From Octopus vulgaris (lineage: Eukaryota), in the NCBI GenBank assembly GCA_951406725.2, contig OX597823.1:59024001-59088000 (forward strand): DNA of 64,000 nt. Direction: 5' to 3'. Below are positions 1 through 64,000 of this stretch, in pieces. Below the pieces are notes generated by a model. It saw only the letters and a list, made by a program, of their open reading frames with translations, did not search any database and was not told where the DNA came from. Both the position numbers and the translations under genes were made by a program. The first letter of the stretch is position 1. The number at the start of each line of letters is the position of its first letter.

Positions 1-229
1 CACGGTTTGACTTAAAACTGCATTCATTAGTGGGATCCTGGTTCGTGGCTTCCAGGGTTTTGATGAGTGTGAAACCAACTCTTAGCCACTATTGTTCCCA
101 GGTCTAAACTGATCCGGCGTAGTACCACCTATTAGAATACCGGCTATGGGTTATGTAGTATGTAACTCGCCAATTCAGAGAACGATGAAATCACGAAATG
201 CAACATGGTGGATGTCAACTATTTCAGTT

Positions 230-1270
230 CGAGTGACGGCTGAAAAGTTCATAGGCTAACCAATATACTTTTATGGAATGTAACCAAATGAGGTTCATTT
301 TTCAGCATAGTCTTCTTTGCAATTCGTATATTTCTTCCATTAGAGTTGCAGTGCCTGGATCCCATTGGTGTAGAAACTTTCATCCTGTTGGTCAAAATAT
401 TCATCAACAGCACATATGACGCTATCGTCACTGCGATACTGGTTCCAAGCTAAGTGATTTTTTTCTTGTTAGGTAACACATGATAGTAGTCGGCTGGGGC
501 CAAAAAGGAGAGTAGGGAGTGTGATCAATCAGTTCAAAGGCACAGTTACGTAGAGCAGCTATTGAAACCAAGAACTTGTGTGCAGTTTCCTGATGAAACA
601 AAACCCCTTTCATCAGTTTACCTGGGCATTTGGTCTTGATAGCCTTTCGCAACTATCTCCGTATGTTGGCGTAATACTCTTCATTGATGGTGTGGCCCTT
701 TTGAAGATAGTAAATAAATACAATACCTTTTGCATCCCTCCAAACTGTCCCTTCTCTGCAGATGAAACGATCATGGCCTCTTTTGGAACAGGTGAGGAGG
801 GGTGTTTCTCTTGCACGGATTGTCTCTTTGTCTCTGTCTCAAAGTGATGAAACCAACACTCATCCTGTCATAGGAAACGTTGAAGATAGCCAGCTGAATC
901 TACCTCAAACAATGTCAGATTTTCCCGTGATGTGATTAACCTGTTCAGGTGTCAGAAACCTTCGTCATGTCAAGTTCATTGTACAGAATATTCTCAACTC
1001 TTACATAGGATATGTTAATAACATTGGCATTTTTGTTAATAGTGAATCACCTGTCATCCATCAGCATGCAGTGAATACTATCAATATTTTCTTCGGTGGT
1101 GGCAGTTGCAAAGGAACCAAACCTGGGTCATCTTCAAAACTATCCCTTTCGTTCTTTCGCCTAATGTAGCAGCCATGTTAGCATGAATGTCCTTGGTGAT
1201 CGGTAAAACTCCTGAGTCAGTGGTGAATATCACGAGATGCTAAGCAGTTTACCAGACAACAAGCTGTCAA
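230..1270 (-). mobile_element. Decayed mariner (DD34D-type) DNA transposon
   Basis: Minus-strand frameshifted peptides match mariner transposase: QDECW..HFETETKRQS, KHPSSPVPK, RKAIKTKCPGKLMKGVLFHQ, FELIDHTPYSP, FYTNGIQAL. TIR-like CGAGTGACGGCTGAAAAGTTCATAGGC at 230. The right boundary is approximate. Confidence 0.85.
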
Positions 1271-2904
1271 CGACTAGTATCAAATAGTTCAGTTAGTGAA
1301 TTACTGTTATCATTTGTAGTTTTGGAGTGCACAGACGAGATATTTCAGCTAGGAAAAAAACCTATGTGACAAAAACCCAAGCCAGACGTTCATGCTGCAT
1401 TGTTCAGTCGGGGCATCTGATGTGGAAGACTTTGATTGGTCGGGAAAAGTCACGACATGGATGGATGGATGGATGGATGGTTGATTTGATGCCCTTAAAA
1501 TTGTGAACATGGAATTATCTGAACAATTTTTGATACGCACAGACTATCTTTGGATTAGTTTAACGGAAGGCAACATTGGAATATTGAATGTAAAGGGAAG
1601 TTTTCTTGTTACTTCTGTCTGAAAAGTAATGTCATTTGGAAATAATATTAAAGAACAAATTTACGTCCCAAAAATATTCCTTTTTCATCTGAAATTATAG
1701 ATTAGTGTAGTAACATGTAGTTCAATCTGTCTTTATATGCATTGCGTTTATATAATATATCTGTGAGTTTCTGCATGTGTGTGTGTGACTGTATGTATGT
1801 ATGTATGTATGTATATGGAAAAGGTGCAGGTATGTTTATTTTCCTACTGTCTCTGTGATTAAGCAAAAACAAGGTATTTTGCTTGGTGTGATCGACCAAA
1901 TATTTCAAGGTGATCCAAATGTTTCAAATATTGCTCCAGCGTGGCTGCAGTCGATTAAATGGAATCCCTCATCTTTATCAATCAAATGATCATTATCGCG
2001 TGAAAGTTGTTTATGCAACACTGCAGCACATTGAAGTCAAGTGTCGGAAAAGAGATAATACCTTTGTCCATCGTACGGTCTTCAAATTCCCTTGCCTTCT
2101 ATATTGCAACTAGATTCGTTGCTCTTTTCTTAAAGGATCAGGAAACGCAAACGAAATTGTAGTAATGAAATAAGGAATTATAATTAAAAGTAATCCAGAA
2201 CTACATTCGGCAATGTAATGGAAAAACAGCCTGGATTTCTGGTTGGACAAGTAAAAAAACTATCAATTTTTAAAAAAGAATGTTTAAAACTGGATCAGTA
2301 AGTAATACTTTTGCGGATAATCTAACCGTATTTGCTACCTGATATACTGTTAGCTCTACACCCCACTTCATAGTTAAACTACCCTCTCTGCCACATGCAC
2401 ACACACAAATTTTCCTTTATCACTTCTCTTGTTTCCCCTTCATGCCGGCAAGGAAGGAAACATTCCAGATAACACCGTATCAAAATGATCGCGTCTAACT
2501 CCGTAGCTTTCATTGATTTCAAATAGAGCTTCCCAAATATAATTATGAACTTTGACATCCCTTCTATATTTTTACCTCCCTCTCTTTTTCTGAAGTGGTG
2601 CATCTCAGTTTATGAAAACGCATTATAGAGCATTCCACACCGAAGAAAATAACTTCTTTCATTTTCTTTAGTGTTATTTATTTAATGGCCCCACTGATAG
2701 AGGCAGAGAATATGTGTATGTGGTGTGCGTATCTTATTGTAATAGAAAACAGTGATGAACATAGCGTTACGGGAATGCATTCGCTCGGTGCTCCATGCCT
2801 CATGTCACTTCACCTCTCGTCAAAGTCCGGCACTTAGACAAGTATTCGGCTCCGTGTACTATGTTAATACTTTTCCCTATTGCCACTAGTCTGTAATCAA
2901 TTAA

Positions 2905-2990
2905 ATCATTTCCAGTACTCGAAAGGTACTTTATTTTATCAACCCTGGAAGAATGACAGGTAAAATTGACTTCACTGGCCTTTGAGCAAT
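2905..2990 (-). mobile_element. Decayed fragment of SINE family B (central domain)
   Basis: ggtactttattttatcaaccctggaagaatgacaggtaaaattgacttc aligns by eye to family B ggtacttaatttatcgaccccgaaaggatgaaaggcaaagtcgacctc. Confidence 0.5.
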
Positions 2991-3980
2991 GGCCGTTAAA
3001 AAAGTGGATCAAACATTTCAGGGTATTCTGCTCCATGATCAAAACATTCGGCCAATCTACACCTTTGTATGGTTGTTGACATATTTTAATTTCATTGCAG
3101 CGCATACAACCTGAAAGATTTCACGTCATATATACAGTACGAACCATGTCTTTCATAAGGCACATATACATTGGCAATTTCTTGTATATAAATACAGATT
3201 ACAATGCGTTTATTTTTCTCTTTCTCAAGTTATAATGGAAACCATAGCAAGTTCTAAAGTCAATTCAAAGAGAATATACTGCATATAAAGAATATTGTTT
3301 AAAAAGCCATAAATTCGGAATAAAATATATACTCATAAACGTTAAAAAAAGTATAATATTTACAATATATATATGTCAAAAATAAATAAACGTAAAATTG
3401 AATTCCCACTATAAATTCATACAAACAGAAATACCGAATTATATGTAATAGACATATTTTGAAGACAGGATGACAAGATAAATACATATTTATGACATTA
3501 CATAAGATCGCAAGAAATATTCTGTTTAAATAGATGGTTACTTTAAGAAAAGAAAGGAAAAAATACTTTGAAAATATTGATGCGAGGGTGAAAACCTTTC
3601 CATACTATGCATTTTATTTTTTAGAATTTATTTTTTAGATAACAGAAAAATATTTTTCGATAGAAACTATGGCAAATTTTATATAATTTATTGACAATTT
3701 ATTGTTTATTGATATGGAACTGAACAAAAATATTGCAATACAGCTTCTTCCCTTTATACGTAGATAATTCAATATCGTCTTTTATGATTAATTGAAATGA
3801 CGTGGAGAAAAAAATGTATGTTAGCATTTAGTGTGTGTGTTTTAAAGTGGTGAGTGTTAAGGTATAAAGAGAGGTCAAAAATGCTCATTACTTATTATCT
3901 TTTGATGAGGAAACAGGAAACATCAATATTTATACAAGAACTAAGTTTCCTGTATATTCCATTTTCTGTCTCCATCATTT

Positions 3981-4283
<303 letters not shown>

Positions 4284-4285
<2 letters not shown>

Positions 4286-5146
4286 GGGTGGGTGGAAAGT
4301 AACTAGGCATTAGAAATTGCTTATAGAATTTTTAGTATCACTGAAGTCATAACGAAAACATTTTTTAAACAGACAACACTAATGAGGATTTTTTTATTTT
4401 CTTATTGTCATATTTCTAATTTCCTATTTTTCAGATGAGCGGTTGCTTGGCTGTTCAGGAGTGAGTTACGATAGCAGCAAGGTATGAAGTATAGAATTCC
4501 ATTGTTTTGGTTCAGAGATGGTGGCATGCATGGAAAGGTAAGCATGCAACACCACGTCCGGAGACAATAAAAAGTTGTAATGCAAAGCTGATGACCACGG
4601 GCTCTGTGAACGATGCAAGAAGAAGTGGCCGTCCAACCACATCCCGATCATGGCAACACTGCAGTAAATGTTTCACCGCAGTCCCGCTAAAATCAACATG
4701 TCAAGCAGCTCAAGAAAGTAAACAAACAAGACACTCAATACGTTCGGTGTTGCATAAAGAACTGAATTTTCGTCCACTGAAACCGCCATTACGTGCAGGA
4801 GCTAACATCTGAAAACTGTGGCCGCAGAAGTCCAGAAATCCAAGAAGTGTCTCACTCCATGCGATTTTTACCTGTGAGTTACTCAAAAGAGGTGATGTAC
4901 GAGACAAATCCTCATACGCTGGAGGACTTGGAGACACGGATTTAGGAGGTTCTCAATGATATTCCAGATGACGTCCTTCAGGAGTTTGTTCATTCCATCT
5001 CTGGCCATTTGAGGAAATTCGTTGATGTTACCGGTGCTTACGTTAAAATATGAAGATTTACACCCATTTTCCCATGTAATAAGGAGCACCTATCATTTGT
5101 TTCAATAGATTTGTAAAAGGTATATGGATTTTATTACCAATTTTTA
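4284..5146 (+). mobile_element. Internally deleted Tc1/mariner-superfamily element (DUF4817-type N-terminus)
   Basis: Starts CAGGGTGG right after a TA run. Peptides TGSVNDARRSGRP, ELNFRPLKP, LTPCDFYL and EVMYETNPHTLEDLETRI; the catalytic middle is missing. Confidence 0.8.
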
Positions 5147-5157
5147 ATTCTAACTTA

Positions 5158-5552
5158 TTGTCATTTGTTTCAGTCATTAGACTGCAACCATGCTTAGGCT
5201 TGAAGAATTCTTAGTCGAATGTATTGACACCAATATTTATATTTTTATAGCCTGACACTGATTCCATCGGTCGCGTTTACCTAATCGCTAATTTACAATG
5301 AACGTAAATGCACCAGCATTGTCAAGCGGTTGTCAAGCGGTTGTCAAGCGGTAGGAAGGAGAAAACACACACACATATACATACATATATATGACGAGTT
5401 TCTCTTAGTTTCCATCAATCAAATGCACTCACACGGATTTGGTCTGCCCAAGGATATCGTAAAACATTTACCCAAGGTGCCAGACAGTGGGACTGAACCA
5501 GGAACCCTGTGGTTGGGGAGCAAGCTTCTTACCGCATAGCCACGCCTGCGGC
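5158..5552 (-). mobile_element. tRNA-derived SINE family A (CORE-like), near full length
   Basis: Reverse complement reads A-box-like ggctatgcggtaag, B-box-like ggttcagtccc, ccttgggtaaatg core, an internal CA/TA repeat and tail gcagtctaatgactgaaacaa; many paralogues in the window. Confidence 0.85.
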
Positions 5553-6429
5553 TATAAACATTTTATACTGATACCAAATGTAAGCAACAAATCTTCTGGG
5601 ATTAAGCTTTTCTTTTTCAGGATTAAACACAAACCAACAGTAAACACCTGGTCAGTTTGATCTCTCTTTTAAAAGAGATTTATCGGAAGATTATTCTCAT
5701 ACAGTTGAATTCAATATGTTTTATTCACTTCTTCAGATGAGAGTTAACATGTATTCAGTTTAAGTCAAAATACAATTCATATTTATAAATGTCTTTTAGT
5801 TAAAGTAAAGAATAGTTACTTTCCTATAAATATTTTTGTTTCGTTTATAAGCTAACAGACGTATGGCTTCTGTTCTTCAACATGAAAGCATTAAAGCGAT
5901 TTCCTTATAACGTAAATTATCAACGTACGTAGGTGGATGCAATAGGGTAAGTAGGAAGAGCAACAGGGTGAGTTGAAGTGACATGATCTCAATCTGTGGT
6001 TGAAATGATTTCCTTTCATTTTCATTGATAATGACCAGTGAGAAATGCATCAACAACACAGTTGCGACCTACAGGTCTTAGTTTTAGATACAAAATATTT
6101 TGAAGAGTTAAAAACAAAAAAACAACAAAATAGACATTTGTGTAATAAAGGAAACCTCATTGCGAATTTAATGGAAATATTTGTCTCCAAGTCTTTCACA
6201 CGAAATGAATAAGTAAAATAATAGAATCGTATAGTTTTGTGTACAAACGTATAGCAATGGTTTTTAAAGAATCAATTCTATATTTTGTTTAATTCTTTTA
6301 AGTAAAGAGTAATATATATACATATTCATACACATCTAATCTTTATGTACATACATAGGTATATGTAAGTACACGGACACTCATGCATACATATCTATCT
6401 TTCTATCATTCCCCCCTCTCTCTCTCTCC

Positions 6430-6461
<32 letters not shown>

Positions 6462-8185
6462 ACACATACACACATACATATACAATTCTACCTATCTAAA
6501 AAATGTATAAAACTACCCCTTCATAGAGATAGTTGAAAAAAATAAAAAGAAGTGTAGCAGACAATTATATTGTATGAAAGTCATTCACTGATATATCTTA
6601 AGTGACAAACAGTTAAATTTTAATCAGATTGATAACCAAAAAGATAAATATAAATCTTAACAATCCAGACACTTTAAATCTATTTGAAATTTTTTTTCCA
6701 CTGAAGAATTGGTAAATATTTTGTTTCTCAATCGAATTAATTTCTCCAAGAAAAATAAACAACTGCGGAGAGTCTCTATAGAATTTTCAGGCCAATGTAA
6801 CCGCCAGATCATTTTTCGGGAAATTCATTAAAATCTTACTTCAAAATCTATATCACAGGTCAGTACAGACAAACTAAAATGTCTTATAACTACAGCTGCA
6901 ACACATATTAAATGGTAAACTTCTATATCAACGTAGACGTTGAGCACAGAATATTTCTGTAGTTTGTGATAGATAAAAAATAAAAGTTAACGTAGTCGCC
7001 GACACTGAGTTACTAATTTAACTGTCATGAGCGGCTGCTTTTGAGAAGCAGCTTACAACTAAATGCATGCATGTACTAACATAAATTGGATGTACTAGCT
7101 ATGCATCTAGATGAACTGAACTGTTGAAGGTTAAGTGACTTTGCTAGGTATACGCTGGAAATGTAACACATCAAAGTTTTGAACAATGGGTCCATCTGTG
7201 AATGTCACTACAAGTAAAGAACCCTGAAAAATTGTTAATGCCGATATTTCTCTTCATACTTTACAATCTAATCACAGTAAATTTCCAAAATTCTAATTTA
7301 ATCTCCTTCTTCTTCTGAATATTTCACTACCTTCAGATCAGAACAAACTGGGCAGTTTGCATGCAATCATTAAAAATATGTCATTTCTGAATTCAAATCT
7401 ACTTTGATTGAAGTAACTTCCTTGTCCATCCTTCTTCCCCTAAGATTGCTTTTACAATCACCACCAATATCCAACAACCCCAACACCACAACAACCATCA
7501 CAATCACGCCATTTCGGCCGTTCCAACACCTAACAACCCCTTACTTGCTTAGACAAGCACTCTGGCTTACCCCTTACCAATCTAACTTTCATACAAAGAA
7601 TTCACAATGATTTGGTACTCAGCCAAAATAATTCTCTCTCTCTTTCTCTCTGTATCTGTCTATCAGTCTGTCTGTCAGTCTGTCTCTCTGCCTGTCTGCC
7701 TGTCTATTTGTCTGTCTATTTATCTATCTATTTATCCCTCTACCTTTTTCCTGTCTCTCACTCTGGTAATTTCTATGACTCATCTATCTTTCCCAGAATC
7801 ACTTTGACAGCTTTATTACAGGAAATATAAAAGCTCAATCCAACATTATCTTCTTAGTTTGCTTCAAAATCAATTTAAGAAGAACTTAACAAAACCATCT
7901 TCTGCTGCAACAACAACAAATTCCAGTTAGTCACAATGCTTTTAATTTGATTATATCTATTATTGCACTTAATAATGCTATATAACTTTTTTAATTCAAC
8001 TCTCCTTTTTAATTAGTGTTATCTTCCGTTTAAAATGTTATAATTAAAAAATCTCTCTTCTTCCTTCCCTTCCCCTCTCTATCTATCAATATATTTGTGC
8101 GTGTATGTGTGTATACACATATATAAATGTATGTATGCTGTGTGTACAACTAAATATTTAAACATATGTGTGAGTGTGTAGTGTG

Positions 8186-8238
<53 letters not shown>

Positions 8239-9299
8239 TATTTATTATCTAGGCAAGTATGTATGCATATATCCATGCACAAAAAAAAACACACCTACAT
8301 ATATATCTTGAGTTTTATTTCCCCATGGGCCAGGTAGTTAGCTTGGAATTTTGCTGAAAACTTTTAGTCCTCCAAAGATCTTTAATTGAGAAATGATACT
8401 CATACTCTGTCCACAGAAACGTTAGATGCATATAGTTGTATATATGTATGTGGGTGTGCGTGTATGTGCGTGTGTGAGTGTCTGTAAATTTAAGTAACAA
8501 TATATGGAATCAACTAATCCGGTTGTACTCATAAAAAAGTTCCTTCATCTATCATTCTACAAAACATATATAATATAAAATATATCTATGCATGTTTTAA
8601 GTTGCGAAACAAGTGTTGCGATATATAAACTTCTAATGGTTAAATAAATTTTATCATACTATATTTCTTTCGTTATTTAAAACTTTATAAAACAGGATGC
8701 ACTTATTATGGTCAGTTTCATTTGCTAAAATATATGAGGAATAAATTTATTTCGAATATTTCAGATTATCCATGAATACTATATAGTGCACCAGGAATGG
8801 ATATATTAATATTATATAATATATATTTATTTAGCATACATTTATGGTAATCTCCGTTCTTTCTTTTTCCTGTTGGTGCCTTAGAAATATATGCTTTTCT
8901 TTATTCTGATAGCCTTTCTGATTTTACTATCTCCTTAAATTAAAATATTCAGCAATATCTGTCACATTTTATGAGTATATAATCTTACATTAACTTTTGG
9001 CATGTATTTTTTTAGATTTACGATATATCTGCCTATTTGTATTCTATATTCTCGATGCCTTCCTTATACATTTTACTTCTCGAATTTCGGCATAGAAACA
9101 ATTGTACTTGTGTACATAAAATTTTATTCACACAGTACTTTTAGCATTGTGTTCAAGTTCAGTTTTAAGAATTGTCGTAGGTAACCTATTGATCACAAAA
9201 TTATATGAGTATTTGTTTACATAGAAATATGTTTAAGATATTTCATACAAATCAGAAGGTATATATACAAATAAATATATAGAAGAAAAAAAATTACTT

Positions 9300-9500
9300 T
9301 TTTATTGTGTCTGGGGGAGAGTCATTTTCTTTTTGTGCTTATAATCTAACACACACACCGATCAAATTTCCACAATTTGACCGTTGAGTGTGTTAAATTA
9401 TAAGGCACAAAAAGAAAATGAATCTCCCCAGGCACAACAGAATATACTTGAACACATGAACTCACATAAAGAAGCTTGCAAACCAAATCCAAAACCGAAA
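9300..9500 (+). mobile_element. Palindromic short element of the U3-A8 hammerhead family; this copy lacks the ribozyme
   Basis: Inverted arms ttgtgtctgggggagagtcattttc... / ...gaaaatgaatctcccccaggcacaa, followed by tail cacataaagaagcttgcaaaccaaat; homologous to 15140-15390 and 20075-20425. Confidence 0.75.
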
Positions 9501-9578
9501 TACTTGTGGGTAGTAAAGAAACAGGTATTTCGTCTGCGGCTACGTTCTCAGTGCAAATTCCGCCGAGGCCGAAGCAGA

Positions 9579-9624
<46 letters not shown>

Positions 9625-9625
<1 letters not shown>

Positions 9626-9757
9626 CAACTTATGATGAAAGTAAACAAAGTTTGCTTTAGAAGCGTTGAGATGTATTGAAAGATACAGATATCTGTATCT
9701 TTCAATACATCTCAACGCTTTTTAAAGCAAACTTTGTTTACTTTCATCGTAATTTGA
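9625..9757. repeat. Near-perfect spacerless palindrome (about 66-bp arms)
   Basis: Centre cagat|atctg at 9690/9691; the arms pair outwards with few mismatches; abuts (TA)n. Confidence 0.95.
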
Positions 9758-10044
9758 TGTAACGTTAGCATCTTATAAAGCTAGATTTATAAATCCTAAA
9801 ATTGCAGAGCGATTCATCGCAGGACAGCTTAGATTAAAGTTATAGCAGCACTTGATGCGTAATCGCATGGATGTGAGTTCGGGTCTCATGGTTGGCCACT
9901 GACAAATTTTGTTTGCAATATATGGATAGTTTATCCTGTTCATGCTTTTATATTAGCAATATTAGCATTATCCAACGTTTGAGAATAAATTATTTCTGTA
10001 TCTTATGTATATATACTTTATTTAAAGCAGCAGAAAATTCAACA

Positions 10045-10090
10045 AAACCTGTTACTCTGAGTTTCCCGTTGCCGTTCATCGGACAGTTTT
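10045..10090 (-). ncRNA. Type I hammerhead ribozyme motif (C4 variant), copy 1
   Basis: Minus strand: CUGU CCGAUGA ACG-GCAA-CGG GAAA CUC-A-GAG UA ACAG; stem I CUGU/ACAG, GUA triplet. Confidence 0.7.
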
Positions 10091-11093
10091 TGCTATGTTG
10101 TCAATGTATCATGTATCCGAAAAAGAGGCACACTCTAAAGTATAGAGCAGTAAAGTAATAAAGATGCTGCAGCCTTCGTGGATGCGAAACCGTTGGTCAC
10201 TCTATGATCAGACATTAATCTTATTACTTTAATACACATGCACACACACACATATATATATATGCATATATATATACATACATACATACATATATATATA
10301 TATATATGGGTGTGTGTGTGTCTGTGTGTGTGTGTATGTATGTTTCTATGTATATGCAACAAAACTTATCTAAACTCGATCTATTCCTTAAGAATTACAT
10401 TGCCCGTAATTAGAATTCCAAGGAAGATCAAACCTGCAATACCAATGTCTGTTTTAATAAAAGCAACAAAACTGCCATAATCCAATGAAGCAAGAGCACT
10501 TTAACATGTCCAAAGTCACAAGAATGACATATAATTTACAACAAGAGCAGAATATACTTCATTTGCTACATCTACATTTGCTTATTATCACAAATACAAA
10601 TATCTATTCTCAAGCATAACATATTTCACACTAGTAGCTTTTCATGCACGGAGATTGAGGGGGGGGAAAAAACTACGTATAAAATGAAGAAATATCTTAA
10701 AAAGTGTCATTGCTATCTCAAGAAGTGTAGAACCTAAAAACGCCCTGCCACAAGCATTGCGTTGGATGTACAGAAAATTTTCTCCCTTCCTGCCACCAGT
10801 CACAGAGGCTTTTTAAAAGATATTACGTGCTACCTTTCCTTTGCAAAGTAACACTTGAAAAGAATTGCAGCAAAATCTCTAAACATATCAACTGAAATAT
10901 TGAGTCACTGAGACGGACACCTCCGTATATTTTTGAGCAACTGGTATATCTTTTTAGTACATTTTGTGTCAAGAAGAAAGACGGTGTACATATCTTTTGA
11001 GTAGATATCGATGAGTTTGATGCCGCGGGACCTGGGTTATGCCGCGGCAGTGGGATGTAAGTTGTAGTTTATGAGTGTAGACGCTAAAGCGTT

Positions 11094-11134
<41 letters not shown>

Positions 11135-11155
11135 CATACATACATGCATACATAC

Positions 11156-11244
<89 letters not shown>

Positions 11245-11246
<2 letters not shown>

Positions 11247-11401
11247 GGAGTAAACCCATAAATGTGAGACAAGGTGGAAAAAAGAGTACTCAAATACCAG
11301 TGGTAGAGTAATATGCTTTATTTAAAGCAGCAGAAAATTTAACAAAACCTGTTACTCTGAGTTTCACGTTGCCGTTCGTCGGATAGTTTTTGCTAGCAAA
11401 A
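11245..11401 (-). mobile_element. Short non-autonomous hammerhead-bearing element next to (TA)n
   Basis: Shares about 80 bp with 10015-10095; ends in the mini-palindrome ttttgctagcaaaa; abuts the 11097-11244 TA array. Confidence 0.65.
11345..11390 (-). ncRNA. Type I hammerhead ribozyme motif (C4 variant), copy 2
   Basis: Minus strand: CUAU CCGACGA ACG-GCAA-CGU GAAA CUC-A-GAG UA ACAG; stem II is perfect with a GNRA loop. Confidence 0.7.
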
Positions 11402-12402
11402 TTTCCTGTAAGTATACAAGTGGACGCTAATGATTACCTACACGGATTCATACCATACAGTTATTCATTAATTAACTCTACATAGATTCATAATCAAAAG
11501 AAACATTGTAATACAGTTGCATTTCTGTTGTATTACACTCATACATACATAGTATGCATACAAAGGTACAAGTCACACGCACACAAATATACACACTGGC
11601 AATCGTGTATATGTGTGTATTTGCATAGATGTGTGAAGATATACTCATAATCCTTTAATACAATTCAATCAATATTTTAATACCGTCCTTTTCTTTTCCA
11701 TATAATATGCTGGTTTATCGGGACTATTACAATTCTTTCTTATGGAAAATGGCAATTAGATTAATTTTAATAACCTACGCGCTCCTACACTGAGACTAAT
11801 AGCATACGCACACAAATATATTTTCAGGAAAATAAATACATGCGTTTTCTGTAAGGTGTGGAATGACATTGTGTGTCTGTGCATGAATGTATGCAAATTT
11901 GATGACTGATCAGCTTTAAAGGAACTTGTGTTGATGTCTATTGTATTATTAATGACTTCAGAGAAAAGCTGTATATCTTTTTATTCCCTTCAGATAATTA
12001 TGAATGTATACATTATGTCTTATATTATCAGTTTTATCTTCTTTTTATATATGATATATAAATATACTAATAAAGATAAAATTTGTTTTCCTTCTGAAGG
12101 AAAACTAAAATGTTAATGGGCCGACTCGTCGAATATGATATGCAACCGCCCAGCAGAATAAAATATAATTTATTAAATGAGTGATGTTACTAATTACCTA
12201 CGCAAATAATTCGTTTTAAGTAGAATATATTTTTATAGAAACCCAACACTCTCTCCTAATTCAGCATAATGTGCTACAATCCGAAAGAGCTCGTTCTTCG
12301 AATATAAGGGTTGTAAAAAAAGAACCAGACTGATCTTTGTATCTCAGCCGTAGCAGCTCATATCATTTAGTAAGGTTACTTTCTACAAGTTTCTCTAATA
12401 AT

Positions 12403-12703
12403 CATTTCTACTTTAGGCATAATGTCTGAAATTTGTGGGGAGGGAACTAGTCGATTTCATCGACCCCAGTGTTTCGTGGTACTTAATTTATCGACCCCGA
12501 AAGGCAAAGTCGAACTCGGAGGAATTAGAACTCAGAACGTAGCGAACAAGTTTCTCCAATAATGACTCAAATTTTGGTATAAGGCCAGCAAGTTCAGGGG
12601 AGGGGGTAGTCGCTTACATTGACTCCAGAATTTGAACCCAGAACGTAAAGACGGACAAAATGCATCAAAGTATTTCGCCCGGCGTGCTAACGATTCTGCT
12701 AAC
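12403..12703 (-). mobile_element. Two adjacent SINE family B copies separated by a repeated target sequence
   Basis: Family B core and head (gaatttgaactcagaacgta, cccggcgtgctaacgattctgc); acaagtttct(c/t)-type 18-mer at 12385, 12546 and 12704. Confidence 0.8.
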
Positions 12704-12939
12704 ACAAGTTTCTCTAATAATCGCAACCATATTTTCTAAAGACTAGTGGACTCCTATCGGAATGTACAAAATAATTTAGCAAACCGTGACAGGATAATTC
12801 GAGCTTGTGCTAGGTTGTACAGAATTACATCTTACGTATAATATTTATAGCGACCTAACAATGAAAGAAATATACATTAGAATTATAATGATATGCATGT
12901 AAGAATAGACATAGAAAATACACTTGGGAATACAGATAT

Positions 12940-13320
12940 TTTTTCTATTCCAGGCACAAGGCCCTAAATTTTGGGGGAGGGGACCAGTCGATTAGATCCA
13001 CCCCAGTACGCAACTGGTACTTAATTTATCGACTATGAAAGTATGAAGGGCAAAGTCGACCTCACCGGAATTTGAACTCAGAACGTAAAGACAGACGAAA
13101 TACCTATTTCTTTACTACCCACAAGGGGCTAAACACAGAGAGGACAAACAAGGACAAACAAACGGATGAAGTCAATTATATCGACCCCATCACGCAACTG
13201 GTACTTATTTAATCGATCTCGAAGGGATGAAAGGCAAAGTCAACCTCGGCGGAATTTGAACTCAGAACGTAGCGGCAAACGAAATACCTATTTCTTTATT
13301 GCCCACAAGGGGCTAAACAT
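12940..13320 (-). mobile_element. SINE family B tandem multimer (184-bp period)
   Basis: Core repeated at 12987 and 13171; tail-to-truncated-head junction gacgaaatacctatttctttactacccacaagggg. Confidence 0.85.
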
Positions 13321-13591
13321 GATGATGATGGTGACGACGATGACGACGACGATAGTGATAATGATGACGATGATGGAGAATGGTGGAGGAAAAAGAAGAA
13401 TGAGGAAGATTGTGGATGATTGTTATGCCATCAATTTAGACGAATGTGATGATAATAACGAAGAGACGTGGAAGACAAGGATGAGAAGAAGAAAGCGAAG
13501 AAGTAGGAGCTGGATGTGAAGGATTATTATCATTTCTAGCACAGGCGAAGAATGATATAAAATGTGCCGCAGCAGCTATTTCTGGTCTTTA

Positions 13592-13801
13592 TGGTGGTGG
13601 TGGTGGTGGCGGTGGCGGCGGCAGCGGTGGTGGTGGTGGTGGTGGTGGTGGTGGTTGTGGTGGTGTTGGTGGTTGTTGTTGTTGTTGTTGTTGTTGTTGT
13701 GGTGGTGGTGGTGGCGGTGGCGATAGTGGTGTGAAGTGGCTTCTACTGCTGCTGCTGATGATGACGATGACGATGATGATGATGGTAATGATGATGATGA
13801 T
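13592..13801. repeat. Compound triplet microsatellite (GGT/GTT/GAT)n
   Basis: Directly visible; produces the polyP/polyQ/polyD ORFs. Confidence 0.95.
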
Positions 13802-14344
13802 ACCGAAAATATACCTGGAAAAATGTTGATTGCTTTCGATTGCTTTGTATCTCAACTTAATATATCTCATAAATTGTTACTGTTTTATCTTGACACCGGT
13901 CCATTTTTATCACATGACACCAAACCACATGATTGCGATTGTTTTCCATTGTAAGGATTTTAAAAGATTTTTGTTAGTCTTTTATTTTGCTTAAATTTTA
14001 ATTCCTTTTTTCAGTTTTGCTCTGTGGTCCATTATATATTATGCTTCTAAAAATACTGCAAATCATTTAGAAGAATTAATTTCTCAGGAATTTCAATTCA
14101 ATATCAATAAATTCATTGCAATCTACACGCGATTGTCGAATAAATGGTTTTCTTCATTCAGTTTTGTCTCTTACGATGGCTCCACAGCTAGAAAATCTCT
14201 ATAGAATTTGTGTAAATAAAATGTTCCTTACGCACTTAGTTATATATAATGATGGGAATCCTTAAACTTTGTGATCAATATAATGTAACTCACATACAGG
14301 TACATACATACATACACACATACATACATACATACATACATACA

Positions 14345-14375
<31 letters not shown>

Positions 14376-14383
14376 CTTGATTA

Positions 14384-15089
14384 TGAGTTCCATTTGACTC
14401 GCTAAAAGATGATCAGGAACCAATTGGTCCAGGGTACTAGATGGTAAATGTTTTTCATTTCCAAATTTATTCCTGTCGAATTTTATCTGTTATTTTTGTG
14501 GTTTACAGAACCTAGCTGTTCTTTCTAATGTATTGAATTTCCTACAAGTGGATTCCTTATGTGTATAAATATACACTATATCGTATAACTAATGTATAGT
14601 CTTCTTGACTAATTTTTTTTTGCACGTTAGACCACTGGAAATGTAAACTTTTATTGGATGTTTTAATTTTAATTAAATTCCATTTCCCTTTGACATGATT
14701 AAATACTGTAAGGTTTTGGATAATTTTCAGTTAAAAGTTGGCGGATTTTCATTGTAGCCAGCGAAGGACTGCGTCTGCGCAGTAAAATTTGAAAAGTTAG
14801 TTCGTATTAACACAAGACAAGTAGCCTTGTTTGTCTCGTGTTGGATATGTTTAACCCTAGGTTGGATCTTGCTGAAGAAAATCAGACCTTGTGAGTTCCC
14901 CTTGACTCGCTTAAAGATGATCAGAAACTAATTGGTCCAGGGTACTAGATGGTAAATGTTTTTAATTTCCAAATTTATTCCTGTCGAATTTTATCCGTTA
15001 TTTTTGCGGTTTACAGAACCTAGCTGTTCTTTCTAATGTGTTGAATTCCCTACAAGTGGATTCCTTATGTGTATAAATATACACTATAT

Positions 15090-15091
<2 letters not shown>
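14384..15091 (+). mobile_element. Retrozyme-like element: 508-bp unit with 200-bp direct terminal repeat
   Basis: 14384-14583 and 14892-15091 differ at 10 of 200 positions by my count; flanked by (TACA)n and (TA)n; contains a hammerhead motif; no ORF. Confidence 0.75.
14866..14943 (+). ncRNA. Type I hammerhead ribozyme motif with long stem II
   Basis: AUCUUG CUGAAGA [AAAUCA..GUGAGU..ACUCGC..UGAUCA] GAAA CUAAUUGG UC CAGGGU; the upstream repeat copy has the perfect palindrome ACCAAUUGGU; GUC triplet. Confidence 0.65.
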
Positions 15092-15139
<48 letters not shown>

Positions 15140-15143
<4 letters not shown>

Positions 15144-15390
15144 TATGGATTTGGTTTGCAAGATTCTTTATATGAGTTCGTGTGTTGAAGCATATTCTGT
15201 GGTATCTGGGGAGAGTAATTTTCTTTTGGTGCCTTATAATGTAACACTCTCACCGGTAAAATTTCCACTTATTTCTTATTTTTTTATTTTCCTAAAATTT
15301 TCGTTACGTCTTGCAACCTTTTCAATAGTTTTGAGTGTGTTACATTATAAGGCACAAAAAGAAAATGACTCTCCCCAGACACAACAATAC
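15140..15390 (-). mobile_element. Short Penelope-like non-autonomous element with 5' inversion and U3-A8 hammerhead
   Basis: Arm 15332-15387 is the inverted copy of about 15198-15250; family tail at 15140-15190; abuts (TA)n. Confidence 0.7.
15292..15328 (-). ncRNA. Minimal hammerhead motif, U3-A8 core variant
   Basis: Minus strand: CUA UUGAAAA G GUUGC-AAGAC-GUAAC GAAA AUUU UAG; palindromic AAUU stem III; stem I is only 3 bp. Confidence 0.5.
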
Positions 15391-15419
15391 ATATATATTG
15401 ATACACTAAAGAAATAAGG

Positions 15420-16100
15420 AGGCATCACACATACTTCATTGCGGACATGACGGTTGCAGGAAATTATGTATGCATAACTCTTGGAACTTCAGAAGGGTCT
15501 GCACAGAACGATCTGTCATCTCTTCTGTTAACTTTTTGATCTTGGTCGAAGTTTGTGTCGTTTGAGAAAAACCAAATAAAATCTTCTGCTGGATTTTTTT
15601 AGTTTGTTTAAGAACCTTTTATATCTGATGTTCTTTTGCTTTTTCTGACAAATTGACTTTTCCCCATCATATAAGACTTATATCTGATGTCTTCGTGGAC
15701 AAAATTTCGGACTGTTCCTTCAGACACATGGAGATTGCAATTGACCTCATGGACTTTCTGGAATTGTAATCAATGATCTGTTGAACTTGCTGGATAAATT
15801 CAGGTGTTCTGACGATTTTAGAGCGTTTAGACTGCTTTAATACTGGTGATGCGTTTTTCATCTTCAGTCTCTAGCTCCTTAAAAACTTTGTAGACGAAAG
15901 AACTGGAAACATTTAAAAATCAAAATATTTCTAAATCGCTATGCTCAGCCGTTATAACCACAATAACAGCATGCCTCTTCATTTCTTGAGTAAGCGTAAG
16001 GTCTGCCGTTAATATTTTTTGAAACAAAGATTAATCAGAGTTATCAAAAAATGCTGCAATGACCCCCAAAATGTATGTCCTCAAATACCTTACGCACCAT
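15420..16100 (-). mobile_element. Truncated Tc1/mariner element, maT/DD37D-like
   Basis: Peptides MKRHAVIV, VRTPEFIQQVQQII..SRKSMRSIA, VHEDIRYKSY and WFFSNDTNFDQDQKVNRRDDR; terminus TA-CATGGTGCG near 16100. Confidence 0.75.
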
Positions 16101-16368
16101 GTATATATGTATATATGCAAACAGAAAAAAGCAAAGACTGAAGATTTTCAGGCAATAAATATTTAATGTATAAACATAGAGATATTCAGATATTAATAGT
16201 TCAAAACTACGGTGAGTACAAACGGGGCTCGGAGATCCATTACAATGTTGGTAGATGTAGTTCCTCACAATATACACATAAACATTGGCTAAATCATGCC
16301 TCCATCATCAGTGTAGAAACAATCTTGTATTTCAGATCAGGATGCAGAGAAGTTTGAAGTTGGAACAG

Positions 16369-16435
<67 letters not shown>

Positions 16436-16437
<2 letters not shown>

Positions 16438-17320
16438 AGGGGATACCCCAAAGAAACCAGAATTTTACAATTTTATGTTATTCACTTAGCTTTGTATGTT
16501 TACATTTTTATCGCCTTGAAAGAATTCTCCATTTGAAGCATGGCATGGGTCCAGGCGCGTTTTCCACTATTCGAAGCAGTGCTGGAGCTCTTGCGAAGTG
16601 ATGCTATTTAATGCCTCTGTCGTATTTTTCTTCACCTCTTCCACATCTGCGAAATCTGTAAGCATCAGCATTCGTCAACAGTTATGACCTTCGAAAAAAA
16701 TGTTCCGGATCAAAGTCCATCTGTTCTTTCAGTTCACTACACGCATTCAGACGTAACTGTCTTTGATCTTCCGTTAGGAAGTGACGCACAAATTTTACTG
16801 CAAATATTTTGATTTGCAATACCTCGCAGAAAATCCATTAGCAAGAACTTCAAGATACACCAGTCATATCATCAAGTTTGTCAATTTTTCTGCGATAGTC
16901 CTCCAAGATCATGTCATGAATTGTCATGATGTTTTCATTTGTTCAGGAGGTCGTCGCTCGTCCTGAACGAAATTGGTCTCGAAGTGATAAGTGATTATTC
17001 CTAAGGCGTGGAAACCAGTCGTAAACTTGTGTTTTGCACATGACATCGTTCTTGTAAGCTGTTTGAAGTATGACAACTGTTTCGTCTGTAGTTTTCTATA
17101 GCAGAAAGCAGAATATCCATTGTTTCGACCATCGCAAAAATCTCCGAACAGAGGAGAAACACTGCAAAACAAAGACGCACAACGTGGCACTTCGGGTCCA
17201 CCCTACGACTCCGGTCAGTAAATTGATGCCTGAGGGTTGCATCAAGTGGCTTCCAGTGGCGAAAGCCTGAACTACATCAAATTTGACACAAAAAGTAAGT
17301 TTCCGGTTACTTTTAGGTAT
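16436..17320 (-). mobile_element. Internally deleted mariner element
   Basis: Peptides KTQVYDWF, AVKFVRHFLTEDQ and RFADVEEVKKNTTEAL..CFE*WKTRL..SNGEFFQGD; partial TIRs at both ends, in TA context. Confidence 0.85.
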
Positions 17321-17332
17321 ATATATATATAC

Positions 17333-17373
<41 letters not shown>

Positions 17374-17767
17374 GCTTATGTCAAAAGAATTTAGAAACTT
17401 CTAGATAAATGAGATAAATCTCGAAGTAGAACTAATGTAACCCAATATTTATATGCAATTGTACATACGCACACACGTCTATATATATATATATATATCA
17501 AATGTGTGCGTTATATATATATATATATCAAATGTGTGCGTTAATGTTCATTTGTAACGCGCATATGTCTTAAGCCATATGTGTGTATATATATAGAGAG
17601 GCATATTAATATCTACCTATACATATATATAAATAAGTAGGTACTGTAAATTTAGAATGAATACTTGATAAGTGTAAGCACCTGTATATGCCAGATAGTG
17701 GCAGAGATGAGAGAATATATCAAACATAAATTAAAAACAGGACACAAAGGATATCGCGGTAATATAC

Positions 17768-17800
<33 letters not shown>

Positions 17801-17886
17801 TGTATGTATGTATGTATGTATGTATGTATGTATGTATGTATATATACGCATGTATATATATGTATGTATGTATGAATATATATATG

Positions 17887-17944
<58 letters not shown>

Positions 17945-19261
17945 TGCACATATCCATGTATGTATATTCATAAAAACACGCACTCGTACATTCTATAGAG
18001 AAATTTGACAGCTGCATATAATCATTGCATGTACATACATACACACAATACTTGTATGTGTATGCGTGTGCGCGGATTTGTGTGTGTCTAGGGATGTATA
18101 TATGCGCATATATTCATCTGTGTGTATATATATACATATCAATCTATCTTCTATCAATCTATCTATCTATATGTCTGTGCATGTGCATGTATATGTATGT
18201 AGATAGATAGATAGGCAAACAACTATGTGTACATATTTATATATCTTTTATATATACTTATTATATATATATATATATATATATATGAATATATACATCA
18301 TATATACATATACACATATACACATGCTTTCATGCCACCCAAACACTCATATATACATGCATACATACATGCATACATATACATACATACATACATACAT
18401 ACATACATAACTGTCCATATAAATGTATGATATACCGATTGACCAGTTTGCTAAACGCTAGGGTTGAATAGTTTGAACAGACATTTGAGCATTGTGCATC
18501 GTATACACCATGTGTGCATTTCTCCGTGTACGTTCATGTGAGTGCACGTCTCATAGATTGTTGAAATCTTATATCTTGCACTGTCCACTTTTATGTTAGC
18601 AATTCCAGACATAGTACCAATTGATCAGGGAAGAATTGAGGTGAGAGCGGGGAAAGGCAGGAGACTGGCTAAAGAGTACTTAAATCCAATGCTGACGATA
18701 TTTTTAAATAGTGACCATTACTTATGGATCAGTAGTTACAGAGATCAAAGCTTCAATTTGTTTCGCTTCGCTGCATGTTTGCCCAATTACATGCTTTCCT
18801 ACTTTATACGATCACAAATTGCAACACAAGAATTTGATAGTGCCAGTTTCGTTGCGTTTTCATTCAGTTATATGTTTGAATCCCAAGGCTTCTTTTCATA
18901 TATACCCGCCCACCTGCTGCCTCTACAATTCTAGTAAATATTCCTTCAAATACACATGCGTATATAAACACGGATGCCTATATAAAACACATACGCGTAT
19001 ACATTATAGTTGCTTGTACAATGACATGCATAAATAGATACATATATGTTTGCAACTGCATGTGTGTCTTCATGTATAAGTAACTATATAGATGCATAAG
19101 CTTGCACATACGTACATCTGTGCGCGTACGTGTATGTGCGGACATGTGTGTGACTTCATGTTTCTCTCTCTCCCTCTCTCTCTTTCTCTTTCTCTTTCTC
19201 TCTGCTTATCTATCTATCCATGTACCTAACTATCTATCTGTCTATCTCTCTCTCTGTCTAC

Positions 19262-19262
<1 letters not shown>

Positions 19263-19337
<75 letters not shown>

Positions 19338-19359
19338 GTATCTATGTATATATCTCTAT

Positions 19360-19396
<37 letters not shown>

Positions 19397-19399
19397 AAT

Positions 19400-19452
<53 letters not shown>
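19263..19452. repeat. (TCTA)n microsatellite
   Basis: Directly visible. Confidence 0.97.
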
Positions 19453-19457
<5 letters not shown>

Positions 19458-19887
19458 ACGTATCTATTTATGCATCACTCTTTCTCTCCCTCTCTGTATA
19501 TATACATATATATATATATTGTTAGATTTGTTTTTGAATGTATGGTTACATGTGAAAAATAATCAATATTAATCGAATATCCACTCAATATAATTTAGTA
19601 AATATATTCTATTTTTACACGGAAAACTTTGAACTTTTAACTTTTACTGTGTTAAAAATAACACGCACGCGTGCGCGCGCACACACACACATGCACACAT
19701 GACTACATTGGATCTTGAAGCAATTAAAGCTATAAATGAGAGCATATAAATATTGGGTTGTAAAACAATTTTAACATAGATAAAATCGAAAGGTCCGACC
19801 TCTCTCCGAAAGGATTTTGTAACCTAATATAAGAACATATTATTGTTTCATGTTCTCTCAAGAACTGATGAATTCTGATGTTGACGT

Positions 19888-20013
<126 letters not shown>

Positions 20014-20032
20014 CACGTGGAGGCGCAATGTC

Positions 20033-20074
<42 letters not shown>

Positions 20075-20075
<1 letters not shown>

Positions 20076-20425
20076 TATTGTTTCCTGAGAGAGTCATTCC
20101 CTTTTAGTGCCTTATTATTTAACACACTCACCGGTTCGATTTCCACTTAGTTAGTTATTTGTTCTTCTAAAATTTTCGTGGCATCTTGCAATATTTTCAA
20201 TAGTCTTGCAACCTTTTCAACTGTCAAAAGTCAACGACTATTGAAAAGGTTGCAAAACGCAACAAAAATTTTAGAAAAAGTAAATAACTAATGAATGGAT
20301 TTCGAACCGGTATGTGTGCTAAATAATAAGGCACTAAAATGGAATAACTCTCCCCAGACACAATAAAAAATGTGTCAACACACTAATTCACATAAAGAAT
20401 CTTGCAAACCAAATACAAAAAACTA
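20075..20425 (+). mobile_element. Large palindromic copy of the U3-A8 hammerhead family with two opposed ribozyme motifs
   Basis: Inverted arms around about 20220-20235. Plus motif 20238-20274: CUA UUGAAAA G GUUGC-AAAAC-GCAAC AAAA AUUU UAG (G12 lost). Decayed minus motif at 20167-20203. Family tail at 20375-20425. Confidence 0.75.
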
Positions 20426-20481
20426 AATATATGTATGTTTATGTTTATATGTGTGTGTGTATGTATATGTGTGTGTGAATG

Positions 20482-20517
<36 letters not shown>

Positions 20518-20518
<1 letters not shown>

Positions 20519-21171
20519 GAGGGAGAGTCAGAAATTATACGCACTTTTGTTTTTTCAATACATTTATACAGAAACAGGGGATAAACAAGTACGTTATTTT
20601 TCTATATAGTCTCTTTCCTTTACGATGCACTTTGTCCAGCAGTCCATAAGCTTGCGTATTCCCTCCAAAAAGTTTTATGGTTGGTTGTGCAACCATTTAT
20701 GCACCGTTTCCTTCACATCCTTCATCCATAGTAAATCGACGATCTCGTAAACCATCTTTAAGCGAGTATTCCAGCATCTCAAGCCCCAACTGGTTAATGG
20801 TTTCAACGGTCTGGGCGGGCGTGTGTCGGCGTGCATTGCCATGCAACAACAAAACCTTCTTCGACAATAGGTTTCGGCGTTTGGTGCGAATTGCTGGCTC
20901 CAGTTTGTTAACCAGCAAATCACTGTGTCTTGCATTGTTGATCGTACACCTCTTTTCCAGAGAAATCGGGTCACTGATCTTTGTTCTTCTTTGATGCACA
21001 TTGCTAGTAGAGTGGTCATGCTTACACTGTCAAGCCAGAAACAAAAATGGCGCGATGAGTCTCAAATTTCAGTCACGTGACTACAATAGTACCAACTAGT
21101 ATGCATGCATAGAAGGTAGTGTGACAATAATAAAGATGTTATGGCGAAAGAGCGGATAATTTTTGGCTTCC

Positions 21172-21175
<4 letters not shown>
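20518..21175 (-). mobile_element. Internally deleted mariner element with both TIRs
   Basis: TIRs cgagggagagtcagaaattatacgcact / agagcggataatttttggcttccctca in TA arrays; peptides EEQRSVTRFLW, LEPAIRTKRRNLLSKKVLLLHGNARRH and VKETVHKWL. Confidence 0.9.
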
Positions 21176-21209
<34 letters not shown>

Positions 21210-21223
<14 letters not shown>

Positions 21224-21911
21224 TGAGAATGTGTGTCTGTCTGTCTGTGTGTTTCCCTAAAACTTGAGAACTACACAACCAATTTCATTCAAATTTTACA
21301 TATGCCTTACTTAGGGTCCGGGGAGTGTCATCGGCAAAAAAATGTTCAACTTCTTGCCTAGAACGAGCCCATAGCAATATCATATCTTCTCCACTATTTC
21401 AGTATTACGTGTTAAAAGTGAAACAAAAATATTTCTCTATTTTATGTCAGATGCTTTCACTTTAACAAAAAAAATAATAATAACAATTGAATTATATGTA
21501 GTAAGTAATAATTAAAATCAAACTAAAGTATAATATAAGTAAAAATAGCAATTGATATAAAATTGCATCAATGATTTGAACTTGAATAAGTGATTTCACA
21601 TGAATGAGAATTAAATTAAAAATAAAATTAGCGTGCAGAAATGGAATAGTCCAGATGGATAATAAAAAATTAAATTAAAGAAAAGACTATTGTCTATGAA
21701 GTATACAATGTAGAGAAAAAAGAAGAGCAAACAATTCCAGTCTGTTATATATTTTGAGTATTTTTATCACTAGCGATATCAAGATATAACTTTGTATTTT
21801 GCATTTTATGTGTAGATGTATATATATAGATGTACATGTAATATGTACACATATATATACACATATATACATGCACTAGCACTATGACCCGGCAACGACG
21901 GGTCTTTAATG

Positions 21912-21914
<3 letters not shown>
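21210..21914 (+). mobile_element. Non-autonomous Helitron-like element
   Basis: 5' tatataaaa...tgtctgtctgtctgt motif; 3' GC hairpin gacccg-gcaacga-cgggtc followed by gcta, a degenerate CTAG end merging into (TA)n. Confidence 0.6.
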
Positions 21915-21957
<43 letters not shown>

Positions 21958-22717
21958 GCATGTATGTATATACAGAGAGAGAGAGAGAGAAGGAGAGAGA
22001 CAAAGGGAGTAGGCGAGAGTGATAAATGAACACACTGCACTCAATCATGATATCCTCGGTTTCATTTTAATCCCAGAAATCTTGGACTATTTTTACTATA
22101 GTTTTAAGCCGACGCAAGTTTTAAGAGTGAAATTCAGAATACACCATCGGACAGAGTGTAAATGCCGGAAGCAACGGCTTTTGAAAATGCTCTCAAATAT
22201 TCCTATGCACTAAATCATGTTAGAAAGTTCGGCAAGATATGTGGGAACTGCAATCTAGAGGGATTTCAACATTTGATTAGACCATTTTTATTAATACTCT
22301 TATTTTTTATATTTTATCTATTTTTTCTCGCAAAACATGTGAAGTGGTTGTTTGCATAACGCTCTTTGATGAAATGGGTCAATGAGCTACAAAAGGTTCA
22401 ACAGCAGTGATTTATAGTACTAAGCTTAACTTAATTATAGTAAAATGTTGATGTATATGTATATCTTGCATTAGTAATGATGAAACGGGTGTTATACCCA
22501 ACACGGTTCATTTCAGCTTCGTACCTAAAGTAAACGTTATTAAAATCGGTAAAATAAATAAAGAAAAACAGTTAAATGTTTTCGGAGGTGGTTGGGAACA
22601 GCAGATCTCGATTCACAAGGAAGATATAGGTAATAGTATTTAAATACTGGGTCGAGTAAGCCATTGGATAGAAAAAATATCGAATGTTACCCGTGGGACA
22701 CGAACCAATATCTCCTG

Positions 22718-22804
<87 letters not shown>

Positions 22805-23284
22805 GATGCATACGCATACAGCAGGTAAAGAAATATACAGATACAAAAAGAATAAGTGAGAGTAAAAGAGAACGAGAGCGAGGCAGAGAGAGAGAGAGAG
22901 AGAGTGAGACAGACAGACAGATAGATAGAGATTATAATTTATTATTTGAACAGGATTGACATTCATTTCCCTCTATTCATACATAAAGCGAAATATTCTT
23001 GCACACATAAATATAGGTGTGGAGAGAACCAGAGACAATACAACGGGTGAAACAGAAATATATGATGTCAAATAAGTCAGCATCGAATCAACGACGGCAA
23101 AATGTGACGGAAAAACGTGTCAAGTTCCAGCTCCCTATATCTAGTTTAACTTTTGGTTAGATGAGACTAGTGTTACTTTAATACTGAAGGCAGTGGAATG
23201 TCTTTTAATAGATCCCAATAGAACATGGATGCTCAAAGTTGACAAAGAAACATAGGAGGCCAATTCATTCACTCTCATGTTGCG

Positions 23285-23302
23285 GGGACAAACACACACA
23301 TA

Positions 23303-23398
<96 letters not shown>

Positions 23399-23575
23399 CA
23401 TATACATATGTACGACGGGCTTCTTTCAGTTTCCGTCTACCAAATCCACTCAAAAGGCTTTTGTTGGCCCGAGGCTATAGTAGAATTCACTTGCCCAAGG
23501 TGCCACGCAGTGGGACTGAACCCGGAACCATGTGGTTGGTAAGCAAGGTACTTACCACACAACCACTCCTACGCT
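23285..23575 (-). mobile_element. SINE family A, 5' part
   Basis: acgacgggcttctttcagtttccgtctacc...gggactgaacccggaaccatgtggttggtaagc...ccacacaaccactcct. Confidence 0.9.
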
Positions 23576-24218
23576 TATATACACATACATACATACATAC
23601 ACATACATACACACACATACATACACACAAAAATAGTTATAAATACAAACGCACATAAATGGACATCATCTCTCACTCGTAAGCATCCTAAGTAGTAACT
23701 AAATGAAATATCAGGTGCGCAAAATAAATTTTTCTGCAATATGTATTGTTTGTAGTTGTTGTTTTTTTTTTTGTTTCTGTTTTCATGTTTATAAACCAAA
23801 ACAAGACAAGAAATCATGCGTGCCCGTATGTGTATGTGTGTGTGTGTATGCGCGTGTATATGTGCGTACTGTTGCCTGTTTAACTATTTGCATGTTTGTA
23901 GTGCAACTGTTGGCTGATGGATTTAATATTCAAGCAATCTCTCTGCTCCCCAGTGCTCTGTCTTTCATGCAACTGAACATGTCATATCAAAACACATCGT
24001 ACTTCATTCATTATTCTGCCACCTCTCTACATATCTTTCGAGCACAGATGACTGAGTCCACAAGGTAATAAGACAGGTTGCCAGTTCACATTCTGAAATG
24101 AGCTTCGATAAGGCTTTGTATCAATGGTTTAAACACCTTAATCTCCAAATGACCGTGTCAATCTAGCTCAAAGTAGGTACAGCAAAAGGCCTAATCCACC
24201 GTTTTAGTCATCTATTGA

Positions 24219-24273
<55 letters not shown>

Positions 24274-24689
24274 CCAGTAGCAGCGACAGCAGTAAACCAT
24301 GATATTGATGACTCATATATTATCTTGTAGTGCTGATTTCAATTCATCATGTTAGAAATTCTTCTAGTGATAAAACACATTCCACAGACAATCAAAGAAA
24401 CTATATTCTTGAGAAGGTTATAATGCTTCCCAAAGTGACTTCCAGGAGCTATAATGTTAGAATGGTTAAGTACTAGTATGTTTTCGTGCTATTTGTTTAG
24501 GTTTGTTTTCTAGAGAATTGATATGAATATTAAACATCTTTATATGTGTGCATGTGTGTGTATATGCTCGCGAATGTAAATATGCATTACTATATGGATC
24601 TGTAATGTAGGTATGTATGTATGTATGTATGTATGTATGCATGTACGTACGTATGTGTGTATGTGCATACACATGTATATATATGTATA

Positions 24690-24744
<55 letters not shown>

Positions 24745-24748
<4 letters not shown>

Positions 24749-25480
24749 CAACAATTGAGGGTAAAATTAATTAATTATTAATCAATTTCACCAAGTGTTC
24801 AGTATGCAAAGGGACCATTTAAGGCGAATTCAAATTATTACATTATATAAAAGGGCTTAGTAAAATAAATTACTTTGCCGCATACTGAACTCATTAGAAA
24901 TAGCAGCTAAAAAACTTTTTTAAAGCTATTTCTAATACTTAAAGAAAATCTCTCTCATATATAGTGTTTGCTTAATTCAACTCACAAAAGTTTGGGGGTA
25001 AGGACATCAAAAAATCAAATGCTAAGGTTATTTGAGAACGTACGTTTCAAGATTAGTCAAAACAACACTTCTATCATCAGCTCAGAAACTCCTTGGTTTG
25101 GATTTGGAAACACTGAAAGTAAGAACATACCCTTTCGAAGATCCGCTCGTAACTAACAGTGCCAACAAACCCAAATAAGCAAGCGAAGAATTTCTGTTCT
25201 CCCCTTTCCACCAGCGTGGGTTAAAATCATCAAACACTATGCTTATTTCGGTAAAATCCGAAGCATTAATTAGAGGGAGATTAATTATAATTTCAACAAT
25301 TGAGGGTAAAATTAATTAATTATTAATCAATTTCACCAAGTGTTCAGTATGCAAAGGGACCATTTAAGGCGAATTCAAATTATTACATTATATAAAAGGG
25401 CTTAGTAAAATAAATTACTTTGCCGCATACTGAACTCATTAGAAATAGCAGCTAAAAAACTTTTTTAAAGCTATTTCTAA

Positions 25481-25484
<4 letters not shown>
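24745..25484 (-). mobile_element. Young retrozyme-like element: 545-bp unit with identical 195-bp direct terminal repeats, inside (TA)n
   Basis: 24745-24939 equals 25290-25484 with no differences found by eye; TA arrays on both sides; central hammerhead; extensive nested inverted repeats; no meaningful ORF. Confidence 0.85.
25033..25084 (-). ncRNA. Type I hammerhead ribozyme motif with canonical core
   Basis: Minus strand: UGAG CUGAUGA U-AGA-AGU..ACU-AA-UCU-U GAAA CGUACG UU CUCA; stem III palindrome ACGUACGU; GUU triplet. Confidence 0.75.
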
Positions 25485-25518
<34 letters not shown>

Positions 25519-25520
<2 letters not shown>

Positions 25521-25798
25521 TCTTTTATTTGTTTCAGTCATTTGAATGCGGCCATGCTGGAGAATCGCATTTAGTCGAACAAATCGACCTCAGAGGTTAT
25601 TTTTTGTGAGCCTAGTACTTATTCTAACAATCCTTTTGCTGAACTGCTAAAATACGTGGGCGTAAACACACCAGCATATTGGTCGTCAAGCGACGGGGAG
25701 GGGGTTAACACAGAGGCGCAAACACACACGCACACATATATATATTCACAACGGGCTTCTTTCAGTTTCCGTCAACTAAATCCACTCACAACGCTTTG
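25519..25798 (-). mobile_element. SINE family A, head missing
   Basis: Tail tgtttcagtcatttgaatgcggccatgctgg through aaatccactcacaacgcttt. Confidence 0.85.
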
Positions 25799-25809
25799 AA
25801 CTATGAGAA

Positions 25810-26800
25810 GAAGTAACAATATTTCTAAATTTGCAGCATAAGGCAGATCTCCATTATAACTTCCAGTCTGAAGGCTTTCGGCAATCTATAGTTTACCTGG
25901 TGGACATCATCGAAGCGTTGAATGCTCTCGACTTTAAACTACAAGGGGAAAACATCAACAGTCTCACGCACCACGACACCATTCCAAACTTCATGTCCAT
26001 ACTCGACCTCATGAAATGTCGATTTCAGCAGGAAAATACAAGCAGTTTTAGTTGCTTGGATCCTGCTCTCATTCACGGTAACCTTGATTCTGAGAAGCAA
26101 ATAATCACTCATCTAACTGATTTGAAAACAGAATTCATCAGATACTTCCTAGATATAGATAAAAGCGTGAAGCTTAGAAAGTCATCAGGAACCCATTTCA
26201 GTGTGAAGTGACTGATGTTTTGGATGAAGTGCAAGAGGAGTTTCTTGAGCTGAAGTTCAACTTCCCAGCTAAGGAAGACTTCAAAGAATTGGATCTTGAA
26301 ACGTTTTGGATCAAGTACCTTCCTGTTTACCCTCTAATCTCACATCAGGCTCTTCAGATTTTAGCTATGTTTAGATCCACGTATCTTTGTAAAGCTACAT
26401 TTTCCACGCTCGTTGCTGTCAAGACTAAATGCAGAAACAGGCTGAACGTTGAAAGGGACTTATGTTGTGCCCTTTCTGGCAATCGACCACGCATTCAAGA
26501 TCTTGTGGCTAAGAAGCAGTGTCCAGCAACTCACTAATAATCTGACTGATTCATATTCAATAAAAAACTTTTTGCTAAGAAGCAATGTCAAGAATCTCAC
26601 ATTTAGTATAATGTGAATTATATATGAAATTGTACATATTTTGTATAACGTGACTAACTAATATTCAATAAAAAGACTAAAAACATATCTTCGATTTTAT
26701 TTAAAATCTGGGAATTTTATTCACAGTTGTAGTGGGGGGGTATGGAGAGAAAGAGAAATTCCCAGGGGTGGTTTCGTAGTAAAAAGGTTAAGAACCACTG
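25810..26800 (+). mobile_element. 3' part of a hAT transposon (Buster/Charlie, ZBED8/FAM200-like), pseudogenised
   Basis: YLVDIIEALNALDFKLQG, HLTDLKTEFIRYF and the dimerisation domain FW..YPLISHQALQIL..STYLCKATFS..KTKCRNRLNVERDL..KKQ. Terminal aaaaaggttaagaaccactg is followed by ctcTAcat, a Buster-type nnnTAnnn site. Confidence 0.9.
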
Positions 26801-28843
26801 CTCTACATGGTCACCTGACATTAACAGAAATGTCAGTGAAATCACTCTGGTATCAATTTTCACCGCCTTACAATATAAGAAGTTCACTTTACACAATGTA
26901 TCTGCAAACGGAACACAGTCTGGTCATGACTGGAATACTTTTGAACATACATTTACATCAAGTTTACTAAATTATTTCCTCTGTTATTACTCTTTATTAT
27001 GCCCAGCAGTGCTGATGCGAAGAATATAGTGCAAAAGGGTTGGATGCCACTGTACAGGCAATAGACATGTATCATTTTGTTATTAATTTAATTGAAGGAA
27101 AGTTCAAATCTTACCATGGTCAGCTTTGCTTTTTATTCTTTCTGAGTCAGTAAATACCAGTGAATAACTGGGGTTGATAAATTCGGCTGTTCTCGCCCCA
27201 CAAATCCATCGCATTCTGCGTCTGTAAACAATCACATATATTACATTTGATGTCATATTTTTTATGAGATGAAAGAGTTTGGATCTTCTTAAAACTAATT
27301 CCCTTCTAGGAAGTTTCAAAGATGCTCCCGCATAGATCATTCTCAATTGATACTCTTGCACGAGATTTGTTTTTTGGTTATACAAATCAATGAAGGCCTT
27401 ATTCACCCTTATTCACGATGACAAGAGGATGGGAACAGTACAACATACTCACATATTCTCTAGACAAACAAGTTAGTTCCGATTACTTTGGAAAAAAACA
27501 TCGCGTACCCTTGCAATTTCTCTTGTATAACCTTAAGTATACGCGTATCCCGTATCGAGAACCCCAGCTTCACACGATCAGATTTTTCACGCAGATATTT
27601 ATTTCTTTTACTGTTTTATTTCTCGATAGTTATCCATCTTTTATTAGATTGTAGCGCGTGATTTGAGAGACGGTTAGCACTTGGTGGCATTTAAGGCTTA
27701 GAACCTAGTTAACTGCAGGTTAATTAAGAAAAAGTAAAAATGAAAACTAATTGATGTATTATGATTTGATCGTTAAACAAAATATTTGACGTTCATTGTA
27801 TACCATTTGGGTCAGAAACAGCACTAAAGACTCATTCTTCCTCCTCCTCTCAAAAGATAACAATAACAGACATAAAACAAAAAAATAAAGGAAAATAATG
27901 AACGCAGTGGATGCGAAATAATGAAGTAAAATTTTTTACTGTATCTTAAGTAACACTAACTCCACAGGAATAAACTAAGTATGCCAAATTAGTTTGTTTA
28001 CTAAATACCTAATTTATCCCCAGAAATTTTCCACCTAATTTGATTCTGGATTTTGAATTACCATTTCTGTCTTTCGTTGGAATAAAATGTTTTCGATTTT
28101 AATGGGAAATCCACACGTTATGCTTTCTCTTTTTCTTTTATTTCAAATCCTTGACCACCCTAATCCATATTTGACTTTCATTGAATACCAGTGGGAGGGT
28201 TAAGCACATCACTAGTATCCAATTTACCATTGTAATGGTCTCTGGATCCAGGGAGAATATTTACATTCTCAATTCACATAAAGTATAAAATGATCAAGGC
28301 AGCCGAGATTTCCATAAACGCACGCATTAATGTACGCACAAAAACTGACATACATATACACATACATTTAGCTGTATGCAAGCATGCTTTCACTTTGCTT
28401 ACGAATGTATTTGTACACAATGATAAACACGAGTGTATAAAACGATATACACAACCATTGCCACAGTCCAATGACTGAAATCACCATAAAAGTTGATAAC
28501 TATATACATACATACCTACATACATAATACATTATATATATGTATATATGTATGTATATGTATATATATATATGTGTATATATTATTATATATGCCTATA
28601 TATAACTAGATATATGTAATATGCATACGTATATATGTGTGTGTGTATCTGTGTATGTATTCACATATATGATGACATACATGTTTGTATGTATGCATAT
28701 TCATAAGTAGTGAGACGATGCGCATACCTATAAACCCTTACATCACCTTTGCACTTGGTTCCCCCTCCTCTCTCTCCCTCTCTTTATCTGGACGTATGCA
28801 TATATATGTATATGTATATATATATACATGCATACATTTACAA

Positions 28844-28898
<55 letters not shown>

Positions 28899-29278
28899 CA
28901 CATGCATATATACAAACACACTCACATATACACATATATATATATATATATGTACAGCGAGCTGGAATATATATTATCACATATATATTACTAGTTAGTA
29001 AATCGATCACACACTGGTGTTTGGTTAGTTTGTTTCAAGTTTTTGCTATTTATTATCTCTTGGCTTTAGTGACAAATAACTAGCTGAATTATTCATTAGT
29101 AATTTTCCCTCCTAACGATAAGTCGAAGATAGTATGTAAGTGACCATAATGAATCAGAGTGGTTAGGATTGATTCACTTAAATTTCCATATTCATTCATT
29201 ATTTTCATGATGAACGCATTTCTCACTTTTTCGCACACACTATCTCTATCCACCCATATCTATCTATTTATCTATATA

Positions 29279-29330
<52 letters not shown>

Positions 29331-29689
29331 AAGCATTCTTACTTTTACCCATTTTGTTTCTCCCCACCTTCTCCTCCATGTGTCTATCTGCCTGTATGCA
29401 TGTATGTCTGCCTCCGTTTCTCTATCTTTATTTCGTTCTGTTTCCTTTATTTTCTTCTACTCCCGTTCAATGACTTCATTCTTTATCATACATTCATACA
29501 TAAGTACCAACACAAATGCAAAAATAACCCATATACATACATATAGACATTCATACATACATACACACACATAAATCTACACACATACACACACACACAA
29601 TATATATATATATATATATATACATAGATATATATATATACATATACATATACAGATACTGAGAGATGTATACATATATATTCATATTT

Positions 29690-29932
<243 letters not shown>

Positions 29933-30184
29933 TTTAATTTTCTGTATATGTGTCACTTAATCTACTTTCTAATATGGCTTCTGAATTTTTCCATCTCTGC
30001 TGCTTTTATCAAAGCTAGTTTGTAGTGTGCAATTTTTGCAAAGAGCTATTTTATTTTATTTTTCCTTTGAGTACTTTTGGAGTGCTGCTTTAGTTTTCTT
30101 TTTATTTGTATTGCTTCTGTTTCATTTATATTTCTTATTTTAAGTCGGTTGTCCATGCATAGTTCTGTATACTCGGATGTACGG

Positions 30185-30238
<54 letters not shown>

Positions 30239-30795
30239 TATATATATTTATATAAATATATGTATGTGTGTGTGTATATGTGTGTATGTGTGTGTGTGTA
30301 TGTAGTATATATATTTGTGTTTGCTTATATATCTTTGTGTATATTGATGTGTATATTAATGTAAGCATGTATGTCTCGAAGAACAAGTGCTTGCACTGTG
30401 CTTGTATGTGCTGAAGCAGATATTTTTTATATATTTATATATTTATATTTTTTTTATGAATGTTCCTTGATTTTATTTCCCTTTATATTTCAATATTTTT
30501 TTTCTATCTATTGCTTTCATTGACCGTCATTAGCAATGGTATTACGTTAACACTGCCAGCCTAGAAAAAAAAAATTAGTATACGTACTACCAAGAAAAGA
30601 AAAAAAAGGAAAAAAAAAATCAACAGTTTGAAAATAACTATAAACAAGCTACAACTATAAATACGAAAGAAATCAACACCATCAACAACAACAACAACAA
30701 TAAGGTGACACCAACAACAGCAGTGACAAGAACAAATCAAAGTTCAGACAGATAACCTTTGATAATTATATACTAGATTCTACATAGTGTATACG

Positions 30796-30827
<32 letters not shown>

Positions 30828-31849
30828 CGTACAAATATATACATGCAAATATATATATATATATGCATATATAAATATATATATATATATGGTGTACATA
30901 TATATGTATATATGTATATATGTAAGTATATATATATATGTATGTATACAATGTGTATACGTATTGTCTACTGTACATATGTGTGCAATAGCATACCTAT
31001 TAATACATATCTTAGAACTGGCATTGATTGAGATGAGGCCAATATATCATTTTATGTTGCTTCTACGTTCATTTATTTAGGTACTTCTTTCTGATACACA
31101 GACATATGAATATACATACACACATACACACACTTACACACACATATTTAAATCTGTTTATTCATTTATTTTCGACCGGATTTATCTGCTAATTATGAAA
31201 GCAGTCATCTGATATCAACTATGAAATATTACAAATATAAATATCCTATCTCGCATGCCGCAACATAAAGATCTCATATACATATTAACATGAAGAAGAG
31301 TGAGATTATGTACGTAATAAATATTTCGGTACGAATCACAGAAATGCAAATACGTTCAAATGGGTTACACAGACCGTCTACCACAACCTGTATCTGATAT
31401 ATTCAAGCATTATTTATACATTTGCACATTTACTATGCTTGTAGTTACTTTATCTCTCTGTGTATGAGTATGCGTATATGTATGTATATGTGTATATGTG
31501 TCCAAGTTCGTGTCTGTATATGATTTTGCCAGTCAGTGTAGGCATTTATGAGTAAATATAATGGTGCGTGGTTCTGTGTATGTATATATGTATGAATGTA
31601 TATGCGAGTATAGTATTTGTGTGCCTCTTTCTTAGTGTAGAAGTGCCATTAGTTTTAAGTATATCAACATGTGGTTATCATTCTGCGAGTATGTGTGCGT
31701 GCTTGCATTGGGTATTTACATGAGAACTTATATCCATACGTTCATAGATATGTAAATACGAAGGAATATACGTACATATGTATATGTAATATATCATATG
31801 CTATACCTGTATTTATAAAAGTGTGTTTATTTATATGTGTGCGCATATA

Positions 31850-31944
<95 letters not shown>

Positions 31945-32294
31945 TTACCATTAGTGTGTGAATAAATATATAATTTTGTTTGCATTTAGCTTATATTTCT
32001 GCTTTACTTTTGATTATGCATTTCAAATATAATGTCATTGTCAACGAAACGGCACTTATATTAAAAAAAAATAAAAGAAATTGCTGTAATAATTATGGTT
32101 CTATAACTGAAACTTGTTAGGTTCGAAATTAACAGGAAACATTTAAACCTTTTATGTTAACATTTTATAGTAGAAATTAACCTATTATGTTAATTTTAAT
32201 AAATCGCTGATATACATATTCTTTTATATTCGTTCACTAGATAAAGCAAAGTCATGCCGCTTCTGCTTCAAGGGTTTTAATCAATAATAATAAT

Positions 32295-32722
32295 AACTGT
32301 TTCAAATTTTGGCACAAGGCCAGCAATTTTGAGGGCGGGGATAAGTCAATTACGTGAACCCCAGAACTTAACTAGTACTTATTTTATCGATTACGAGGGG
32401 ATGAAATTTGAACTTTGAATGTAAAGGCGGACGAAATACCACTAAGGATTTTGCCCTGCATACTAACAATTTAGCCTGCTCGCCGCCTAAAATCAAATCA
32501 TAAAAATGGTTTCGAATTTTTCCACGAGGGCAGTAATTTTGAGGGGAGGGAACAAGTCGATTACATCAACCCCAGTGTTTCACTGGCAGTTTACTTATCG
32601 ACCGCGAATGGTTGAAAGGTAAAGTCTATCTTGGCGGAATTTGAACTCAGAAAGTAGCGGCAGACAAAACATAGCTAAGCATTTCGCCCGGGGTGCTACC
32701 AATTCTGTCAGCTCACCGCCTT
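32295..32722 (-). mobile_element. Two tandem full-length SINE family B copies
   Basis: Each has tail ttcaaattttggcac.., the core domain and a head ending gctc(g/a)ccgcct; atcaaatcata is repeated on either side of the second copy. Confidence 0.8.
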
Positions 32723-32736
32723 ATATCAAATCATAT

Positions 32737-32799
32737 GTCGTAGTGGTTAAGAGCGCGGGCTACTAACCCCAAGATTCCGAGTTCGATTCCAGGCAGTAA

Positions 32800-32873
<74 letters not shown>

Positions 32874-32875
32874 GC

Positions 32876-32906
<31 letters not shown>

Positions 32907-33068
32907 TCAACATAGAAAAATACCTTAGGAATGAGAACCCAGGTTCGAAATTTTCACAAGACACCTGATGAAGGCTGGAGGGTATATCAGCCGAAATGTG
33001 GTGTTAGCAGCAAACAATATGAGGACAAATATCCGTTAATTTTAAATAATGTAAATAATGTACATAAT
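32737..33068 (+). mobile_element. tRNA-headed SINE-like element with internal (AAT/AAC)n and a hammerhead-containing tail
   Basis: A-box tagtggttaag, anticodon-like arm ggg-ctactaa-ccc, B-box gagttcgattcc; microsatellite 32803-32910; hammerhead 32960-33005; terminal aaataatgt repeats. Confidence 0.75.
32960..33005 (+). ncRNA. Minimal type I hammerhead motif, probably inactivated copy
   Basis: GACAC CUGAUGA A GGCUG-GAGGGUAUAU-CAGCC GAAA UG UG GUGUU; stems I and II pair; G at position 17. Confidence 0.7.
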
Positions 33069-33069
33069 A

Positions 33070-33600
33070 ATCCTTTCCACTCTAGGCACAAGGCCCGAAA
33101 TTTTGGGTGAGGGGGATAGTCGATTATATCGACCCCAGTGTTTCACTGGCACTTAATTTATCGAACCCGAAAGGATGAGTGGCAAAGTCGACCTCGGCCG
33201 AAATTGAACTCAGAACATAATGGCAGGCGAAATACCTATTTGTTTACTACCAACAAGGGGCTAAACACAGAGGGGACAGACAAGGACAGACAAACGGATT
33301 AAGTCGATTATATCGACCCCAGTGCGTAACTGGTACTTATTTAATGGACCCCGAAAGGATGAAAGTTAATGTTAACCTCGGCGGAATTTGAACTCAGAAT
33401 GTAACGGCAGACGAAATACTTATTTCTTTACTACCCACAAGGTGCTAAACACAGAGAGGACAAACAAGGACACACAAACGGATTAAGTCGATTACATCGA
33501 CCCCAGTGCGTAACTGGTACTTATTTAATCGACCCCGAAAGGATGAAAGGCAAAGTTGACCTCGGCAGAAGTTGAACTCAGAACGTAAAGACAGACGAAC
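33070..33600 (-). mobile_element. SINE family B tandem trimer (184-bp period)
   Basis: gtcgatta(t/c)atcgaccccagtg at 33119, 33303 and 33487. Confidence 0.9.
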
Positions 33601-33628
33601 TTCTACTAAATATTAATATATATATATA

Positions 33629-33678
<50 letters not shown>

Positions 33679-33842
33679 TGTGTAGGTATGTATGTATATC
33701 TGCATATATATATATATATATATGCATATACACATATATATATTCATATACGCATGCATATACATAATACATACACACACACACACACATGCACGCACAC
33801 ATATGCGTAATGTGAACTTCCATAAATTTTCCGCAAGCGCGT

Positions 33843-33888
<46 letters not shown>

Positions 33889-34098
33889 TAATTATAAAAA
33901 ATGAGATTATATATTTTCGCACATGTTAACGCTTTAGATCTCGTTCTTTTCCATTTATTGAGCCCTTCTCTTCAATCGTTTAATGGTAAAAGTAAAAACA
34001 TTTTGCTGTAAGTATGAAATAATTATCAGTGTAATTGATAAAACTAGTCATTTGCTTGATTGCATTTCAAATTATATTTACGATATATATATATATAT

Positions 34099-34415
34099 AT
34101 ATTGTTATATTTCGGAATGGTCATATTGCCAGTTTAGCCAATAAAAACACACGCACTATATATTTGGTGTTATTTTGCTTCAGAAGAAAACAAAGGACCA
34201 CTGATGCGGTCACAGGAGTGTGACGAAAGAACTCTGGCCGAAATAAGATTAAGATTAATGTAAAAAATAAATAACACTGAAGCAAAATAACACCAAGTAT
34301 ATTATGCGTGTGTTTTTATTGGCTAAACTGGCAATATGACCATTCCGAAATATAACAATATCTGTTTCAACACACGACTTCACATAAAAAATCTTGCACA
34401 ACAAATATTTAAACG
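34099..34415 (+). mobile_element. Short element with 85-bp inverted arms enclosing a hammerhead motif, inside (TA)n
   Basis: Arms 34099-34183 / 34277-34361; tail caacacacgacttcacataaaaaatcttgcacaacaaat. Confidence 0.8.
34195..34239 (+). ncRNA. Minimal type I hammerhead motif (C at position 9)
   Basis: GG(A)CCA CUGAUGC G GUCACA-GGAG-UGUGAC GAAA GAAC UC UGGCC. Confidence 0.6.
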
Positions 34416-34752
34416 TATATATATATATATATTCATATTTGATACATCTACTCAAAGTCCTTTGCATAGCAAGTTTTGTGTACTTCTTGTCCTAGGTAAT
34501 AGGCCACGTCGTATGTTAATGCAGATGAGGACACGTACCCGTAAAGAGATTAAGAAATTGAAGAATTCAGCGAAAATTAGCGGCATATCGAAATCGTTCC
34601 GCATGTGCTCAGAGGAAGAGGAACTATCAAAAAGGGTTGACTCGAATGTTTGTGGAACTTAGAGTCATTTTCATCGTCGTTACTGGACAGGCAGTGGTGA
34701 GCCTGAGAGAATCTTTTGTTTCTGACTTGTGTAAGGTTGAAATAATTTAGTA

Positions 34753-35125
34753 AACTCTTTACTCTTTTACTCTTTTACTCATTTCAGTCATTTGACTGCG
34801 GCCATGATGAAGCACCACCTTTAGTCGAGCAAATCGACTCCAGGACTTATTGTTTGTAAGCCCAGTACTTCTTCTATCGGTCTCTTTTGCCGAATCGCTA
34901 AGTTACGGGGACGTAAACACAGACACACAAACACAGACACACACACACACGCACACATATACATATATACGACGAGCACCTTTCAGTTTCCGTCTACTAA
35001 ATCCACTCACAAGGGTTTGGTTGGCCCGAGGCTATAGTAGAAGACACTTGCCCAAGTTGCCATGCAGTGAGACTGAACCCGGAACCATGTGGCTGGTAAG
35101 CAAGCTACTTACCACACAGCCACAT
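34753..35125 (-). mobile_element. SINE family A, full length
   Basis: Head, core and tail are present; the tail ends in (actctttt)n. Confidence 0.9.
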
Positions 35126-35414
35126 TTTTTATTTTATTCGTCACGAAAACAAAAATTACAGAAAGAAAACGCTTGATTTTCTGTTAATGATACAAATGAA
35201 TATCATATGTAGATTGGCGGGATCGTTGGAGCGTTTAATAAATTGCTTGGGCATTTAGATGCCGCCCTTTGTCTTGTGAGTTCAAATCTTACTCAGGTCA
35301 TCTTTTCTTTTCATGCTTCCGGAATCGATTGAACAGTTACTTTACCAAGCACCGGATGTGATGTAATCAATTGGTTCTGTTTGACCAATGTAAGGGCTTG
35401 TGAATGTACTAAAA

Positions 35415-35667
35415 TACTCTTTACTTGTTTCAGTCATTTGACTGCGGCCATGCTGGAGCACCGCCTTTAGTCGAGCAAATCGACCCCGGAACTTATTCTT
35501 TGTAAGCCCAGTACTTATTCTATCGGTCTCTTTTGCCGAACCGCTAAGTGACGGGGACGTAAACACACCAGCATCGGTTGTCAAGCAATGCTAGGGGGAA
35601 CAAACACAGACACACAAATATATACACAAATACTTATATATATATATACATATATACGACAGGCTCC
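35415..35667 (-). mobile_element. SINE family A, 3' part, low divergence
   Basis: tactctttacttgtttcagtcatttgactgcggccatgctggagcaccgcc... Confidence 0.9.
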
Positions 35668-36319
35668 TGATTATTATTTGTGAGGAATAATTACTCAGCC
35701 CAGGATTTGAGTAACTGAGAAGCGGGGAAATAAATGCGTGAGACTAGAATGCAATAAAAATAAACAGCAACACTAGAATAACTCAAGAAACTACGAAAGT
35801 AACTAAAAAAAATAGCAACCAAATAGGAAACTGCACTAATAAAGAAAATGCCACTCATGAATGTATATATAAATGCATGTATGAGCATTGTGATTGTCTT
35901 GTCGCAGTATGGCATTGACCGCATTAGAAAGAAAGTGTGGTGTTGTGTAAAGAAGGGGTGCACTGAAAGAAGAACATGAACCCACACAATAGTACGAAGA
36001 AAAAAAACTACACATAAACAATGACAAGAAATTACAGTAAAAGAAAAACAAAGTACTGCAACATAAGAAGTCACACTAAAAGAAATGCAGGAAACCACAC
36101 GGAAACAAGAACAGAAAACTGTGCTAAATGAAGAACAGCAAAGCACACTTAAGAGGAACAGGCAACTGCAATAAAAGAATACGAAAACCGCGAAATAGCA
36201 TGAGAAACTAACACTAAACTAAGATGATGACACTAAAACAATGACGTGTGTCTACACGATATCTGCACAAAATATGAAGAGGTTACAAATGTAATGTCTA
36301 CATACAGGCACAGGTTGTA

Positions 36320-36745
36320 TATATTAAGAAGCTTGCTTCCTAGCTATGTGTTTCCGACTTCAGCCCCATTGCAGGGCATCTTGGGCAATACTTATACTGT
36401 AGCCTCGAACCGCTCAAAGCTTCGTGAGTGGATTTGGTAGACAGAAACTGATAAAAGCCTGTCGTATATACATATATGTGCGTATTATATACATGTGTAT
36501 GTGTGCGTGTCTCTGTGCCTGTATGTCTTTGTGTCGGTGTTTGTCTCCCACCACTACTTGACAACCGGTGTTGGTGTGTTTACGTCGCCATAAATTAACG
36601 ATTTGGCATAGGAGACCGATAGAATAAACTACCAGGCTTAAATAGAATAAGTCCTGGGCTGAATTTGTTAGACTGAAAATAACCCCCACAAAGCAGTGCC
36701 CTAGCATGTCCACAGTCTAATGACTTAAACAAGTAAAAGACAGAA
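36320..36745 (+). mobile_element. SINE family A, diverged
   Basis: aagaagcttgcttcc..ttcagccccattgc..ttgggcaa..gagtggatttggtagacagaaactg..cagtctaatgacttaaacaagtaaaa. Confidence 0.85.
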
Positions 36746-36824
36746 GATAAACTACCTTGATGAGGGCTCACACCTGGAATTAGACATAATAGCAACATAA
36801 CAAGCCTCAAAATATGACATTAGA

Positions 36825-37123
36825 CTAGCTATTTTGACCCGTGCTTCGCTCGGGTTTTGGTAGTAGTGTTGTTTTGTGCGTGTTGTCTCCTTTTTCCCTT
36901 TCTTCTTTTGTTCGTCTTCTTCGCCTTTCCCATATTCCTCACCATGGCAACCAAACGGTAGCCCCGAGCGACTTGTAGCCCTCCTCGCACCATTTCCCCA
37001 CACCATTTTACCCCCAGTGTAAATTTTGGCGCTAATCCGACCCCATCTACCGCTTATCTCAAAATGAGACAAATAACCAAGAAATCAAGTAACTTTTTCG
37101 CATTTCAGCTTTATAGATATTGA
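36825..37123 (-). mobile_element. Complete non-autonomous Helitron (about 300 bp)
   Basis: Minus strand begins TCaatatctataaag and ends with hairpin cccgagcgaagcacggg plus aaatagCTAG; sits between host A and T. Confidence 0.75.
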
Positions 37124-37133
37124 TTAGTAACAC

Positions 37134-37422
37134 GAAGGTGCGAGGTGGCCTAAGTGGTTAGGCTGTTGCACGCACGATCGCTAGATCATGGGTTCGATTC
37201 CTTGATTAGGCGGTGCGTTGTGTTCTTGAGCAAACAACATCATTTCACGTTGCTCCAGTCCCGCTTTCGTTTGGAGTGGGGGGGGGGAATGTTGGCCTGA
37301 TCAGCTAGCCAGCGTGGTGGCATCATTTGAAGGCTAAACCAATGCAAAAAACTCGTTGTGACAAGCGATGTGTAACAACATCTGATAGCCTGGTCGGTGA
37401 CATGATGACGTGATCACGTGAC
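37134..37422 (+). mobile_element. tRNA-derived SINE family C-related copy
   Basis: A-box tggcctaagtgg, B-box ggttcgattcc; 3' tail gcatcatttgaaggctaaa...acatctgatagcctggtcgg shared with 40117-40415. Confidence 0.8.
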
Positions 37423-37749
37423 GACGAACAGCACCCTATATAACCATCTATAGCCAGCATACAATATAAAAGTAACATACTTGCACTTGATACCTCAGTA
37501 ACAAAAACACTGGGATTAAGGAAATTTTTTTAATGTAACAGTTAAGAATATAGCAATATAGCATTAAAAAAAATATTAAGAACGATGATGATAATGATGA
37601 TGATGATGGCGATAGTCGTGATGGTGTATTTACTTAGGTAATAAGTGCGAGATAATTTATTTCGAAAGTGGTTTGTCTAGCCAAATCTTGCACCCTGAGA
37701 AAAGCCAACAAATATAATGACAAGGATATTACTACTACTGCTGCTATTG

Positions 37750-37759
37750 CTAGTAGTAT

Positions 37760-37836
<77 letters not shown>

Positions 37837-37920
37837 AGTAGTAAGTAGTGATATCAATAACAATAAACGATGCAGCAACAACCATAAAAGAAATAACAGT
37901 AATAATAATAATGATAATGA

Positions 37921-37958
<38 letters not shown>

Positions 37959-37983
37959 GTTATTATTATTATTATTATTATTA

Positions 37984-38015
<32 letters not shown>

Positions 38016-38019
38016 GTTA

Positions 38020-38050
<31 letters not shown>
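37750..38050. repeat. (TAG)n and (ATT)n microsatellites
   Basis: Directly visible. Confidence 0.97.
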
Positions 38051-38220
38051 AAATATAAAGGAATGTAAACAACAAAGGCAAAAACTATTGAAAAAAGTAC
38101 AATGTAATTAAATTTTAAATTCTAATCTTCATCTGAAAATACCAGCAAGAATTGTAGATTCAATAACAACAACGGAAAATGAAAAGAAACGAAAACAAAA
38201 GAAAAAACAAAGGGAACAGC

Positions 38221-38267
<47 letters not shown>

Positions 38268-38286
38268 TATGCATATATATATATAC

Positions 38287-38325
<39 letters not shown>

Positions 38326-38801
38326 TATGCATATATATATATATGTATATATTTATTATATATATAATATATAAGCATACACACACACACATATACATAT
38401 TCATAAAGATATATTCATTCCCAATGGAGATCAAATTAGTTAACTGACCTCTAAGTATATACTTAACTTCTGTGAATTATTATCTATGAAAGAAATATTA
38501 CTTGAGAAAAGATAGAAGCATACAACAACACTGCCATGTTCATTGTTTAATCAGATCAATGTTAACAAAATAATCGACTAAATTTTAATTTTAATTTTTG
38601 TTTTGTGTTTTCTATTTCAATATGAAAAAAAAAATGTCTGTGTTGAGATAGAGTCGTCTTTGTTGTTTTCTGTATAGTTTTGCGCTATCTGTCTGAAGAG
38701 TAGCATTTTCTTATCTATACACAAATTGACCATTAGACTGGGTGACGTCAGTGAAGATTATATATACATACATACATATATACATACATATATATGAATA
38801 T

Positions 38802-38848
<47 letters not shown>

Positions 38849-38930
38849 CGTGTGCACGGATGCGGGTGTGTGATAATATATATATATATGCATATACATG
38901 TATGTATATATATTCACACATATACGTATC

Positions 38931-38963
<33 letters not shown>

Positions 38964-39060
38964 AAATATATGTTTATATATATACATATATATGTACATA
39001 TATATATATATAAATAGATCTTATTTATATATATTACATATATATGTATACATACATGTG

Positions 39061-39099
<39 letters not shown>

Positions 39100-39170
39100 G
39101 ACAGAAGTAAATAGACACACTTATAATCATTAACATTCAAATTATTTATCAATTGGTATAATGTGAATAT

Positions 39171-39372
39171 TTAATATTTAGTAGACATGCCCTTGGCATT
39201 TTTCAATGCAAGGACCCTATTAGGCATGTTCAGATATATATTCTCTTGCGGCATTTCTTGCCTAGTTTCATGCATTAATTTCAAAAGATATGGCTTTGAA
39301 GATGATTCCTTGATCTTTTTATGAACTGTCCTGTCCATTATGACCCAGAGATGTTCAATAGGGTTCATATCT
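39171..39372 (-). mobile_element. Tc1 (DD34E) transposase C-terminal remnant
   Basis: DMNPIEHLW...NMPNRVLALKNAKGMSTKY*. Confidence 0.85.
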
Positions 39373-39584
39373 GTAATCTTAATTATATGAAGGTTAAATT
39401 GTTACATATAATTAAGGTATTTTCAGCTCGATGAGCAGCAAGCCAAGTATCCCTCGCTGAGTAATTATTACGTCAGAAAACCTGCTAGCTAGAAAACATA
39501 TGTAGCCTTGATTTTACCTGTTCCACACCTTCAACGTTTGGGAAACACCCAAAAACAATCCTGGGACCCATCCCTCTTTTACTT

Positions 39585-39851
39585 TTTGCCTTTTACTTGT
39601 TTCGGCTATTAGACTGCAACCTTGCAGGAGCACCGCCTTGGAATTTTTTTAGTCCAAGGATTCGACCTCAGTACTCAATATTTTAAAGCCTGGAACTTAT
39701 TTTATCGGCCTCTTTTGCCGCCGCTAAGTTACGGGCACATACATATACGAACATCGGTTGTCAAGCGATGGGAGGGGACAAACACAAAGACTTGCACACA
39801 CATAAGATGGGCTTCTTTCAGTTTCTGTCTACCAAGTTGACTCACAGGGCT
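39585..39851 (-). mobile_element. SINE family A 3' part; belongs to a local inverted duplication
   Basis: Shares private variants and non-SINE flank with 42087-42406. Confidence 0.85.
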
Positions 39852-40116
39852 TTTTTTCACATTCACAGCAAAATTTACAGTTGCTAACCGTAAACTATGA
39901 AAACTTTTTTTGAGTTAATCAGAATTCTATATGGGAAAATCTTACAACCTTCAAAGCTAATAAATTGTTATGGATTCTGAACGTTGATTTTTATACTTAT
40001 CATGGACTTTTCGAAGTTTACAAACTTCCTACAAGATAAACGATATACATGTATACATACATACATACATACATACACACGCACACACTCACACACACAG
40101 ATATATATATATATGT

Positions 40117-40415
40117 GGAGGCGCAATGGTCCAGTGGTTAGGGCAGCGGACTCGCGGTCGGAGGATCGCGGTTTCGATTCCCAGACCGGACGTTGTGTGT
40201 GTTTATTGAGCGAAAACACCTAAAAAGCTCCACGAGGCTCCGGCAGGGAGTGGTGATCCCTGCTGTACTCTTTCACCACTCGTTCTCCCACTCTTTCTTC
40301 TGTTGGCCTGCTCGCTTAGCCAGCAGAGTGGCGTCATTTGAAGGCTAAAACAATGCGAACGCATTGTGATCAGCGATGTGCAGCAACATCTGATGGTCTG
40401 GTCGGTCATGTGATA
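40117..40415 (+). mobile_element. tRNA(Arg)-like SINE family C, full length, inside (TA)n
   Basis: GGAGGCGCAATGGTCCAGTGGTTAGGGCAGCGGACTCGCGGTCGGAGGATCGCGGTTTCGATTCCC head; 3' tail ends ggtcggtcatgtgata. Confidence 0.85.
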
Positions 40416-40470
40416 TATATATATCTTATATTATGTATTATATATATATTATATTAAACACACTAATATT

Positions 40471-40499
<29 letters not shown>

Positions 40500-40505
<6 letters not shown>

Positions 40506-40842
40506 TGTTCCAAAGGGTTCCAATCATCTTGTCTATAGTGAGGGTCATGCACTGTAATAGATTAGGATTCAAAGGCACACGCCTATATAATATTTGCCAA
40601 AAGAGTTGAGAGATCTACTGGGAGTAGAGGCAGATGTTTTCAAGAAATAACTCGACCTCCTATTACCCAACGTCTCAAACGAACGTACATCACGGCAAGA
40701 AACTTAAAAGAGAGCAGCACTATCGAAATCCCTCCTTCAGCAAAAGCCAATCGCGGAAGAATAGTCTTTGAAAAGGTGAAATACTGGCAATACCCCAGCA
40801 TGGCCATAGCCTTTGGTTTGAAATACATAAGAAGAATAAAAA
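40500..40842 (+). mobile_element. 3' end of a CR1-group LINE, decayed
   Basis: Peptide YLPKELRDLLGVEADVFKK*LDLLL...KRAALSKSL resembles invertebrate CR1 ORF2 C-termini; 3' UTR ccccagcatggccatagcctttggtttgaaa. Confidence 0.6.
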
Positions 40843-41719
40843 GTGTGTGTGTGTGTGTGTGTGAGTATCTATATGTGAATGTATATGTACGAATCTACAT
40901 TGACAAATGCCAGCACACTTCAATACCACTCATTCTCATTCATACCACCCTCCATTTCCATATCGACTGCCTCAACATTAACAGCAAAACGGAAGTCAAG
41001 GCCAAAAACCATATAGTTTCTTTTAAATACCAGATGTCCTAATTGTATGGGAAATTATTATCGTTGTTATTGTAGGTGAATCGCAGAGTTGGTAGAAGGC
41101 CAACGAGAAAATGCGTTGAGATATTTACTCTCATCCGGATTTTACATTCTTTGTAGTCAATCCTTCTGGGGTCAAATTTGTCATTCAGCCTCTTGGCTCA
41201 ATAAATTAACAACAGTCAAGTACTGTAAATAGAGGAAATCGTCTTGCTTCCTCAACTATATTATGCCGGCTTGTGCCAGCGCTAGTAATCAATCTTTGAA
41301 ATTACTGTGCATTTTCTATACTGGCGTATTTCTTTAAATTTCCCCAAGCTTGTCTCCACTTTTTGATTTTCAGATTTACGTCGAGTCAGTGATCGGGGTT
41401 TAGCTGAATGACTGAAGATTTTCACACTTTATAGTACACGCTTGATCGAAATGCATGCGGCAATAAGGAACACGACCTTCCTCACTTCAGGTTTTCTCAC
41501 TATCAGTCAACCTCATCTTCATTACCATTTTTCTCCGCATCTGTTGTGTGGTATTGTACAGCAGAGTCTTCATGTACTTCTTTTATCAACAGCATTGTCC
41601 TTGCATGACCATTGTCCATTGAGCTATGATGCCATAGTGTCGTGTTATATGATCAAGCTATTTCATTTTCTCCTCAACTGACAATTCACAGAAGAGTTGT
41701 ATAGTCGCAGTTTTTTTAG

Positions 41720-42360
41720 CGTGGCCGTTTGGTAAGTAGCTTGATGTCCAACCACATTGCTCTGGGTTCAGTCTCAGTGCTGGGTACATTGGGCAAGTGT
41801 TTTCTTATTTCTTTGTTGCCCACAAGGGTCTAAACATAGAGGGGACAAACAAGGACAGACAAAGGGATTTAGTCGATTACAGCGATCCCAGTACGTAACT
41901 GGCACTTAATTTATCGACCCCGAAAGGTTGAAAGGCAAAGTCGACCTCGGCGGAATTTGAACTCAGAACGTAACGGCAGATGAAATACTGCTAATCATTT
42001 CGGCCGGCGTGATAACGTTTCTGCCAGCTCGCCGCCTTTCTGCACACAGCTCGCAAGTGTCTTCTACTATAGCCTTGGGCTGACCAAAGCCTTGTGAGTC
42101 AACTTGGTAGACAGAAACTGAAAGAAGACCATCTTATGTGTGTGCGAGTCTTTGTGTTTGTCCCATACCATTGCTTGACAACCGATGTTGGCATATCTAT
42201 GTGCCCGTAACTTAGCAGTGGCAAAAGAGACCGATAGAATAAGTACCAAGTTTTAAAATATTGAGTACTGAGGTCGAATCCTTGGACTAAAAATTCCCCA
42301 AGGCGGTGCTTCTGCATGGTTGCAGTCTAATAGCCGAAACAAGTAAAATACAAAAAGTAA
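41720..42360 (+). mobile_element. SINE family A interrupted by a minus-strand SINE family B copy
   Basis: A head 41720-41805; B copy about 41806-42040; A resumes at 42053; gcaagtgt(t/c)ttct is duplicated at the junctions. Confidence 0.85.
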
Positions 42361-42654
42361 AAGAGGGGTGGGTCCCAGGATTGTTTTTGGGTGTTTCTCA
42401 AACGTTTTTGAAAAACATACTATATAAGGTGGGAATCGCAATTCGGAACAAATGGACACATTTTTATGTATTCTAAATTGTATTAGACAATATGCATATG
42501 AAACAGTAATGCTGTGAAACTGTTGGAAATAAAATAACAATTTTATTATATTTGTAACAGCGCAATGAGTATCGGGAGCACAAACAAACCAACGCCTGTA
42601 GTCTAGAGGTGGTAGGGGTAAACGCACTCACAATAAGCCAGCACTCCCTGACGC

Positions 42655-42842
42655 AAACACAAATATAAACATATATATATACAACAGGCTTCTTTCAGTT
42701 TCTGTCTAGCAAATCCACTCGCAAGGCTTTGGTAGGGCCAGCGCTATAGTAGAAGACACTTGTCCCAAAGTACCATTTCAGTGGGATTGAACCCAGAACC
42801 ACAAGGGAGAGAAGCAACCTTCTTACCACGCAGGCAAGCCTA
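42655..42842 (-). mobile_element. SINE family A, 5' part
   Basis: ggcttctttcagtttctgtctagcaaatccactc...gggattgaacccagaacc. Confidence 0.8.
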
Positions 42843-42863
42843 TACATACATACATACATACAT

Positions 42864-42917
<54 letters not shown>

Positions 42918-43448
42918 GCACACACAACGACAATTATGCATGCCTGTATATATACATACATATACACACACACAAATATCGTAGCGTTTATCTATATAGT
43001 TATTGTATATCTATATTACATGATGCGGTCCATATAGAAATTAGACTAGAATTCTATGTATGTGACAATTTTACCTGAACAAATATTGAAACGCTGCACT
43101 GGATCAGAAATAGAAACTTATTATTTATAGATAGGAAAATAAAGAATTCTTAGAATTTTGATATACTTCTGAAAGGTCAGTGGCTAAATGTGTTAAAATA
43201 GCATAATACATTTTTCTATTCCAAGAATTCTTAAACTAGCAATAAAGAATTGGTTGTCTAGAAACCAGGGCATTCTGAATGAGAAACTATAGAAATCATT
43301 ACAAGAAAATATCTTTGCAGAATGTAAGAATCGACCAGTTCTTTATATATCCTATAGCTATCTTAAAACTTTGTTTTTTTAACCCCAGCCGACTCGGTCC
43401 TGATAGCCTGACAAAGCATATATAACTATGATCAAAAGTGATTATACA

Positions 43449-43582
<134 letters not shown>

Positions 43583-43753
43583 TTCTCGAATAGTGCACAT
43601 TGGTTAGCATTATGTAAAATATTCCTTTAAAAGATGATAGATAGGATCAGGACCGTTTCAAGACATAATATAAATAAATGCGCCATTTTAAAACCTAGCC
43701 AGGCTCATAAGCCCGGTTTCCCGGTTTCAATGACGTATGTTCGTCTTTGTATG

Positions 43754-43834
<81 letters not shown>

Positions 43835-43891
43835 GCGTATATATGTGTGTATATATGTATGTGTGTATGTATGTATATATATACATACATA

Positions 43892-44330
43892 TCTATAATG
43901 ATAAATGCTAAAACGAACTTCTGTGTGTCAGTGTGTCACACTTTGACTCTCTCTCTCTCACTATTCTGTGACACTTCTACTATTCCTCGTGATGGGGTGA
44001 GAGTAATAATAAGCATAGAGACGGTGGTACATTGACGGTAGTAGACTGACGGTTGTGATGGTATTGGAGTCATAGTAATAGTATGAGCTGTAGTTGTAAT
44101 ATAGGCAGAGTTGCCTGTGATAAGGATGGTGGTGGTAGAGGTGATGGTTAGTCACAAATGACGGTGTTAGTAAGCGAAGTGAAAGACAGGGGTGATGGTG
44201 ATGGAGGGAAGGCGACGAAGTCAAAGGTATTGATGGTGATGGCGTCAGAAGTCTGGACGGTGTGTGTATGGCAGTTATGGTGGCGATGGTGGTGGTACTG
44301 GTGATGGTGATCGTTGTAAACAATCAACAG
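43892..44330 (+). mobile_element. Possible 5' part of a non-autonomous Helitron with a GGT-rich body
   Basis: A^TCtataatgataaatgc...ctgtgtgtcagtgtgtc start resembles the other Helitron 5' ends; no 3' hairpin/CTAG seen. Confidence 0.3.
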
Positions 44331-44561
44331 AAAGAGAGAAACGGAAAGAAAGAGGTTAGGCAGAAAAAATGTACTGATCCCTGAATGGTAAAACAAAAAA
44401 ATGTTTTTTATCATGAAATAAGTTCCAAGTCAACAAAATGTATCATTGTTTTGATGAAAATTGTTCATTGCTTGAAAAATATTGGTCAAGTTTAATAAAA
44501 TTTAATATGTACTTAATGCATGAAGTGTCATTGTTGGTCCCAATATATATATATATATATA

Positions 44562-44592
<31 letters not shown>

Positions 44593-44785
44593 AGGTAAAA
44601 AATTATTGAGTGCGTATATATATATATATATATATATGGTATTAGTTGCCAATTCTGTACAAGACATTGTAGATCTTCAATTGGGCTAAAAAGTCACATT
44701 CGATCACAGCACCAGTAACAGTTAAGCTTCGTGCAATGGCCATACTCGATAACGAGGGGGCAGGCATAATAATATATATATATAT

Positions 44786-44828
<43 letters not shown>

Positions 44829-44921
44829 AAAAGCGTGACTTTGTCGTAAGAAGCTTACTTCCCAACCACATGTTTCCGGGCTCAGTCCCACTTCGTGGCA
44901 ATTTGGGCGAGTGTCTTCTAC

Positions 44922-44964
<43 letters not shown>

Positions 44965-46505
44965 TTATTCACACAACAAGCTTCCACGTAGTTTTCGTTT
45001 TTTGCTCATATATAATTGTGGACACCTGAAGCTATAGTAAAAATAATTTGTGCGAAATGGAATGAAGTTTTAGTTTGAACCCGAAATCCTGTGATCGCAA
45101 AGTCAACTCCTTAGCACCGGAGTCATGGCTGACCTTTTGTAAGCCATACAAAAAAAAAAAAAAGAGAAAGGAAAAAGAATACACTACCTGACATTATTAG
45201 AGTAAAAGGACATATAAAGCTCGACAAAAAAGGTTTGGGTTTATTCATATTGACATGAAGCGCAAACGAAAATAGTTACAGATTAAGAAGTGACTCTCAA
45301 ATATTAGGCCAAGCTTTTTATCAACGCCACTTTTATTTATTTATTTATTTATTTATTTATACCACATTATTAAACTAATTACTGGAATTTTAATTTGGCA
45401 AAGGATTAACATTTTAAAATACTATTTAGTACCATGCCCTAAGGTGTGCGCAATTTAAAATAAAACTAAATTAATGACGAACTTTCCTATATATGCCATT
45501 TAGAATTGATTTTCATTCCGTCATCAATGCTTGTACATTGAGAGATGGACGACTTTGTTTTAATGGTGTTGTTGTTGTTGTTGATGATGTTGGAAGTGAT
45601 GATGATGGTGATGGTAGGTTAATTGTTTTACAGCTGGTTTCACTTCCTAGTGCTGACAATTCAACCGTAAAATAGAAGTGGAATGTAGTTATTGTCATTC
45701 AGCCAAAGAGAAGTAGGTGATTTGTTCCTTGCTCGGGGGCACAACAGGAGGCTGGTTGTAATATTACTTGAAATCATCGCCTCTCTACTTTACCCAGCAA
45801 TTCCAGCCAACTAAGGAATCATTACAAGGCGATGCCTTGTCCTGCAAGAAATAGCAGACACATTTCCCTGAAGTCAAAACTTGGTTGTAATATATTTCGG
45901 ATAACGTTAAATAATATATGGCCTGGATATACTATATATATGCTTGACCATAGTTGACCGTGGGTTTAAAACAAAGAGAACAACAACAGATATTCGTTGA
46001 AATTTGTTCAAAATGTAGAAGACCCCACACAATCAATTTATTTTAACCATGAAAATAATTAATTAAAATTGAAAACGTGATACTGTTCGGTTTCCATAAT
46101 GGATATCTACTTATCTACTTAAACTTGCGTGGTCGCTCAGCCTTCAGATTATCGCACCCAAATACGAAAGAGGTCACACACTACCGTCTGAAAACGGAAA
46201 AGAAAAGTCACATTTTGAAATATAGATCTAGAAAGCCCCTATAAGACACGAGTTGGTCATGGTTACCGTAATATTGATCACAGGCGTCGTTGATCATAAT
46301 TTTGCTAATTCCATGTAGAAATGGATGTAATCCACATCAGCAACAATAACGTCAACATGCTAAACAATGTCGAGCCAAATCACACTACTAACTCTTTTGA
46401 AAAAAGGATAAGGCACATTGCTTAATATATTCTTAAATACCCATGAAAAGACAAAATCGTCTTGGTTGGAAGGTCTTTCATCATAAACCTGGCAACAGAT
46501 TTTCC

Positions 46506-46660
46506 AGGGTGGCCGTATAGTAAGAAGCTTACTTCCCAACTACGTGGTTCAGAGTTAAGTTCCACAGCGGAGCACATCGGGGAAGTGTCTTTTACTATAG
46601 TCTTGGACCGATCAAAGCTTTGTGAGTGGATTTGGTAGACGGAAACTGAAAGAAACCCGT

Positions 46661-46723
<63 letters not shown>

Positions 46724-46950
46724 CTGTGTGAGCGAGTATTTGTTCTTGTATGTGTCCCCCACCGACGCTTGAAAACCAATGTTGGTATATTTATGTGCCC
46801 GTAACTTTGCAGTTCGGCAGAAGAGACCGATAGAATAAGTACCAGGCTTTAAAAAAATAAGTACTAGGGTCGATTCTCTGGACTAAAAATTCATTATGGC
46901 GGTGCTCTTGTATGGTTGCAGTCTAATGGCTGAAACAAGTAAAAGGTTAA
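46506..46950 (+). mobile_element. SINE family A, full length
   Basis: Head gtggccgtatagtaagaagcttacttccc, core, internal TA repeat, tail gcagtctaatggctgaaacaagtaaaa. Confidence 0.88.
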
Positions 46951-49411
46951 AGGTAAGAAGGGTATATTTTTCTACTTTCGCTAGTTCGATCATAGCCGAC
47001 AAGTTATGTAAGTTTGGGCGCTGAGAATTAAGAATCTTAACCATGAATGAATACTTGTATTAAAGTACGATGCGAACTGCTCCTCTCCGTTTTTCCACTA
47101 CATATTCGTCTTAGTTTCCTCTTCTCTCACAGCTCCTTCTATATTCTGAATTGAATATTCATTATTATGGAATGTTTTCATTGACGCAAGCCAGTGATTC
47201 CCGTTACAAACCACATTTATTTGATGGAACCTAGAATGATAAAAATGAGATGACAGCCATAGATATTGAACTCAGGATGAAATAGAATGTAATAAGTTCA
47301 GGCAGAAACTTAATTCACTGTTCAGTCTTTCTGGCTACTCTACTACCTTTCTGTATTCAATAAAATAAACAGCAGTTGGATCAATTCAAATAACTGTATT
47401 CCTCTTCACTGCGAAAATTGGAAATGTGCCTTGTCAAACAAAATCAGTTTCTTAATATCTTAATATTCTTTATCTAAAGTAATACAATGTCTCACTGGAG
47501 GCCTCTATGTAATAATTATATACAGGAAATGTTGGAGAGTTATCATAATTATGTTTTCTAGCTTCCATATAACTCTCTGATGGGTTTTTTTATAAATAGC
47601 TATTACTCTTTCACTTATTTATAAGCGAGTCTTAAATTTTGCTTAAACTTTACCAGTTTGGAAGCAAACATCTGTCCATGCTTATCTTTTTCAGATGAGT
47701 ACACCTATAAATGGCTGTGTATTTAAGTGACATAAAACTGCATCGTGTGTCAAGGTATATTATTTATTTGAATGTATTAACTGGTGACAAGAAAGATTGA
47801 TTTCAGTACTGAACTTTTGTGAACTGGATATAAGAAAGAGAAGAAAAACACGATATGTAAGTCACGGAGAAAATAAAATAAAATAGTTGTAGCCGGAGAG
47901 AATGTTGATGTTATATCTTTCTAATACTGAAGTAAATGAAGAAAGTTAATGACTAGCAATGATTTATTTGCTCACTGTCGGTGTATTGTCAGTGTATTCT
48001 CGCTTAGAATGATCTATAAGCAATAAAGTTGGGAATCGCAACAACAGCAAGAAAATATTAGATTCTTTTGACATAGCACAAAGGCCATGCATTTTTCTTC
48101 AGACTTGTCGCAGAGGGGGAGGATAGGATTTTGTGACGTTCATGCTCTTTTTTTATGAACATTAACAATCTGCTCGAAATTATCTTGCGTCAAACAAGTA
48201 TCAAAATTATGTTGTAGTCTCGAATCCTGCAGGGACCTCCTCCTTTTCTACACAGCTCACATATCTCAAGAACAAAAACATTTATCAAAATATAGGGTAA
48301 TAGTTTAATAGTTGGTCATAATGCTAATTTTCATAGTGGTATGATATATAGTAACTTGCATAAAATCAATATAGTATTGGTGTTCATTATTCGAGTTCTA
48401 GAAATCTAGAAAGTAATGTCATTACACCGGAGATTTCAACAGAAAAGAATGATATGCCAGTCAAGAAATGTTATAAATCTGAGTTCTGTTTTCCTGCTAC
48501 ATTCGTTGAGTTAGACTACAATAAACACATTGGTGTATAATTTAAGTACAATGATGATTAAATTATAAGTTGTACTTTTGTAAGGCTGAATCATTATATT
48601 CAATGCACTTATATAGCTGCGCATGTACTCTAATAATTGCGGTGAAAGTTTGAACTTTAGAAATCAATTGTCACTGTTATTGTATTATCCCAAGACCAAT
48701 TCGCGTTTTGCTTGTTCCAAAGGAGAACGCCATTCTTTTTTCTTTTTTTTTTTAGGGCTGAAGATGTACCTGGGTCCAGAATCCAGCGACGGCGGTCAGA
48801 ACAATACTGAAATAATGTTTTTCCATTATTGAATGTGTACGAATGGATTGAAAAATTACCCCCCTATCCACCAAACAAAAATGATGATTAGACATACATG
48901 ACTGAACTGGCATACTCCCATATTGTATAATGATGACAATACAGAACAAGTTCGTGAGATGTTGAACAGACAAGGGGTTACTGATTAAGCAGACACCCAC
49001 TTACAAAGTACTTATAGTGCTGTCTATGAATCATCTACAACAGACTTGACTTCAGTAAAATTTGTACAAGATTTACACCAAAACAATTCGCCCTACAAGA
49101 TTGATACCTAATCAACTCCACCAATAAAATTTGAATCGCCAAGTTAATGAAGGTGACATTTTGTAAATAAAAAGATGTCGTCTCGAACTTTGCAGGCTAA
49201 TTAGTAACTCACTCTGGTACTATATAACATTTCGGTTATACAATATATCATTTCTATGTTGCACATTCTATACCTATTAGCCTGTGCAAATTGTGTACGG
49301 AGGCAGTAGAGATGGTAAAACACATTACAATAATACTTGCTTAATGCGTGTAATCACGTTCTAACCTCTCACCTCTTAGAATCAATATAAATGATAAGTT
49401 CATATATAAAG

Positions 49412-49865
49412 GGAGGCATGGTTCTGTGGTAAAAGGTTTGCTTCCCAACCACGTGCTTTAGGGTTTAGTCCCACTGAGTGGTATTTTGAAGAAGACTCAT
49501 TTATTATAGCCCAGGAAGTGATCAAAGCCTTGTGACTGGATCTAGTAAACGGAAACTCAAAGAAACTCGTCATATACATAAGTGCGTGTGCTTATATATT
49601 ATATGTTTGTGCGTGTGCGTGGGGGGAGAGGGTGTGTGTGTGTGTATATAAGTATATGTGAATGCTTGTGTCGGTGTCCTTCTCGCTTGACGACCATTGT
49701 TGGTTTGTTTACGTTTCCGTAATTAGTAGTTCGGCAGATGCGACCAATGGAATCTTTTAAAAAATAACCACTTGGATCGATTTGGTCGACTAAAACCTGG
49801 TAATATTGTGTCCCAGGATGGCTGCACTCCAATGACGGAACCACGTAAACAAGTAAAAAGTAAAA
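49412..49865 (+). mobile_element. SINE family A, diverged full length
   Basis: ggcatggttctgtggtaaaagg..gggtttagtcccactg..aaacaagtaaaaagtaaaa. Confidence 0.8.
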
Positions 49866-50899
49866 TACATACATACATACATACACATACCTGCATACAT
49901 ACATACATGTATACAGGCATACAAGCATACTATTGAATTAAAATAGTAATGTTTATTGCCATATGTTTGTGCTTACGAAGATGAGTAACTCTAAAGTGCA
50001 TGTGTTGAATACGATCACATGCACCTATCTATAGATTGTTCAATATGATTTGAGATAATCGAAATAATAAGAGTAGTAGACTTCGAATATTTTGCTCTTT
50101 AGTTTTCATATTTTGGACTGGAATTGTAAAAATTGAGTGAGTTTTTCTCCTTAGATTTATTTACTTTTTATTGTCTCGAATTAATTATTCTCTTTTAAGT
50201 CTAAGGATATGACAGACATAAAGCCAATAAATAGAGATGCACATGAAATTCTGTTTTTTATTATCTCTTTTTCTAATAACGCCAAAATATTAATCATCTT
50301 TCTGAGTTACAAACTTATATTTCTGCTGATTTAAATTAATATATAATTAATGTATAATTACAGTCGAGTTTGTCGTTAAAAATAAGACTAAGAGCCGAGT
50401 CAATGGCGCCAACGCGCAACTATCAACGTCGACTACTATGAAAGAGAAATTAGGAAGTCATCAACACAGTCTCTCTTATTTGCAGTTCGGTCACATTTGC
50501 GAAAGATGGTGCACTGATCGTCGTCAGTACCATATTTTATCGACTCCAAAAGGGTATATTCAAATGCCTTCTCTAGAATGCTGATGTCTGAGCATACTCA
50601 TTTTGAGAGAACACTTCTGTATACTTTCCTGTTTTTGCAATATCGGTGCAGTTAATGACATAGAAGCATTACAAAACACCGATGTTTGACTATAACTCAC
50701 CTTCAAGCACCCATCCATTGCTGGATGTAATTCGGAGTATTTACGTTACAAGGTTCTACTCCTTTATTTCGTAGTCTGGTGTCTTCAGAGATTTCGCTTC
50801 ACACACAGGTAGTTCTGGGGCCGATTCTGCTGCGCCTGCACCTTGGGACAATCTCTTTTATGTAGACTAGCTTCTAATCTAGTCTACATAACACTAGTA

Positions 50900-51300
50900 A
50901 AAGAAATTAAGAAAACGGAAACCATACAGAGGACTTCCGAATAGACTTTAACTGGTATTCGGTAGAAAACTTAATCCATCGCTCTGCCTTATATCAGCAA
51001 CTGGTTCGTAACGGCATGTAAGCCAAGTTCACTCAATATATAAGTCTTCGAACCTGGTTTTCGATTTAATGATAAATGGTTCGTTACATGCTACTCAGTA
51101 ACTATGGAGTCCAGGTATTATATTCCTTTCTCTTCACCAGATCTGGAGGCCCTGAAAAGGATCATGCTTGCTTTCCTTTCTCATCTGGCTAAGCCAAAAA
51201 AATGTTGACTAAGACTAAGGTATTTAAAAAAATGGTTTTTATTCTTAGGTACAGCATAAATGTCAGAGATACCATGCGAACTGAGGACCCTCGGATTGTT
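50900..51300 (+). mobile_element. Possible highly decayed LINE ORF2 fragment (post-RT region)
   Basis: NYGVQV followed by frameshifted DLEALKRI resembles the CR1/L2 LEYC..VW..D...LERVQ motif; GC is locally raised. Confidence 0.3.
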
Positions 51301-54104
51301 ACATAACATACCAAGTAACAGCAATTCATGTCTCTCAATAATTTAATAGTCATACGTTTCTACCACATAATCTAGAGGCACATGCAATTTTGTTACCATA
51401 CCATGTTATACACACACACACATACCACACATATACACACGCGCGCACAGACACACACACACACACCACACACATATACACACGCGCGCACAGACACACA
51501 CACACATAGACATATACGCATACACATAGGTACACATACACATAGATACAGTAAACACATGCGTGTACAGACCAATCAATTAACCAATCTAGCAACCACT
51601 TTCCATTTTAAACTCCATATTGAATTTACTCGAGTAACGTAAATTTCTATCAGTGAGACAAATGTATCAGATGACTTTTACTATATTACTTGCTTGACTG
51701 GTTAACTACACAGATTGTTGATAACATCATAGCTGAACTGAAATTGATTCTGCTATATCGCTCTGCTGTATCAAACAAGCTGTTCTAAGACGTGCAGTGC
51801 AGCAAGCAAACAGATGAGTTTAAATCTAGTATATGTTAAGTCTCTAAGATGATAGACTTATTTCCATAATGGTCACCTGGAGCAGATTGTGTCCCTAATA
51901 AAGAACCAGCTAATCCATATACGCTCTCTGTTTGCCAATCACTAAAACTCTATTCAGAGCCAAATAGTTGATTAGACCACTTCATGGAATTATCGTAGAA
52001 ACCATATTCATTTGATGCTTGGTCAAACTTGTAATGTTTGTCAGTAAGAGATAAAGTTGAAATTATATTATTAGATAAATTTGCTGCTTATATAGACAAA
52101 TACAACGAGCTCATCATTGATGATTCATTGCTATCCCATTTCACACTTGCACCTTTTCACTTCTACTTGCATTCCTTTACTCATAAAGGGAATTAAATCA
52201 AAACCGATTATAAACTGAACAAACACGTTGCTATGTTAGAACACCGTGTTTTATGATCAGTACCGGCTTCTTCGGTCGTTTCCCGTTGTTATTGTCTTGC
52301 AAAATAAATCTATATACCTCAGTAAAACCTATGAGCTAACTCTCATATATTTTGTTTCGGTCTTCTAGAATAACTAGTTATGACTCTTAATGATGCGATA
52401 TCACTGATAATCATGTGAAACGAGTGAGTATGCGGTTAGGTGCTGCGGAGGAGGAGGAGGGGGCAGCAGCGAAAAATATTCTTTGCGAATTACGGACACA
52501 TCTCACACGTTTTGACAAGCTACTTCTCGGTAGCTTTCTAATAATTACAATGATTAACATCACAAACGTTCAGAATGAAGATCCTCTTCTCCTTCTCCAC
52601 TACCTCCTCCGCCTCATAATCATCACCGCCATCACTATTATTACCACCATTCTTAACATCAACAGCAACATCATAATTATCATCCTTATATTTATGATCG
52701 TAGTTCTGATCATAATCCTTCTCTCCATCGTCATCATATTTATCCTGCTCGTATCGACAGCAACTGATGAGGATAAAATTCTGATAAAGATAGATTATGA
52801 TGAAATTCCCAAAAACAAAACATGATTAAAACTGAAACGTTCAAAGTTGTATATTCTCCAATTAACTTCTTAAAAACAGAAGTAAAATAGAACAACATTT
52901 TCAATTAAACGTAAAATACGTTTATATATTTGTTTTCAAAAATTTCATTGCAGAAAAATAATTTTCATTTTTTTATATCTAATTAAAAAAAAAGGCAAAA
53001 AAAAATTTGTTTTCTCAAAAGAAATTACAGTTGTAATAGCGATTTCTTCCAGAGGTACAAGGCTAAGGTTATACTGAACGGAATTGTATTTCAAATTACA
53101 GTAATGAATTTATATTTATTTTTCTACGTAAAATTTATACATTATTTAATAAACAAGCTTCATTGCTTAAATGCTTCCAACTGTACAGTCGGGTTATTGT
53201 TTACAAGTATTCCTGGGGTGAGAACGACAAAAGAATTTCTGTATAACTGGCGTTGAAAAAATAACACACAGGTTATTATATATTCAAAAGCAATACTCTT
53301 TACCTTTCTTTCTTTCCTTCCTTTGCCCCCTTTCTCTCTCTGTCTATCTCTCTCCTATTTGTTTTTTCTTTCATTCATTTTTTTGATTCTCCCTCGTTAT
53401 ACATATATGTGTGTCGCACTGCCACATGATACTCTTCCCTCTGCCGTAAGGCTTCATTTCCACACACGCCAGCTGAATTCGATTCGTCCCCAGTCGAAAG
53501 ACACCTGTTGTTATGTCCTGTTATTATTATTATTGTTATTGTTATTGCATTTTGTATTTATAGTCGTGTAACATCGTCTGTTTTTCCGTCCTTGTTTTCG
53601 TATACATTCGATGCTTTTTTTCCAAGGAATCTAATGCTCCAAGCTTAGTTTTGCTTTGGGGTTGGCCAGATTGGAGCAATCTCAAGATTAACCAGCCGAA
53701 ATTGCGAGGATGATCCGGTTCTTGACTGAAGATAAAAGGCTTCGAATGTGTGTGTGTGAATATAGTAAAAGTCATCTGATACATTTGTCTCACTGATAGA
53801 AAAGGTGTGTGTCCTTGTTTTTTTGTATCGTCTATCTGGATGTTTTGTTGTCCCTTTTTGTATCACCTAGTTGTTCTGATGTTATTTTGCGTTCTTGTCC
53901 CATTTTGTATTATATTTTATATATATATAGATAGATAGCTAAGTGATATTCCAAAAAAAAATCTTGTAGAATGTTGAGCAAAGCTAGCGCATAGTTATTA
54001 GCTACCTATTGTCGTCATACAGCCTAAATACATATCCTCCTTGATTTACTGCAGGAATTCCATAGTATTCGTTGAGTTTATATAGATAGATAGATAGATA
54101 AACG

Positions 54105-54695
54105 ACAGAAAATGGAATTAACGAGATTCCTTATTCAAAATCACGACAGTAATTTCGACGCATTCTCTCACCCGTAGTTCATGGGTGAGATGTTCTGCAA
54201 TTGCACATTTATTATCTTACATCACAGGTGTAGAATCCACCTCTTCAGGTGATTGTTTAAAAAGTTACTTGTTATACATATTCATCATTTCACTCAGTTT
54301 TGTGGTATGTAACAGTCACCCAGAGGAGGTGCATTCTACACCTGCGATATAAGATATTCTTTTCTACTCTAGGCACAACGCCCGAAATTTTGGAGGAGGG
54401 GGCCAGTCGATTAGCTCGACTGCAGTACGCAACTGGTACTAAATTTATCGACCACCGAAAGGATGAAAGGCAAAGTTAACCTCGGTGGAATTTGAACTCA
54501 GAACGTAAAGACTGGCGAAGTACCGTTAAGCATTTCGCCCGGCATGCTAACGATTCTGTCGCCATCTCGCTGCCTTCTGCGATGTAAAATATTAACTGCA
54601 CAACTGCACATCTCACCTACGAATTGCAGGTGAAAAAATCATCGAAACAATCGTAGTGAGTTTGAACAAAGAATCTCATTGATTCCATTTCCTGT
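54105..54695. mobile_element. Foldback/MITE-like element with about 150-bp inverted arms, interrupted by a SINE B
   Basis: Left arm acagaaaatggaattaacgagattc...caggtgtagaatccacctc; right arm gaggtgcattctacacctg...gaatctcattgattccatttcctgt. Confidence 0.75.
54359..54576 (-). mobile_element. Full-length SINE family B with 17-bp target-site duplication
   Basis: TSD ctgcgat(a/g)taa(g/a)atatt at 54342-54358 and 54577-54593. Confidence 0.9.
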
Positions 54696-54698
54696 GTT

Positions 54699-54743
<45 letters not shown>

Positions 54744-54888
54744 CTCTCTCTCTCTCCCCCTCACTTTCTCCATATATATATATATATATTCATATATATT
54801 ATATTTGTATATATGTATATGTATAAACACATACACAACACACATATCTATCTGTGTCTTCATCCCTTGTTCTCACTTTCTCTCTCTC

Positions 54889-54944
<56 letters not shown>

Positions 54945-55752
54945 TGATTTCTTTATTGTAAGTCTTGTGTTTTATTTTAAAATTATTAACCGATTTGATA
55001 ATTCAAATCAGAATTATTTCATTATACACCTTTGTTGGCAGGTTAATAAAACTTTTGGCAAAATTCTGCATAATTGAAGGAATCCAAATTCATGTTGCTA
55101 TCGCAGACAGCGTCGTAAAGAATTTCACATAATTCTAGTGCACTATCTTACTGAATATTTAATCCATTTATATTCAGTGTCTGATAGTTTCTTTCACTAC
55201 CTATTTTGCAAAAATTTACTTGAAGTTGTTTACGTACTAAATTTTCTATACTAATAATATTTAAGAAATAATTATTGATTGAAATTGCTATCAAACAACA
55301 GAGTCGAATGCTGAGTTTGGTTAAATAAGTATATACAACGGTAATTTAAATATTTTGAAAACAATAGTACGTAGATTTCATCAAGAAAGTATTTGTTTGA
55401 GACATTATCATAAATGTACTTATATAAACATTTCCGATCATTGTATAGCTTCAGGAAGTTTGTATTCAGTGCTTTGAAAAGAAATTAAAATATGGCTGTT
55501 ATTCAGAACACACATGTGGTCCGGTTTGTTTGAATGTAAGATGATTAAAGTGCATTTATAATAATATTTGTCAATTAAATCCTTGATGAGTACTGCTTCA
55601 TGTTAATAGCAGAACACACACACACTCTCATACACACACTCACGCATGCATGCATGCACACACACGCACACACACACACGAACACATGTATTTAGATGTA
55701 TGGGTATACATATATACATGTATGTGTGGTCTATCTCTCTGTATCTCTAACG

Positions 55753-55783
<31 letters not shown>

Positions 55784-56259
55784 AGCATGTACGTGTACAT
55801 ATGTATATATATAGGTATGTATATCTATATATATTTGTGTGTGTATATATATGTATATATATGTATATCTATATATATGTATATACATTTGTAAGTATGT
55901 ATATGTGTGTGCGTGTGTGTGTATGCATGTATATGTATACAAAACCTGGTAGTAACCGTATTTTTCGCTTAATCAACCATATAGTTCTTGTTGTGTTGTA
56001 TGTCTGAATAAATGTAAACATGTTTACATCGCATTTACATTCTGTCAGAAGCATCAAATGTAGATACTCTTAAAGTAGTGGATACAAAGTTATTGGAAAA
56101 AGTTTGACAAAAAACATGCGAACAAAAACAGATAAGAATAAGCATGAAAGGAAAGAAGCAATGGGCAATGAAGCAAGCTTAGGTAGGGTATACTCAGCCA
56201 GGAAAATTTATTTCGTTCCGTATGAATTATTAAATGTCTTGTTTAAGAATGTAATCATA

Positions 56260-56672
56260 TTGATTTCAAATTTTGGCACACGACCAGCAATTTCGGGGTG
56301 GTGGTAAGTCAATTACATTGACCCCAGTACTTAACGGGAACTTATTTTATCGACCCCAAAGCGGTGGAAGGCATAGTCAACCTCGGCGGAATTTGAACTC
56401 AGAACATGAAGACAGACGCAATGCTGGTTAGCATTTTGCGCGGCGTGCTAACGATTCTGCCAGTGAGGTGGCAGAATCGTTAGCACACTGGGTGAAATAC
56501 TCAGCGGCATTTCGTTCGTCTTTATGTTCGGAGTTCAAATTCCACAGAGGTCGACAGCGTATTTCATCCTTTCGAGGTCAATAAAATAAGTACCAGTTTA
56601 GCATTGGGGTCCATGTAATCGACTTTTACTCTCCCTCGAAATTATTGGCCTTTTGCCCAAATTTAGAAATCA
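56260..56672. mobile_element. Head-to-head inverted pair of SINE family B
   Basis: gtgctaacgattctgcca-gtgagg-tggcagaatcgttagcac at the centre; both arms run out to the tail ttcaaattt. Confidence 0.9.
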
Positions 56673-57839
56673 GTATAACGGTCAGACGCTAAGAAGTTGA
56701 TATTGTTGGAATCACGTGCATCAATTCTCGAAAATTAATTAAACAAGATATATGTAATTAGATTTGGGATAAGTGTGAGAATAGTAAGTAAAATAATGGG
56801 TTTTAAAGTTTAAGAGTGATATCTAAAATAATGTGTTTGAACGAGAGAAGAGTCGAGAGAATTGTAGAAAACCATTGATTGGTCTGTTGAAACAAACAAA
56901 AGCGTTATTGTTTATAAAATGCATGTATGAAAAGAAAAACATTTAATAAATCGTGATTTAACTATTGTTTCTTTAGGTTATAATATTTACTCTATTTGTC
57001 TCAGATACTCAACTAACCAAATGATAAGTAGTATACTTGTTCAAAACAAGATGCTTCATAGAAGGAGATTTATGTACGAAATGCCTGCTTTAGTAGGTAG
57101 ATAATTGGCACAATCGCTAGATCGTCGAATAGATAGACTCTCAGTAATGGTTTTCAATCTCTGCGTTCTGAATTTAAATTCCGCCAGGACCGACTGTACT
57201 TTTTCTCTTTCAGGTTCAATATATCATTGAGCAATCTATTCAGGGCGGTGGATTGGTGGAGCTGAAAAAGCATCAGATCAGATGGCTCGTAATATTCTTT
57301 GCGACCGTTTGTTTTTTAGTTCGAATTCCAACATCGCCTAATTGGGTAGTGTACTTAATGCCTCACCCAGTTTTACACCACCTTCTGCAAGCTTGAATAA
57401 CTTTAGTTCAGTCTACTCTGTTGCAAATATTCGGTCCACGTCACCAGTTTGTGAATAATTTTCTCCCTCCTGGCCATTTGTCTCAGAGGTATTACAAAGT
57501 GTCAACTGAAATCCCTTCACCTCTTGAATAAAGGATAAAACAGAATGACTTCAGTGTCGCAGTAAGGGACACAGAAATGGAGTTAAAGAAAAAAATGAGT
57601 GAAAAGATGGAAAGAGAAGGGATTAAAAAGGTTTAGATATTCAGCGCTTTCAGTTAGACTATTACACTGTGAGGCATAGCAAATTATCAAACTGCTATTT
57701 AGATGATGCCCCTGGTGTTATGGTTGATGATGATAGCGATGATATTTAGCCACAGGTCAATTCCAGTGAAGCAGACCAACAATAAAATATTCCATTCATC
57801 ACCAGAGCGTCTCATGTTTAGGCATGTCTCTTATCTGTT

Positions 57840-58085
57840 TTCTTTTAATCTTTTATTTGATTCATTCATTGGATCGCGTACATGCTATGGCACTATCCTG
57901 AAGGATGTAGTCGAACAAATCGTCTTCAGTAAGAGACTGAAGTCTGGTACTTACTCTATCGGAAAGAAGTCTGGTACTTACTCTATCGGTCTCTTTTTGC
58001 TGAACTGCTTCGTTAAGGGGACATAAACAAACCAACACCGGTTGTCAAGTAGTGTGGTGGAGGATATACTCAGACAAAGAGTTAC
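57840..58085 (-). mobile_element. SINE family A 3' part, diverged, with an internal duplication of about 26 bp
   Basis: gaagtctggtacttactctatcgg occurs twice; acaccggttgtcaag is present. Confidence 0.7.
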
Positions 58086-58120
58086 ATACAAATACAAAGA
58101 CATACATGCATACACACACA

Positions 58121-58171
<51 letters not shown>

Positions 58172-58426
58172 GAATATTACTTAGTTATTGCTCAATTAAT
58201 CATACGGAAATTCATACATATGATACAATTACAAACACCTTTTCAACGTGTGGCAATAACTAATTCAGTGTTCAGAAAATTCTCATTGCTCAGTATGAAT
58301 TATTTGATCTAGCTGAATTGCGTAAGCCAGGCTCACTCCACTCTCCTTTCTTTTATTGATATGGTAAATTAATTTTAAGAAGACTTTGATTGTTGTAGCA
58401 AAGCATATCCACTGGACTGCTCATAA

Positions 58427-58427
<1 letters not shown>

Positions 58428-58462
<35 letters not shown>

Positions 58463-58735
58463 CGACGACGACGACAATGATGAAGATGATGATGGCTATG
58501 CTGACGGAGACAGTGTTGATGTTAATGATCTTGTTGTTCTTCATGATGATAAGGGTGAGGATGACGAGCGGACTGCACATAACTTTGATGATGATGACGA
58601 CGACGTTGATGACGACGACGTTGATGACGACGACGTTGATGACGACGACGACGATGGTAATGGTGAGGAATGATGGAAATGGTGATGACGAAGACAGCGT
58701 TCATGTTGATGATGACGACTATGATGATAACGAGG
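58428..58735. repeat. (GAT/GAC)n low-complexity tract
   Basis: Directly visible; ggactgc(t/a)cataa(t/c)tttgatgatg occurs twice. Confidence 0.9.
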
Positions 58736-58751
58736 ATTCTAAAAATAGTTT

Positions 58752-58962
58752 TGGCTGTGTGGTAAGTAGCTTGCTAATAAACTACATGCTTCCGGGTTCA
58801 GTCCCACTGCGTGGCACCTTGCCCAAGTGTCTTCTACTATAGCCTCGGGCCGACCAAAGCCTTGTGAGTGGATTTGGTAGACAGAAGCTGAAAGAAGCCC
58901 GTCGTATATGTGTGTATATATACATATATATGTATATATATATATATATTATATATATATAC

Positions 58963-59021
<59 letters not shown>

Positions 59022-59112
59022 TATGTGTGTATATGTTTGTGTGTCTGTGTTTGCTAAAGGCGGTGCTCCAGCATGGCCGCAGTCAAATGACTGAAGCAAG
59101 TAAACGTAAAAG
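58752..59112 (+). mobile_element. SINE family A with internal deletion
   Basis: Low-divergence head tggctgtgtggtaagtagcttgc...; jumps from the TG tract to tail ctaaaggcggtgctccagcatggccgcagtcaaatgactgaa. Confidence 0.9.
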
Positions 59113-59929
59113 AGGGTCAATGAATGCAGTATGAAGGAAATGAATATCTGATTATGTTTGATAAAATTCGTCTGAAATAATTACATCTGCAACAAACGAT
59201 AACTAATTTGTAGTTTACCCTCAGACATTTTAAGACATTTAAAAAAAATTATGTAAAAGGATTCATTTACTTTAAAAGTAATCCCTTACCCACAAAAAGT
59301 TAAATAAACGGCCCCAAAAATATAATAAATTTACGCGACATCAAAAATCGTTTGAAAAGTAGTGTACCTCAAACAAACCGTAATATATATACGTACATAT
59401 GTATATATGTGTGTGTATGTATGTATATATGAGTGTGTGTGCGTGTGTGTATGCCTGTAATTATAAGATAAGTGAACACATAATAATAGTAATAAGGCAT
59501 CAAATAACGGCATCGTAAACAGTTTAATGAAACAAATTTAGATATATTTTATTTAATATTGAGAAATTAAAAGAATCTTTAAATCCAGAACGATACGGGA
59601 AAAAAAGTTTTATAACGAAAGTTTCGTATTCATTGATACTGAAATTGGTGTTAAAGATTAAAAAAAAAAAATAAAAGTAATAAATAAATAAAAATATTAA
59701 TATAAAATACACAAAAATTTTGACTTTAACTACTTCATTTTATTATCTACATATATTTTTCTTTTTAGTTTCTCTTTCTTTGGTTTGGCTATTCGTCCCA
59801 GAATACAGTTTGATACATGTACGAGGAAATTCTTACAAAAACTAAAGATAAATTATATATAAAATAGTACAAAAATATGTGGCGTGAAGGGAAAAAAATT
59901 TAGCTGTAAAAGAATCATTTTTTATGTTT

Positions 59930-60132
59930 AAAATTATCGGTCAACCAGTACAAAATGTTCTTTATGAGCCAAATTTCTGATGAACCGGTGCAAATGGGTT
60001 TTATATGTTGACCAATAAAAAACAGTTTTTATGGCATTAGATGTCGGTCAACCAATCAAAATGAATTTTACAAGTTATCTTTCAACTAATAAAAAATTGT
60101 TTTACGAGCAGAGTTATGGGTGAGCTGATAAA
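59930..60132. repeat. Degenerate minisatellite, unit about 35-40 bp
   Basis: Recurring t(c)ggtcaacca(g/a)t-aaaa-tgttttta units, about 5-6 copies. Confidence 0.55.
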
Positions 60133-60295
60133 CTGATGAAAAAAAAATAGCAACAGCAGCTTACAAAACTACTAGCTGCCGTTTCATAATAATTCTCAAG
60201 GAAAATGGTCTGAGATGAATAGACATACAGTGCAGACATGGCTGTATATGTGAATACATAGATACTGTCATGTCTACGTACGTACAGATATTCGT

Positions 60296-60334
<39 letters not shown>

Positions 60335-60731
60335 TATATATGCCTATGAGTATATGCAATGAGCATCAGCTTTATGCTGTTGCTCGGAGTTTTTAGTGTT
60401 AAAACACGATAGTCAACATAAAACGTCCTCTAATTAACTGTCAGTATCCTTTAGAAGTCGTTACTTCTCTTTAGCAGCAGATACCAAGAAAGTCAACTCT
60501 GAACTGACTAGCAAGTGAAGCTTCAATATTGTTTACATTTTGGCTGACAAGCCGAAACAAAATCATGAGTTCCAACTCCTTTTTGTTTAACGTGAGAATG
60601 CTTTTTCCCCGCGTTAAATTGCACTGAAAAGCTGTTACCGGCTTCAAATACCTCACAGACTTATTTGAATTCGTCTTAAATTTATTTGCTGCCCGTCACC
60701 GCTTCGCATGTCAACTTTCCATGCACAAAAT

Positions 60732-60798
<67 letters not shown>

Positions 60799-60951
60799 CT
60801 ATCTCTCTCACACACATACACACAACCACGCACGTACGAACGCACGCATGTATGTATGTATTTATGTATGTGTATATCGATGTACATCCACATTTACTTA
60901 TTTCTATGTATATGCCGGTACGAATTTGTGTATATGTATATATGTATGTAC

Positions 60952-61010
<59 letters not shown>

Positions 61011-63044
61011 TATATATATATACTCGCACAAAGGGAAGTTGGTTGTTTCAGTCGATCAGTGTGAATTCAGTAAACATTTGTAAACTGGAGGCGATGTAGA
61101 AGACCATTATCTAACGTGGAACGTTTGAGGCAAATATCTTAACGATACGACCTTACCTGTTAGCGTACTAAATGAAAGCCCTATATTTGAATAGATTACA
61201 AATATTTCATTTGTTTTTTTCTGCACAACCCACGTAACATATTTGATGGCCAAGCAGATAATCTTCTATCGGTTGAAATGGAGACCATGAAGTATGTATA
61301 ATCTGAACGATATTAGGCAGTACAAAATTGGACGGTATTAATTTCTCCTGTTACCATTTAATCGGATGATGAACAGTTAAGGAAAGACAGCAACTGCCCA
61401 AAATGGTGATGTATTTAATCGCATTGATATTGCTTGTAGCTATCATTCGTGCTGAAACTTTCCAAATTCTCTAAATGTTTGAAATGAGCTGTTTTTAATT
61501 ATAACGATTTTAATTATTCGATTTATTGATTTTTTTTACGTTTGAAGATCATAATTATCATTATAATAATTATAATGATTCTTTAAGTTTGCTTATAAAA
61601 TGTAAACTATAATACTTCATAAAGTTTTATTCGTGAATGGGAAATACATTTACAGTATTTAGTACACGCAGGTAGTAAACTTTGTGTGGAAGATTTAAAC
61701 GCCTGGTCCCTTGAATGTTTTTTGCTGAATCCAGGTTGTTGCAAGATATCAGGTCTGTTCTTCAGTTTAAGGATGGCTTCCTCTTTTCCTTCTACAATTC
61801 TTAGAAGCTATGAAAAAATGTTATGAATATTTGCGTTAGAGAGCGGATTCCCTAAAGCTCGTAAAGGCCAAGTGACTTTATTGAAAAGAGAGAGAGAGTT
61901 TAGAACTTCAACCTCTAACAGGAAAGTTCCCTTGCATGGGCTGCCACAGCTCGCAAAATACTTTGTATATTTAAAATGTGGAGCAACTGAATGGAAGAGA
62001 TTTCATCAAAAATATAGTTTAATTAGTGGTGACGAAATAAATATCATACTTTTCATTGTATATTATCATCTCGAGTGTTACGACCAGTATATCTTATGAT
62101 ATATATGTATATATGATATATGATTTATACCTATAAATATAAACATACATATATACGCACACAACACATATAAACACACGCACACATATACAGAGATCAG
62201 TAGACACACATCTATTCATACATATATACATACATACCGATATACATATATATATGTATGCATATATGTATATATCTATGTACACCTGTATACGCGCACG
62301 TGTGTGTATGTATGTGTGTGGATACGTGTGTGTGTATGTGTGTGTATGTACACAACTGAAAATACTAATTAACATCAAGCCACATAAAGGTGGATAACAT
62401 TACACTTGAGAGAGATTAATATACTTCTAGGAAATTTGGTTAATGTTTTTAATTGAAGATTAAGAAGCAGCTAGCTTTCAATGACCTACATTTTATAGTT
62501 ATGTTTCCCAGTAGGAGAACATAAGTCAAGACGCTTGATTATGTTCCTGACCATTCTCTAGAATTTCACCTCAAGACAAGAATTACTAATGGATTCCTAT
62601 AAATTTTAACAAATTAGTTTCAACAATGCAACTTTCAGAATAACACGGCTGAAGGATATTAAATGGAATTGTTAGGTTTTGCATGATGTGTATGGAAATC
62701 TAACAGAAAGAGCAAAGCAAATTACATTTAGATTATTGATTCTGAATGATTCTTTGTTAAATAACAGACTTATTTATATATGCACAAAGTAAAACATTTG
62801 AGAAATTATTTCAAGAAACACAGTAGACAACTTTAATAAAGTTGTTTTGTTTTTTTTTTGTTTCTTCACTCAAGTCATACATGATCTAGAAAAATGTTTC
62901 TTTACTTGGGTGATAGTACAATGTTGTAGACGTCATATAAGATCACAACAGAGTGTTATGGGAGGCGCTGCGTATATAGACGGTTTGTGATCTTACCTTT
63001 TTTCTCGCGAAATAAAATAAAATACTTGTATTATCTTTGATCCT

Positions 63045-63358
63045 TTATCTTTACATGTTTCAATCACTAGACCTGTGGTCATGCTGGGGCAACACCATGA
63101 AAAACGTTTAGTCGAGTGAATCGAACGCAGTTCGTCGTCTTCTTCTTCTTCTTCTTCTTCTTCTTCTTCTTCTTCTTCTTCTTCTTCTTCTTCTTCTTCT
63201 TCTTCTTCTTCTTCTTCTTCTTCTTCTTCTTCTTCTTCTTCTGTTAAGCCTGGTACTTATTCTATCGGTTTTTATCGAGCTGCTAAGTTGCAGAGACGTT
63301 AACAAGCCTACACCGGTTGCCAAGCAGGTTAGGGTGGATAAACAGAGACACACTCGTA
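63045..63358 (-). mobile_element. SINE family A 3' part containing an expanded (CTT)n
   Basis: Tail and aagcctggtacttattctatcgg flank (CTT)n at 63138-63241. Confidence 0.75.
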
Positions 63359-63360
63359 TA

Positions 63361-63445
<85 letters not shown>

Positions 63446-63449
<4 letters not shown>

Positions 63450-63729
63450 GAAATGAAGAAAATGCTGACAAAATGATTTAAGTAAGGGAGAGTGTATTTA
63501 ATTAGGTGAAAGTTCTTTTTATCGGTTGCGCATTTGCTATGCTTATCAAAAGATATTTTTTTAAGAGAGATAGAGTTCGAGTTCCTTTCTGATAGATTTT
63601 TTTCTCTTATAAGAGAAATTGAATCTATCTAAGCATAGCAAATGCGCAACCGGTAAAAAGAACTTTCACCTAATTAAATACACTCTCCCTTACTTAAATC
63701 ATTTTGTCTGCATCTTCTTCATTTCCTTT
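63446..63729. repeat. 100-bp inverted arms with a nested palindrome, beside (TA)n
   Basis: 63446-63545 pairs with 63630-63729; the spacer and right-arm edge carry gatagatt..tttctcttataagagaaa..aatctatc. Confidence 0.9.
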
Positions 63730-63937
63730 TTTTATATATCACAACTCGTGCTCCACATCTACTTTTTTAAATATATATATATATACCTAGATCGAATATT
63801 AAAAGTTGAGGATTAACAATCAAACAAATATTAAAAATAGTAATGACAAAACAACAAAATGATTTACACATGGAATATATTAATTCAACGTTCGGTAAAG
63901 TTGAAAGAGTGACTACACACACATACACACACACATA

Positions 63938-64000
63938 CAGGGTGTCCAGAAATGTTTGCCCTATTTTCATTTTATAGTACATTGTTTCATTCGTAGTAAT
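63938..64000 (+). mobile_element. Probable terminus of a Tc1/mariner element running off the window
   Basis: TA-CAGGGTGTCC start, typical of Tc1-family TIRs. Confidence 0.5.

Follow-up and report, generated by a model that had tools for sequence, protein, structure and literature searches.

Animal non-LTR retrozymes, as portrayed in the available text of PMC7229834 and 10.64898/2026.07.22.740005, are non-coding, low-GC tandem units with one type I hammerhead ribozyme per unit; they occur as dimers to multimers in thousands of copies, have no LTR, are predicted to form strongly self-paired circles, and share their genomes with Penelope-like elements (PLEs). PLEs have been proposed as retrozyme helpers; in the literature as far as accessible, retrozyme mobility is still a hypothesis, and the mechanism behind the tandem and inverted arrangements of PLEs is without an in vitro system. 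All of these structural features recur in a 545-nt unit found in a window of 64,000 nucleotides of Octopus vulgaris DNA, and our verdict is that this unit and its relatives form a new clan of animal non-LTR retrozymes, of a known kind, probably working as non-autonomous PLEs. The unit length (545-602 nt) exceeds the 150-450 bp of the animal retrozymes in the text available of PMC7229834 and falls within the 51-972 bp of 10.64898/2026.07.22.740005. Unlike the published animal retrozymes, as far as these accounts describe them, the monomer hammerhead is predicted to be blocked, no sequence link to a PLE pseudo-LTR (pLTR) was found here, and the insertions are inverted and dispersed, with a tail and with 3' ends fixed at two sites. 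The strings 'inverted' and 'truncat' are absent from the main text of PMC7229834, and the examined text of 10.64898/2026.07.22.740005 contains no such analysis of ends.

With the EN+ Neptune-type PLEs, as described in the accessible part of PMC8557442, the element shares 5' truncation, partial tandems, an inverted 5'-truncated arm, a tail at one end, a (TA)n target and a hammerhead near the 3' end; unlike them, it has no ORF, forms whole-unit arrays of up to about 12 units, carries a tail of about 95 nt instead of 30-40 nt, and shows no recognisable homology to the 3' ends of the sampled PLEs. Plant LTR retrozymes and hammerhead viroids, in the sections available of PMC7229834, resemble it in length (about 550-600 nt), in the branched-rod circle and in a ribozyme that alternative pairing is predicted to shut off, and differ from it in that the ribozyme of the octopus unit is type I, not type III, occurs in one polarity and is not accompanied by an LTR. 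None of the observations calls for RNA-to-RNA replication of the viroid kind. In the literature searched for retrozymes, Penelope elements or hammerheads of octopus and other cephalopods, Craig et al. 2021 was the one relevant paper, and catalogues such as Repbase may already list the family; insertion anatomy of the kind reported below was not found for retrozymes in the literature searched (mostly open papers, without supplements).

The insertion in the window (24745..25484, minus strand, 740 bp; locus record L004) is a single-armed, 5'-truncated copy of the family. It consists of a full unit of 545 nt with 33% GC (24745..25289, minus strand) and a partial upstream unit (25290..25484, minus strand), and is flanked on the left and right by (TA)n target microsatellites at 24676..24746 and 25484..25519, a target-site duplication being unreadable inside the tract. 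Identical 195-bp repeats (24745-24939 and 25290-25484) at a spacing of 545, with TA tracts on both sides, had been reported in the initial annotation, and were recovered exactly. As the copy begins at the fixed 3' end termed A (see below) and breaks off at position 195 of its second unit, the 'direct repeat' is a by-product, and 25484 is a variable 5'-truncation point (unit position 195), not the edge of an LTR. The two identical direct repeats would also suit a TRIM, an LTR retrozyme whose LTRs measure 195 bp, a local duplication or an artefact of assembly. Such readings are hardly credible: the 195-bp boundary does not recur, there are no TG..CA ends, the repeat does not include the ribozyme, which is of type I, and the more than 2,000 copies genome-wide dispose of a single-copy duplication or assembly artefact. 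No tRNA was found in the unit, and the longest stop-to-stop frame is 77 aa (in a near-identical tandem array), so that the unit is non-coding. The window locus is one ordinary daughter copy; as it has a single arm and a single hammerhead, double cleavage could not free a monomer from it, and it has probably reached a dead end. Taken together with the genomic evidence that follows, the most suitable explanation is that a non-coding, hammerhead-bearing tandem retroelement inserted here recently in 5'-truncated form, likely copied by a PLE reverse transcriptase (RT)/GIY-YIG endonuclease from a probably circular RNA, a composite reading that we consider fairly likely on the strength of sequence comparison.

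A search of the genome (2.8 Gb, 227 contigs) gave 1,274 candidate places for the unit; among the 40 that were scored, the best full-length matches were 99-100% identical, lay on many contigs and often formed head-to-tail arrays, which bears out the earlier description of a young, hammerhead-bearing retrozyme-type unit and shows it to be multi-copy. Copies are dispersed over most large contigs. Exact-pattern matches amounted to 1,447 with the ribozyme core fixed (control 0) and to 2,153 with the core left free (control 0), the latter being a lower bound on hammerhead copies, and a wider clan pattern gave 3,552 matches (control 3). The head-to-tail arrays run from 2 to about 12 units, and family members hold at least two consecutive hammerheads. 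Subfamilies have units of 545-565 nt that are 86-99.6% alike. Three sister families, traced through the 3' 200 nt, have units of 578, 602 and about 562 nt; they are colinear, 54-71% alike, and retain the ribozyme, whose helices change in a compensatory manner.

The type I hammerhead of the window copy (25024..25094, minus strand) has a predicted cut at 25037|25036. Its core is composed of CUGAUGA (25080-25074, minus strand) and GAAA (25048-25045, minus strand); helix I pairs 25084-81 with 25036-33 and continues in an outer part, helix II (25073-49) has a U·U at its base, and helix III is palindromic. The minus-strand hammerhead originally proposed was thus sound in its canonical core and predicted cut, with the amendment that helix II is closed by U·U, not G-C, and that the triplet is GUU. 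A relaxed type I descriptor matched the real unit once, and matched one of 3000 base-shuffled units; both strands of the unit were scanned, the minus strand alone giving the match. Rfam returned no hammerhead at the gathering score across the window, and on the locus only chance matches at E<=10. In all 100 of the matches listed for the core-free pattern the core reads CUGANGA plus GAAA, and what varies in these same 100 is N7 (U/A/C), H17 (U/A), the base of helix II and loop 2. Over four families helix I is always paired, as UGAG/CUCA, CAUG/CAUG, UACG/CGUA and UGAG/CUCG, in a comparison that was preselected for at least three of four paired positions and hence shows pair types, not rates; pairs 2-3 of helix II likewise change on both sides across the families with pairing kept.

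The hammerhead of family 3 is of the textbook form, with G-C and GUC, and matches RF00163 weakly (22.3 bits; gathering score 34). The U·U closure of helix II is shared with an axolotl hammerhead, HHR_Amex2, which does cleave according to the available text of PMC7229834. Against this, only one of nine predicted Xenopus dimers cleaved in the work of Li et al. 2026, in the part accessible (10.64898/2026.07.22.740005). Given the U·U pair and the GUU triplet, the ribozyme of the window copy looks weak; we take the ribozyme to be real at the level of the clan and, as far as sequence and fold prediction indicate, probably slow or gated in the window's subfamily. The natural series from U·U/GUU to G-C/GUC could show whether the length and success of arrays depend on the rate of cleavage. 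As a separate observation, the longest arrays, L241 (about 11 units) and L242 (12+ units), carry a GUA triplet, with G·U at the base of helix II in L241; they hint that a better ribozyme leads to a longer array, n being small and L242 being edged by assembly gaps.

All six complementarities listed in the initial annotation are present, with 9/10, 10/10, 6/7, 7/7, 11/11 and 12/12 positions paired. Five of them are part of the ensemble predicted for the circle, mostly at a pair probability >0.9, including the long-range helices 24947-56/25273-82, 24961-70/25231-40 and 24979-85/25216-22, which close a branched rod (24947..25282, minus strand); the sixth, 25028-34/25172-78, has a probability of 0. 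Folding of the circular monomer, which had been proposed as a check, gave a fold far more stable than those of shuffled sequences: the minus-strand unit reached -144.7 kcal/mol, the mean of 12 dinucleotide shuffles being -105.2 (z about -8.5). For family 2 the circular fold gave a weak z of -1.6 (aged copy). In the window's subfamily the hammerhead pairs have probabilities near 0, and forcing the active fold costs about 10 kcal/mol in the circle. An alternative inactive fold, as suggested at the outset, is therefore predicted; the helix 25028/25178 held responsible for it has to be given up, and other pairings take its place. RNAalifold on 14 units yielded 99 predicted pairs, 29 with double change; among the pairs are those of the 3' hairpins, the rod and helix II, together with a helix (25201-25196/25039-25034) expected to mask the cut site; the input sequences being related, this covariation is support, not a significance test. 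The 3' hairpin module (24745..24945, minus strand; hairpins at 24797-24890 and 24893-24936) is the best-conserved stretch across the four related families, and would be the region of recognition and priming.

For the insertion anatomy, 87 locus records were mapped and 75 tallied. The 12 dropped were complex or nested (L025, L137, L177, L184), contained an assembly gap (L141), gave split matches (L152, L155), were fragments (L154, L160), duplicated L166 (L165, L174), or had an atypical start at unit 381 (L188, which would be a fourth non-fixed outer end). The sampled loci were those with the best full-length match or holding a hammerhead, so that short truncated copies are under-sampled. Two inverted arms were present at 60 of the 75 loci and a single arm at 15. 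The 135 outer ends fall at unit 1-4 (end A, 70), at unit 88-100 (end B, 62) or elsewhere (3), and an A end is combined with a B end in 56 of the 60 inverted insertions. Sites A and B, about 95 nt apart, each contain TATA and adjoin (TA)n. In the window copy, end A corresponds to unit position 1 (24745..24748, minus strand), with TATA microhomology to the (TA)n target; the TATA-rich end B used by other copies corresponds to 24832..24844 (minus strand), and the stretch between the two (24745 to about 24840, minus strand) is the PLE-type tail. Both A and B are 3' ends of the hammerhead strand, which is thereby independently marked as the sense strand.

The 135 inner ends of the 75 loci are distributed almost uniformly over the whole unit (range 31 to 545; KS p=0.29). 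Truncation at the cut site was not significantly enriched among them (3 observed, 1.7 expected); ends near unit 120-128 cluster at borderline strength (scan p about 0.02), and a BLAST edge effect explains part of the pile at 545. Circularly permuted copies with variable starts, which had been anticipated, are not supported by the tallied loci: variation is confined to the 5' ends, the 3' ends lying at two fixed sites. With a fixed 3' end, 5' truncation, an inverted arm, a one-sided tail and a microsatellite target, the insertions display the hallmarks of the PLE type.

Helitron end motifs are 5' TC and 3' CTRR, and neither was seen at the mapped ends. This bears on a quite different reading, namely that a Helitron-like DNA rolling circle or a satellite made the arrays at the DNA level, with the hammerhead being incidental. 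Tandem arrays of homogeneous units in AT-rich targets would fit such an origin, but one end of each arm is freely variable, the arms are inverted, the ribozyme strand has its 3' end at either fixed site, the copies are dispersed, and the RNA structure covaries; the reading is largely refuted and in our estimation very improbable.

A search for GIY-YIG led to a young two-ORF PLE with an upstream frame of 479 aa and an RT-CxxC-GIY-YIG frame of 781 aa, represented by L094:744-5960 (G000:C6:133342500 onward), which has a 504-nt pLTR and a 40-nt tail. Its copies are 100% identical over the 3' 256 nt at many loci, in (TA)n. It has two 3' ends 40 nt apart, and three of 26 distinct insertions are clearly inverted; 5' truncation, pLTR-type partial tandems, inverted arms and the 40-nt tail on one arm were also observed. 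The CxxC linker, as described in the accessible part of PMC8557442, suggests that this PLE is of the Neptune type, and a homolog search confirmed RT/GIY-YIG relatives of the 781-aa frame, no PLE clade being named by the matches. A second, older-looking PLE family ends in (TA)n (3' UTRs of L309, L311, L316 and L334) and has open frames of up to about 930 aa. By eye, the 3' end of the L094 PLE shows a degenerate motif resembling a hammerhead (about 5850-5895), in which helix III is palindromic, and the second family appears to have a type I hammerhead with a long helix II as well as two 3' ends, about 150 nt apart, that were primed by TA.

At the level of sequence, the unit and these PLEs have nothing in common that could be detected. 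Alignment of the unit to the 3' end of the 781-aa PLE was no better than alignment to shuffles; profiles of the module and of the whole unit, run against 41 GIY-YIG locus records, found only separate neighbouring insertions; and the unit profile found no common sequence in 30 loci of the second family, several PLE families being thinly sampled. No unit joined to a PLE frame was found by tblastn in 199 locus records plus 20 further loci with about 4 kb upstream. PLE fragments occur in flanks only, and in L038, L097, L146, L287, L299 and L311 they are separated from the unit by TA repeats or unrelated DNA. The pLTR, inverted-arm and tail anatomy has been described for PLEs (PMC8557442, in the part available), and as unit and PLE agree in target and anatomy without a common sequence, it is only the shared anatomy that points to the partner. 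On this anatomical ground a PLE is well supported as the class of helper, the helper family being pinned to neither of the two sampled, and mobilisation of the unit by PLE-type machinery is considered very probable.

That the unit is instead only the pLTR or 3' end of an unsampled autonomous PLE could account for the identical insertion anatomy, and one may recall that hammerheads occur in PLE pLTRs (PMC8557442, available text) and that vertebrate retrozymes resemble pLTRs (10.64898/2026.07.22.740005, available text). Upstream of end A, however, the unit joins directly onto another unit in all 181 passes, the PLE fragments in the tblastn searches are confined to the flanks, and the 3' UTRs of the two PLE families gave no profile match, which leaves this alternative very unlikely. 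The genome pairs a very young retrozyme clan with an intact and equally young Neptune-type PLE of the same target and end anatomy, and the co-resident pair makes PLE mobilisation and the proposed retrozyme life cycle directly testable. Apart from these, L146:939-1240, in a TA tract, is a short, unrelated element with inverted arms and probably represents a further non-autonomous insertion of the PLE type.

What remains to be considered for a PLE-mobilised unit is the form of the RNA template. The 1.36-unit length of the window copy had been taken to imply a circle, an argument that fails by itself, since the autonomous PLE of the same genome also makes partial tandems; it is the long seamless arrays and the haplotype patterns that favour a circle. 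Passes over the cut site without an indel numbered 250 of 250, and over end A all 181 passes were likewise seamless, the patterns having required intact flanks. Arms traverse the cut site up to about 11 times. With priming about 195 and 292 nt 3' of the cut, arms that cross it could not come from a linear monomer that had been cleaved there. Among 39 records, 15 substitutions are private to one array and yet present in every covering unit of both arms, as exemplified by A230G in nine of nine segments of L181; such private fixed haplotypes are the pattern expected from repeated copying of one monomer sequence. A further 12 substitutions occur in some, not all, units of an array (L008, L172, L177, L179, L181-L184; L241 and L244 are also mixed), and not every template can therefore have been one monomer. 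In the eight units of L181 (G000:C3:21719900-21728000), minor variants recur at a period of four units, possibly reflecting a multimeric circular template or a later DNA or block duplication.

The mixed arrays, including the four-unit pattern of L181, would also suit a PLE-dependent element whose template is the linear, uncleaved multimer of a master array, with a weak or mostly shut ribozyme and growth by RT template jumping or unequal crossing-over. The predicted inactive fold, the U·U pair and the GUU triplet fit this as well, and the autonomous PLE forms seamless partial tandems without a known circle. Set against it are that copying of a linear multimer can only shorten arrays, yet arrays of 9-12 units are young and homogeneous; that private variants are fixed in all units; that junction scars, which template jumps would presumably tend to leave, are absent; and that the ribozyme is conserved with covariation across 54-71% identity. 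A linear template is accordingly rated as unlikely, and a circular RNA template, judged from the arrays and their haplotypes, as reasonably probable.

For a circular template the following sequence of events can be proposed. Arrays with at least two hammerheads would be transcribed, and self-cleavage and ligation would give 545-nt circles, sometimes multimeric. The PLE endonuclease would cut both strands of (TA)n, and the freed TA ends would anneal to the two TATA sites ~95 nt apart on the RNA. RT from both primers could then round the template for 0.1 to >10 units and stop at variable points, which would produce head-to-head arms, one of them with the ~95-nt tail. The more general proposal, a clan of ~550-600-nt circular RNAs that parasitise PLEs without sharing sequence with them, in which both cut strands prime on one ribozyme-made circle and RT rolls round it, is put forward tentatively, with slightly more doubt than conviction. 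If it is true, the fixed ends, the ~95-nt tail, the single-haplotype arrays and the higher-order repeats left by multimeric circles would amount to a genomic record that directly documents rolling-circle target-primed retrotransposition in animals.

No sequencing run recorded as RNA was listed with the unit. Most of the unit is covered by contigs of five runs whose RNA nature is a guess; with no silent control alongside, with strand, ends and circles being unreadable from contigs, and with tandem DNA giving the same junction as a circle, this coverage is not counted as evidence of expression. Several of them share one haplotype (window 25008T, 25236G and others), which matches that of L165, L166 and L174, and one ends at 25036, which may be a graph break. 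L165, L166 and L174 (G000:C24, 38.88-39.0 Mb) are one array present in three copies inside a segmental duplication; the array adjoins not TA but a transposon fragment that we take to be mariner-like. Within the window, no host gene is evident near the insertion. Decayed DNA-transposase-like reading frames are present at 20675-21061 and 25807-26537, presumably mariner-like and hAT-like, respectively. Tandem units of 184 bp occur at 12986-13319 and 33118-33599, in 1.8 and 2.6 copies; they belong to an abundant interspersed repeat, fragments of which are found elsewhere in the window.
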